The translations under genes were made by a program, and so were the position numbers. The notes beneath the pieces were generated by a model. That model ran no database searches. It was not told the origin of the DNA and was given only the letters and a program-made list of their open reading frames with translations. From contig CM059428.1 in the NCBI GenBank assembly GCA_030390025.1, forward strand, positions 168,454,001-168,518,000: a stretch of DNA of 64,000 bases, written 5' to 3'. The DNA comes from Squalus acanthias (lineage: Eukaryota). Shown one piece after another: positions 1 to 64,000 of the stretch; positions within the stretch are counted from its first letter, which is position 1; each line of letters starts with the position of its first letter.

Positions 1-663
1 TCAGCAATGGAACACAGACACACTGGCGCTGGCCAGTTCTTAAAGGGGAGGGTCGATCTTGCTCTCCATCCACACCCTGCTCATTGCAGCCTTGAATTTC
101 GGTCTGGAGAGACCTGTACATCAATTCTGCTGGAAAGAACAATGGAGAGGCTCAGGGAAAGAGCTGAGTGTGCAGACCCCATAGTCTCTTCTAAATCGAT
201 GCAAGGAAGGTCAAATCAAAATGAACCTGCAAAGTGCTGCTCAGTACCCAAAACTCCTTCACACAGCATTGACTCTCTCCAGAAGTCTCGCTCTCTCTCT
301 CTCTCTCACTCAATGCGTGGTGCAAAAATGTCACCAACAGCAAAAGTCAGGAAGCGGCCCCGAGTCCCTTCCCGACTGCAAAACGTTTCCCTCAACCTGT
401 CGTTGCTAGCGGCAGGCGGTAAGGCAGGGGGCGCCACTCAATATCCGGTCCGGAGCGCAACCGGGGCATTGCACGCTCGACTGACGTCACGATCTGCGAG
501 CGCAGGAGATCGTGGCGGTAGTGTTTAGCGCCTGCCGCAAAATGTCTGGTCAATTTCGCGAGCGGCGCAAACATCGCCACGCCCGGGCGCTAGTGGCTTT
601 GTGCCCCATTAATGCCCTCTTTGGGCGCTAACGGGAGGCGCAAAGCAACTGAATTTTTCCCCC
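1..663. mobile_element. Harbinger-like MITE, family 1 (left end outside window)
   Basis: Ends CTGAATTTTTCCCCC|ATA. Reverse-complement match to 55792-56480, including the CT/GA microsatellite. Confidence 0.7.
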
Positions 664-1300
664 ATAGAGTCATAACGGCACAGAAGGAGGCCATTCGGCC
701 CATCGAGTCCGTGCCAGCTCTCTGCAGAGCAATCGAGTCAGTCCCATTCCCCCGCTCTATCCCCTAGCCCTGCAAGTTTATTTCCCTCAAGTACCTATCC
801 AGTCTCCCCTTGAAAATTAGATCATAGCTGATCTGTGCCTCAATTTCAATTACCCACCTATGTTCCATATCCTTGATACCCTTACCTAACAAAAATCTAT
901 CCATCTCAGTCTTGAAAATTTCAATTGATCCAGAATCAACAGCCTTTTTTTGGGAGAGCGGGTTCCACATTTCCCCTACCTTTTGTGTGGAAAAAGTGCT
1001 TCCTGATTTCACTTCTAAATAGCCTAGCTTTAATTTTAAAATTGTGCCCCCTTGCTCTGGAATCCACCAGAGGAAATAGTTTCTCTGTCTGTATCTAATA
1101 TCTTTATCAATTTACTGCGATTATATCACCCCTCACCTTCTAAACTCAAGGGAATACAAGCCAAGTTGTCTTCATAATTTCATTCTTTAAGCTCTGGTAT
1201 CATTCTGGTGAATCTGCACTGTACCCCTTCCAAGGCCAATATATCTTTGCTGAGGCTCGGTACCCAAAACTGAACACAGTACTCCAGATGAGATCTGACC
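664..1300 (-). mobile_element. CR1 LINE 3' fragments (two adjacent)
   Basis: CR1 3' tail (revcomp ..GTGCCGTTATGACTCTAT) and degenerate ORF2 C-terminus (FSTQKVGEMWN..FKTEMDRFL). Confidence 0.75.
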
Positions 1301-2512
1301 TTTACAGAAATGTAATCCTCGAGTTACATCTCACCTCTGGAATAGACTACTTGGTATCCATGTCTAAATTAGATATTGCAAAATAAAAGAACACTCTGCA
1401 CATAGTGGCACTACTATCAATAAGGGTGCTGAACAATATTCACTTCAGTACTAATAGCAAACTGAACTACACTACTGCTGAATCTAATGCAAGCAAGGGA
1501 AGTGAAATGATTCGACATTTAAGCCTGAATGATGGCTAAGACCAAGCAAGCTTAAGTGGTTAATTTGGTGCCAATATGCAGATGTATTCAAACAACAAAT
1601 TAAAAATTTATGATCTGCACCAGATGTAAAATATACATTTACAATGACTTGTTAATTTGCCGTTTAATACATTGTACAATGCAACAAAATCTGGGTTTGT
1701 TTATTTTGTGACATCTTTAATGTCTTAACATATTAGGACTATTTTTGAAATCACTGCAGCAAGATATAACTTTCCAGTTTATCATTATCTGTGCTCACTA
1801 ATGTAACAGATAATAACTTGTCCTCCGACATAACACTTGGAATGCATTTAATGCTACATAAGATTTATAATTTCATCAATAGCCCCTCCACTCAAAATGC
1901 CACAAAAGGTTTATTTACGTGTAGTTGTTTGGCAATCTCATTTTTACTTCTTGTCTAGAAAACCTTATGCCTCGATATTAAGCCCCCCCACGACGGGTGG
2001 GAGAGGGTCAGCAGGGTTAAAAAAGAAAAAACGGGGAATGCAATCCCGGGAGTGCTCTCCCGGTCTTCCCCTGCCGATCACAGCCTCTCTCAACTCCCCG
2101 CCATGATCGCAGACCTCTCCCCCGCCCCCCAAGCGCCAATGTCCTCTCTATGCCGCTATTGCGGCCGACCTCAAGCACCGCTCTCTAGCCTTCACCCCTC
2201 CTGCGATGGTCTCTCTCTCCCCACCACCCCCAAGCCCTGATTTCCGGCCTTCCCCCCCACCCCGCCTCCCATGACAAGCTGTAAAAACCTGAGCTTGCCT
2301 GGCCCAGATCAACCCATGAGGAATAATTAGCCGCTAACATGTAGGCTACAACTCTGCACAGTCATACATTGGTATGATTCAACAGCCCACCGCCTTTTTA
2401 AGTCCAGAATGTGATCCATCCCACCTCTTACTATCCGGTTGCAAAGAAGCTCAGGTGAAACCAACAACATTTACAGAAAAATGGTTAAAACAGCTCTCGT
2501 CTCAAGAAATAC

Positions 2513-2785
2513 CTTTAACTAATAATTTTGCTGAAGAAATAAGCGTTCCAGCCTTAAATGTCACTGTTCCCGAGTCATCAGTTGCCAGGCTCTGTAACGT
2601 CAATGTGTGGATATTTCCATCTCGAACGGATATTTCGTTCAGATCATTGTTCTGAAGGGGTGAACCATCCAACCACCACTGCACATTCTCCACGTCCTTG
2701 TGTGAGAGCTCACAATCAAATGTGGCTGACTCACCAGCAAAGACATCAGTGTTCTTCAAACCAGAAACTATTTTTATTTCACATT
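2513..2785 (-). CDS. OBSCN: Obscurin Ig exon (type 3, 273 nt)
   Basis: ttccag|AA acceptor, AAAG|GTATT donor; ECEIKIVSGLKN..VQWWLDGSPLQNNDLNEI..SSAKLLVK. Confidence 0.9.
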
Positions 2786-3768
2786 CTGGAAAATGAAACA
2801 TCATTTATCAGTAATTTTATTTTCAACTGCATGTAATAAAAGAGTTAAAATATGTATATACTCAAGGCTCTTTTTAATCAATAAATACAAAACTTATTTA
2901 ACTATCCAGTTTGTGAAGCAATCAGATGTTTGGTAAGCAACATCCCATACAAAAGTATATTACAGGATAAAACAGTCAAAATCGTGAAAAGTAGATTCAC
3001 AAGATCATAAAGGGGAGAAATTTTACATTTTACTTATAGGATTCAATAAGATCCATGGATCAATATAAATTCCTATAAGGCCCTGGTAAGATTTCCAGAA
3101 GACAAAGAACTTCGAAAATTAGATTTGATAAAGCCATTGAAAGTTATGGCTGTGAAATCTTCTGAATATACTGGGTGTTTAATCCTCCTATGTGTCTAGT
3201 ATACAAAATCAACTGTTCCTTCATTAATTATCAAAGCTGCTTTGTTAAATATATACAGTGGAATTTGCTTTTAACAAACACCGCTAATACATTATAATAT
3301 AATCAGTTGAATATATGGATCAAATCCCATTAGTCATTCCATTTAGCACATCTTTCTTCCAAGATTCGGTATACGAATCAATAAAGAATATTTGTACTAC
3401 TCAGTTTGTGCTGGGAATAAAGAAGAATGCCTACAAGTTAAATACGAATGTATTGGTATTGCTTACTCTCATTCCTACACACTGGCACCTTTAAACAGCT
3501 GAGCAGCACTGAGACAGACAATCCTGCTACATTTGAAACAAACTTTTAGGCATTCTTTTAATATTCCTTCAGTGGCCTTTAATTAAATAAAGATGATCTT
3601 TTCCATGGGAAAGTTTCTTGCCTGTTGTAGCAGCAGTTTGAGTAAGGCATCAAGGATTTAAGCAGCTGATCAGTAAACAGCTGTTGCGCTGCTCAAATTC
3701 ATCATCTAAAAAGTTTTCCCATGGAAAAGACATTTGCAGTAAATTTTTAAAAGTAGTTGAATTATCAC

Positions 3769-4036
3769 CTCTAACAGTTAAGGAAGCTGTTGTCTGTAGG
3801 TTCCCAGAATAACAAGTATATTTGCCGGCATCTCCTGGTTTCACATTGTGGATTAACAACTCAACAATGGCACCATTTTGTTTCATTTCGTACTTGTCGC
3901 TTGGTTGAAGCACTGCAAGTCTCTTTCTCCATTCCACAGGAGTATCAGGGCTTAGAAAGTTCACAGCGCAGTGTGACTGTCTGACCTTCTTCAACTTCCT
4001 CGTTCTGAAGCTCTTGTTTGAAATAGGCAGGTAAAG
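3769..4036 (-). pseudogene. OBSCN: Obscurin Ig exon (type 1) with +1 frameshift (268 nt)
   Basis: tcag|CT acceptor, AGAG|GTGAT donor. LPAYFKQELQNEEVEEGQTVTLRCELSKP, then an extra C (3948-3950 GGG on +) gives TGA; the domain continues in another frame (DTPVEWRK..TTASLTVR). Confidence 0.75.
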
Positions 4037-4199
4037 CTGAGGTTTACATAAATATAAAAAATATAAGTTTAAAAAAAATGAATTTAATAACCATTATGAC
4101 TTATAAGTACACTTGTTATTGTTAAATCAGACCTGGACAGCTTCATTTCTTTTTGCACTCATCCACAGCACCAGATCAGTTTCCACATGCACAACAATA

Positions 4200-5282
4200 A
4201 CACCAAACCCAACCCTACCTTTCTACTTCTACCAAAGCTGTTGCTATATTTTCTGAATGCCTGTCTTACATAAGTCAAAATTCTTTCAGGTCAACATTGG
4301 CAAGAAGCTACACTTCTTGGCTCCTGCCAGGACATAGCTGCCTCTGCCCACATTCTAAATACTCAAACTTTTTTAGGCCAAATCAAGTGGTGTGCAACTT
4401 CGGGACTATTCAATTCTAAGCTGAGCCTTTTGTTCCACATGTGGTCTGTTGCCAAGATCACACCTTCTACCTCTGAAACTGCACATTTACGTTCTTATCT
4501 CTTCCCCACAGCTGCTGAAACTCTGGAGTCCATTTTAACTCACCCGCCCAGCAGGAAGGGGGCAAGGAGGCCCTTAAAATGGAGTGTTATGTCTTACTGT
4601 CCCGATCATGCTGGAATCTCACTGGTCACCATTTTAACTGCTCACTGCAGTTAGGTGACTGAGGCATCCACTGGAAGCAGGTGGGAGCCTCATGAATTAA
4701 TGCAAAATCAGAGGCCTATTATCTCAATGGGACCCTGCTATCTTTTGAGAGGCCAGGAGGAGCAGGAGAACTCCAGGCCCCAAAAGGAAAGTCGTGGCCT
4801 CTCCTGCCCCGGACTGTGTCCCTCCCACAAGACCCTCCCGAAACCATCTCCTTCCGACTTACCCGCTTGCTAGTGAGCCAAGTGCCATTGGTTCTCTGTA
4901 CCCCAGCAAATTGACTTCAAGATCCTTGACCTCATCTTCAAATCTCTTCAACCTATTTGAAATACCTTTCTACCATAGGTCCCTGCCTGCACCCTCTGAA
5001 ACCTAAATTACTGCTCGTTGCCCAAATCCCTTGTTTCACCATTGGGAAGATGATATTTCAGTCACTATGTTCCTGCCCTCTGTAAATTGCCAAACCACTT
5101 TACCTTGTTATCTCCCTCTCTGCCTTCACCAACTGCCTAAAAACCTTCTCTGATCATGCTTTGATCTCTCCCCTCCCTAAATTTTCCTACTTTTCTTGCT
5201 CAGTTTCCAGCTTTCTGCCTTTTAAGCACTTGGCAACATTTTTCTTTATGTGAGAAGTACTATCTAAAAACACGTCGTTGTT
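4200..5282 (+). mobile_element. Degenerate L2-like LINE fragments with an intervening GC-rich element (~4525-4870)
   Basis: Resembles the better-preserved L2 at 46380-50620; ends in a degenerate ..AAGCACTTGG..GTTGTT tail. Confidence 0.4.
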
Positions 5283-5641
5283 CACTTGACTAGAGGTATA
5301 GGGCTGGATTTTCCTCTTTGAGGCGTTAGTAATAATTTCTTCAAAGTTTTATATAAATCTCAGTCATGGTATCTTAAAGTTTAAAGTGTGACACCAGGCA
5401 CCGACAAACTACAACTGGTATCAGCTAACCGGGTATATGAAAGAGGTCTACCTCTACAAATAATTAAAAAACAGCGGATCAAGCCCAAAAAAAAGGGAAC
5501 TGACAACTGCATGAAGATAGGAACAAACAAGGGAAGATAAAGACGTTAATCAACAGAAGGTAGATAACAAAGATGGAAGGATTTTGTTATTCTTGGATGA
5601 CCATTAAGATTCTCAATTAAATAAATTTGTCCCCTTCCTAC

Positions 5642-5899
5642 CCTCCACTTTTAGGGAAGCAGTGGTCCGCTGATCTCCAGAATCACAGGTATATTCTCCA
5701 GCATCTTCTAGTGTTAAGTCAGAAATTACCAACTCAGCCACTGGACCCTTTTGCCTCACTTCATATTTGCCGCTAGGTTTGATTGTTTCTGAGCCTTTCT
5801 TCCATGTTACAGGCACTTCATATTCAGAAAGTTCACAATGAAGAATAGCTGTACCTTCTTCCTGTGCTTGTATGTCCTGGAGATTTTGTTTGAAAAGAA
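5642..5899 (-). CDS. OBSCN: Obscurin Ig exon (type 2-like, 258 nt using a shifted acceptor)
   Basis: tttctag|TT acceptor, GAGG|GTAGG donor; VLFKQNLQDIQAQEEGTAILHCELSEYEVPVTWKKG..TTASLKVE. Confidence 0.8.
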
Positions 5900-6799
5900 C
5901 TAGAAATGCAAATAATAAGGGCTACAATGAGTTACACATATACGAACATATGAAAACAAGGCAGGAAAAGACCTACTGGTCCATCTAGCCCGTCCCATAC
6001 AGTTGTGATCCCTTATGTATCACAATACATACACTCCACCTGAAGCCATGTAATTTCTTGGGAGAGGTGAAAAACCAGATAAAAACCCAGGTCAATGAGA
6101 GGAAACAAAATCTGGAAAATTCCTCTCTGACCCCACTTAGGCAACCAAAATTAGTCCAGACCACCTGATACAAGGTAGCTAGCTCTATATGGCAAATTAG
6201 ACATATTCAAATATCCAACAGAGCTGGATGACAGTCAGTTATGTGCAATTGCAACTGTGTTTCAAGAGTACCCTTGGTGAATACAGTCTCCATGCCTTTT
6301 AATGGGCAATTATTTCCTTTTTCAAATCTTCCAAGACATAGTTCCTTCATGATTCCCATAATTTCAGTTAACAGCTACCACCTCTTGCTTTTGATGGCTC
6401 CATCTTTAGCATTGCTTTATCTATTGATATGAACATCACTATCTCTCATCTCAAATGGAACTCCCATATTTTTCCATTGCTTAAGTTGCCTCATGAAATT
6501 TGGTTTCTTCTTTTGTGCCAAACATTTAATTTCCCTTCCACACCTTAGTTCTCTGTAAAGCACAATACTGTCATAGACTTAAGGCAGAAACTATGTCAGC
6601 ATTCAGAATTAGGTTGGATAGGTGGATGAAAAAAATGGGGTTGAAGGGGCATGAGAACAGGATAGGAAGATGTGACTAGAACTAATATCTCATGTGGAGG
6701 TCAAACACGGACATGGACTGATTGGGCCAAAGGGTCTGTTTCTGTGTTGTACCTTCTGTGCATTTCTATGGATAGTTTTTTTTAAATGAACTCCTGCTT

Positions 6800-7150
6800 A
6801 TTTTTTTATTCGTTTATGGGATGTGGGCTCCGCTGGCAAGGCCAGCATTTATTGCCCATCCCTAATTGCCCTTGAGAAGGTGGTGGTGAGCTGCCTTCTT
6901 GAACCGCTGCAGTCCATGTGGTGAAGGTACTCCCACAGTGCTGTTAGGGAGGGAGTTCCAGGATTTTGACCCAGCGACGATGAAGGATTGGCGATATACT
7001 TCTAAGTCAGGATGGTGTGTGACTTGGAGGGGAACTTGGAGGTGGAAGTGTTCCCATGTGCCTGCTGCCCTTGTCCTTCTAGGTGGAATAGGTCGCGGGT
7101 TTGGGAGGTGCTGTAGATGGTACACACTGCAGCCATGGTACGCCGGTGGT
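6800..7150 (-). mobile_element. Non-LTR retrotransposon 3' end (clade uncertain); same family as 32865-33335 and a fragment at ~45010-45095
   Basis: Near-identical to 32865-33260 with an internal deletion. The poly-T on + is an A-tail on minus; encodes SFIVAGSKSWNSLP..GLQRFKKAAHHHL. Confidence 0.7.
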
Positions 7151-7713
7151 GGCCCCACAAAGGAAAGTTCTAGACTTACTGGGATTCTTCTGTCTTCAGA
7201 CGAGCTGCAGACGGGCTGCTTCCTAGCGGAAAAGCTGCATCAGGTTGATCTGCTCATTTTTTAATTATCAACCACTTATCTGCCGAGTGGGTAGGGTTAA
7301 AAATCGACCCCTAGGTTCTTTCACACGACCACATACCAGTGACCTTTGCTGGAAAGAGCCTGTGCGTGGATGTCGAGGAAGAGCCTTCTCCCTGATGGTC
7401 AAACAGCATGCCTACTCTAGGCTCATATGCAAATAACTGGCCATTTAACTAAGGGTTGCTGTTGCTGTTTGAACAATATCGCAGTTGGATTTAACACTTT
7501 TAGGAGATGTAAATGCAGGGGTAGGTTATTGATTTCTTTGATCACTAATATTTCACACAAAGGTTGCACGTTTAAGAAGAACTGTCTTTGTGAAAAACTG
7601 TTGGAAAACCAGATTAAACCACTTTAATTGTGTTATACATGTACTGAAATATTTATTAGGAACACTCCAGGGAATGACAACTCTTCTGAGGTACAAAAAT
7701 GCCAGGAAGATAC

Positions 7714-7992
7714 CTTTAGGTTTTTCTTGTACTACCAACTTAGCTGTTGAACTTTCAGAGCCGATTTTGAAGACAACTGTTCCTGAATCTTCTGGCGTGA
7801 GATTTTTAAGTGTCAAGGTGTGTATCTTATCAGTAGCTTTAACTTCATTGAGTTCATTACTTTGAAGTAGTGTTCCATCCAACCACCACTGAGCATTTTT
7901 AGCATCCTCATGAGAAACCTCACATACAAATCTCGCACTATTTTCTGCAAGTATACTAGTATCTTCAAGCCCACGAATAATTTTTGCGTGTT
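7714..7992 (-). CDS. OBSCN: Obscurin Ig exon (type 3, 279 nt)
   Basis: tttacag|AA acceptor, AAAG|GTATC donor; EHAKIIRGLED..AQWWLDGTLLQSNELNEV..AKLVVQEKPK. Confidence 0.9.
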
Positions 7993-8169
7993 CTGTAAAA
8001 CAATGTTGAGATGAGAGTACCTTTGAGTTAAGACAAACATATATATTATAGAACACAGAAGTCTCCTTCTTCAGTTCCTCCAAGTACTAGTGGAGAAACA
8101 GGACAACTGTTGGTATATTCTAAAATCTCCTGCATTTTTTGAAAAACTTTTAGTTATTGATATTAATTA

Positions 8170-8490
8170 GTAATTAGGAAGGCAAATGGAATGTTGGCCT
8201 TTATTTCAAGGGGGATAGAGTATAAAAGTAGGGAAGTCTTGCTACAACTGTATAGGACGCTGGTGAGACCTCACCTAGAGTACTGCGTACAGTTTTGGGC
8301 CCCCTTATTTAAGAGGGATATTTTTGCATTGGAGGCAGTTCAGAGAAGGTTCACTAGGTTGATTCCTGGGATGGAAGGGTTGTCTTATGAGGAAAGGTTG
8401 AGCCTATACTCTCTGGAGTTTAGAATAATCAGAGGTGATCTTATTGAAACATATAAGATTATGCACCTGCTCCTATTTCTTATGTTCTAC
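8170..8490 (+). mobile_element. CR1 LINE ORF2 fragment
   Basis: [35 protein letters not shown]. Confidence 0.85.
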
Positions 8491-8502
8491 GTTCTTAATT
8501 TT

Positions 8503-8670
8503 TGGATGGGACTGCACTATTCAAAGAAGATCAGGGGAAGTTCTCTCAATGTCCTGGCTAGCATTTATCCCTCAACCGACATCACTAAAATCGATTATCT
8601 GGACATTTATCTCATTGTTTGTGGAACTTTGCTGTTCACAAACTGGCTGGCATGTTTCCCTATATTACAA
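8503..8670 (+). mobile_element. DeuSINE-like (SacSINE1-like) SINE fragment
   Basis: GTCCTGGCTAGCATTTATCCCTCAACC..GATTATCTGG..TTTGTGGAACTTTGCTG resembles the Deu domain as I recall it. An inverted L2-type tail follows at ~8680-8950. Confidence 0.55.
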
Positions 8671-9188
8671 ATATCTAAAACAACAACTTGCATTTATATA
8701 GCACCTTTAATGCAGAAAAACATCCCAAGGTGCTGCAGAAAGGTGTAATCAGACAAAAAATGGTCACCAAGCCAAAGAAGGAGATATTAGTAAGGGTGGA
8801 CAAAAGCTTATCTATGTGATGGGTTTAAGGAGGGTCATAAAGGAGGAGAGTGAGGTTGGTAGGTCAAAGGCTTAGGGATGGAATTCCCGAGCGTGGGCAT
8901 AGGCAGCTGAAGGAATGGGCCGTGAGGCAAGCGGCGGGATGCACAAGAGGCTAGCTAGAAACAGAAGCTCAAAGTGGGGATTTAACCCATACACTCCGAT
9001 CAAAAGTTATCAAGTGAGCCAATCAATATTTTCCTATAAATAGCGTAGAAACCTGTACCTACCTGCTAAAGGGAGAACTAAAATGGAAGAACTGAAAGAA
9101 TAACATTTTAAAAATCTAAATATATGTGGAATTATGCCAGCCAAATCCGTTAATGACATAGGCAGCATAACTGTTAAATAACGTTTAC

Positions 9189-9455
9189 CTTTGACAGTCA
9201 GGTTAGCTGTCGTCTGGTCATCACCAGAATCACAAGTGTATTCTCCAGCATCCTCTGGCTTCAGATTATGGACCAACAATTCAACAACAGAGCCTTTTTG
9301 TATCAGTTCACACTTGTCACTATGACTAAGTTTTTGGGATCCTCTTCTCCATGTGACTGGTGCACCAGCCTTAGTGAGTTCACAGTGCAGCGTTAGTACG
9401 CTACCTTCATCACCCTCCTGGCTTTGCAGTTTCTTTATAAAATACACGGGTGCAG
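9189..9455 (-). CDS. OBSCN: Obscurin Ig exon (type 1, 267 nt)
   Basis: tgtag|CT, AAAG|GTAAA; APVYFIKKLQSQEG..CELTKAGAPVTWRRG..TANLTVK. Confidence 0.9.
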
Positions 9456-9732
9456 CTACAGTTGAAAAAGAGTAACAGAACTTTAGAAAAAAGCAAAACT
9501 AATCAAGCAAAAAAAATATACTAATTCAAACGATGGTCCAACTGCAAACAATGGGAGATATTTATTAAAAGTAGCATGTAAACCATCAATATTTTTATAA
9601 ATTTAAATCAGAGACACAATCCACACCATTAGATTTTACAATATAATCTACATATAGCAGGGATCTTTATCTCTTTCACAAGGATGAGAAGTCGCACAAC
9701 ACCAGGTTATAGTCCAACAGTTTTATTTAAAA

Positions 9733-9770
9733 TTACGAGCTTTCGGAGCTGTTGCCCCTTCGTCAGGTAA
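9733..9770 (-). ncRNA. Minimal type I hammerhead ribozyme motif in a Penelope-like terminal fragment (~9684-9770)
   Basis: Minus strand reads TTAC-CTGACGA-A-GGGGC-AACA-GCTCC-GAA-AGCT-C-GTAA: core boxes, stem II, palindromic stem III, stem I (TTAC/GTAA). Confidence 0.6.
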
Positions 9771-9957
9771 AGGTACATCTTTCACAAGGGTTAGGCTTAA
9801 ACCTGAATTCCGAAGTAATTTCTTACTCATGCTACTCTACATTAACTTGCATCGACCAATGATGCCAGTTTAAGATATTTGAAAGGAGACACTGCACTTA
9901 ATTTACAATATCCTTTAAGATAGCAAACCAATTATTCTTCCAAAGATAATTGGTTAC

Positions 9958-10224
9958 CTTTCACCTGCAGTATGGCAGTGCTCTGTCTGATTCCTGCATC
10001 ACATGTGTATTCTTCAGAGTCTTCTAGCTTCAGGTTATGAATCAGTAACATGTGTACATATTCTTCTTGTTTGATTTCGTATTTCCCACTTGGAGAAATT
10101 GCCAGTGAGCCCATCTTCCATGTGACTGGAACATTGGGCTGTGACAGTTCACAAAGTAGGGTCGCTGTGCTATTTTCCACTGCTTCTATGTTTTGAAGCT
10201 CTTGTGTGAAAGTAGGTGGGGCAC
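9958..10224 (-). CDS. OBSCN: Obscurin Ig exon (type 2, 267 nt)
   Basis: tttag|GT, AAAG|GTAAC; APPTFTQELQNIEAVENSTATLLCELSQPNVPVTWK..STAILQVK. Confidence 0.9.
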
Positions 10225-11207
10225 CTAAAGTGATTGAATAAAATAGTCATGATTGGACAATTCTTCCGTCTTTTGTATAGTGCAGTCGTGGGCAGCTTCA
10301 ACTCACTTGGAAAATGGTTATAGGCAACCATGTCAGAGAGATTCCAATAGATCCTAAATACACACTAATCTGTGCTCTAGAGTTGAGGAGGTAGCCTGAT
10401 GCCCAGCACTACTGCTATGCATGGGTTAGCATGTGCAGTCAGTAGGTACACATATCAGTAGCATTTCTGTGCTGTTACCTAACCCTGCACACATGAAGCA
10501 GGCACTGGCTCAAACACTGATCTCACAACCGTCCACTACTGCTCCTTCAACTCAGACAGTACTCAGCACTCGATCACACGCTCAACAAAAAATGCCAAAA
10601 ACAGCTGCAAAACACACAAAAAACTTGAACAGTACACAATATAATAAAATTAATTCACTGTTACTATTCTTTCTAGTTCGTTATTCTTTCGTTATACAGA
10701 AAATAAAGCAATCAAAAGACAAACAAAACAAAACAAAAAACAAACTGGGTTAGCAAACGGCACATCTACACTTACAAAAATGTCAAAAGCAAAGGCCCTG
10801 AATTTCCTCAAACTTTCTGCTGCTGTGTCACCGTAACTTTGCCGGAAGTGCAGCAGAAACATCGTTTATATACCTATTTCTTCATACAGAGGTTGATCAA
10901 GAGTTGGAACAGGTTGGCAAAAGGATGGTCAAAGCCAGGACACTGGTTTCATTCAAGAAACAGCTAAAAGCTGTAATGGGATGTTGATATGATTTATATT
11001 CCAGAAGGATGAAAGGCCTGAAAAGCTTTCTTTGTCCAAACCTATCTTGTGATTGTTTCAGTCTGCCTAATTGAAATAATATTTATCTGTTGGATATTTG
11101 AGTATAATACTACTCCAACACTGTTCCAGTGCAGAAGAAGCAAAACACAAGACTCCCATCGCAACAAGCTCTGGCAGATGTTGCCCATCATTCTTTTATC
11201 TTTTTAC

Positions 11208-11480
11208 CTTTCACGAGAAGTTTTGCAGAGGAAGTGTGTTTTCCAACTTTAATGGTTACAGTGCCACAGTCTTCCTGAGTGACATTCTTTAATTTCAGAG
11301 TGTGAATCTTTCCACGTTCAACAGATATTTCATTCATTTCATTGTGCTGCAAAGGAATGTCTCCCAACCACCACTGCACATCGGCAAAATTTTCAGGATG
11401 AACTTCGCACTCAAACACGGCGTTTTCATTGGCAAAAACTGTTACATTCTTTAGGCATGCAACAATTTTTACTTCCGATA
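11208..11480 (-). CDS. OBSCN: Obscurin Ig exon (type 3, 273 nt)
   Basis: tatag|TA, AAAG|GTAAA; SEVKIVACLKNVTV..VQWWLGDIPLQHNEMNEI..SSAKLLVK. Confidence 0.9.
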
Positions 11481-11929
11481 CTATATAAAAAACACAAAAT
11501 TATAGGTTCTCATTAGTTATCAACTATCTGTGACACCACCTTAGAAATGATAATGAATCTACTTATGCAGGCTCAGTTAAATGCACCCCAGTTACAGTAA
11601 TTTATTGGTAAATGTGAGAGTATTCATTGCAGACAGTCAGGCCAGACTTTTTACCGTGCAGTCGGGTCAGGTGCGTGCGGGCTGCGTAGCAGATCGGGAA
11701 CACGATGTTCTGCTCAGCACGTTCTTCAGGGTGACTTTAACGTAATGGCCCCACTTAAAACAGTCACGCGCATTTCCCAGCCCAATTAAATGGAGCGGGT
11801 CTGATGACATCATCGATGACTCGCTTCCAGTGCCAATATTTAAAGCAGCCTTGCACTCAACTCATTTGAAGCTTGCAAGGAGTGTGAAAGCTGAAATACA
11901 AAAGGGCTGAGTACTGTTCTAAACCTGCA

Positions 11930-12165
11930 ATGGTGGATAGTCAAAGGCAGAGGGCTGCACCACGATTTTCTGACTCATCCCTGCACACACTGGTGGAGAC
12001 AGTAAGAGCACGCAGGGAGGTCCTGTTCCCTGCTGATAGGCACAGGAGACCTCCAAAAGACACCAAAAGAGCCTGGCTGGATAGAGCAGATGTCAGCAGC
12101 AGAGGTGTGGTCAGGAGGACCTGGAAATAGTGCAGGAAACGATTCAATGATCTCATGAGGTCAGG
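11930..12165 (+). pseudogene. Harbinger Myb/SANT-like DNA-binding protein remnant
   Basis: RAAPRFSDSSLHTLVETVRARREVLFP..KRAW..RRTWK*CRKRFNDL (trihelix/Myb-SANT signature) with an internal stop. Confidence 0.75.
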
Positions 12166-12837
12166 AAAGGGGAGTGCAAGGGTCTCTTCTCAAAGCGCTC
12201 ACACTTCTCCTCCGTTGCCTCTCCCTTAGTCAAAGCCCCACATACTTCCTCAGACCCCGATGGCCGAGTCTGCCCCTGCACAGTTGCAAGAGGAGCAGAC
12301 TTTGGCGGGGCCATCACAGGCTCCAAAACCCAGAGGGCGCCTGCCAAAAGTGACTAATGAGTCGCAGCAGGTAAGTGAGCAGCCTGCCTGCCTCAGCTGA
12401 AGCCACAGGGGTTGCACCTCGTAAAAGCACTCGGAAAAGAAAAAAAAATCACACAGGTATGCACATGGGTGTATGAAAAAATGTTAGTGTTAAGTTTCAG
12501 TTATTTTGATGACACACATAAATGTATTTCTTTGCACCACTTTCTGCTCTTGTCCATTTTTACCTGCTACCTTGGAAGTGGCTTTGTCACTTGGAGTGAA
12601 TGGTGAGACATTACTTAACCTCGCGCACTGGGGGTTTGGGTGAGAGGGATGGCTTGGTCATTGTAGGGATGCTTTATGGTGTTGTTGGTTGGGGGAGGCG
12701 GGGGGAGACTTAGTACAGCATGTGGCAGCCACGAGGCTGGACTGGAGCAAGTTAAGTAAATCTGGCCATGATGAGGCCATCCCGGGCCGCAATGTGCGCC
12801 GCTGCTGGTGCCATCTCCACCTCAGGTTCCTCCTCCT

Positions 12838-15175
12838 AATTAGTAATCTTGTTGTACGGGGACCCTTGGGTCAGAGCGATCATAACATGATCGATTTCTC
12901 ACTCGAAATGGAGAGCGAAGAAATTGACTCAGATACTAAGGTCCTGAATTTAAACAAGGGGAATTATGATGCCATTAGACGGGAACTGAGTAGGTCTGAT
13001 TGGACAACGTTCCTGGGAGGACTGGAGGTAGATAAACAATGGCAAGCATTTAAAGATAGAATGACAAAATTGCAAAAATTGTTTATACCAATCTGGCATA
13101 AAAGGAAATCTAAAAAGGTGACTCAACCGTGGATAACAGGGGAAATTAGAGACAGCATAAAATCCAAAGATAGGGCGTATAAAATAGCCAAAAAAAAGCG
13201 CCAGAGCGGAAGATTGGGAACAGTTTAAGATAGAGCAAAGGAGGACAAAGGGCTTAATCAAGAGGGGCAAAATAGCTTACGAAAGCAAGCTGGCGGAAAA
13301 TATAAAAACTAACTCCAAAAGCTTTTATAAGTATATCAAGAGGAAAAGACTGGTGAAAACCAAAGTTGGCCCATTGCAGTCAGATACGGGGGAATATATA
13401 ACGGGAAATAAGGAAATGGCAGACCAACTAAATGCATACTTTGGGTCAGTCTTTACGAAGGAAGACACAAAAAACCTCCCTGGGATATCGGGAAAAATAG
13501 GGACATTTGCAAAGGAGGAACTGACGCAAGTCAATATCTCTAAGGATATGGTGTTAAGGAAGCTAAAGGGATTGAAGGCGGACAAATCCCCAGGGCCTGA
13601 TAACATGCATCCTAGGGTGCTGAAGGAGGTGGCCCTAGAGATAGCGGATGCACTAAGTATGATTTTTCAGAATTCATTAGACTCGGGAACAGTGCCCATG
13701 GATTGGAGGGTAGCTAACGTTACCCCACTATTCAAAAAGGGGGGTAGGGAAAAAGCAGGTAATTACAGACCTGTAAGCCTTACATCAGTTGTGGGCAAAA
13801 TGCTGGAGTCCATCATTAAGGATGAAATAGCGGAGCACTTAGCAAATGGGGACAGGATAGGACAGAGTCAACATGGATTTACAAAGGGTAAATCGTGCTT
13901 GACTAATCTATTGGAATTTTTTGAGGGAGTAACTGGTAAAATAGATGGGGGAGAGCCAGTAGATGTGGTGTACCTGGACTTCCAAAAGGCCTTCGATAAG
14001 GTCCCACATAAAAGATTAGCAGGGAAAATTGAAGCTCATGGGATAAAGGGGAAAGTATTGACGTGGATAGAGAACTGGCTGTCAGATAGAAAACAGAGAG
14101 TTGGAATAAACGGCTCATTTTCTGAATGGCAGGCAGTAACAAGTGGGGTACCACAGGGATCTGTCCTGGGTCCCCAGCTGTTCACAATTTACATTAATGA
14201 CCTGGATCAGGGAGTCGGATGCAGCATTTCCAAATTTGCAGACGACACTAAACTAGGAGGGGGGGTGGGCTCAGAGGAGGAGACCAGGAAGCTCCAGAGC
14301 GATTTGGACAGACTGGGTGATTGGGCGGATAAATGGCAGATGCACTATAATGTGGACAAGTGCGAAGTTATCCACCTTGGGTGCAGGAACGGGAGGGCAA
14401 ATTATTATTTAAATGGCAATAAATTGGGAGAGGGGGAAGTACAGAGAGACCTGGGTGTTCTTGTACACCAGTCACTGAAGGCGAGCATGCAGGTGCAACA
14501 GGCGATCAAGAAGGCAAACGGTACGCTGGCCTTCATAGCAAAAGGGTTGGAATACAGGAACAGGGATACCTTGCTGCAGCTGTACAGGGCACTGGTGAGA
14601 CCACACCTCGAGTACTGTGTACAGTTTTGGTCGCCTCATCTGAGGAAAGATGTTCTTGCCATGGAGGGGGTGCAGCGGCGATTCACCAGGCTGATACCAG
14701 GAATGGCGGGATTGACCTATGAGGAGAGACTATGTAGTTTAGGGATGTACACACTGGAGTTTAGAAGATTGAGAGGGGACCTCATAGAAGTGTATAAAAT
14801 TCTGAAAGGTCTAGACAGACTAGATGCAGAAGGAATGTTTCCCTTGGCGGGTGAGAACAGAACTAGAGGACATAATTTAAGGATAAGGGCTAAACCATTT
14901 AGGACAGAAATGAGGGGGAATTTCTTCACTCAGAGGGTGGTGAACCTGTGGAACTCATTGCCACAGAGGGCAGTGTACGCCAGCTCATTAAATATATTTA
15001 AGAGGGAATTAGATGTATTTCTACAGGCAAAAGGGGTTAAGGGTTACGGAGAGAAGGCGGGGACGGGATACTGAATTGGAGGATCAGCCATGATCTCATT
15101 AAATGGCGGAGCAGGCTCGAAGGGCCGGATGGCCTACTCCTGCTCCTATCTTCTATGTATCTATGTATCTATGTA
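12838..15175 (+). mobile_element. 5'-truncated CR1 LINE with 10-bp TSD TCCTCCTCCT
   Basis: TSD at 12828-12837 and 15176-15185; (TCTATGTA)n tail; ORF2 with one frameshift at the A-run near 13190. Confidence 0.92.
13353..15074 (+). CDS. CR1 ORF2 reverse transcriptase domain (open part of a truncated copy)
   Basis: NYRPVSLTS, YLDFQKAFD, GVPQGSVLGP, FADD motifs. Confidence 0.9.
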   Translation: MKTKVGPLQSDTGEYITGNKEMADQLNAYFGSVFTKEDTKNLPGISGKIGTFAKEELTQVNISKDMVLRKLKGLKADKSPGPDNMHPRVLKEVALEIADALSMIFQNSLDSGTVPMDWRVANVTPLFKKGGREKAGNYRPVSLTSVVGKMLESIIKDEIAEHLANGDRIGQSQHGFTKGKSCLTNLLEFFEGVTGKIDGGEPVDVVYLDFQKAFDKVPHKRLAGKIEAHGIKGKVLTWIENWLSDRKQRVGINGSFSEWQAVTSGVPQGSVLGPQLFTIYINDLDQGVGCSISKFADDTKLGGGVGSEEETRKLQSDLDRLGDWADKWQMHYNVDKCEVIHLGCRNGRANYYLNGNKLGEGEVQRDLGVLVHQSLKASMQVQQAIKKANGTLAFIAKGLEYRNRDTLLQLYRALVRPHLEYCVQFWSPHLRKDVLAMEGVQRRFTRLIPGMAGLTYEERLCSLGMYTLEFRRLRGDLIEVYKILKGLDRLDAEGMFPLAGENRTRGHNLRIRAKPFRTEMRGNFFTQRVVNLWNSLPQRAVYASSLNIFKRELDVFLQAKGVKGYGEKAGTGY

Positions 15176-17563
15176 TCCTCCTCCTCTGAAGAGGCTGCAT
15201 GCTCTGCACCTTGCTCCTCCTGCAGCGCTATATTGTGCAGTGTGCAGCAAACAACAATGATTCTGGAGACCCTGGCTAGTGTGTAATGAAGGGCTCCTCC
15301 AGATCTGTCAAAGCATCTGAAGCACATCTTCAGCATGCCTATTGCTTGCTCTATGACACATCTGGTGGACATGTGGCTGTCATTATAACACTCCTCGGCC
15401 TCAGTACTTGGCGTCCTCAAAGATGTCATGAGCCACTTCTTCAGTGGATAGCCCTGGTCTCCAAGCAACCAGCCGGTAAGTCTATTTGGAGGTGCGAAGA
15501 GCTGAGGGAGGGTGGACTGGTGCAGGACGAGAGGGTCATGACAGCTGCCAAGGGAATCTGGAGCACACATGCATAATTATCTTTTTATGGTTGCAGACGA
15601 GCTGCACATTGAGGGAGTGGAAGCCACTGCGGTTCACAAACATTCCTGGGTGATGATGGGGTGCCTTCATGGCCACATGTGTGCAGTCGATGACGCCCTG
15701 CACCTGTGGGAGGTCAGCCAGAGGCACAAAGCCGAGCGTCCGCTCAATAATACTGGCCTCATCAGTGGCAAAGTTGATATAATTGGCTGACTTGTGAAAC
15801 ATGGCATCGGTCACCTGGGTTATACATCTGTGGGCGGCCGACTACGAAATCCCGCAAACGTCTACTGCAGATCCCTGGAAGGAGTCCGAGGTGAAGAAGT
15901 TGAGGGCGGTGGTGACTTTGACAGCCACTGGTAAGGAGTGTCCACCAGGATCTCTGGGTAACAGGTCTTGTTCCAGAAAGTTACAAATGTCTGCGACGAC
16001 CTGGCACGATAGCCTGAGCCTCCTGAAGCACTGCTGCTCAGTCATGTTGAGGAAGCTCATCCTGTGCCTGTATACCCTGTATTTGGGGTATCGCCTCCGG
16101 CGTGCTGCAGCCCCTATGGTGCCCCCCCTCTCTCCTGTGGAACATTAGGTCGTTGAGAGAAGACTGCTGTTGTGATTGCTGCTGCTGCTGGTGTGGCCGG
16201 TGTTATTGGTGGTGGGGCTCATCTTGGTCCGATTCTGAGGACCAAGGTGAGACAGTATAAGTGGCACCCATGCTGATGTAGCAGATGGCAGGTAAAGTGG
16301 AGATCAGAGGGCCAATCCCTCAATGTTGTGATACTGAGTAGCAATAGAGTGGCTTCCGAGGTTTCAGAAATGACCTGCAAACTGCTGACACCTAAATCTG
16401 TGGACAAAATGGAGTGAGCAAGAGCCTTGCAAGTAATGAGGTGTAATGTTGCAGTATTTATGTGCTTTTCCCAGCTCTCAATGAATGGACTCGCCAACGG
16501 CCACTGAGCTTCCACCTCCCCTTCACAGGCGAGGTAACCGACCTGCGTGGATCCCCTGCTCCTGCAGTAAAAGTCAAAAGCTGGCATTAAAAACCCACTT
16601 AAGGGTCTCTCAACAAGCAGTTAATGACTTGAATGAGGTTGCCCGCCTCTGCCGATCAAGTCAGTGTTGCACCTTCAAAGCTGCCCGAGTTAAATGCACG
16701 AGGCGGCGGGTTCCCGATGCGCTTGTAATTTCCGTGATTTTACTGCCGACCCGCCCCCAAACCCGCATGCTCGGCAACAGGAAAATTCCGGCTAGTTTGT
16801 CTCTTCATATGGAGATAAAAGGAAAAAGCGCAAAGGTACTTTCCAAACCTTCTGTCTCTCTCTCTATGGATGGTCAAGAAGTTTCAGTGTAAAGTTCAAA
16901 TTCAATTTTTTATAATTAAAAACTACTTTAACCATAACAAAATATCAAATGAAATTTAAGTTTAAAGCTATAAAAGCATTTAGAAAAAAATACTTACATA
17001 TAATGATTATGACCATGTTGTGGACAAAATGATGTTTAGCAGCTGACAATGATATCAACAAAGCACACAAACATTACCATGCGAGTGAGATAGGTTATTT
17101 TTCAAGGCTTTTGTTGAAGTGGGTGTTTATGGAGCAATTATATCATTGGTGTAATGATCTTGAGATACTGGATTACTTTTCGAAATGGAAACTGCAATAC
17201 GACCCACTATCTCACCATCATGTAATAATACATTGGTACCCTTTAAAAACTATAACTCACAAATTCAAGCTTCCTAACTTAAAAAAAAATCAACTTACAA
17301 GCTTAGTATCATTTTTAAAGTGACAGTATTTCCTACTCAACTTTGCTGTGCCGTACGACTAAAATTTTCCCCTGAGTATTGGCAAGACAGAACCAATTCC
17401 TTTCAGCCTTCATCATAAACTTTGCACCTTAGACCTAATTCCTTCTCCCGCCCCCCCCCCAAACCAGCTGCTTGCTTTGGCTAAACCTGATTGATCATTA
17501 ACTGAGCTTCAAACGTCACATCTGGTTCAGTACCAAAAGTACTTGCTTCTCCTCTGCAACATT

Positions 17564-18050
17564 GGGGGGAATTTTCAATTGAAAAAACGGGTGGGTTGGA
17601 GGCAGTGGGGAAGTTAAAGTTTTAAAAATCTAAATCCCAACCCAACTTTTCCCACCACTTTCAACTTTTACTCAGGCGGGCAGCATTTTAAATATGATAA
17701 TGAGGCCTGAAGCCTCTGCTTTAACCTGCTCTGCAGGTTTAACTGCAGCCTGCCGGGAATCCTGGGGTTCAGGATTCCCGGTAGCTGCAGCGAGGCGGGC
17801 ACAGCCATGGGGAGCAAGCCTTGTGGGCCGCGAGGAGCAGGAGTGCTTCCTCCCGGCCCCCCCAAGCTCACCCACCAGCAGCCTACCCCTCCCTGGGGTC
17901 GGAACTCAGCCTAGTGTTCAGACCCGCTCCCCGGGATCGAAACTTCTCCACCCCCCCACCCCGGGTCGGGGATCGGACTCACTCCCCGGGGTCGGGCACC
18001 GCAACTCCCTTCTAAAACTCCTCAGTCTTGCCGTAGCTCTCTGGACATTT
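17564..18050. mobile_element. GC-rich MITE-like element (Harbinger-like terminus GGGGGAATTTTC); right end uncertain
   Basis: Abrupt GC-rich block starting with a G5-AATTTT terminus like the other MITEs in the window. Confidence 0.4.
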
Positions 18051-18612
18051 TGAAGCCTCTCCAAAACTTAGCTCATCACCTCCCAAATCCTCCTCCTCCA
18101 ACCTCCTGCTTGATATGCAGGCCCTCTTTGTAACGCACCTTGGGATGTTTCACTACATCAATGGTGCTAGATCAGAGCAAGTTGCTGTTGCATTGTTCCA
18201 GACCTGTCAGTGACTCAAAACTGCACAAGAGCATTTACACATCACCAGTGCTATCTATGGGCCCTCCTGCAAGAATGCACCTTTGCACAAACTGTGGCTT
18301 TTTAATTTCTGCGGTCAATAAGCCCCAAAAGCAGGTTTACAAAATGTCTGTTAAATTTTATTCATGGTATAATACTTAATGACCAATAACAATGCTAGAG
18401 TGGTATAGAATGTCTGCAGCAACAACTAGCTCTTGTAAAAGGATAACCACAATTAAATTAATTAATTAAAAAAAAGTGAATGCTCAAACTTGGAAATATG
18501 AACAGAATATGCCATAACAAAACACAACAGATCAATCAGCATCTGAAAGGATATCATATTACATGGAACCTTCACAGGAATGAAGATAAAAATATTACTA
18601 ATCTTAACTCAC

Positions 18613-18879
18613 CTTTAACAGTTAAGGAAGTGGTGGTTTGCTGATCCCCAGAAACACAGGTATATTCACCCGAGTCCTCTGACTTTAGATCATGTACGCA
18701 TAGCATATGTACGCAACCTTCCTGTTTGATTTCATGCTTTTCACTTTGGGAGATTGTTATTAATCCTTTCTTCCATACAACTGGAACATTGGATTGAGAG
18801 AGTTCACAGAGGAAAGTTGCTGTTTCAACCTCATCCACTTCCATATTTTGAAGCAGTTTAGTGAAAGTTGCTGGAGTAG
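18613..18879 (-). CDS. OBSCN: Obscurin Ig exon (type 2, 267 nt)
   Basis: ttcag|CT, AAAG|GTGAG; TPATFTKLLQNMEV..CELSQSNVPVVWKKG..TTSLTVK. Confidence 0.9.
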
Positions 18880-19251
18880 CTGAAAAATAAAACGACAATA
18901 AATCAGCAGGACCATTTCTAAAATTTCTGTTGTAATTGACTATGCATGAATCAAACTTTCATCTGCATTAAAAGTGCACAATAAAATTTGGCATTTTTAC
19001 TTGGTCCAAAAGTGTGATTTATTATAGTCAGCAAAATAAATGGTGACCAAAAAATATAAACAAACAATCTACTCTAAGAGTGCTAGGAGTGAAAGAACCC
19101 TAAAATGATTTAAAGTATAAAATGGCACTTGTGGGGTTTGAGAATTATTCATTAAGTTTTTCAAAAGTCTGAAAAAAAAATTAAAATCTGGAAAATACAT
19201 CATTCAATTTCTTTGAAATCTAGTAATTTTCCATTAAAAATTAACCATTAC

Positions 19252-19524
19252 CTTTGACGTTAAGCTGTGCTGAAGACGTACACTTTCCAACCTTCAAGAT
19301 CACAGTGCCAGTGTCATCCTGTGTGACTTTCCTCAACATCAAGGTGTGAATATTACCATTCTTCACTGAAATTTCATTCATTTCATTACTCTGCAGTTCA
19401 ATTCCTCCCAGAACCCACTGAACACCTCGCACGTTCTCATGGGATACTTTGCATTCAAACAAAACATCCCCACCTTCGACTACTTCCACGTTTTTCAAAC
19501 CATCAACAATTGTTACATCTGGCT
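19252..19524 (-). CDS. OBSCN: Obscurin Ig exon (type 3, 273 nt)
   Basis: tttcag|AG, AAAG|GTAAT; EPDVTIVDGLKN..VQWVLGGIELQSNEMNEI..SSAQLNVK. Confidence 0.92.
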
Positions 19525-20044
19525 CTGAAAAAATATTGAGAGAAAAAAAAAAATACCAAATGACAGAAAATGAATAGTATCTGGTGGAGAGAGGCTGGAA
19601 GTTGGGATGGAACCCAGATAATACCAGGCCCCAAATGACATATGTGGGCTCCGTGTGGATTCCCAGACTGAGATAGTGGCCTATACCCCAAAGAAAAATC
19701 ACATATTCTTTTTACTTTTTAAATGCAGCCCCCTTACAAAGAGGGCCACTGGGGCCACTTTAAAGATCTATCTGTGGAGCAGCACTCCTCTTAGAACTAG
19801 CAAGCTGCTCCACAATTTGCAACATATGGGGGGGAGGGGCGGGGGGAGGCAGGTGGGTGCCCCAGTTGTGTCACTAGTGGTGTGGGCACGTGTTAATGGC
19901 ATTTCAATTAAGGGACCTCCCTCTGGGCGCCTCATAGCACTTACGCCAGGATTCCAGCTTCCCTCCCACTGCCCCACCAAGTTTCAGGCCTATCATATGT
20001 TTGCAACCTCCAAAATCACCAACAAACATTGGCCAAAACATCAT

Positions 20045-20188
20045 CGCCGGGAATTTCTTCGAGGATTCCCCCAATTGGCCACCGTAACTTCAGTGGAAGC
20101 TAGTTTGCGCGTCAATCCAAGGTTTCCGCCAATCTTCCGCCGAAGTTACGGCGACCGATTGGGAGAACTGCTGAGGAAATTCCCGGCA
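20045..20188. mobile_element. Short palindromic Harbinger-like MITE, probable TSD CAT
   Basis: TIR GCCGGGAATTTC(T/C)TC at both ends; internal arms also complementary. Related fragments at ~10794-10860 and ~31525-31610. Confidence 0.6.
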
Positions 20189-20331
20189 CATGTCTCCTTT
20201 TGGTTCCTCCCAGGACAAAGCACAAGTCAGCTTCTGTTAAAATAAGGTTATTTTAGTTTAGAAAATGTAATCATATTTACTTAATATTTCTTACCTGGAA
20301 TAACAAAAGAAACAATGATCTATCCTTTCTG

Positions 20332-20439
20332 CGTGACAGTTAAGGAAACAGTGATCTGTTTCTGACCTGTGGCAATTAAGAAAGCAGTAGTTTTTTGTTT
20401 ACCTGTGACAGTTAAGGAGGCAGTGGTCTGTTGATTGCC
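20332..20439 (-). repeat. Degenerate 3 x 36-bp tandem repeat of the exon's last beta-strand, spanning the donor
   Basis: GNQQTTASLTVT / GKQKTTAFLIAT / GQKQITVSLTVT. Confidence 0.8.
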
Positions 20440-20669
20440 AGAATCACAGGTATATTCTCCAGCATCTTCCGGCTTCAGATTGTGGATTAACAACTCAACA
20501 ATGGGGCCTTTCTGCTTCATTTCGTACTTGTCATTTGGTTGAAGTACCACAGATCCCTTTCTCCATTCCACGGAGGCATCAGATTTAGTAAGCTCACAAT
20601 GCAGTGTGGCAGTGTGGCCTTCTTCTGCTTCCTCATTCTGAAGCCATCGTTTGAAAAGTGCAGGGAAGA
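20403..20669 (-). CDS. OBSCN: Obscurin Ig exon (type 1, 267 nt)
   Basis: ttcag|TC, ACAG|GTAAA; FPALFKRWLQNEEAEEG..VEWRKGSVVLQPNDKYEMKQKG..TTASLTVT. Confidence 0.9.
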
Positions 20670-21728
20670 CTGAAAAAAATTATCAATATTATGACAATAC
20701 TAAGGCAGAAAGAAATATTTATTGGTCAAAGCACAGAAAGTAGAGTACTTTAAAACACTAAACACACAGGAGTGCCTACTAGGCAGCATTAAATGGAATT
20801 ATACATATCTGGATGGCTACATAATTTTAAATATTGTACAGACAGCTCTGTGCACATTAACTAGTCTTCCTATGTTCCCATCTTATTTTGCTTTTTGCTG
20901 AGCAGCCCGAGAGAGGATAATAGTGCTGAATTCCCCTTCAGTCACACGTTCTTGCTTCGGTGATGCCACAAATTTGGATAGCAGGTTGGTGTATAGCAGT
21001 CGCAACTAGTAACCTCACCACAGGATCAACAAAATATAATTAAAAAAAATTAAACACTTGACTTCTCATCTGTCTCTTCATTTCTCACAATATTCTTTCC
21101 CATTCTCTTTTTCTTTTATTTATTGTTATTTTAACATAGTTTCTAACAGTACCACGGCTCCATCCTTTCACATCAAATCTAAACAATTTTGGAAGACACG
21201 GACACAAAAGCAGCAGTGCTGTGACTCCTGAGGATAACAATGGCAGAAGGTGTAAGATGCTTGGCGGTCTCACACTGCTTGGGTTTCATACTTGGTGTGA
21301 AACAACATTGTAACAACATTTGGATCTCTTGCCCACTTTATAAAATTATTTTTTGAATCATTTCAATATTAGGGCATTGAACATTGATTGTCCAGTGATC
21401 AAAACTCTGCACCTGCATATAAACATCTATAACCAAAGCCCCCTCTGGTGACAGAATGCAAGCTACTGCTGGCAACGTAACTTAGGTCTGCAGTCGGAGA
21501 CTGGGACCATTGATATAATAGCACTCTAATTAATATACCCTGTTGTTAACTATTCTATTTGCTTACTTTATTGTTTCCTCCCAGATCTCACTATCCATTT
21601 ATGAGGTGGGATCCACACTGGAAAATCTAGCATCTTAATGCCTGAAAACCAGCTCCAAGGGCTGTTATTCTATCTAACCAAGTATCAGACATCAAAATAT
21701 TGACATGTTCACCTTAACCAGGTCAACC

Positions 21729-21987
21729 TGATTTGGCTATGATAAATTGACACTTAGTGTTAGGGGGGGATTAAATATGTGGGGTTATGGTGATAGGATG
21801 GGATATGTTAGGGGGAATTAAATATGTGGGGTGGTGGGGATAGGTGCAGGCTCGATGTGGGGATTCTGTGTGAGAAAGCAGGGACAGGGTACTGGATTTG
21901 GATGATCAGCCATGATCGTATTGAATGGTGGAGCAGGCTCGACGGGCCGAATGGCCTACTCCTGCTCCTAGATTCTATGTTTCTATG
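21729..21987 (+). mobile_element. 5'-truncated V-SINE (HE1-like); inverted relative to 50674-51126
   Basis: Reverse-complement match to 50674-50951; CR1-derived tail (TTCTATGT)n. Confidence 0.75.
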
Positions 21988-23711
21988 TAACCTTGATGGA
22001 TTTTTATGCAACAACCCAATAAAGATTTCTGTACGACGGTTAATTAACCCATCTGCAGCAATAGGAGCCTGACCACAATCTAATTGATACAAGATAATAC
22101 AATCAGCCATCCACACTCTGTCTTGCTCATGGTGCCCTCACTGAAGCACTGAAGATGGTGAAATGTAGTAAGTGATACTCAACAGGGAAATAATACCATA
22201 CGAGTAAAATTCTGACATGGCAGGTGAGGTTTTCCTTTCCCTGAACTCCACAGTCCAATTTGGGTGGAGTACACCAGCGGTGCCCTTCCCCAAGACTTTA
22301 GTTCCTGAACTACTTCTCAGGCCTCATTTCAAAAGGGAGTGGGCATGCAGCAGACGCACGGATAAGCGCATTATTGGGTGAAGACACACAGGGAAGAGAA
22401 ACTCTGGGGCCTAGATGTTCGGCCGCGCAGTGCCCATTTTTCTCAGCGCCAGAATTTCGAAGCCTGGGTGTTTCTGGGGCTGCAACATTAAAGGAGAAGG
22501 AAGTGGCCTATAATAGGAGCTGTAGATACAATCGGATGTTCTGTATACTTTGGGATCCAGGAGAGATATCATTGCAGCTGTTCCTGTATTTTTGAGATAG
22601 CTGAAACTTTGATAAGCTTGTATTGTAGCTTGTAACATGTTTTTTCATTAGAAGGTGTTCTTGCTAGTTCACAAGGCTGCGCTGGCTGCAGCAACCCAAG
22701 CAAGAGTCAGAGCTTCTCTGCAGTGAACCTTAGAAGGCATGAGTAAAATGGAAGCACCTTGGTGACAAGTGGTAGACACACAGACACAGTTGCTTCAATG
22801 AAGCCCTGTTGCTGATCTGTCACTATATCTGAGCATTTTGAATGTGGAGGAACAGGGAAAACAAGTATGGGTCTGGAGAATAATGGCATGAGACTAGCAA
22901 GAGGGTATCAGTTTGACTGTGAGGCTTCTCTTTTTATTCAAGATGCGATTAAGTAGTTGCATGGTCAGGGGAGTGAGAATTCTTGCTCTGCGGTAGGGAA
23001 ACAGTTGTTATTGGTTTAGGACAGGGACAGGAAAATTCTATCAGCAGCTGTCAAGCGGGCTTATGATTATTGTTCCTCATCTGCCTCCACATAAACCATA
23101 CTGGAAAAGTCGGGGTGGCACAATACTAAAAATGGCCTCCGTCATTTAATCAATTTTAATGCCAAAAACTTTCTTGACAATACCAGCCTGTCCCTGAAGA
23201 CAGGTGGGTTAAATTTGTGTCTTCATCGCATGGATGGCAATCTCGGTGGCTGGCCAGAATGCTCTGCCCGAGTTAAAATCGACCCCTACATTTCTTATAA
23301 AACCTTCAACTCAACTGTGAGCAAAACCACGGAATATCTGCTAGTATTAATAAAGAATTCAGGCAAGAAGTAAATTATAACAGACAAATTTTAACCCTAT
23401 AGATGCCAGGATTAGAACCAAACACAAACTCATAATGAAGCTTTAACTCATGAAACTTTCTGAATTTTCATTATCCTCAGATGAAACCATGTTCAGAATA
23501 TGCTTTAGCAACAACTGGAGTGTGTAAGTGGTCTGCTTTAGTGCCTGTTTGCGTACTGCAATTTACTTCACTAACAATTACCTCTTTTGTTTACTACTTA
23601 CTAATTTATAATAATAGGTAAACCTAAACACAATTAGTTTTAAGAGACTTTTGTTGAATAAGGTATGCATACATGTGCCCAATTGTTTACTTTATTAATC
23701 TATTAACCTAC

Positions 23712-23978
23712 CTTTCACAGTTACGGAAGCTGTAGTTTGATGATCCCCAAAAGAACAGGTATACTCTCCTGCGTCGACTGATTTCAAGTCATGAATCTGC
23801 AATATTTGTACAGGACCTTCCTGTTTAATTTCGTACTTCTCATTCGGAGAGATCAACAGTAATCCTTTCCTCCACGTAACTGGTACATTAGGTTTTGAGA
23901 GCTCACAATGCAGGGTTGCTGTGCCGTACTCCTCCACTTCTATGCTCTGCAGTTCTTTTTTCAAGATTACCGGTGCAG
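23712..23978 (-). CDS. OBSCN: Obscurin Ig exon (type 2, 267 nt)
   Basis: ttcag|CT, AAAG|GTAGG; APVILKKELQSIEV..CELSKPNVPVTWRKG..TASVTVK. Confidence 0.9.
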
Positions 23979-24564
23979 CTGAAATATAGCCAAATAAATT
24001 CATTTTATAGGATTTTTGGAAATTTCAACCCATCATTTACAAGGAATGTCAACAGGAAAGAAAAACAGTAATTCTCACTTTCAAATAATCACGATGCAAC
24101 TGCAGACAAATGTGTGCATTCCTTAAGCTAGTCACAAAGAATGCAAATTTAGCAGTGGGACGGCCTGCACTCAATCTGCATGCGCGTTCGGGCCACTGCT
24201 AAATTTGTCAGGCCCATTTTTTAGGCACCTTGCATATGTTATTGTGGGGCCTAATGCCTGTTTAAGGACCCCTCTGGTAAATTTGTTTCCGATGAGTGGA
24301 GCAGGCGCTGGGCTTGCTCCCCACAGGATTCTTCAGTCGCCACTGTGGCCTAAGCTGTCCTCTTGCAATGTACACGCTGCCTGTGGAGGCACGTCAGGCG
24401 CCGGCAGTACACACAATAAATTGCCAACGGGGGGGGGGGCAGAGGACAAATTTTGGGCCAGCCTCGGGCCAGCTGGGTGGCGCGCCACTAGTTATGGACC
24501 CATAAACGGACCATAATCAATTTCCACCCCTCTAGGTCTTCAAATGGTTCAGTAGGTATGTTAC

Positions 24565-24816
24565 CCTTTACAGTCAGCTCTTCTGATGAAACATACAGTC
24601 CAAATCTGAAGGCCACGGTACCAGAGTCTTCCTGTACAACTTTCCTGAACAATAGCAAATTAATCTTCCCATGTTTAACTGTAATTTGATTAAGTGAGCT
24701 GTTCTAAAGAGTAGCTTATTCTAGTTTCCACTGCATGTGAAACTTTACACTTAAAAGAGCATCTTCATCTTCAAATACAGTCACATTTTTCAGTCCTACA
24801 ATAGTGATATCTGGTT
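24565..24816 (-). pseudogene. OBSCN: Decayed type 3 obscurin Ig pseudoexon
   Basis: EPDITIVGLKNVTVFEDEDAL/KCKVSH/QWKLE*ATL*NSSLNQITVKHGKINLLLFRKVVQEDSGTVAFRFGLYVSSEELTVK with retained AAGG|GTAA donor; two stops, indels, weak acceptor. Confidence 0.85.
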
Positions 24817-25499
24817 CTCATAATTCAAGATGGATGCCTGGAGATTTTATATTTCATTTCTAAGATCCATCTTAGCGAACTAACATCTTAGCAATGCCAG
24901 ATTGATGTAGGCACCAATGTTCATATTAAATTCCTCTCTGTGCTATTTTAATGCATTCCTTAATCAATTTACTTTAAAGATGGGTTAAAATGCATTAAAA
25001 TAGTACAGAGCAATTTGATACAAATGTGCTAATATATTCACTGCTGATAGCAAATTTCATGAAACTACAACAGCGCAAAGATGAAATCTAACTGCAAATG
25101 GAATGAAGGATTTGTTTGTTAATGGTTTATAATGAAAACATAAACTATAATGACAGTCTAGTGTAGCACGATAGAAAATGTTATAAAGTAAAATAAAATT
25201 TAAAAATATGGATAAGACTGAAGAACACAACTAATTTATTTACAGCAGTACAGGATCACACTCAAATGGCAGAATTATTTTCTATTTCTAATGACCATTC
25301 CTCAATACAATCACATGAAATTAGCAGAAACGGATGAAATAAAAATCGTTTCAGCACGACAAACATGTGATGAAAAGAATCCAGTTGTTGAAGAGTGAAG
25401 AAGAGCAACAGTAGACAAATGTTGAGGCATATTAGTTTTCAAATTAGCAAGGATCACAATTTATAGCAATTCGCTACTGAATAGTAACTTTTCTCCTAC

Positions 25500-25766
25500 C
25501 ATTAACTTTCACGCAAGCATCAGTTTGTTGGTCCCCAGAATCACAGGTGTATTTCCCGGTATCTTCCGTGTTCACGTTGTGGATTAATAACTCAACAATG
25601 GCACCAGCTTGTTTTGTTTCATACTTGTCACTGGGACGAAGTATTACAGATCCCTTTCTCCATTCTACCGGGGCACCAGGTTTAGTTAGTTCACAATGCA
25701 GTGTGACCACATTACCCTCTTCAGCTTCCTCATTTTGCAGCTCTTGTTTGAACAGCACAGGTAAGG
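25500..25766 (-). CDS. OBSCN: Obscurin Ig exon (type 1, 267 nt)
   Basis: tgtag|CC, AATG|GTAGG; LPVLFKQELQNEEAEEGNVVTLHC.. Confidence 0.9.
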
Positions 25767-26643
25767 CTACATAATTTAGAAAGACATTTATAGGAAGTAT
25801 CAGAATATCAATTCGAAAGAAATTGACTGCAACACATCCATTTTGTGTACTACAACAAATAATAATATGGGCAACACCTTCTAAGAGATTCTTCAGGTTA
25901 TTCACAGCTGAATGGTTTTGCTTAAATAAAGAACTGCTAAAATATTAAAAATAAGCTTTGTGCCACTGGTTGTACATATATCAGAAGGAAAAGTTGTTGT
26001 TTAAATGTTGTCATCTTCTTGTGACTGTCCTGGGGCTGTAATGGACTCTTGTTGTTAATCCTATCCTCTACTTGCTTGTTAGCATCAGACAGACTCTTTC
26101 GTGATTTGCCTTCTTGCGATATCACTTCAACTTTGTTAACTTTCAAGTAATCTTGAACATATAAACCTCTATCACCTCCCTTTCAGCTCGATCAACAAAC
26201 TTTACCTCTGCATATTAAAATCACTCCCATCTTGTGGGGTGTGTCAGGTTTCCATTATGGCAATCATATCTTCCAGTAATCATATCTCCGTTGCTTCAGC
26301 TCTGCTCCTGGTTCAATGTATTTATCTTGGTCAAACCAAGTCAACTCACCAACCCAAACTCCAAACGGCACAGATGGCTACACTCCAATACCCTCTCATT
26401 CTCACTTTCCCACACCCAATAAAAACACAGTCAATTCCAACCAACGTAACAGTAAACAAAACTATCATTAATCAGAAAGGAGATAAAGTCCACTGATGTA
26501 GAAAAAGAAGAAAATGGAAGATGTGAGGTATAAAAATGATTGATGCAATTAACTATGAAGCCTGGATGATGATGGTAACTTCCAAAAGCAGAATCAAAAC
26601 ATGGAAGCAGTTAAATTCCAATGTGAAATATCTTCCACTTTAC

Positions 26644-26910
26644 CTTTCACTTTTAGATAAGCAGTGGTTTGTTTATCCCCAGAATCACACGTGTATTCAC
26701 CAGCATCTTCTGGTTCCACATCACGGACGAACAATTCCACAATGGAACCTTGTTGCTTCATTTCATATTTTCCACATGGCAGAAGTACCACTGATCCCTT
26801 TCGCCACTCCACTGTAGCATCGGGTTTAGTAAGCTCACAGCGCAGTTTGGCTGTGCCGCCCTCTTCTGCTTCCGCATTCTGAAGCTCTTGTTTGAAAAGC
26901 ACTGGTAAAG
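26644..26910 (-). CDS. OBSCN: Obscurin Ig exon (type 1, 267 nt)
   Basis: ctcag|CT, AAAG|GTAAA; LPVLFKQELQNAEAEEGGTAKLRC.. Confidence 0.9.
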
Positions 26911-27520
26911 CTGAGAAATATTAATTTACAAATTTATCAGACCACTAATTAATCTCCTCTTCACAGTACCCTTATTTACAAGTTTTTTCATTGGAAACAA
27001 AATACATTCTGGTTACATTATTATTATTCCTTTGGAATATACCCTCCTATTCCACTAGAAGGGTGAACCCCACACTCCCAATGGGGAGCTGCACTCACAT
27101 GGCGTACAGCCTGGAGAATCAGGGCTACAATGTTGCTCCCTGGCGTGCAGGATCACAGAATTACTCCAAAAATGTAATAATAGGATTCCTCTCATTATAG
27201 GCTGTCCAAATTAAACTCAAAGAAAAAATTGCTAGGACTTGAGTACACGAAAAGGCAGCAATATGAAGTATTTAAAATCAATTATTTAAAAAAAAATCAG
27301 GGTTTAAAAATATTCATGAAAACTCCTTCATATACCTTTCATGAGCCGGTTATGATTATGTAAGAACTCTTAATACAGCACCAAGTTTTGTTTGTGTTAA
27401 ATTATTTTAAGTGTTGATTTTTCTATAGCTGCTTTGTTATACCACAGATCAGATACCATTTCAGAATGATATCCGCTGAGTGCATTCCTCGGGAAGGCAG
27501 ACCAGAGTTATAAAGTTATA

Positions 27521-28300
27521 AAAAGTGTGAGGTGATGCATTTTGGGAGGACTAACAAGGCAAGGGAATACACAATGAATGGTAGGACCCTAGGAAGGACA
27601 GAGGAACCTTGGTGTGCATGTACATAGATCCCTGAAGGCAGCAGGACAGGTAGATAAGGTGGTTAAAAAGGCATATGGGATACTTATATTCTATGCCTCG
27701 GCTAATGAAGGCAAGAGCAGGGAGGTTATGATGGAGCTGTACAAAACGCTAGTTAGGCCACAGCTGGAATAGTGTGTGCAGTTCTGGTCGCCACACTATA
27801 GGAAGGATGTGATTGCATTGGAGAGGGTGCAGAGGAGATTCACCAGGATGTTACCTGGGTTGGAGCGCTTCAGCTATGAAGAGAGACTGGACAGGCTGGG
27901 GTTGTTTTCCTTAGAACAGAGAAGGCTGAGGGGGGACCTGATTGAGGTGTACAAAATTATGAGGGGCATAGATAGGGTAGATAGAAAGGAACTTTTCCCC
28001 TTAGTAGAGGGGTCAATAACCAGTGGGCATAGTTTCAAGGTAAGGGGCAGGAGGTTTAGAGGGGATTTGAGGAAAAACTTTTTCACCCAGAGGGTGGTTG
28101 GAATCTGGAACTCACTGCCTGAAAGGGTGGTAGAGGCAGGAACCCTCACAACATTCAAGAAGCATTTAGATGAGCACTTGAAACGCCATAGCATACAAGG
28201 CTACGGACCAAGTGCTGGAAAATGGAATTAGAATAGACAGGGCTTGATGGCCGGTGCGGACACGATGGGCCTCTTTCTGTGCTGTATAACTCTATGACTC
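27521..28300 (+). mobile_element. 5'-truncated CR1 LINE (nonsense codon, 27-bp micro-inversion)
   Basis: [28 protein letters not shown]; tail ..CTCTATGACTCTAT; probable TSD TATAAAA. Confidence 0.9.
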
Positions 28301-29273
28301 TATAAAATGTTCTTGGACATGTGGGTAGAGCTCCACTCCCATGGCAGCTAATTTTAGTGATAGGATAGATGGGACTGGGCTGACTGTTTTCTCCTAAGGT
28401 ATATTATTAAAGTTCCCTGGAGTTCCAGTGGCCTGCTGGGGCACTTACAAAATGCTGGGCAGAAGTTACTTTACACCTAATGCAAAAATCAAACTAATAT
28501 AAAACTACCCTTTGGAGATGGTCTTATCGAAACCAGTATCGGTGTACTCTGAGTCAGATCGCAAATCTCACTCCCGAGTTATACTGCCACTTTTGCATCG
28601 ATGTGCACTTATAATTACTTTAGAAAACAAGAATAAGTTAATCATAAATTTTTCAATTTGTTTTAATTTAAAACAGGTCCTGATGGTGAAACTCTCTCTT
28701 TAAGGCACAAGTTTTCAATCTCTACAGTGTATCACACTAAATAATTAAACACTAATTTCTAATTAGTGTGGAAGTTATACCCAGTATCTGTGTCTGTTTC
28801 ATTCTATTGCAGCCATACAAGAAAATCCACAAATCAAGGCACATGAACACTAAAATACACACGCCTCAAGAATGAACATGTGTAGTTTGCAACTATTTGA
28901 AGCAGGAGAGAGAGGAACTGAATGGAAAGCAAAACAAGCACGAATTAATTCCATGTCTTCAATTAAGCTGTTATCTTTCTGGTGAAAAGATACATGAAAA
29001 GACTCAAATATGAAAACTCAAACAAATTAAGATTTAAAATATTTGTGGCTTTAGATAGAAGATATAAGAAGCAAACAGAATTAATTCCAAAACAGTTGAA
29101 GAACTCACTCAATTTTCTCCAATATAGAAACAGGAAACAAAGTATTTTTTATTTTTAAAAAAGTCATGTAGCCAAGAAGGAAGATATTTAATGAATGAGT
29201 CACAGATTAAAAGATTAGGCAATGATAATATGATGATGGTTGAAGCTAAACCTGTGAAGTACATCCTGCCTAC

Positions 29274-29540
29274 CATTAACTCTCAGAAAGGCAGAGGTCT
29301 GCTGATCACCACAAAAACAAGTGTAATCTCCGGTGTCTTCAACCTTCAGGCTGTGGATTAATAACTCAACAGTAGAACCTTTCTGCGCCATTTCATACTT
29401 CTCTCCAGGAACAAGGACTGCAGATCCCTGTCTCCATTCAACTGGAACATCAGGCTTAGTAAGCTCGCAGCAAAGTGCAACAGTACCATTCGCTTCAGCT
29501 TCTTTACTCTGAAGCTCTTGTTTGAAGAACACAGGTAAAA
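29274..29540 (-). CDS. OBSCN: Obscurin Ig exon (type 1, 267 nt)
   Basis: tccag|TT, AATG|GTAGG; LPVFFKQELQSKEAEANG.. Confidence 0.9.
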
Positions 29541-32149
29541 CTGGATGATTTAAGATGACAAACGCACAGCCACATTAGGACATAAAAATCAGGAATCAGA
29601 AATATATATCGGAGAATGTGGTGTCATAAAAAAAATCACAAAGCTAATTAGAGACAAGGGAAGCCATTCGACCCAGCTAGTTCATCCTTCCATAGAAACC
29701 TATGGTCCCACCGTCGCAGAATCCAACTACCTCTTGAATGATGTCTCCACTACTGCCTCAAGTATCATTCTTGACCAACAAAATAGTTGGAGAAAAATAT
29801 ACTACTAACTTGCATGAAAATAACCTTATTAATGGCTATTTCTAGTTAGAAGCACACGTGGTACTTTCTGGACAGAATACGGAGCAGCCCAAAACAAAAA
29901 TAATCAGGCAAAAGAATGCTCATGCGCTTGCCTCAGAACTTTATAATTGAAGACTGCAATTCTTGCAGTAACCAGCATTTCAATACACTTGAAACAGAAG
30001 GTTTGTTGGGAGTTTACTTTAAAATGTAAATGTAGCCCAAGTTCCACATAAAATTTTTAACTTAGCATAAAATAGGGTTGTAAGCAGATTGACCCACTGT
30101 GATGAAAAGTAGACAGACCTTTCCTTTAGCAAGGAATAATCTAGATCAGTAGAAAAATACAGTAACAAAATATGAATTTAAACTGAATAGAATGTGTTTA
30201 CAGTTAACGGGTGCAGAACTAAGAACTGATGCTCCGAATTCCAGTAAATTCAGCTAACAACTCTACCTGGTTTTGTTTGCTTGCAGCTTGTACACTGTGA
30301 CACTGACATAATGACTACCACTAACATTACAGTAATAAGCTACTCAATGATCAGAAATATTTTTATTGGAATACTAACCCTAAACAAATAAATTAAACAC
30401 TTAAAACAAAATTTTACGTAGCATAAATAAAATTAAATACTTTACCTTGACTCAGCTTATTGCCTTTTTTAAAAAACTTGTACTCTCTCCTCTTCTGTCT
30501 TTTTAAAATTTAAGTTTTGTTTTTCTTTTTCTGATTGGTATGCAGTATTAATACTTTATTTTTTTATTGCATTCATTTTTACTATTTTACAAATATTAAA
30601 AAAATTCACTTACCTTTATTCGGCTTCCTCCCAGCACTTGTTTTAAATGAACTTCATGGTTTTACTTTAACCAAAACCTGTTTTAAAATAAATTCTGAGC
30701 TCCTGACCCGAAATTCTGAATTTATAGAAATTCTAGAAACTCTTGAATGATATAAATATTCTGTTTTAGAGACACTGGCCCAGAGAGTGGCTTGAACCCG
30801 ACTTCCAGCATGAACCTAGTGACAAACGCAAACTGTAGCCCCAAAATTGAGGAGTGAGAGGATCACGTGAAATTATTGTCTTGCATCATCAGGACACGAC
30901 CGGCATGCTGGTGTCGCCAGTCGTGCCCCAAGAGGCAGTGTGCGTGTGCGTTTGGGCCATGTATGTAGATGCTGGGTAAAATATGCCGGATACTAAAGCC
31001 CCAAAATTCTGGGGCCAGAGAAGGCGGAAAGCCTGATTTCAGCCTGGGGACTGGAATTTGGGGCAGAACCCGGTTCTGCCAGGAATCCGTCCCATTTACT
31101 GTAACTCTTTAAATCTGGTAGGGGGAGCTATGGGCGGATCTTCTTGCCTTGGGCAACTCCACCTCTTGGCAAGCACCACTCAAGCGCCCATGCTAGTATG
31201 CAATTGAACCCATTCCCATCTCCAGCTTGTGGCTAGGATGAATGGGGCTCCACCTAGCCACACTTGCCCCAATTAAGTGGACCCCAGGAAATTCAGGGCC
31301 TAACTGCCGCTATCACAAATGACCACTTGGGTAAGGCACCATAACATAGCTCCAAAGAGTCAATGCATTCAGAATGCAACAGAGAAAGGAAGAAAAATTG
31401 GTGGAAAAAGAAGAAAAAACAAAGCCTTGAGCATCATACTATGCACCGATAATTTAGTATACTTTTGTACCAACAGTTACATTATCTCAAATATTTTGTG
31501 GTGTAAAATAGCTAGCCCGATTATCTGATCTAACTTTGGCGGAAGTTCCACGGAAACCCCAGAGTAATTTCTCTGGGGTTTCCACAAATCTTCCACTGAA
31601 ATTACAGTGGACAACTGAAAGAACTTCAACTCACAAGTTTAAACATGATAGTTGAATGTTAAGGTGCCATTGATATTTAAAAGTTGCTTGCATCATATAA
31701 TCTGAATATTTAACAAAAAAGTTATGATTATACTGGACTAATATGGATAGCATCACACCATACTGCTCTCATGATGACTTTATCAGTTACAGTATAACAT
31801 TAATAGACATTCCGTCTTCTGATATGGAGCGCACATTCTCTCTACATAGAAGCACACATCACTTTGCTTAAGGCTGGAGAATCTGGCCTCAGATTAGCAA
31901 AAGCTAAGGCTTAGTGACCTCCAAGTGTGTACAGGACGGCTGGAGTTTAACCATTTAAAACTGTGGGGCTTACCAGCTCAGAGAAATGGCAAGATTCCTG
32001 TTGCTATCTCGCTATGATCCTCTTGCCTTTTACAGCATTAATTTGCAGGGTTATCCCGAGCTGAGTGAAAACAATCCTAACCTTCAGTGACAGGTCTACT
32101 ACGTCAGGTTCCGTCAATGAGCCAAGCTGCTGGTCAATTAGCAACAGCA

Positions 32150-32600
32150 CTCTGGAGCATTGCTGATCTGCATGGTTCAGATGTTGGATTATCAAGTCTG
32201 TTGAAGAGGATCAAATTCGTTCCAATTTCCCATCACCAGGTCTGTCACCTTGGAGCCAACTTAGCCAATGGAAATCTATTTACCTCCCACTCAATGAACA
32301 TAGAAATACAAAGAAGTTTCAACATAACATAGGCCTACTCAATGACAGAGAAACTTGTAGCTGAATATCACAGTGAAATGCTACAGCCAATCGACTGGGT
32401 GAGGACAAAAACATCATGTTGATTCCAGGAACATATAAATTCCTCCTTTGTGTATCACAGACCACCTGGAGACTGACTGAATGGAAGTCTTCTTTCTGGT
32501 TGATGCAGGCCATTGGATTGACTGATATCCTTATCTTCAAGTTTGTACATTCAACAACCAAATTTAATGTAAAAGCTATCAAGGGTATTAAACTGTTGCT
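32150..32600 (-). mobile_element. Highly decayed Harbinger transposase remnant
   Basis: CINQKEDFHSVSLQVVCD resembles [16 protein letters not shown] of the element at 15-16 kb. Confidence 0.45.
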
Positions 32601-32864
32601 ACCATTGTAATTGTTGACTCATACCTCTATGGAAATGGATGAGCCTCCAACCCCTTTGGAACAGTGTACCTCTCCTGTTTTGAATTCAGCTAGACAATAT
32701 TCACCAGCGAATACTGTAGATATCTCCCCAATGTGATTGGAAGGAATCTGTTGCAAAAATAATCCAAGGCAGGTGTGCCCTTTACAGCCACCGACAGGAC
32801 ATTTCTAGTCATAGAGGAGATTCTTAATTCTTCTGCTGGCATTTGGTAAAGGGCAATAATTGGT

Positions 32865-33335
32865 TTTTTTTTTAAATTCGTTCATGGGATGTGGGCGTCG
32901 CTGGCAAGGCCAGCATTTATTGCCCATCCCTAATTGCCCTTGAGAAGGTGGTGGTGAGCCGCCTTCTTGAACCGCTGCAGTCCGTGTGGTGAAGGTACTC
33001 CCACAGTACTGTTAGGGGGGGTAGTTCCAGGATTTTGACCCAGTGACAATGAAGGAACGGCCGATATACTTCCAAGTCAGGATGGTGTGTGACTTGGAGG
33101 GGAACTTGGAGGTGGTGGTGTTCCCATGCGCCTGCTGTCCTTGTCCTTCTAGGTGGTAGAAGTCGCGGGTTTGGGAGGTGCTGCCGAAGAAGCCTTGGCG
33201 AGTTGCTGCAATGCATCTTGTAGATGGTACACACTGCAGCCACGGTACGCCGGTGATGGAGGGAGTGAATGTTTAAGGTGGTGGATGGGGTGCCAATCAA
33301 GTGGGCTGCTTTGTCCTGGATGGTGTCGAGCTTCA
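32865..33335 (-). mobile_element. Non-LTR retrotransposon 3' end (same family as 6800-7150)
   Basis: LDTIQDKAAHLIG..LHHRRTVAAVCTIYKMH; A-tail. Confidence 0.75.
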
Positions 33336-34010
33336 GTAGATCCTCTAACACTGATGCTATGTTAATCCAAGGTAAGGCACTGTACCAGTAAACCTTCTAT
33401 CTGGGATACTGTCTTTGCATGAGAATCACTTCCCATTTGTATCATTCCTTGTCCGAAAGAATGACAGCAGTCACTAACCGTGCAAAATGCTTGGTTGGTG
33501 TGCAATTGCTGCATTTGGCAATTACTTCATCCCATCAGGACCACTTCTGAACTGTAGTTATTGCCAACAGATTTTCAGGCCTTTTAGGTACTTTGAAATT
33601 CCAGTGTAATCTGCTTTAATTGGATCCTTTTCCCAGTTAATGAGCTTAAATTGGTATTTACCAACAGGTTCACTAACCTGTCAAAAGCTGATTACCATTG
33701 TCTGTTGTGGATGGAGGTTATGAAAAATGTACCAGTTATTTCCAGGCATCCGATTACTACCAATCTTGTAAACAACAGGAAACTCACCTGCAATGTGCTT
33801 TGGTTTGCTGAATCACCATAATTAACATAATACATAAAGACAACAGATGAAAAGTTGTACGGAGAGTGTGACATGACTGACTAAGACAAATAAGACTCAC
33901 AAGTAACATATCTCAAACTAGTTCGCACAAAATTAAATTATTCAAGACACAGAACTGTGACATACATTTTCTCCTCGATTTAAATAATACAATATGAAAG
34001 TGGTTCCTAC

Positions 34011-34277
34011 CATTCACTTTTAGAAATGCAATAGTCTGCTGGTCCCCAGAATCACAGGTATATTCTCCTTGATCTTCTGGTTTTAGGTTGTGAATAAGCA
34101 ACTGAATGCAGGGACCTTCATGCTTCATTTCATACTTATCACTTGACTGAAGTACCACAGCGCCCTTCCTCCATTCCACTGGGGCATCAGGTTTGGTAAC
34201 CTCACAGCGCAGAGTGGCCATACCATCCTCTTCAGCTTCTGTGTTCTCAAGTTCTTGTTTGAAAAGCACAGGCAGGG
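34011..34277 (-). CDS. OBSCN: Obscurin Ig exon (type 1, 267 nt)
   Basis: cttag|CC, AATG|GTAGG; LPVLFKQELENTEAEEDG.. Confidence 0.9.
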
Positions 34278-35064
34278 CTAAGGGAGATAGGAATTAAATC
34301 AGCTGATGATGTTGTTCAGTCAAGATCCAAGCTTGACAGAGAGTTCGGGAACCACTGAATAACAAAATGCAATCCCATTCATTTCCAAATAACATAAAAT
34401 TGGTATTCTACAAAATATTATATCAACCTGGACTGGAGAAGATTAATATTTATACACAATAATTGAAATATAAAGGACTGTCTTGCAAAGGTAATTAGTT
34501 TCTTATCCAACTATAAATATGCCAACAAATAACATAGTGTAATCAACGTAACAATTCAATCATGTGGTGCTGCCTATATTCATAAATCAACTAGATGTTT
34601 TTCTTGTAGCTTCTGACATCCTCAAAACAGATCAACTGAATTACTGACTGCCCAAATATTCTTGCATATAAATCAATCATGCCTAGTCCAGCCAGTACTC
34701 GAGTATATATAACAACTTGCATACAACAGTCCAAATATGACAAATGTTATTAATCATAACTTTATATTACAAAAATAACTAGTCCAAACTCTTGTTACTT
34801 CAGGCTAGAAATTACAGCTGGCAATAGAAGTGGATGAATGGATAATACACTTGTATGGCATTCCCTCTGTTATTGCCCATTGTCAAAACAGCAGACTGAG
34901 GAGGTGCACTTGTTCACTACTATTTGCAACAGTAACTTACAGACTTTAGTGTGTCTATATCATGCACATCAATCACAGACTAAATACATTACTCCTCACA
35001 TGTTCAGTACAGTTCAAAATAAAGATCAAAAGCCTACTGTATAGTGTTAACAACTAATACCGCA

Positions 35065-35571
35065 TACTACACACTTTAGGAAGGACGTGAAGAGACTTTT
35101 GGAGAGGGTACAGAACAGATTTACTAGAATGGTTCCAGGGATGAGGGACTACAGTTACATGGATAGACTAGAGAAGCTGAGATTGTTCTCAGAGCAGAGA
35201 AGGCTAAGAGGAAATTTGATAGAAGTGTTTAAAATCATGAAGGGTTTAGATAGAGTAAATAAAGAGAAACTGTTTCCAATGGCTGAAGGGTCGATAACCA
35301 AGGGCACAGATTCAAGGTGATTGGCAAAAGAACCAGAGGCGACATGAGGAAAAACTTTTTTACACAGCGAGTGGTTAGGATTTGGAATGCACTGCCTGTT
35401 AGGGTGGTGGATACAAATTCAATAGTAGCCTTCAAAAAGGAATTGAAGGAAGAAAAATTGCAGTGATATGGGGAAAGAGCAGGGGAGTGGGACTAACTGG
35501 ATTGCTCTTCGAAAGAGCTGGCACAGACTCGATGGGCCGAATGACCTCCTTTTGTGCTGTACTGATTCTAT
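35065..35571 (+). mobile_element. CR1 LINE 3' fragment
   Basis: [25 protein letters not shown]; tail ending GTGCTGTACTGATTCTAT. Confidence 0.85.
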
Positions 35572-36401
35572 GGGGGTGATTTTGCCAATGGGGGCGCGTT
35601 GGAGGCGGGACTGCTGCTTGTCGAGTTTTAGTCCCGCCTCCATTGACTTGTGGCCAACCCACGCTATTTTCCCTTGATTGCCCAGCAGGCTTAGCAGGCC
35701 AATTAAGAGAAAGCCGGTGACAGAGAACGTCAGCGTATGACGTTTCATCTGTCAAAAATTTTTGACAGATGAATTGTCATAGTTTGACAACTTTGAGAAG
35801 CTGTCAAACACTGACATTATCTGTTGTTTGATGAGTTCTTGTACTCAAGACTCACCAAACCTATTTTCTGAGCAGAAAGCAGATGGCTGTTGCATGGGAG
35901 AATGCAGCAGCCATTCTGTCATCTCTGCTGTGGAGATGCCGGAGCCTTGGGATCCCCAACGATTGAAGCCTGCAGGAAGAAACAAAGATAAGGTAACTTT
36001 TTCTAACACTTTTCACTCACCTCACATACTTACCTCTCCACACTTGCACCCATCACTCACCTCCACAGCGAACTTTTGGACCCCTCTCACCCCCGCAGAC
36101 CCACTGCTCGCCTCGCTGACCCTAGCGGGGTTTCCGGACAATCGGGAAGCCCGCACCTCTGTTGGAAAAATGGGGATAATCCTCTTAACTGCCTGTTAAC
36201 TACCTGTTAACAGGCAGTTAAGTGGCTGTAATCCCTTCCCGCCTCGAGGAGACGGGTCCCAGCTCGAGTCGGGGACCCGCCTCCTGGGAAGATGGCACGG
36301 AGGCGGGCTGGGGGCAGGTTCGGTACCCGCTCCCAGTTTCTGCCATTTTCCCAGCAGTCCCGCCTCCAAACCCGCCTCCCCAGGGCTGGCAAAATCGCCC
36401 C
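35572..36401. mobile_element. Harbinger-like MITE, family 2 (probable TSD TAT)
   Basis: TIRs GGGGGTGATTTTGCCA / TGGCAAAATCGCCCC; inverted homologue at 56818-57605. Confidence 0.75.
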
Positions 36402-36649
36402 TATTGGTTCACAGATCAGCTTTGGAGCGCAGATAATCTTGCCGCTATTAAAAGCTAAACCCTTCTTGTACAATAGCCCTCACCTGTCATGTTGATGAGC
36501 AGGAACTGCAAGTGGAAGTAAGATGAATAACTGCATTAAATTAATTGCTTATCAGCTCCTAATGACATGCAAAGAAAGAAATATTTCTGGTGCTGAGGTG
36601 AGGTGGAAGGGGAAATTGGCACACAGGACTGCAGAGTAATAATGGGGCG

Positions 36650-37010
36650 TTTTAAAAAAAAAGAGATTGTAAAGCTACAGAATAAGTATATTCCATTAAA
36701 AATGGAAACTACTAGTAGTCATAGGATACCAGGAATAAATAAAGAGGCGAGAAACCAATTAAAATGAAGAGGCTTATAAGATCTTTAAGGATAATAATGA
36801 AAAAAAACAAAGGAGAATATGGGAAAATAAGAGAGGTTGAGCAGGATAAGGAAAGATAAGAGAGTATGAGGAAAAAAATTCAAATTGCAAAAGTATTGTA
36901 AAGTATTTTACAAGTATGGCAGTAAAAGAAGGATTGTCAATTTGTAGATAATGATCAAAACATGGCAGGGGTATTCAATAAGTACCTTGCATCGGTCTTA
37001 AGAGAAAGAT
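36650..37010 (+). mobile_element. Very degenerate CR1 ORF2 fragment
   Basis: Purine-rich block with remnants such as KYIPLK..MAGVFNKYLASV. Confidence 0.4.
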
Positions 37011-37274
37011 ATACTAATGTTAATGCTTATCCTGGAATGAATTGATATGATTCATATAAAAGTTACAAATCATAATGATCAAAAAGTGCTGGATTTTGCA
37101 GTGAGGTGGAAGTGACGATCTAACATCCAACACTGGAGAAACAATACACATCTATCTGTCTATAAGGCTAATAAAATAGTGAATGTCAGGATGACAAATT
37201 GAGATTCACAAGACACCTTATATGATGAAAATTCACAAGGATTCAATTATGATCAGTAATGATGGCTGCCCTAC

Positions 37275-37541
37275 CCTTCACTTTCAAAGAGGCAGTGGTC
37301 TGCTGATCTCCAGAATCACAGGTATACTCCCCTCCATCTTCAGGTTTTATTTTGCGAATAAGCAATTCAACGCAGGAACCTTTTTGCATCATGCCATACT
37401 TGTCACTTGGGTAAAGTACCACAGATCCCTTCCTCCATTCCACTGGAACATCAGGTTTAGTAACCTCACAGCGCAGAATGGCAGAACCATTCTCTTCAGC
37501 TTCTGTGTTCTGAAGCTCTTGCTTGAAAAGCACAGGTAGAG
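37275..37541 (-). CDS. OBSCN: Obscurin Ig exon (type 1, 267 nt)
   Basis: cttag|CT, AAGG|GTAGG; LPVLFKQELQNTEAEENG.. Confidence 0.9.
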
Positions 37542-38275
37542 CTAAGGGAAACAGTAATTCAATTTGTGAACACATAGTTTACTCAAGGAGAATTGTAATG
37601 CCTGAATAACCACACACAAGTCCGATCAAGCTAACTTGTAATCTAATGCACCAATCATGCGAGGTTGAAGTTCTGCAGTACTATCATCCTTATTACTCTT
37701 TTACTAGTGTCACACTCACACGCCCATGACACAGAGATAAGGCAAGTGAAAAAAAAACATCAATTAGATAGCACTCTTGCCTCTGAAAGTTGTATGTTTA
37801 AGACTAATTCCAGGAGTTAGGCATATAATCTAGGTTGACACTTTACTGCAATCCTGAGGGGCATTTCGGATGAGAGTTTAAACACATGCTGAATTGCTGT
37901 ATGTTTTGAAATGGAGCTGAACGATATAAAAATGGGAAGCCACAGTGGCTGTTATCCTTCCACTCTGGAAAACCTGCTGGCAGAAACAGCTGATCGGCTG
38001 CCGTGTTGTGTCCAGCAGGTCACAATCAAGTGATTGATTGAAGCGACAGTGGTCTCTGGTTCAACAAACTGATTAGTTGAAGGGACTCTGCAATAATATC
38101 ACACAGACACACATCCTCACAAACATAATGGCGCTGAAACTGCGGTGTCTGTGATGGCGTACTCTCAGTGTACACAGCGCAGGGCCTGCTTGCATCAGCG
38201 TAAGGGGATATCTAAGGCTTAAATTAAACATTTTCATATCCTAAATTATGCACATACACTGTATTAAATTAGTTT

Positions 38276-39345
38276 ATAGAGTCAGAGTCATACAGCACAG
38301 AAAGAGGCCTTCGGCCCATCGTGTCCGCACCGGTCATCAAGCCCTGTCTACTCTAATCCCATTTTCCAGCACTTGGTCCGTAGCCTTGTATGCTATGGCG
38401 TTTCAAGTGCTCATCTAAATGCTTCTTGAATGTGTGAGGGTTCCTGCCTCTACCACCCTTTCAGGCAGTGAGTTCCAGATTCCAACCACCCTCTGGGTGA
38501 AAAAGTATTTCCTCAAATCCCCTCTAAACCTCCTGCCCCTTACCTTGAAGCTATGCCCCCCTGGTTATTGACCCCTCTACTAAGGGGAAAAGTTCCTTTC
38601 TATCTACCCTATCTATGCCCCTCATAATTTTGTACACCTCAATCAGGTCCCCTCTCAGCCTTCTCTGCTCTAAGGAAAACAACCCCAGCCTGTCCAGTCT
38701 CTCTTCATAGCTGAAGCGCTGCAGCCCAGGTAACATCCTGATGAATCTCCTCTGCACCCTCTCCAATGCAATCACATCCTTCCCATAGTGTGGCGACCAG
38801 AACTGCACACACTATTCCAGCTGTGGCCTAACTAGCGTTTTGTACAGCTCCATCATAACCTCCCTGCTCTTATATTCTATGCCTCGGCTAATGAAGGCAA
38901 GTATCCCATATGCCTTCTTAACCACCTTATCTACCTGTCCTGCTGCCTTCAGGGATCTATGTACATGCACACCAAGGTCCCTCTGATCCTCTGTCCTTCC
39001 TAGGGTCCTACCATTCATTGTGTATTCCCTTGCCTTGTTAGTCCTCCCAAAATGCATCACCTCACACTTTTCAGGGTTAAATTCCATTTGCCACTGTTCT
39101 GCCCATCTGACCAACCCGTCTATATCGTCCTGTAGCCTGAGGCTTCCCTCCTCGCTATTTACCACCCCACCAATTTTCGTGTCATCTGCGAACTTACTGA
39201 TCATACCTCCTACATTCATATCTAAATCATTAATGTACACTACAAACAGCAAAGGACCCAGCACCGATCCCTGCGGTACACCACTGGACACAGGCTTCCA
39301 GTCACAAAAACAACCTTCGAGCATCACCCTCTGCCTCCTGCCACT
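38276..39345 (-). mobile_element. 5'-truncated CR1 LINE, inverted near-twin of 27521-28300
   Basis: GVPQGSVLGP..FADD..QLE*CVQFW; same nonsense codon. Confidence 0.9.
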
Positions 39346-39913
39346 TTTTTATGCAAATATTGGCCCAGATTACAGTTTTAATGATGTATAAAATTATCAA
39401 GAAATTAAAGTTGGTGCAATGAAGCTAATTATGAATAAAATTCCAATTCTGTACATTGTATAATTATTAGATTTGGGGATTCCATTGCATATCATTAGAG
39501 GATTCCCTTCGTAAATGATTGAAATGGAATTCTGCTTACTGATTGCAGAACCGGGCCCACGTAGTCCCAGGTACGTTTCCGAACCGCCTGCGTCCCTGTG
39601 AATGTGGGCCATTACCCTGCCCTCCACCTCGAGGCCAGAGACCGCAACTTTTTGCAGCCTGGGCGCCAGGAGGCACTTTCGTAATTGTTTCGTGGGTCGG
39701 AGGTGTACTTTGGAGGTACGCCTCCGACTGCAATTTCTAGCCCAATATTTTTAACAATACAGATACATTTTTCATATTAATGTCACTACATATATACACA
39801 GAATAAAGGAAATTGTGGATGTGATATTTTGAAGAGGAGATGGCAATAATGATCAGCTCCATGAGAAACACACTTGATGAGAATCAATAATGATTTAATT
39901 TTTCTTTCCCTAC

Positions 39914-40180
39914 CTTTTACTTTTAACGAAGCAGTGGTCTGCTGATCTCCAGAATCACAGATATATTCACCAGCATCTTCTAGCTTCAGGTTGTGAATAA
40001 GCAACTTAATACTTGAACCTTCTTGCTTCAGTTTGTACTTGGCACTTGAGTGAAGTACTACTGATCCCTTCCTCCATTCCACTGAGGCATTAAGTTTAGT
40101 AACCTCACAGTGTAGAGTAGCAGTACTATCCTCTTCAGCTTCCTCATTCTGAAGTTCTCGTTTGAAAAGCACAGGCATTG
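39914..40180 (-). CDS. OBSCN: Obscurin Ig exon (type 1, 267 nt)
   Basis: tttag|CA, AAAG|GTAGG; MPVLFKRELQNEEAEEDS.. Confidence 0.9.
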
Positions 40181-40489
40181 CTAAAGGAAGATAGTAAATT
40201 AATTCCGTCAAATTATGAGTGCTGCAATTCCGAATAATCAAATTGAATTTAATTTATTTCTCCTGAAAAAAATATTCTGGCAGTTGATGACACATTCCGT
40301 GATCCATATTAGTTACCCAAATAGTTGCTAATACTATACCAGTAATGCGAAGTTTCAATTACGCTCACCCTGCTCACCACATAGTAGTATGGTGTCTTCA
40401 TATTTGATAAGATTAATTACCTTCTGACTCAGCAATAGAAGTGTACGTTCTTCTATTCAGACAACTAATATTTACTCAATCAAGATAAT

Positions 40490-41305
40490 ACACCAAATTG
40501 GGGGGTGTAGTTAATACAGAGGAGGACTGCGACAAAATGCAGGAAGACATTAAAAACTTGTAGAATGGGCGTGTACATTTTGGTAGGAAGAATGAGGAGA
40601 CCACATACTCCTTGGAAAGTAAGTGTTTAAATGGGGAAGATGAACAGAGGGATATGCGGGTACAGATACACAAATCACTAAATGTAGTGGCGCAGGTTAA
40701 TAAGGCCATTAAAAAAAGCAAACAAAGCACTGGGGTTCCTTTCTAGAGCAATATAATTGAAAAGCAGAGAAGTTATGTTAAACTTGTATAGAACCTTGGT
40801 TAGTCCACACTTGGGAGTAGTGAACAGTTCTGGTCTCCATATTATAAAAAAGGATATAGAGGCACTGGAGAAGGTGCAAAAAAAGATTTACTAGAATGAT
40901 ACCAGAACTGAGAGGTTATACCCATCAGGAAAGATTGAACAAGCTGGGGCTCTTTTCTCTAGAAAGAAGACTGAGGGGTGACCTGATGGAGGTCTTTAAG
41001 ATTATGAAAGGGTAGAGGTAGGGAAGATGTTTTCACTTGTGGCGAGACCAGAACTAGGGGCCATAAATATAAAATAGTCACTAATAAATCCAATCGGGAA
41101 TTCAGGAGAAACTTCTTTACCCAGAGAGTGGTTAGAATGTGGAACTTGCTACCACAGGGAGTAGTTGAGGCGAATAGTATAGATGCATTTAAGGGGAAGC
41201 AATATAAGCACATGAGAGAGAAAGGAATAGGATATATTGATGGGGTTAGATGAAGAAGGGTGTTGAGCCGAATGGCTGGTTTTTGTGCTGTAAATACTTT
41301 GTAAT
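40490..41305 (+). mobile_element. Degenerate CR1 LINE 3' part
   Basis: NTKLGGVVN..LNLYRTLV..FFTQRVVRMWN remnants and 3' tail. Confidence 0.8.
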
Positions 41306-42497
41306 AGAATCTCAAAGAATACCAAACATGACACAAAGATCATGTCACACAATATTTAATAGGATGCGAGTGTCCTAGTACTTTTAACATTACCCTAAGT
41401 CAGTTGAGGAATGCAAGTTTTTTAAATATACTAGATGGCCATGTGGTTGGAAAAAAGATCTCAGAAACTTGCTCCACAGTGCCACCTAGTGGGAACAGCT
41501 TGTAACTCCCTAGCTTGCTGACCTAGCAAAATTGACTAGGAAATGTTGTCACAAAGAATGAAAGCAGGAAATATGGGTTGTGGACAGGAATTGAACACAA
41601 TAAGACTTTTAATAATATAGATATAGTGGATAGAACAGGATGATGTTTATATAAATGAAAGTTGTTGTTGTTCTTCTAAGTCAGAGGATATCTCTCTTAA
41701 CTGTCTTTATCACCTTAGTGCTGCTGCTCCTCTCTCTCCTCTTCCACTTGTCTCTCTTCTTGTTCATTCTCTTCTTTTCTGCCATATAAATGGGTGCAGC
41801 ATATTCCGTTTACGCTCCGCCCATTTGTACCAGGCGCTGAGCTGCCTAACTAGCGGCCCACTGATGGCTGCTCAAAAAACACTCCGGGAAGCTTTTCATT
41901 TTTTTTTGTGGGCCCAGAAGGATCAGGATTACTTCTCCTGGGCCCTCCAAAAAATTCCGGCACGCTTCTGGCCCACGCTAGGCTCTGCCCAGGGTCAACG
42001 GTGCGCCTGTAACTCGCCGGTGGCATGTTAATGAAGCTCGGGCTACAAATTGGCTCAGGCCTCAGGACAGAGCAAATGGCCGAGTGGAAAGGCCATTTTA
42101 CTGACTTCATGCCAGTTTAGGGCACTACTTAAAAGTTGCCCCCCCAAATGTCTTACCAATCAAGGTAGCAGAATCTTAATATGACACAAAGATTTTAAGT
42201 ACTGTAATATAATCAATTTATAAATACCAGTGTTCAAACACTAATTTAGTCCCTGAAATTGCAACGTGAAATACTAGCGTCAATCCTAGATTGACGAAAT
42301 ATTATTTAACCGTAAAAGTTACGCGTGCCTGATGGAAAAGTGCTTTATTTTCACAGCAAGCTACGTGTAAACTGTGTTGAAGATGAACATTTAATTCAGC
42401 ATCAATTTATACAATACTAAGTGAGTGGCATGCTGTTATTAAGGAGGCCGGCAAACATGAACATGTTTAAGGATGGAAACGTGAGAGGATTTCATTA

Positions 42498-42861
42498 CAG
42501 GAAACTCTTTATTAACCGGCACCGATGGGACCGGCGTGGTGCCGGTTAATCAAAAAGTCCGGATAACGGAGAGTTATATCTCCCAACGTACGAGAGCCCC
42601 GTACACATTGACATGCGCCTGCATTCGGAGCTCCGTCTCCCCGGGGACTGCCAGCTGACCATCTGTCGTGTCCGCTGCCTACCCGGGCTGCACATTCCCC
42701 TCCCAATCTACACGCTCCGATACAAGGCAAACGCCTCGGGGTTTTTTTTAAAGTTAATTTTAAACGAGAGATGAAGGAAAACCCCGGTTACCTACTCAAG
42801 AATTTTGCCGGTTGAGAGAGATTTCCGGATATTTGGGTGCCGGTTAATAAAGAGTTTCCTG
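42498..42861. mobile_element. Tc1/mariner-superfamily (Tigger/pogo-like) MITE
   Basis: Perfect 26-bp TIR CAGGAAACTCTTTATTAACCGGCACC flanked by TA on both sides. Confidence 0.85.
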
Positions 42862-42896
42862 TACAATGAAAAATGAGTAACGCGCTGTTGTCCTAC

Positions 42897-43163
42897 CCTT
42901 CACGCTTAAAGAGGCAGTAGTCTGTTGATCCCCAGAATAACAGGTATAGTCTCCACCATCTTCAGGTTTTAGGCTGTGGATGAGCAAATCAACACTGGAA
43001 CCTTCTTGTTTCAGTTCATACTTGTCACTAGGATGAAGTACCAGAGATCCCTTCCTCCATTTTACTGGGGCATCAGGTTTAGTAACCTCACAGTGTAGAG
43101 TGGCGGTGCCGCCCTCTTCAGCTTCCTCGTTCTGAAGTTCTTGTTTGAAAAGCACAGGCAGCG
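42897..43163 (-). CDS. OBSCN: Obscurin Ig exon (type 1, 267 nt)
   Basis: catag|CG, AAGG|GTAGG; LPVLFKQELQNEEAEEGGTATLHC.. Confidence 0.9.
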
Positions 43164-43579
43164 CTATGGAACACATTAAATTTGGTTTTTAATGATAATT
43201 AGTCAACATCCAAATCTTATTTCACAGTTTCCATACACAATTCGGATCTAACCTGCTGAAAATAATTCTCACAGTAAAAGCCCCAACAATCCATTACTAA
43301 ATTATTTTTCTCACTCACCAACGACCCCCCCCACCCCACCCCCCCCAAAAAAATTCAATAACCTACAAGTGAGGAGCACTGGCAGCCAGAAAGAGCTAAG
43401 TATTTATTTAAGTAATTATTCATCTGACTCTTACAATTTTTACTATACAATAGCTTCAGGGGGTAGGACAGAAAGAGATGTTCAAGACATATTAAGCAAA
43501 AATAATAAATTAGAGTAAATAGAAATAATTCAATAAACAATAACTTAAAAGGAACACCAGTTGGGTTAAATATATAAAT

Positions 43580-44760
43580 AGGTACGGCAGGATCAGAGTC
43601 TGAAGTGATGTGTGTGGCATGCATGACGTGGGCCTGCCTGGACTCACATACAATGCAGGGCGAACACATATGTACGAAGTGTACAAAGATTGCATTCCTC
43701 GAGCAAAAGGTTTCACAGCTTGAAAGTCAACTGAACACACTCCGCAACGTTTGGGAGAAAGAAAATTATTTGGATAAATGTTCCAGAGGGTGGCCACCCC
43801 ACAGGTTGCTAGGAGTAGAGAAGCTGGTAAAGGAGGCTAGGTGACCATCTGCAGTCAGAATAATCTCTGGAGCTGGATTTGTCTAATTACTGTAGTATAC
43901 GTGTTTAAGTACCAGTGATGTAGACAAAAAGAATGACACACAGAGGGGAACCACGAGCAACAGGCATTGAGGGGCAATTGGTTCCTCATGGAGCACAGTA
44001 CATGTAGTAAGAATAGACGAGCAGTGATTGTGGGGGATTTGAGAGTCAGAGGGGCAGATCGTTCATTTTGTAGATGTGATTCAGAGTCCCAAATGGTATG
44101 TTGCTTCCCAGGTCCAGAGTTTGAGATATTACGGAGTGAATACAAAAGGTTCTGCAATGGAAGGACAAGCAGCCAGAGGTCGTGGTTCATGTGGGACTCA
44201 ATGGCACAGATAGGAGTAGGTTTAAGATTCTACAAAAGGATTTAAAGCAGTTAAATGCTAGACTAAGAAGCAGAACTTCCAGGCTAGTAACCTCTGGATT
44301 ACTCCCAGTGTGACACGCTGAACAAGACAGGGAGAGAAAGATTAGGATTATCAAAGCTGGGCTGGAAGGATGATATAGAATTGAGTGTTTCAGATTCCTG
44401 GGATACTATGGCTAATTTTGGGTCCAGGAAAAGCTGTAAAGGCCTTCACTTAAACTGGAGAAGCACCCATGTCTTGCGGAAAGGGTAAAATGGGGAAAAA
44501 TGTAATCTAGTCAGGAGCTGGGAAGAGAAAATCCACACAGTAAGTTAAAAAGTGTGAGAAAAGGACCAACAGGACATATGGGCAGTATGGGGGCACTTAC
44601 CTAGATAAGAATTCTGTACACAAATATACATAGCATAAGAAATAAAACAGTGAGTTAGGAGCACAAATTCAGCTTGAAGGGTATGCTGCAGTAGCTATTA
44701 CAGAGACCTAGCTACAAGGTAGGCATGATTGGTGACTAAATATTCCAGGCTATAGGGTCA
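43580..44760 (+). mobile_element. Old CR1 LINE 5' part (ORF1 zinc-finger/leucine-zipper/esterase + start of ORF2 endonuclease)
   Basis: CVACMTW..HICTKC..LEQKVSQLESQL; AVIVGD; LYTNIHSIRNK..VAITET remnants. Confidence 0.7.
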
Positions 44761-46533
44761 GACATTAACTCCTCCAATCAGTCCATATCTACCACTTCAG
44801 TAGTTATGAACCAACCCAAATGAGTAAAGAGGGTCAAAGTTGCAACAGTCTCCACCTCTACTTCCTCAACCCTGAGGGCCACAAACAGGGACATTTATGG
44901 TGCCTAATTATAAATCGCCAGATCAGGCTCGATTACGACAACCATTCCAATGCTGCCTTCTACACAATCAAAACCACCTACTTCCCAGGATTACCCTGCA
45001 ATGTAAAGACAAAGTTCCACCATCACCTTCTCAGGGCAACTAGGAAGGAGCAATAAATGCCAGCCCTGCCAGTAATGGCCACATCCTGAGAATTAATTTC
45101 CTCCATAAATCCCTGTTCCCCAATCCTTACTCTCACTTCAAAAGCCAATCAAGAGGAGCTCATGGATTTCTTTAAATCAAAGGTGGAGACCATCCATACA
45201 GATGTATCCACCACCTCCTCGCCTCCTGTCTCTAATCACTCCTATGTTAAGGAGTCTGAAAGGAATTTCCTAAAGTTTTTCTTCAATTGGCCACCCTTTC
45301 TTTGGCTCCCCTGTAGATGGGTGGGTTGATGGATGGAGAAGGCTTGATTGTCTTTTTCCGCCCTTTTTTGTATGTTCTCTGATGTCCTCAAACCACTAAA
45401 CTAGATTACTGCTTCATATTATGATAGGTAATTTGTCTATCAAATAACCTACCACTCAACTCTCCATAAAGCCTAAGAACTTCCAAGACTTGAATACAGT
45501 TTCCGTATCTTGTGAGATTCTAGCAGCACCTCTACTGCACACTTGGACAGGATACACAGAAAAACTTGTCTTTCTCATCTCTTGTCTGCAACCACTGTCT
45601 CTCCTCATCTCAATCCTTCATTTCTCTCTCTCTATTTTATGAACGCTATGATCAGTGCTTTCCTGAATTTTCCTTTATTTTTCTTTGAATCTCCCAAATG
45701 CTCTTCAACAGACCTTTTTCCTCCCTGTTGCAATCAAGACTTATTACGATATATTCAGGCTTAAACCGCTTGCTTTTAAAATCCAAGTTTGGCATCATCT
45801 AATCAATGTTTTCTGTTTTACTTAATCTCCCCTTTTACTCTTTTAAACTTAAGTGCTGTTGTACATTATGGGCCTTGGCCTTTAATGTTGGTTTCTCAAT
45901 AAGGCGGCCAAGAAACTACTGTTGGTAATATTAGTGGACAAACGTACATGTTCTTAGAATATTTTCCATCTGCTATTTTAACTGCAGTGTTAATCATCTT
46001 ATTTTACATGAGTTAACGCCTCCATTGAAGTGGCAGATGGAAGAATGTCATACCAACATAATGGTCCAGAATTTGCTGGAGCAGGGCATCTCACGGCGTG
46101 CCTGTTAGAATTTTTCCTGCACCTTCATTACAAATTTTTTTTGCCCTGTAAGTTGCTGGAAGTGAGAGCTGATAACAGTGCAGCGAGGGCAGCAGAGCAC
46201 CTTGGTGAACAAAAGTGCCACGGGTGTATCTCCTTAACCAATGAGATTAAAGGATTGAGAAATAAACAGGAGAAGGAGGATAATTACAGTGGGTGAATTC
46301 AATATCAAATCAGGCACAGAAATAGAAATAAAGAGAGGGAAAGAAAGATTGGATTGGATTAAGAGAGAGATTATTAGTCCAGTAACGTAACCACAAGCTC
46401 ATACCCGTGCCTCATATTTCTCATCTACATGCTGCCTCTCGGCGACGTCATCCAAAAATGCAGCATCAGTTTCTACATGTAAGCTGACGAGACCCAGCTC
46501 TACCTCACCACCACCTCTCTCAATCCGACCACT

Positions 46534-49500
46534 GAGAGCAAATAATAAAAATGACAACAGAGAAGGTCATAGACTTAGGTAGCAGTGGGGAAATTAAAAA
46601 CCAGAGTGTGTCAGGAAGAGGCAGAAGGTATGGAGTAAAAGGTAAAGTAATAAAAAGGGCAAAAGCAGGAACTAAGTGTCACAAAACATATTTGAAAGTT
46701 CTCTATCTGAACGCACGTAGCATTCGTAACAAAATAGACGAGTTAATGGCACAAGTAACTACATATGGGTATGATCTTGTGGCTATTACAGAAACATGGC
46801 TGCAGGGTGACAATGCCTGGGAATTAAACATACCAGGTTATTTAACGATCAGGAAGGACAGGCAAGAAGGAAGGGGAGGTGGGGTGGCTATGTTAATAAA
46901 GGAAGGAATCACTGTAATACAGAGAAATGATATTGGGTCAAAAGATCAGGATAATGAAACAGTTTGGGTGGAGATATGGAATAATAAGGGGGAAAAACAC
47001 TGGTGGGCGTAGTCTATAGGTCTCTGAACAGTTGCAACTCTGTTGGACGGAGTATCAATCAGGAAATAGTTGAGGCATGTAATAAGGGAACATCTATAAT
47101 TATGGGGGATTTTAACTATCATATTAATTGGACAAATCAAATTGGGCAGGGCTGCCTTGAGGATGAGTTCATGGAGTGTATTAGGGATGGGTTTCTTGAG
47201 CAGTATGTAACTGAACCGACCAGGGGGCAAGCAACCTTAGATCTGGTCCTGTGTAACGAGACAGGATTAATTAAAAATGTCCTAGTAAAGGATCCCCTTG
47301 GAATGAGTGACCATAACATGGTTGAATTCCATATTCAATTCGAGGGTGAGAAGGTTGGATCTCAAACAAGCGTGCTAAGCTTGAATAAAGGAGACTATGA
47401 AAGTATGCGAGCGGAATTGAGTAGAGTGGATTGGGAAAATAGATTAAAGGGTAAGACGATACATGATCAGTGGTGTACATTTAAGGAGTTACTTTACAAG
47501 TTCCAAAAAATATATATTCCACTGAGAAGAAAAGGGTGTAAAAGAAAAGACAGTCATCCGTGGCTAAGTAAAGAAATTAAGGATAGTATTCGACTAAAAA
47601 CAAGGGCATATAAGGTGGCCAAATCTAGTGGGAGGATAGAGGATTGGGAAAACTTTAAAAGACAGCAAAAAATAACAAAAAGATTGATTAAGAAAGGGAA
47701 GATAGATTATGAAAGTAAATTAGCAAAAAATATAAAAACAGATAGTAAGAGTTTTTATAGTTATATAAAAAGAAAAAGGGTGGCTAAAGTAAATGTTGGT
47801 CCCTTAGAGGATGAGACCGGGAAATTAATGGTGGGAAATATGGAGATGGCAAATATACTGAATGAATATTTTGTATCAGTCTTTACAGAAGAGGACACTA
47901 AGAATATCCCAACACTGGACAAACAGGGGGCTATAGGGGGGGGGGGGGAGGAGCTAAACACGATCAAAATCACTAAGGAAGTGGTACTCGGTAAAATAAT
48001 GGGACTCAAGGCGGATAAATCACCTGGACCTGATGGCTTACATCCTAGGGTCTTGAGGGAAGTGGCGGTAGGGATTGTGGATGCATTGGTAATCATTTTC
48101 CAAAACTCCCTGGACTCAGCAAAGATCCCGGCAGACTGGAAAACTGCTAATGTAACACCCTTATTTAAAAAGGGCAGTGGACAGAAGGCTGGAAACTATA
48201 CACCGGTTAGCCTAACATCTGTGGTAGGTAAAATTTTGGAGTCCATTATTAAGGAGACAGTAACGGGACATTTGGATAATCATAATTTAATAGGGCAAAG
48301 TCAGCATGGTTTTATGAAGGGGAAATCATGTTTGACAAATTTGCTGGAGTTCTTTGAGGAAGTAACATACAGGGTGGATAAAGGGGAACCAGTGGATGTG
48401 GTGTATTTAGACTTCCAAAAGGCATTTGACAAGGTGCCACACAAAAGATTATTGCTTAAGATAAAAAATCACAGGATTGGGGGTAATATTCTGGCATGGA
48501 TAGAGGATTGGCTATCTAACAGAAGGCAGAGAGTTGGGATAAATGGTTCATTCTCAGACTGGCAATCAGTAACTAGTGGTGTTCCGCAGGGGTCAGTGCT
48601 GGGTCCCCAACTCTTTACAATCTATATTAACGATTTGGAGGAGGGGACCGAGTGTAACATATCAAAGTCTGCAGATGATACTAAGATGGGAGGGAAAGTA
48701 GTGAGTGAGGAGGACATAAAAAATCTGCAAGGGGACATAGACAGGCTAAGTAAGTGGGCAGAGATTTGGCAGATGGAATACAATACTGGAAAGTGTGAGG
48801 TTATGCACTTTGGCAGGAACAATAGTAGAGCAAGTTATTATCTAAATGGCAAGAAACTGGAAAGTACTGAAGTACAAAGGGATCTGGGGGTCCTGGTGCA
48901 CGAAACTCAAAAGGTTAGTATGCAGGTGCAGCAAGTGATTAAGAAGGCCAATGGAATGTTGGCTTTCATTGCTAGGGGGATAGAATGTAAAAATAGGGAG
49001 GTATTGCTTCAGTTGTACAAGGTATTGGTGAGACCGCACCTGCAAAACTGTATGCCGTATTCGTGTCCATACTTAAGAAAAGACATACTTGCTCTCGAGT
49101 CAGTACAAAGAAGGTTCACTCAGTTAATCCCGGGGATGAAGGGATGGACATATGAGGAGAGGTTGGGTAGATTGGGACTCTACTCATTGGAGTTCAGAAG
49201 AATGAGAGGCGATCTTATTGAAACATATAAGATTGTGAAGGGGTTGGATCGGGTGGATGCGGGGAAGATGTTCCCGATGATGGGTGAAACTAGAACTAGG
49301 GGGCATAGTCTTAGAATAAGGGGCTGCTCTTTCAAAACTGAGATGAGAAGGAACTACTTCACTCAGAGGGTGGTAGGTCCATGGAATATGCTGCCCCAAA
49401 AAGCTGTAGAAGCTACATCATTACATAAATTTAAAACAGAAATAGACAGTTTCCTAGAAGTAAAGGGAATTAAGGGTTACGGGAAGCGGGCAGGAATTTG

Positions 49501-49733
49501 GACATGAGTCTAGGTTCAGATCAGTCATGGCCCTGTGGGTAGCGTAGCGGGCCCAGGGGCCGTGTAGCCTGATCCTGCTCCTATTTCGTGTGTCCAATTC
49601 TGTTAGGTTCAGGAGAAGGTTCTGTGATAGTGGATTGGCGGTTAGGATCAGATCAGCCATGATCTTATTGAATGGCGGAGCAGGCTCGAGGGGCCAATTG
49701 GCCTACTCCTGCTCCTATTTCTTATGTTCTTAT
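46534..49733 (+). mobile_element. Young CR1 LINE truncated just upstream of ORF2
   Basis: ORF2 from ATG 46551: APE endonuclease (YLNARSIRNK, ITETW, GDFN, SDH) + RT. Near-identical to 63501-64000. Confidence 0.92.
46551..49507 (+). pseudogene. CR1 ORF2 (EN+RT) with a frameshift near 46995 and SADD in place of FADD
   Basis: ORFs 46551-47012 and 47003-49507. The A-run is 2 nt shorter than in the copy at ~63960. Confidence 0.85.
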
Positions 49734-50673
49734 GACTCTTAATTACCAGACTGCTTGTCTGACATCCAGTACTGGACGAGCAGAAATTTCATCCCACTAA
49801 ATATTGGGAAGACCAAAGCCACTGTCTTCGGTCCCCGCCACAAACTCCGTTCCCTACCCACTCCATCCCTCTTCCCTGGCAACTTTGAGGCTGAACCAGA
49901 TTGTTCGCAACCTTGGTGTCATAATTGACCCCAAAATGACCTTCTGACCACATATCCGCGCCATCACTAAGACCGCATATTTCCACCTCCGGAACATCGT
50001 CCAACTCTGCTCCTGGCTCAGCTCATCTGCTACAGAAACCCTCATCCAAGCCTTTGTTACCTCTAGGCTTGACTATTCCAACTCACTCCTGACATTCTAC
50101 CCTCTGTAAACTTGAGGTCATCCAAAACTCTGCTGCCCGTGTCCTAACTCTCACCAAGTCCCGTTCACCCATCGCCCCTGTGCTCGTTGACCTACATTGG
50201 CTCCTGGTTAAGAAACGCCTCGATTTTAAAATTCTCATTCTTGTTTTCAAATTCCTCCCTCTTTATCTCTTTAATCTCCTCCAGCCCCACAACCCTCAGA
50301 TATCTGCGCTTCTCTAATTCTGGCCTCTTGAGCATCCCCGATTTTAATCGCTCCACAATTGGTGGCCGTGCCTTCAGCTGCTAAGAGCCTAAGCTCTGGA
50401 ATTCCATCCCTAAACGTCTCTGCTTCTCTACCTCTCTTTCCTCCTTTAAGACGCTCCTTAAAACCTACACCTTTGACCAAGCTTTTGATCATCTGCCCTA
50501 AAATCTCCTTATGTGGCTCGGTGTCAGATTTTGTTTTATAACACTCCTGTGAAGCGCATTGGGACGTTTTACTACGTTAAAGGCGCTATATAAATACAAG
50601 TTGTGGGTGTTGTTGTTGTTGTATACGAAGTCTATGTTATCATGGGTGATCCTGTAAGAAAAATGCAGTGATT

Positions 50674-51126
50674 CATAGAAACATAGAAACTAGAAGCAGG
50701 AGTAGGCCATTCGGCCCGTCGAGCCTGCTCCACCATTCAATACGATCATGGCTGATCATCCAAATCCAGTACACTGTCCCTGCTTTCTCACACAGAATCC
50801 CCATCGAGCCTGCACCGACACATATCCCACCCTATCCCCGTAACCCCACGTATTTAATTCCCCCTAACATATCCCTTCCTATCCTATCCCCGTAACCCCA
50901 CATATTTAATCCCCCCCTAACACTAAGGGTCAATTTATCATAGCCAAATCAACCTAACCCGCACATTTTTGGACTGTGGGAGGAAACCGGAGCACCCGGA
51001 GGAAACCCACGCAGACACGGGGAGAATGTGCAAACTCCACACAGACAGTCACCCGAGGCCAGATTCGAACCCGGGTCCCTGGCGCTGTGAGGCACCAGTG
51101 CTAACCACTATGCCACCGTGTTGCCC
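50674..51126 (-). mobile_element. Full-length tRNA-derived V-SINE (HE1-like)
   Basis: Head GGGCAACACGGTGGCATAGTGG (A box)..GGTTCGAATC (B box), V-domain TGTGTGGAGTTTGCACATTCTCCCCGTGTCTGCGTGGGTTTCC, CR1-derived 3' tail. Confidence 0.8.
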
Positions 51127-51830
51127 TCATCCACTCCATTTGCCTTGTTTTCTGCTACAGATTCACATACTATGCTGCGCTGCAGACTTGTACTTGTGAA
51201 GCCCCCGTTTACTCCTTAGTGGGGATGAGTGTGAGCAGCTGAGGCTAAGCAAAAAGTTGTACTTCAGAACCACACGAGCTGCACGGGGCTTGAGAGATGA
51301 ATGTTGGCCTCCCTAGCCTACACTGTGAAGTTAAAAAAAATCTTTGTTCCCATCATCTTTACTTCCCTTTCATTAATGTCATGCAGCTCTCTTAATGCTC
51401 ACCCTACTTGTGTTAATAGCAGCAAAACTGTCTGTTCAATTATGCCTCCTAACATACAGCTCAGCACGAAAGCTAGACGATTTTCCATCTTCCCACAACC
51501 CGGCAAGCTGCTGCAAGGGGCGTTCATTTGACACCCGCAGCTCATCAGTGGCATTCAAATGAGGCCAAAACCAAAAATGGTTCGGGACTCCCGACGCGGG
51601 CTTTGGGCGGGCAGAGCAGCCACTCTGCAAACTTCTTGCCCCTTTCAGGAGGAAATCGAATTGCACGGCGTGTCTAAATTGTTGCAAAAATGTGCAGTAA
51701 AATTTAGAACTCTGAACTCAACATTTATGGACAATAAAGTTGACTGATGTGATGTCACACTCAATGAGACATCTCAAGTGATGAAAACTCAAGAGGGTTT
51801 AGTTACGGTGAATAATGGTTGTTGTCCTAC

Positions 51831-52096
51831 CCTTCACTTTTAAAGATGCAGTTGTCTCTTGATCTCCTGAATCGCAGGTATATTCTCCAGCATCTTCGAC
51901 TTTTAGGCTATGAATAAGTAACTCAACACAGGAACCCTTTTGCTTCATTTCATGCTTCTCGCTTGGATGAAGTACCACAGATCCCTTCCTCCATTCCACT
52001 GGGGCATCTGGTTTTGTGATCTCACAGTTCAGAATGGCAGTACCATCCTCTTCAGCTTCCTTGTTCTGAAGCTCTTGTTTGAAAAGCACAGAAGGG
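51831..52096 (-). pseudogene. OBSCN: Obscurin Ig exon copy T, 266 nt (1-nt deletion near the 5' end)
   Basis: + strand reads CACAGAAGGG where all sibling copies read CACAGGAAGGG; splice sites intact. Confidence 0.7.
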
Positions 52097-52827
52097 CTAC
52101 GGGAGACAGTAATTTAGTTCATGATGCTGTACTTCAGTTAGAATTCAAAGCTGATCTCTGAACATCCACAAAATTTGAAACAAGTTTGATTTGAGGAAGC
52201 TATTCACTATCAGGGTTCTGCTATCATTCCTAAACAGCCTGAGCCTGCTATCATGGTTGTTATTGGCATTAGAACAGCTGGATTGGATTACTCCATGCTG
52301 TTAAACTGACAAATTGCTACTTTCTTGCGTGTTAATTTCTGCCAGCCGGAACTGAAGAACGTGAACATGTTCAATAACAGTTGATGTATGTCATAAAATC
52401 ATATACAATAACCATGTCTAACAAGACAACTAGTCTCCTACACATTCCCATTTTAGTCTCGATCGACTGTATCACAAGCAGACACTTGCCATTTCTATGT
52501 AATTCCAGACTTTTCTGTAAAGCTTCATTAAATGTTCAATGCAGTTCAGAATATTTTTAACCAATGTATATACTAATATACATATACTAATATATTTCAA
52601 ACTAATGGGTAAAAAGAACACTATCTATAAATCTATGTTGCATTTTCCACCTCCCAAAAAGTGCTGACTTTCATAAAGTGTGGAGGTATTTTGATGTCAA
52701 ACAACAAAATAAAATATATTTTAACAAGAAATTCATATCGCCTGCAATTATGGATCAAGTGTTGGATAAAATCTTATGAGAAGACGGACAATAAATTAAT
52801 CATCAAGAATAACGATTGTTGTCCTAC

Positions 52828-53094
52828 CCTTCACTTTTAGCAAGCCCATTGTCTGCTGATCTCCTGAATCGCAGGTATATTCTCCAGCATCTTCAAGTTT
52901 CAGGCCATGAATAAGCAGCTCAACACAGGAACCCTTTTGCTTCATTTCATGCTTCTCGCTTGAATGAAGTACCACAGATCCCTTCCTCCATTCCACTGGG
53001 GCGTCTGGTTTTGTGATCTCACAGTTCAGAATGGCAGTGCCATCCTCTTCAGCTTCCTTGTTCTGAAGCTCTTGTTTGAAAAGCACAGGAAGGG
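52828..53094 (-). CDS. OBSCN: Obscurin Ig exon copy U (267 nt)
   Basis: cttag|CC, AAGG|GTAGG; ..HGLKLEDAGEYTCDSGDQQTMGLLKVK. Confidence 0.9.
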
Positions 53095-53799
53095 CTAAGG
53101 GAGACAGTAATTTAGTTCATGATGATGTACTAACTGAACACCCACAAAACCTCAAACAAGCTCACTAAAGGAAAACAATGTTTGAGGAAGCTATTCAATT
53201 TTTTGGTTCTGCTAGCATTCCTGAACATTGTTCTTACGGTTGTTGACCTTAGAATTGCTGGACTGGATTACACCTTGCTGGTAACTGACAAATTGCTACT
53301 TTCTTGTGAGCTGATTAATTTCTGTCAGACTGAACTGAAGAATGTTATAATTTGCTATAACAGTTTAAGCATGTCACAGGACCATACGCCCTAACTATGT
53401 CTGACGAGACAACTGGTCTCCTACCCATTCTTAATTTAGTCCATATCGAGTGCATCACAAGTAGACACTCCATATCGACGTAATTCCAGACTTCGCTGCA
53501 AGCTTCACAGAAAGTTGAATTTAGTTTAGAATACTTTTTCCAATGCATATACTAATATTTCAAACTAATGTCACACTAATGGGTAAAAAATATAGAACAT
53601 TGACTGTAAAATATATTGCAATTTCAATCTCCCAAAAAAGTGCTGGCTTTCATAAAATGTGGAGCTATTTAGAGCTAAAATATAACGTATAATTTGAACA
53701 AGGAAGCTATGTTGCCAACAATTATGGATAAAGTGTTGGATAAAATCTTGAGAGTATGGACAATAAACTATTCATTAACAGTATTGGTTGTTGTCCTAC

Positions 53800-54066
53800 C
53801 CTTCACTTTTAGGAAACCCATTGTCTGCTGATCCCCTGAATCGCAGGTATATTCTCCAGCATCTTCGACTTTTAGGCTATGAATAAGCAACTCAACACAG
53901 GAACCCTTTTGCTTCATTTCATGCTTCTCGCTTGAATGAAGTACCACAGATCCCTTCCTCCATTCCACTGGGGCATCTGGTTTTGTGATCTCACAGTTCA
54001 GAATGGCAGTGCCATCCTCTTCAGCTTCCTTGTTCTGAAGCTCTTGTTTGAAGAGCACAGGAAGGG
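53800..54066 (-). CDS. OBSCN: Obscurin Ig exon copy V (267 nt)
   Basis: Same splice sites; ..QQTMGFLKVK. Confidence 0.9.
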
Positions 54067-54393
54067 CTAAGGGAGACAGTAATTTAGTTCACGATGATGT
54101 ACTTCAGTTAGGGTTCAAAACTGATTTCTGAACACCCACAACATTTCAAACAAGCTCACTAAAAAAAACAATGTTTGAGAAGGCTATTCAATATAAGGGT
54201 GCTGCCACCTCAAAACCCTGAACTTGCGCTTATGGTTGTTGTTGTCCCTAGAACCGCTGAATTAGATTACTCCTGGATGCTAACTGACAATTGCTACTTT
54301 CTTGTGAGTTGATAATTTTTCTCAGCCTGAACTGAAGAACGTCACAATTTGCAATCACAGTTTACGTACGTCACAAAATCAAACACCATAACT

Positions 54394-54537
54394 GGTGTAA
54401 GGGAGTCAAGGGTTACGGGGAGGGGGCAAGGAAGTGGTGTTGAGGCCAAGATCAGATCAGCCATGATCTTATTGAATGGCGGAGCAGGCTCGAGGGGCCA
54501 AATGACCTACTCCTACTCCTGCAACTTATGTCTTATG
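54394..54537 (+). mobile_element. Short CR1 3' end marking the gamma intron (TSD TAACT); duplicated at ~59986-60130
   Basis: GATCAGCCATGATCTTATTGAATGGCGGAGCAGG..CTTATG; absent from alpha and beta introns. Confidence 0.8.
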
Positions 54538-54951
54538 TAACTACATCTAACAACACAACTGGTGTCCTACCCATTCTTAATTTAGTTCCTAATCAGTGCA
54601 TCACAAGCATTTCTTTATAATTCCAGACTTCTCTGCATAACTTTGTAAAAAGTTCAACGCAGTGCAGAATATTTTTTCCAATTTACATACTAATATATTT
54701 CAAATTAATGTCACACTAATGGTTAAAATAAATATAGAATACTGACTATATAACTATGTTGCAAGTTCCACCTACCAAAAAGTGCTGACTTTCATAATAA
54801 TATGTGCAGTTATTTTGGAATGAAACAAAAATTAAAATATCATTTGAACACGGAAGCCATATCGACAACAATTATAGATAAAGTGGTGGATAAAATCTTA
54901 AGAGAAGATGGACAACAAACTATTCGATAAGAGTATTGGTTGTTGTCCTAC

Positions 54952-55218
54952 CCTTCACTGTTAGCACGCCCATTGTCTGCTGATCTCCTGAATCGCAGGT
55001 ATATTCTCCAGCATCTTCGACTTTTAGGCTATGAATAAGCAGCTCAACACAGGAACCCTTTTGCTTCATTTCATGCTTCTCGCTTGGATGAAGTACCACA
55101 GATCCCTTCCTCCATTCCACTGGGGCATCTGGTTTTGTGATCTCACAGTTCAGAATGGCAGTGCCATCCTCTTCAGCTTCCTTGTTCTGAAGCGCTTGTT
55201 TGAAAAGCACAGGAAGGG
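54952..55218 (-). CDS. OBSCN: Obscurin Ig exon copy W (267 nt)
   Basis: Same splice sites; ..QQTMGVLTVK. Confidence 0.9.
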
Positions 55219-55791
55219 CTAAGGGAGACAGTAATTTAGTTAACGATGATGTACTTCAGTTAAGATTCAAAACTGATTTCTGAACACCCACAAAACCTCA
55301 AACAAGCTCACTAAAACAATGTTTGAGGAAGTTATTCAATTTTTTGGTTCTGCGAGCATTCCTGAACATTGTTCTTACGGTTGTTGACCTTTGACTTGCT
55401 GGACTGGATTACACCTTGCTGGTAACTGACAAATTGCTACTTTCTTGTGAGCTGATAAATTCAGTCAGCCTGAACTGAAGAATGTTATAATTTGCTATAA
55501 CAGTTTAAGTATGTCACAGGACCATACACCTTAACGATGTCTGACGAGACAACTGGTCTCCTACCCATTCTTAATTTAGTCCATATCGAGTGCATCACAA
55601 GTAGACACTCCATATCGACGTAATTCCAGACTTCGCTGCAAGCTTCACAGAAAGTTGAATTTAGTTTAGAATATTTTTTCCAATGCATATACTAATATTT
55701 CAAACTAATGTCACACTAATGGGTAAAAAATATAGAACGTTGACTATAAAATATATTGCAATTTAAATCTCCCAAAAAAGTCATAGTCATA

Positions 55792-56159
55792 GGGGGAAAA
55801 ATTCAGTTGGTTGCGTCTCCCATTAGCGCCTTAAGAGGGCGCTAATGGGGCGCAAAGCATCTAGCGCCCAGGCGCGGCGATGTTTGCGCCGCTCGCGAAA
55901 TTAACTAGACATTTTGCAGCGGCGCTAAACACTACCGCCACGATCTCCTGCGCCGGCAGATCGTGACGTCAGTCGAGTGCGCAGTGCCCTGGTATCGCCC
56001 CGGAGCACATATTGAGTGGCGCCCCCTGCCTTACCGCCTGACGCTAGCAACGACAGGTTGAGGGGAGCGAATTGCAGTCATGAAGGGACTGGGGGAGCGC
56101 TATTTAAAGGCGACCGCTTCCTGCCTTTTATTGTTGGTGCCATTTTTGAACCACGCATT

Positions 56160-56198
<39 letters not shown>

Positions 56199-56700
56199 CT
56201 GGAGAGATTCAACGCTGTGTGAAGGAGTTTTGGGTACTGAGCAGCACTTTGCAGGTTCATTTTGATTTGCCATCCCTTGTATCGATTTAGAAGAGACTGT
56301 GGCGGCTGCACTCTAAGCTCTTTCCCTGGTACTCTCCATTGTTCTTTCCAGCAGATTTGATGTGCAGGTCTCTCCAGGCAGAGATTCAAGGCTGCAATGA
56401 GCAGGATGTGGATGGAAAGCAAGATCAACCATCCCCTTTAAGAACTGGCCGGTGCCATTGTGTGTGTGTTCCATTGCTGACTGACATCACATGAGCTTCG
56501 CCAGCGCTCTGAGGTAGCGCCGCGCTCCTCGGCCTTTGCGCCTTAAGACAGGTGTGAAGCGCCCGATTTAGCGCTCCAATCACCTCCAGGGGCGATAAAA
56601 GTCAAGTTTGCAGTCGGTGGCGATAATTAGCGCCAGGCGCTAATCTTTGCGCCCGGCCGATAATTGCGCCCCAAATGGGGCGATACTGAATTTCTCCCCC
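55792..56700. mobile_element. Harbinger-like MITE, family 1 (TSD ATA)
   Basis: TIRs GGGGGAAAAATTCAG / CTGAATTTCTCCCCC, 3-bp TSD ATA; internal (GA)n at ~56162-56194. Confidence 0.85.
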
Positions 56701-56817
56701 ATAGAGTCATAACGGCACAGAAGGAGGCCATTTGGCCCATCGAGTCCGTGCTGGCTCTCTGAAGAGCAATCCAGTCAGTCCCATTCTCCCGCTCTATCCC
56801 CGTGGCCCTGCAAATTT

Positions 56818-57605
56818 GGGCGCGATCTTGCCAGCCCTGGGGAGGCGGGCTAGCCGGGAAAACGGCAGAATGTGGGGGCAGGTGCCCATCCCGCCTCCGT
56901 GCCATCTTCCCAGGAGGCGGGTCGCCGACCTGCGCCGGATCCCGTCTCCTGGAGGCGGGAAGGGGATTACAGCCACTTAACTGCCTGTTAACAGGTAGTT
57001 AACAGGCAGATAAGAGGATTATCCCCATTTTACCCACACAAGTGCGGGCTTCCCGGAGGCTGCGAACCCCGCCAGGGTCACCGAGGCGAGCAGTGGGTCT
57101 GCGGGGTGCAAAAGTGTGCTGTGAAGGTAAGTGAATGGTGCAAGTGTGGAGAGGTGAGTATATGAGGTAAGTGGAAAGTGTTAGAAAAAGTTTACTTACC
57201 TTTGTTTCTTCCTGCAGGCTTCAATTGTTGGGGATGCGGAGAGTCTCGCATCTCCGCGGCAGAGATGACAGATGGCTGCTGCATTCTCCAATGCAACAAC
57301 CATCTAATTTCTGCTAAAAAATGAGGTTTGATGAGTCTTGAATACAAGAACTCATCAAACTACAGAGAATGTCAGCGTTTGACAGCTTCACAGAGCTGTC
57401 AAACGATGACAATTCATCTGTCAATACGCTGACGTTCTCTGTAACCGGCTTCCCCTTAATTGGCCTGCTAAGCCCGCTGGGCGGGCTTAACAAGGTCAAT
57501 CAAGGGAAAATAGCGTGGGTTGGCCACAAGTCGATGGAGGCGGGACTAAAACCCGACAAGTGGGAGTCCTGCCTCCAAAAGCTCCCCATTGGCAAAATCC
57601 AGCCC
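56818..57605. mobile_element. Harbinger-like MITE, family 2 (TSD TTT)
   Basis: TIRs GGGCGCGATCTTGCCA / TGGCAAAATCCAGCCC; the empty site is visible at ~770-790. Confidence 0.85.
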
Positions 57606-58094
57606 TTTATTTCCCTCAAGTGCCTATCCAGTCTCCCCTTGGAAACATTGAGTGTCTCTGTTTCCACAACTTCCGTCGGCAAAGAATTCCAGGTCATCAC
57701 CACTCACTGCGTTAAAACGTTTTTCCTCACATCCTCCCTGTATCTCTTGCCCAAAAACTTAAATCTGTGACCCCTAGTCCTTGTACCATCAACTAGTGGG
57801 AACAGCCTTTCCCCGTCTAGCCTATCCAAACCCGTCATAATCTTGTACACCTCTATCAAATCACCCCTCAACCTCCTTTGCTCTAATGAAAACAAATCCA
57901 GCTTCTTCAACCTGTCCTTGTAGCTAAGATCCCCCATTACCAGGAACCATTCTGGTAAATCTCCTCTGCACCCACTCAAGGGCCTTCACATCCTTCCTAA
58001 AGTGTGGTGACCAGAACTGGATGCAATACTCCAGTTGTGGCCTAACCAGCGCTTTATAAAGGTTCAGCATAACTTCTCTACTTTTGTACTCAAT

Positions 58095-59040
58095 GGGGGA
58101 AAAATTGAGTCGCGCCCCCTTTGGGGTGCTAACTTCGCCGGGGCGTTACTTTTAGCGCCCCCAAAAAAATTAGCGCCGCCCACGGCCGAAATTCATCGGT
58201 AGCGCCCCAAGAGGGAAGCAGGGCGCTACTAGAAGCGCCCCGCCTCCCTCTTGGGGCGCTGTGAGGGGATATCGCGGCGCTACGTGCCGCAGTGCATGTC
58301 GCATCGCGGTACTGCAGGCCATCCTCCCCTTCTTAAAGGGGAGGGGCCTTGCGCAGCGCGACCCGGGGCCCAGCTGGGCCACCAGGGATCGGAGTGCAGG
58401 CAAAAGAGCCCAGCACTCAAGAGAAGTGCCGGGCTCACGGAGCTCAGCCGGCACTCCGCGGGGGGGCTGCAGGGGAGGCAGGAGACGGCAACGAGGGCAG
58501 GTGCTGGCAGGCGGCCAGCAACAAAAATGGCCGCCCGGCACCTCGCCTTTAATTAACACCGCCCTGGCCACAGGTAGACCCCCTTAACCCCGTCGGATAT
58601 AGCGTCCGGCGGTAAGTCAGGGGGTGCTACCGAAGATCGCAGTGCCGCGGGGCGCTAACGGTTACTGCCGCCGCTAACCTCCCGCTGAATTTCACGGGAG
58701 GCGTTGGCAGTGCCGCGCCCAGGCGCTAGTTGCTTTGCGCCCCATTAGCGCCCTCTTCGGTAGCGCCCCCTGACTGACCGCCGGACGCTATATCCGACGG
58801 GGTCAGGGGGGCCTTACTGTGGCCAGGGCGGTGTTAATTAAAGGCGAGGTGCCGGGCGGACATTTTTGTTGCTGGCTGCCTGCCAGCACCTGCCCCCGTT
58901 GCCGTCTCCGGCCTCCTCTGCAGCCCCCCCGCGGAGTGCCGGCTGAGCTCCGTGAGCCCAGCACTTCTCGAGTGCCGGGCTCTTTTGCCTGCACTCTTAG
59001 GGCGTTAACGGGAGGCGCAAAGCAAATGAATTTTTCCCCC
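58095..59040. mobile_element. Harbinger-like MITE, family 3 (ends shared with family 1), containing an internal inverted duplication
   Basis: TIRs GGGGGAAAAATTGA / TGAATTTTTCCCCC; GC-rich; TSD not clean (AAT/ATA). Confidence 0.75.
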
Positions 59041-59389
59041 ATAACCTCTATTTATGAAGCCCAAGGTCCCATATGCTTTGTTAACCACTCTCTCCATATG
59101 TCCTGCCACTTTCAGGGACCTATGCACATTAACTCCCAGGTCGCTCTGTCACTGCACACTCTTTAAAACTGTACCATTAAGTGTATATTGCCTATCCCTG
59201 CTCCTTCTGCCAAAATGCATCAGCTCACCCTTCTCTATATTAAATTCCATCTGCCACTTGTCTGCCCATTCTGCTAGCCTTTCTATGTCCTGTTGCAGTC
59301 GATTGGTATCATCACTGTTTGCCACACCCCCAAGTATGAGAAGATGGACATACTAAACTATTCATTAACAGTAATGGTTATTGTCCTAC

Positions 59390-59656
59390 CCTTCACTTTT
59401 AGGAAGGCCATTGTCTGCTGATTCCCTGAATCGCAGGTATATTCTCCAGCATCTTCAACTTTTAGTCTATGAATAAGCAACTCAATACAGGAACCCTTTT
59501 GCTTCATTTCATGCTTCTCGCTTGAATGAAGTACCACAGATCCCTTCCTCCATTCCACTGGGGCATCTGGTTTTGTGATCTCACAGTTCAGAATGGCAGT
59601 ACCATCCTCTTCAGCTTCCTTGTTCTGAAGCTCTTGTTTGAAGAGCACAGGAAGGG
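59390..59656 (-). CDS. OBSCN: Obscurin Ig exon copy X (267 nt)
   Basis: Same splice sites; ..SGNQQTMAFLKVK. Confidence 0.9.
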
Positions 59657-60542
59657 CTAAGGGAGACAGTAATTTAGTTCACGATGATGTACTTCAGTTA
59701 AGATTCAAAAACGATTTCTGAACACCCACAACATTTCAAAGAAGCTCACTAAAAAAACGATGTTTGAGAAGGCTATTCACCATCAGGATTCTGCCACCAT
59801 TCCTCAAAACCCTCAACTTGCACTTACAGTTGTTGTCCCTAGAACCGCTGAATTAGATTACTCCTGGATGCTAACTGACAAATTGCTACTTTCTTGTGAA
59901 TTGATAATTTTTCTCAGCCTGAACTGAAGAACGTCACAATTTGCAATCACAGTTTACGTATGTCACAAAATCAAACACCATAATTGGTGTAAGGGAGTCA
60001 AGGGTTATGGGGAGTGGGCAAGGAAGTGGAGTTGAGGCCAAGATCAGATCAGCCATGATCTTATTGAATGGCGGAGCAGGCTCGAGGTGCCAAATGACCT
60101 ACTCCTACTCCTGCATCTTATGTTCTTATGTAACTACATCTAACAACACAACTGGTGTCCTACCCATTCTTAATTTAGTTCCTAATGAGTGCATCACAAG
60201 CATTTCTTTATAATTCCAGACTTCTCTGCATAACTTTGTAAAAAGTTCAACGCAGTGCAGAATTTTTTTTCCAATTTATGTACTAATATATTTCAAATTA
60301 ATGTCACACTAATGGGTAAAATAAATATAGAATACTGACTATATAACTATGTTGCAAGTTCCACCTACCAAAAAGTGCTGACTTTCATAATAATATGTGG
60401 AGCTATTTTGGAATGAAACAAAAATTAAAATATCATTTGAACAAGGAAGCCATATCGACAACAATTATGGATAAAGTGTTGGATGAAATCTTGAGAAGAT
60501 GGACAACAAACTATTCGATAAGAGTATTGGTTGTTGTCCTAC

Positions 60543-60809
60543 CCTTCACTTTTAGCACGCCCATTGTCTGCTGATCTCCTGAATCGCAGGTATATTCTCC
60601 AGCATCTTCGACTTTTAGGCTATGAATAAGCAACTCAACACAGGAACCCTTTTGCTTCATTTCATGCTTTTCGCTTGGATGAAGTACCACAGATCCCTTC
60701 CTCCATTCCACTGGGGCGTCTGGTTTTGTGATCTCACAGTTCAGAATGGCAGTACCATCCTCTTCAGCTTCCTTGTTCTGAAGCTCTTGTTTGAAAAGCA
60801 CAGGAAGGG
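60543..60809 (-). CDS. OBSCN: Obscurin Ig exon copy Y (267 nt)
   Basis: Same splice sites; ..QQTMGVLKVK. Confidence 0.9.
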
Positions 60810-61541
60810 CTAAGGGAGACAGTAATTTAGTTCATGATGCTGTGCTTCTGTTATGGTTCAAAGCTGATTTCTGAACACCCACAAAATTTGAAACAAGCTT
60901 GATGTGAGGAAGCTATTCACTATCAGGGTTCTGCTATCATTCCTCAACAGCCTGAGCTTGCTATCATGGTTGTTATTGACATTAGAACAGCTGGATTGGA
61001 TTACTCCATGCTGTTAAACTGACAAATTGCTACTTTCTTGCGTGTTAATTTCTGCCAGCTGGAACTGAAGAACGTGAACATGTTCAATAACAGTTGATGT
61101 ATGTCATAAAATCATATACAATAACCATGTCTAACAAGACAACTAGTCTCCTACACATTCTCATTTTAGTCTCTATCGACTGCATCACAAGCAGACACTT
61201 GCCATTTCTATGTAATTCCAGACTTTTCTGTAAAGCTTCACTAAATGTTCAACGCAGTTCAGAATATTTTTAACCAATGTATATACTAATATACATATAC
61301 TAATATATTTCAAACTAATGGGTAAAAAGAACACTATCTATAAAGCTATGTTGCATTTTCCACCTCCCAAAAAGTGCTGACTTTCATAAAAGTGTGGAGA
61401 TATTTTGATGTCAAACAACAAAATAAAATATATTTTAACAAGAAATTCATATCGCCTGCAATTATGGATAAAGTGTTGGATAAAATCTTATGAGAAGACG
61501 GACAATAAATTAATCATCAAGAGTAACGATTGTTGTCCTAC

Positions 61542-61808
61542 CCTTCACTTTTAGCAAGCCCATTGTCTGCTGATCTCCTGAATCGCAGGTATATTCTCCA
61601 GCATCTTCAAGTTTCAGGCCATGAATAAGCAGCTCAACACAGGAACCCTTTTGCTTCATTTCATGCTTCTCGCTTGAATGAAGTACCACAGATCCCTTCC
61701 TCCATTCCACTGGGGCGTCTGGTTTTGTGATCTCACAGTTCAGAATGGCAGTGCCATCCTCTTCAGCTTCCTTGTTCTGAAGCTCTTGTTTGAAAAGCAC
61801 AGGAAGGG
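61542..61808 (-). CDS. OBSCN: Obscurin Ig exon copy Z (267 nt; protein identical to copy U)
   Basis: cgtag|CC, AAGG|GTAGG. Confidence 0.9.
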
Positions 61809-62513
61809 CTACGGGAGACAGTAATTTAGGTCACGATGATGTACTAACTGAACACCCACAAAACCTCAAACAAGCTCACTAAAGGAAAACAATGTTTGAG
61901 GAAGCTATTCAATTTTTTGGTTCTGCTAGCATTCCTGAACATTGTTCTTACGGTTGTTGACCTTAGAATTGCTGGACTGGATTACACCTTGCTGGTAACT
62001 GACAAATTGCTACTTTCTTGTGAGCTGATTAATTTCTGTCAGACTGAACTGAAGAATGTTATAATTTGCTATAACAGTTTAAGCATGTCACAGGACCATA
62101 CACCCTAACTATGTCTGACGAGAAAACTGGTCTCCTACCCATTCTTAATTTAGTCCATATCGAGTGCATCACAAGTAGACACTCCATATCTACGTAATTC
62201 CAGACTTCGCTGCAAGCTTCACAGAAAGTTGAATTTAGTTTAGAATACTTTTTCCAATGCATATACTAATATTTCAAACTAATGTCACACTAATGGGTAA
62301 AAAATATAGAACATTGACTGTAAAATATATTGCAATTTCAATCTCCCAAAAAAGTGCTGGCTTTCATAAAATGTGGAGCTATTTAGAGCTAAAATATAAC
62401 GTATAATTTGAACAAGGAAGCTATGTTGCCAACAATTATGGATAAAGTGTTGGATAAAATCTTGAGAGTATGGACAATAAACTATTCATTAACAGTAATG
62501 GTTGTTGTCCTAC

Positions 62514-62543
62514 CCTTCACTTTTAGGAAACCCATTGTCTGCT
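62514..62543 (-). pseudogene. OBSCN: 3' stub of a V-type Ig exon truncated by a CR1 insertion
   Basis: Matches 53800-53829 (..QTMGFLKVK G|GT), then switches abruptly to CR1 ORF1. Confidence 0.85.
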
Positions 62544-64000
62544 TGTGGGAGCCGGTGGACCCCACTGAGGCTCACGGCGATTACATCTGTGACAGGTGTC
62601 TGCTGCTACAGGATCTCCAGCTCCGTGTTGATGAGCTGGAGTCTGAGCTTCAGACACTGCGACACATCAGGGAGGGGGAGAAGTACCTGGACTCTGTGTT
62701 TCAGGAGGTGGTCACACCTATGAAGTTAATTAATTCAGATGTAGCCCATGGTCAGCGACAGGACGGTGTGACTACGAGTGAGGCAGGTACGGGGATCCAG
62801 GAGGTAGTGTTGGAGGAGCCGCAGCCCTTGCTCTCGTCCAACAGGTTTGAGGTTCTTACTCCCTGTAGGGGACAGGAGCAGGGACTGCAGGGAGGATGAG
62901 CAACTTGGCCACAGCACCGTGGAACGGGGGGCCATTCAAGAGGGGGGAGTAAATAGAAATGTTGTAGTGGTAGGGGATAGTATTATTAGGGGGATAGATA
63001 AGAGTTCTCTGCAGCCGAGAGCGAGAGTCCCGTAGGCTGTGTTGCCTGCCCGGTGCCAGGGTTAAGGACATCTCCTCTGGGCTGGAAAGAAACTTGCAGT
63101 GGGAGGGGGTGGATCCAGTTGTCGTGGTCCATGTTGGTACAAACGACGTAGATAGGACAAGAAAGCCGGTTCTGTTAAAAGAGTATGAGCAGCTAGGGGT
63201 CAAATTAAAAAACAGAACCTCAAGGGTAATAATCTCTGGATTATTACCTGAGCCACGAGCGAATTTGGCAAGGACAAATAAAATTAGAGAGTTAAATGAG
63301 TGGCTCAAAGTCTGGTGTGGGAGAAATGGGTTTTGCTTCCTGGGACACTGGCATCAGTACTGGGGCAGGAGGGAGCTGTTCCGTTGGGACGGGCTTCACT
63401 TGGCCAGTGCTGGGACTAGAGTCCTGGCGGATCATATAACTAGGGCTGTAGAGAGGGCTTTAAACTAACTAGTTGGGGGGGGGGGGGGGGGGAGGATCCT
63501 AGAGAGCAAATAATAAAAATGACAACAGAGAAGGTCATAGACTTAGGTAGCAGTGGGGAAATTAAAAACCAGAGTGTGTCAGGAAGGGGCAGAAGGTATG
63601 GAGTAAAAGGTAAAGTAATAAAAAGGGCAAAAGCAGGAACTAAGTGTCACAAAACATATTTGAAAGTTCTCTATCTGAATGCACGTAGCATTCGTAACAA
63701 AATAGACGAGTTAATGGCACAAATAACTACATATGGGTATGATCTTGTGGCCATTACAGAAACATGGCTGCAGGGTGACAATGCCTGGGAATTAAACATA
63801 CCAGGTTATTTAACGATCAGGAAGGACAGGCAGGAAGGAAGGGGAGGTGGGGTGGCTATGTTAATAAAGGAAGGAATCACTGTAATACAGAGAAATGATA
63901 TTGGGTCAAAAGATCAGGATAATGAAACAGTTTGGGTGGAGATAAGGAATAATAAGGGGAAAAAAACACTAGTGGGCGTAGTCTATAGGCCTCTGAACAG
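62544..64000 (+). mobile_element. Nearly full-length CR1 LINE (ORF1 ZF/LZ + SGNH esterase; ORF2 from 63519), running off the window
   Basis: YICDRC..LQLRVDELESEL, VVVVGDSIIRG, VVVHVGTND, DGLHL. ORF2 start near-identical to 46551; two apparent frameshifts in ORF1. Confidence 0.9.

What the first reader, a model, noticed from the sequence alone, without database searches (positions are those of the whole stretch)
51831..62543. Recent, still-evolving tandem amplification of an obscurin Ig exon with a higher-order repeat and exon birth-and-death
Seen: eight near-identical exon copies spaced ~1 kb apart, with homologous introns of three recognisable types. In + order: T-alpha-U-beta-V-gamma-W-beta-X-gamma-Y-alpha-Z-beta-(V stub). 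This is a ~3.12-kb trimer (acceptor T 52096 to acceptor W 55218) with an extra beta-gamma pair. W has a Y-type exon next to a beta-type intron, which looks like an unequal-crossover chimera. U and Z encode identical protein. The amino-acid differences cluster in the last strand (TASL/MGLL/MGFL/MGVL/MAFL). Two of the eight copies look damaged. Inference: a satellite-like coding array that changes the length of a giant sarcomeric protein. Since all exons are phase 1-1, any subset can be skipped in frame, so it may work as a copy-number-variable or splice-tunable molecular ruler, and dead copies are tolerated.
Basis: partly seen in the sequence, partly recalled or inferred. Interest (0 to 1): 0.78.

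Follow-up and report, generated by a model that had tools for sequence, protein, structure and literature searches.

The report
Self-copying exon array in shark obscurin
Part of a shark's giant muscle gene obscurin is a run of eleven almost identical exons built from nested repeats, and some other sharks carry their own look-alike runs at the same spot, likely because the exons keep recombining with and overwriting one another; whether this changes the protein's length in muscle is untested.

Summary
The array is real and larger than reported: 11 near-identical 267-nt phase 1-1 Ig exons plus a stub, in OBSCN (minus strand), running 8.7 kb past the window. It is nested. An old alpha-beta-gamma trimer has introns 17-22% apart but exons only ~3% apart. 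A six-unit block was then duplicated (copies 0.7-3.6% apart); one copy lost a unit by exon-exon crossover (chimera W), the other lost ~2 units at a CR1-type LINE (the 'stub'). It is not unique. At the same position catshark has 11 and sawshark 8 species-specific look-alike domains, white shark 2 single ones, and a ray amplified the next domain. Array domains are ~95% alike within species but 82-91% between, about like flanking single-copy orthologues. Best reading: a recurrent hot spot of unequal crossover and exon-centred conversion, with modest purifying selection. T's frameshift may be an assembly error. Exon inclusion, copy-number variation and any 'ruler' role are untested; a haplotype merge of the youngest duplication is not excluded (~15%). 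Human obscurin's homologous cluster was noted in 2001, nebulin and titin repeat blocks are known, and this scan found a similar array in cat obscurin (e1-9330148).

The parts
51831..52096 (-). Exon T: last array exon in gene order; 266 nt (one base short near the acceptor); keeps the old TASL-type tail and a unique donor-side intron
   Evidence: first 76 aa identical to Y, last 10 aa 60%
52097..52827 (-). alpha intron (731 nt)
52828..53094 (-). Exon U, intact I-set Ig exon, identical to Z
   Evidence: PF07679 E=1.4e-13
53095..53799 (-). beta intron (705 nt)
53800..54066 (-). Exon V, intact
54067..54951 (-). gamma intron; a ~145-nt retroelement 3' end (about 54394-54537) is shared by all three gamma introns, so it predates the repetition of the trimer
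54952..55218 (-). Exon W, intact, chimera of a Y-class and a U-class unit (one unit lost by crossover in or beside the exon)
55219..59389 (-). beta-prime intron with a transposon cluster; about 55793-56700 is an extra insertion found only in this copy
59390..59656 (-). Exon X, intact (1 nt from B, beyond the window)
59657..60542 (-). second gamma intron (886 nt)
60543..60809 (-). Exon Y, intact
60810..61541 (-). alpha intron above Y: more C-like up to ~61250, T-like beyond; likely junction of the second-level duplication
61542..61808 (-). Exon Z, intact
61809..62511 (-). beta intron above Z (703 nt; 1.0% from the U-V beta intron)
62512..62543 (-). Stub S: last 32 nt and donor of a V-class exon, cut by the LINE
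62544..64000 (+). Window part of a 4.15-kb CR1-type LINE (class name recalled; esterase-type ORF1, then an RT-type ORF2 with breaks), antisense to the gene, standing where about two array units are missing. It ends at extended 66693. Beyond it, outside the window (G000:C4:168520799-168526747), lie intact exons A 66799-67065, B 70349-70615, C 71504-71770 and D 72481-72747 with the second copy of the transposon cluster
   Evidence: (PF13472)

Best explanation
This is a nested tandem array of single-Ig exons in the middle of the shark obscurin gene that likely grows, shrinks and stays uniform by unequal crossover and exon-centred gene conversion, at a position that has likely been amplified separately in several shark lineages. 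SHOWN: 11 full exons plus a stub; an alpha-beta-gamma trimer with old introns; a younger duplicated block; one crossover chimera; one LINE-associated loss; species-specific look-alike domains at the same position in catshark and sawshark proteins. INFERRED: each ~1-kb unit is a self-contained in-frame cassette, so gains and losses keep the reading frame. The exon and ~70 nt of acceptor-side intron stay alike enough to keep pairing out of register, while the rest of the intron drifts. Exchange tracts tend to stop near the donor end, so the last ~10 residues travel with the donor-side intron and tag ancestry. The intact exons are likely spliced in as optional cassettes, as in the matching human segment. 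Each would add ~4 nm to a flexible linker, and their number is probably only loosely constrained. UNTESTED: inclusion in mRNA, copy-number polymorphism and any effect on muscle.
For: Introns are 17-22% apart between classes, against 3.3% over all exon sites and 8.8% at four-fold sites (28 sites per pair); divergence falls to 8-12% in the last ~70 nt before the acceptor and to 0-10% inside the exon. W switches class across its exon, and Y's alpha intron switches from C-like to T-like. Mean amino-acid identity within the arrays is 95.0 (this genome, 11), 95.5 (sawshark, 8) and 94.4 (catshark, 11). Between species it is 91.1 and 82.3, against 92.1 and 86.6 for 10 flanking orthologues. In a quick tree of 127 domains, most flanking domains group by position and array domains mostly by species. 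The TASL-tailed and TMA.L-type domains are separate in white shark and zebra shark (87% and 79% over the first 76 aa) but 97-100% alike there in this genome, sawshark and catshark. Variants among the 10 intact exons are 12 synonymous to 14 non-synonymous, P 0.003-0.06 depending on the transition bias assumed; mean pairwise dN 0.023, dS 0.109. Contigs on the exon have 4.5-11 times the depth of the unique flank in 4 of 4 runs (3 samples, 2 organisms), and all three intron classes are covered in both organisms. Human exons 48-56 of the matching segment are developmentally skipped.
Against: The AU test did not reject keeping the five TASL-tailed domains together on the first 76 columns (p=0.086; identical rows were left free). 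The excess of incompatible site pairs (24 of 120) was reached in 28 of 298 recombination-free simulations under strong rate variation (3 of 300 and 1 of 300 under weaker), and the fitted rate variation was stronger still. Synonymous sites can evolve more slowly than introns without any conversion. In the tree, array exons Y, C and W group with the sawshark copies rather than with U, V and B, and 66 of 120 branches are open. The comparison proteins are predicted isoforms of at most ~8000 aa, so their counts are lower bounds. No run examined is from the window's individual, and no listed contig spans the array.
Confidence: 0.72

Rival explanations
1. Duplication plus purifying selection only: the trimer arose long ago, and its exons stayed alike because protein and splice signals are constrained, with crossovers changing number but little conversion.
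For: dN/dS is about 0.21. Four-fold sites are still 8.8% apart between classes. 11 of 16 informative exon sites are compatible with the intron classes. The AU test was not significant.
Against: Equivalent old paralogues in zebra shark and white shark diverged to 74% and 84% mean identity. T matches Y over 76 aa despite its older tail. A further sawshark domain is 92% like the array over its first 76 aa but 84% and 70% like its own orthologues.
Confidence: 0.13
2. The youngest (second-level) duplication is an assembly artefact that placed two haplotypes in tandem; the real array has about seven exons. This rival concerns only that layer and is compatible with the older trimer.
For: Block copies differ by only 0.7-3.6%, near the 0.8% (4 of 490) between the window and organism A in the unique flank. 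Intron contigs in organism A have only about 1.2-2.2 times flank depth (a weak measure). Single-base frameshifts suggest imperfect polishing.
Against: There is no N gap in 462 kb. The two copies differ by three separate structural events within ~10 kb. The near-identical same-strand pairs lying close together in 462 kb fall mostly in the two Ig arrays, the rest being dispersed repeats. Catshark also has 11 copies, and organism B's exon contig has 11 times flank depth.
Confidence: 0.15
3. Adaptive length tuning ('ruler'): selection favours particular copy numbers or splice patterns because they set a sarcomere or M-band-to-reticulum distance.
For: Amplification recurs in the same segment across sharks, a ray and mammals. 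The human segment is developmentally regulated. The exons show purifying selection.
Against: Counts vary from 2 to 11 among sharks. Several neighbours are broken or absent here. Comparable titin repeat variation is called likely benign. The passages read describe obscurin as a linker, not a ruler.
Confidence: 0.15

Closest known systems
Human OBSCN Ob36-42 cluster, exons ~45-58 (Young 2001 PMC2196875, passages read; Oghabian 2025 PMC11871629, passages and exon table read)
   Same: Same gene and same segment: exon lengths for Ig22-36 match the human table except two exons of 270 nt where human has 273 and 267. One Ig per phase 1-1 exon; high similarity, ascribed to recent duplication; developmental skipping in human.
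   Different: Human domains are 72-90% alike and show no super-repeat per Young 2001. Here they are ~95% alike, with a trimer and a second-level repeat, and the segment has 34 exon positions (6 broken) against 17 human domains.
Nebulin triplicate region and titin segmental duplication (PMC9142044, abstract and passages read)
   Same: Multi-exon block repeated at high identity inside a giant sarcomeric gene.
   Different: Those are shown to vary in copy number in people; variation is untested here. Here the unit is nested and interrupted by transposons.
Elephant shark connectin/titin Ig super-repeats (PMC12241362, first fifth of text read)
   Same: Lineage-specific multiplication of Ig-exon sets in a cartilaginous fish muscle giant.
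   Different: Different gene; 6- and 10-Ig super-repeats with expression data. The part read says nothing of near-identity or homogenisation.
Obscurin arrays in other annotated genomes (catshark P0163, sawshark P0164, Narcine P0181, Callorhinchus P0005, horse P0196, bear P0176, fox P0016)
   Same: Species-specific near-identical Ig runs in the same segment; period 3 in catshark and fox.
   Different: Seen here only as predicted proteins, with no introns; different founder domains and counts.

Membership tests
Vertebrate obscurin (OBSCN) | Long tandem of I-set Ig domains, one per phase 1-1 exon | tested here: met
   85 Ig profile hits on the minus strand over 462 kb, split exons counted separately; splice sites; PF07679
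Vertebrate obscurin (OBSCN) | Exon-length pattern of human Ig22-36, including the split Ig26 (113/154) and Ig27 (162/105) | tested here: met
   against Table 2 of PMC11871629; split exons counted by hand from the printed sequence; two exons differ by 3 nt
Vertebrate obscurin (OBSCN) | IQ motif, obscurin SH3 and C-terminal kinase (absent from OBSL1; recalled) | tested here: met
   IQ PF00612 and Pkinase; SH3 hits PDB 1v1c obscurin, E=2.6e-31
Vertebrate obscurin (OBSCN) | DH-PH RhoGEF after the SH3 | tested here: met
   Indirect: sawshark obscurin, which carries PF00621 and PF00169, aligns exon by exon and in order through that part at 81-100%; no direct Pfam scan of these exons
Concertedly evolving tandem array | Copies closer within species than between, while flanks behave as orthologues | tested here: met
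   94-96% within against 82-91% between; tree, with weak support inside the array clade
Concertedly evolving tandem array | Direct signs of ectopic exchange (chimeric units) | tested here: met
   W and Y-alpha switch class; T
Concertedly evolving tandem array | Statistical excess of recombination or conversion within exons | tested here: inconclusive
   four-gamete 24 of 120, null reached it in 0.3-9% of simulations; AU p=0.086
NEB-TRI / TTN-SD type intragenic copy-number variant | Multi-exon block repeated at high identity | tested here: met
   95.7-97.7% over 0.9-5.4 kb
NEB-TRI / TTN-SD type intragenic copy-number variant | Copy number differs between individuals | not testable with these tools
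   only contigs of other individuals; depth is no copy number
Molecular ruler (titin/nebulin sense) | Protein length sets a sarcomere dimension | not testable with these tools
   no expression or structural data; PMC2196875 proposes a flexible linker
Mutually exclusive exon cluster (Dscam type) | One exon of the cluster per transcript | not tested
   no docking-site search; catshark and sawshark predicted isoforms include the copies in series

The most novel reading that the evidence does not exclude
One obscurin exon position has been a standing recombination hot spot across sharks: each lineage rebuilds and overwrites its own higher-order Ig array there, absorbs neighbouring ancient exons up to their last ten residues, and segregates copy-number and splice variants that tune the length of obscurin's linker in a muscle-specific way.
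Probability: 0.2. Interest if true: 0.68.

Novelty: new variant of a known kind. Interest (0 to 1): 0.42.

Why it matters
It shows at nucleotide level how a giant modular protein gains and loses domains: old introns, young-looking exons, a chimera and a transposon-killed unit, all in 21 kb. It also shows that the obscurin cluster noted in humans in 2001 is a recurrent hot spot across cartilaginous fishes and mammals. In practice, domain-by-domain orthology, Ig numbering, short-read assembly and variant calling in this segment of OBSCN are unreliable across species. Sharks with 2 versus 11 copies offer a natural test of whether obscurin's length matters.

Tried and rejected
PENTAMER: my first reading of the repeat unit was dropped because A's donor-side remnant is alpha-type. 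RNA: no RNA holder was listed, which says nothing about expression. READS: one search was swamped by transposon matches and its tables were cut, so T's deletion, the W junction and the LINE junction were not checked in other individuals. An organism-A alpha contig stops aligning 8 letters early, exactly at T's indel, but it may come from another copy. OTHER PLACES IN THE GENOME: one search found no copy outside this locus of G000:C4 (34 of 34 candidates scored; a lower bound). DROPPED ROWS: the left anchor failed (identity under 58%) in 14 of 32 proteins. Catshark and sawshark were then read by hand; the other 12 were dropped from segment counts. Of the 18 anchored proteins, 6 had a cluster of 5 or more domains at 90% or above, and 6 had none. 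LOST NEIGHBOURS: no remnant of the two domains that follow the TASL domain in white shark was found between 43.3 and 51.7 kb. TREES: the careful tree did not finish, so the quick tree is reported; the AU test was not significant. LITERATURE: searches listed no paper on homogenised or higher-order obscurin arrays, or on shark obscurin. One search was spoiled by the word 'obscuring', only the top 15-25 rows of large result sets were seen, most subscription journals are not held, and no supplements were read. No fold or complex job was run, because the Ig fold is not in doubt.
Full report
Coordinates above 64000 are extended: G000:C4 position minus 168,454,000. I fetched about 200 kb on each side of the window; the 462 kb hold no N.

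THE GENE. The minus strand carries 85 Ig profile hits. Array exon U is an I-set domain whose best single-domain PDB hits are obscurin Ig domains. Downstream lie an IQ motif and a kinase exon and an SH3 exon that hits only PDB 1v1c, obscurin. Sawshark obscurin aligns exon by exon and in order. Exon lengths upstream of the array match human Ig22-36 in Table 2 of PMC11871629, including both split domains, with two 3-nt exceptions. The array therefore lies in the segment that follows Ig36. Flanking domains are 92% like sawshark and 87% like catshark, so the source is a shark; I did not identify it further.

THE OBSERVATION. In + order: T-alpha-U-beta-V-gamma-W-beta'-X-gamma-Y-alpha-Z-beta-stub-[LINE]-A-beta'-B-gamma-C-alpha-D. 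Ten exons are intact 267-nt phase 1-1 cassettes with AG and GTAGGA signals, and T is 266 nt. The array, however, continues to 72747.

LAYERS. Introns fall into three classes, 17-22% apart between and 1-6% apart within. All three gamma introns share a retroelement fragment, so it predates the repetition of the trimer. A's short donor-side remnant is alpha-type, so the younger unit is two trimers, the second with a transposon cluster in beta. Matching blocks of the two copies differ by 7 of 1002, 9 of 574, 41 of 2634, 23 of 1206 and 36 of 997 bases. Y's alpha intron is more C-like below ~61250 and T-like above, as expected at an unequal-crossover junction. One copy lost a unit: W is Y-class on its donor side, mixed in the exon and U-class from 55244 on. 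The other lost about two units at a 4.15-kb LINE (62544-66693). Its nearby sister copy at 46.5-49.7 kb differs by 1.8%, so the insertion is about as young as the duplication (inference).

EXONS AGAINST INTRONS. Between classes, exons differ at 3.3% of sites and 8.8% of four-fold sites. The low zone reaches ~70 nt into the acceptor-side intron. Variants among intact exons are 12 synonymous to 14 non-synonymous (P 0.003-0.06), and 5 of the 14 lie in the last 10 codons. The tail type largely follows the donor-side intron class, so it is probably hitch-hiking, not diversification (inference). Incompatible site pairs are 24 of 120, which is suggestive only.

IS IT REAL? Contigs from 4 runs (3 samples, 2 coded organisms) were laid on 51.4-64 kb. 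Exon contigs had depths of 45, 82, 116 and 167 against 10, 13, 21 and 15 for the unique flank. Alpha, beta and gamma introns were covered in both organisms. The trimer array is thus no artefact. Those runs are not the window's individual (organism A differs at 4 of 490 flank bases), no listed contig spans the array, and depth is no copy number. The youngest duplication could therefore still be merged haplotypes (~15%). Four nearby frameshifts (T, extended 83.7k, 74.5k, 3.95k) are all one-base changes in short runs, and the 3.95k exon has an intact sawshark orthologue at 90-93%, so T may be intact. The stub, the remnant at 73.06k and the interrupted exon at 80.6-81.0k are structural losses.

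OTHER SPECIES. One search returned named full-length obscurins, the listed ones all predicted isoforms under ~8000 aa. At the same position catshark has 11 near-identical domains with a period-3 pattern, sawshark 8, white shark 2 single domains and zebra shark 4 diverged ones. Narcine has 11 copies of the next domain, and a Callorhinchus fragment has its own near-identical repeats, 79% like U. Within-array identity is 94-96%. Between species it is 91% (sawshark) and 82% (catshark), near or below the flanking orthologues at 92% and 87%. The TASL-tailed domain is distinct from its neighbour in white shark and zebra shark, but matches the array over its first 76 residues in three species. The formal clade test was not significant (p=0.086), and the tree is weak inside the array. 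Beyond sharks, clusters at 90% or above in this segment include horse 13, bear 9+4, cow 9, fox 6, jaguar 5 and human 3. Six of 18 anchored proteins had none, and 12 of 32 were dropped for a failed anchor.

MECHANISM. Shown: the nested structure, chimeras, losses and species-specific arrays. Inferred: in-frame one-domain cassettes make gain and loss cheap; the conserved exon is the pairing site for out-of-register exchange; exchange keeps exons young while introns age; selection removes most damaging changes. By human precedent, the intact exons are likely optional cassettes, since exons 48-56 are less included after birth (PMC11871629). At ~4 nm per Ig (PMC2196875), ten exons would add ~40 nm to what that paper calls a plausible flexible linker. 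Nothing here shows a ruler.

WHAT IS KNOWN. Young 2001 described two clusters of 72-90% identical domains, ascribed them to recent duplication and saw no super-repeat (passages). Titin and nebulin carry repeated exon blocks with copy-number variation (PMC9142044, abstract and passages). A 2026 review showed nothing on repeat homogenisation in the passages seen (PMC12812942). Elephant shark titin has lineage-specific Ig super-repeats (PMC12241362, first fifth). Eight searches listed nothing on homogenised obscurin arrays or on shark obscurin; subscription papers and supplements were not seen and may bear on this.

VERDICT. A real and well-resolved example, with a higher-order structure not described for obscurin in what I read, of a known kind: repeated exon blocks in giant muscle genes. 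New variant of a known kind; interest 0.42.

Noticed in passing
G000:C4 extended 81,300-100,500 (L002-L004): A second young array in the same gene: a two-exon unit in three copies, blocks 2.4-3.7% apart, one exon frameshifted. Single-copy in the sawshark and catshark proteins.
   Followed up: partly
G000:C4 extended 182,100-196,400 (L013-L014): N-terminal Ig pair duplicated; two domains differ at 2 residues. This is the other obscurin hot spot: 14 near-identical domains in fox, 13 in cow, 12 in horse, 10 in Xenopus.
   Followed up: partly
window 3769-4036; extended 74453-74720 and 83647-83912: Ig exons with one-base frameshifts in short runs; the 3.95k exon's sawshark orthologue is intact. Possible consensus errors.
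   Followed up: partly
extended 72959-73060 and 80586-80985: A truncated Ig exon remnant and an exon interrupted by unrelated sequence, just upstream of the array.
   Followed up: partly
window 43162-51830: Two Ig domains that follow the TASL domain in white shark and zebra shark have no trace here; the intron holds LINEs.
   Followed up: partly
window 29274-29540: Intact Ig exon with no clear orthologue in the five elasmobranch proteins; long branch.
   Followed up: no
window 46534-49735 and 63502-64000 (extended to 66694): Two copies of one young LINE family, 97.8% alike; the first holds an 839-codon open frame.
   Followed up: partly
P0164 residues 3796-3884 (sawshark): A domain beyond the array seems partly overwritten by array sequence: 92% like the array over its first 76 aa, with the tail of its own orthologues.
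   Followed up: partly
P0013 (lamprey S4RHS9): A three-Ig unit repeated about 11 times at 90% or above; whether it is obscurin was not checked.
   Followed up: no
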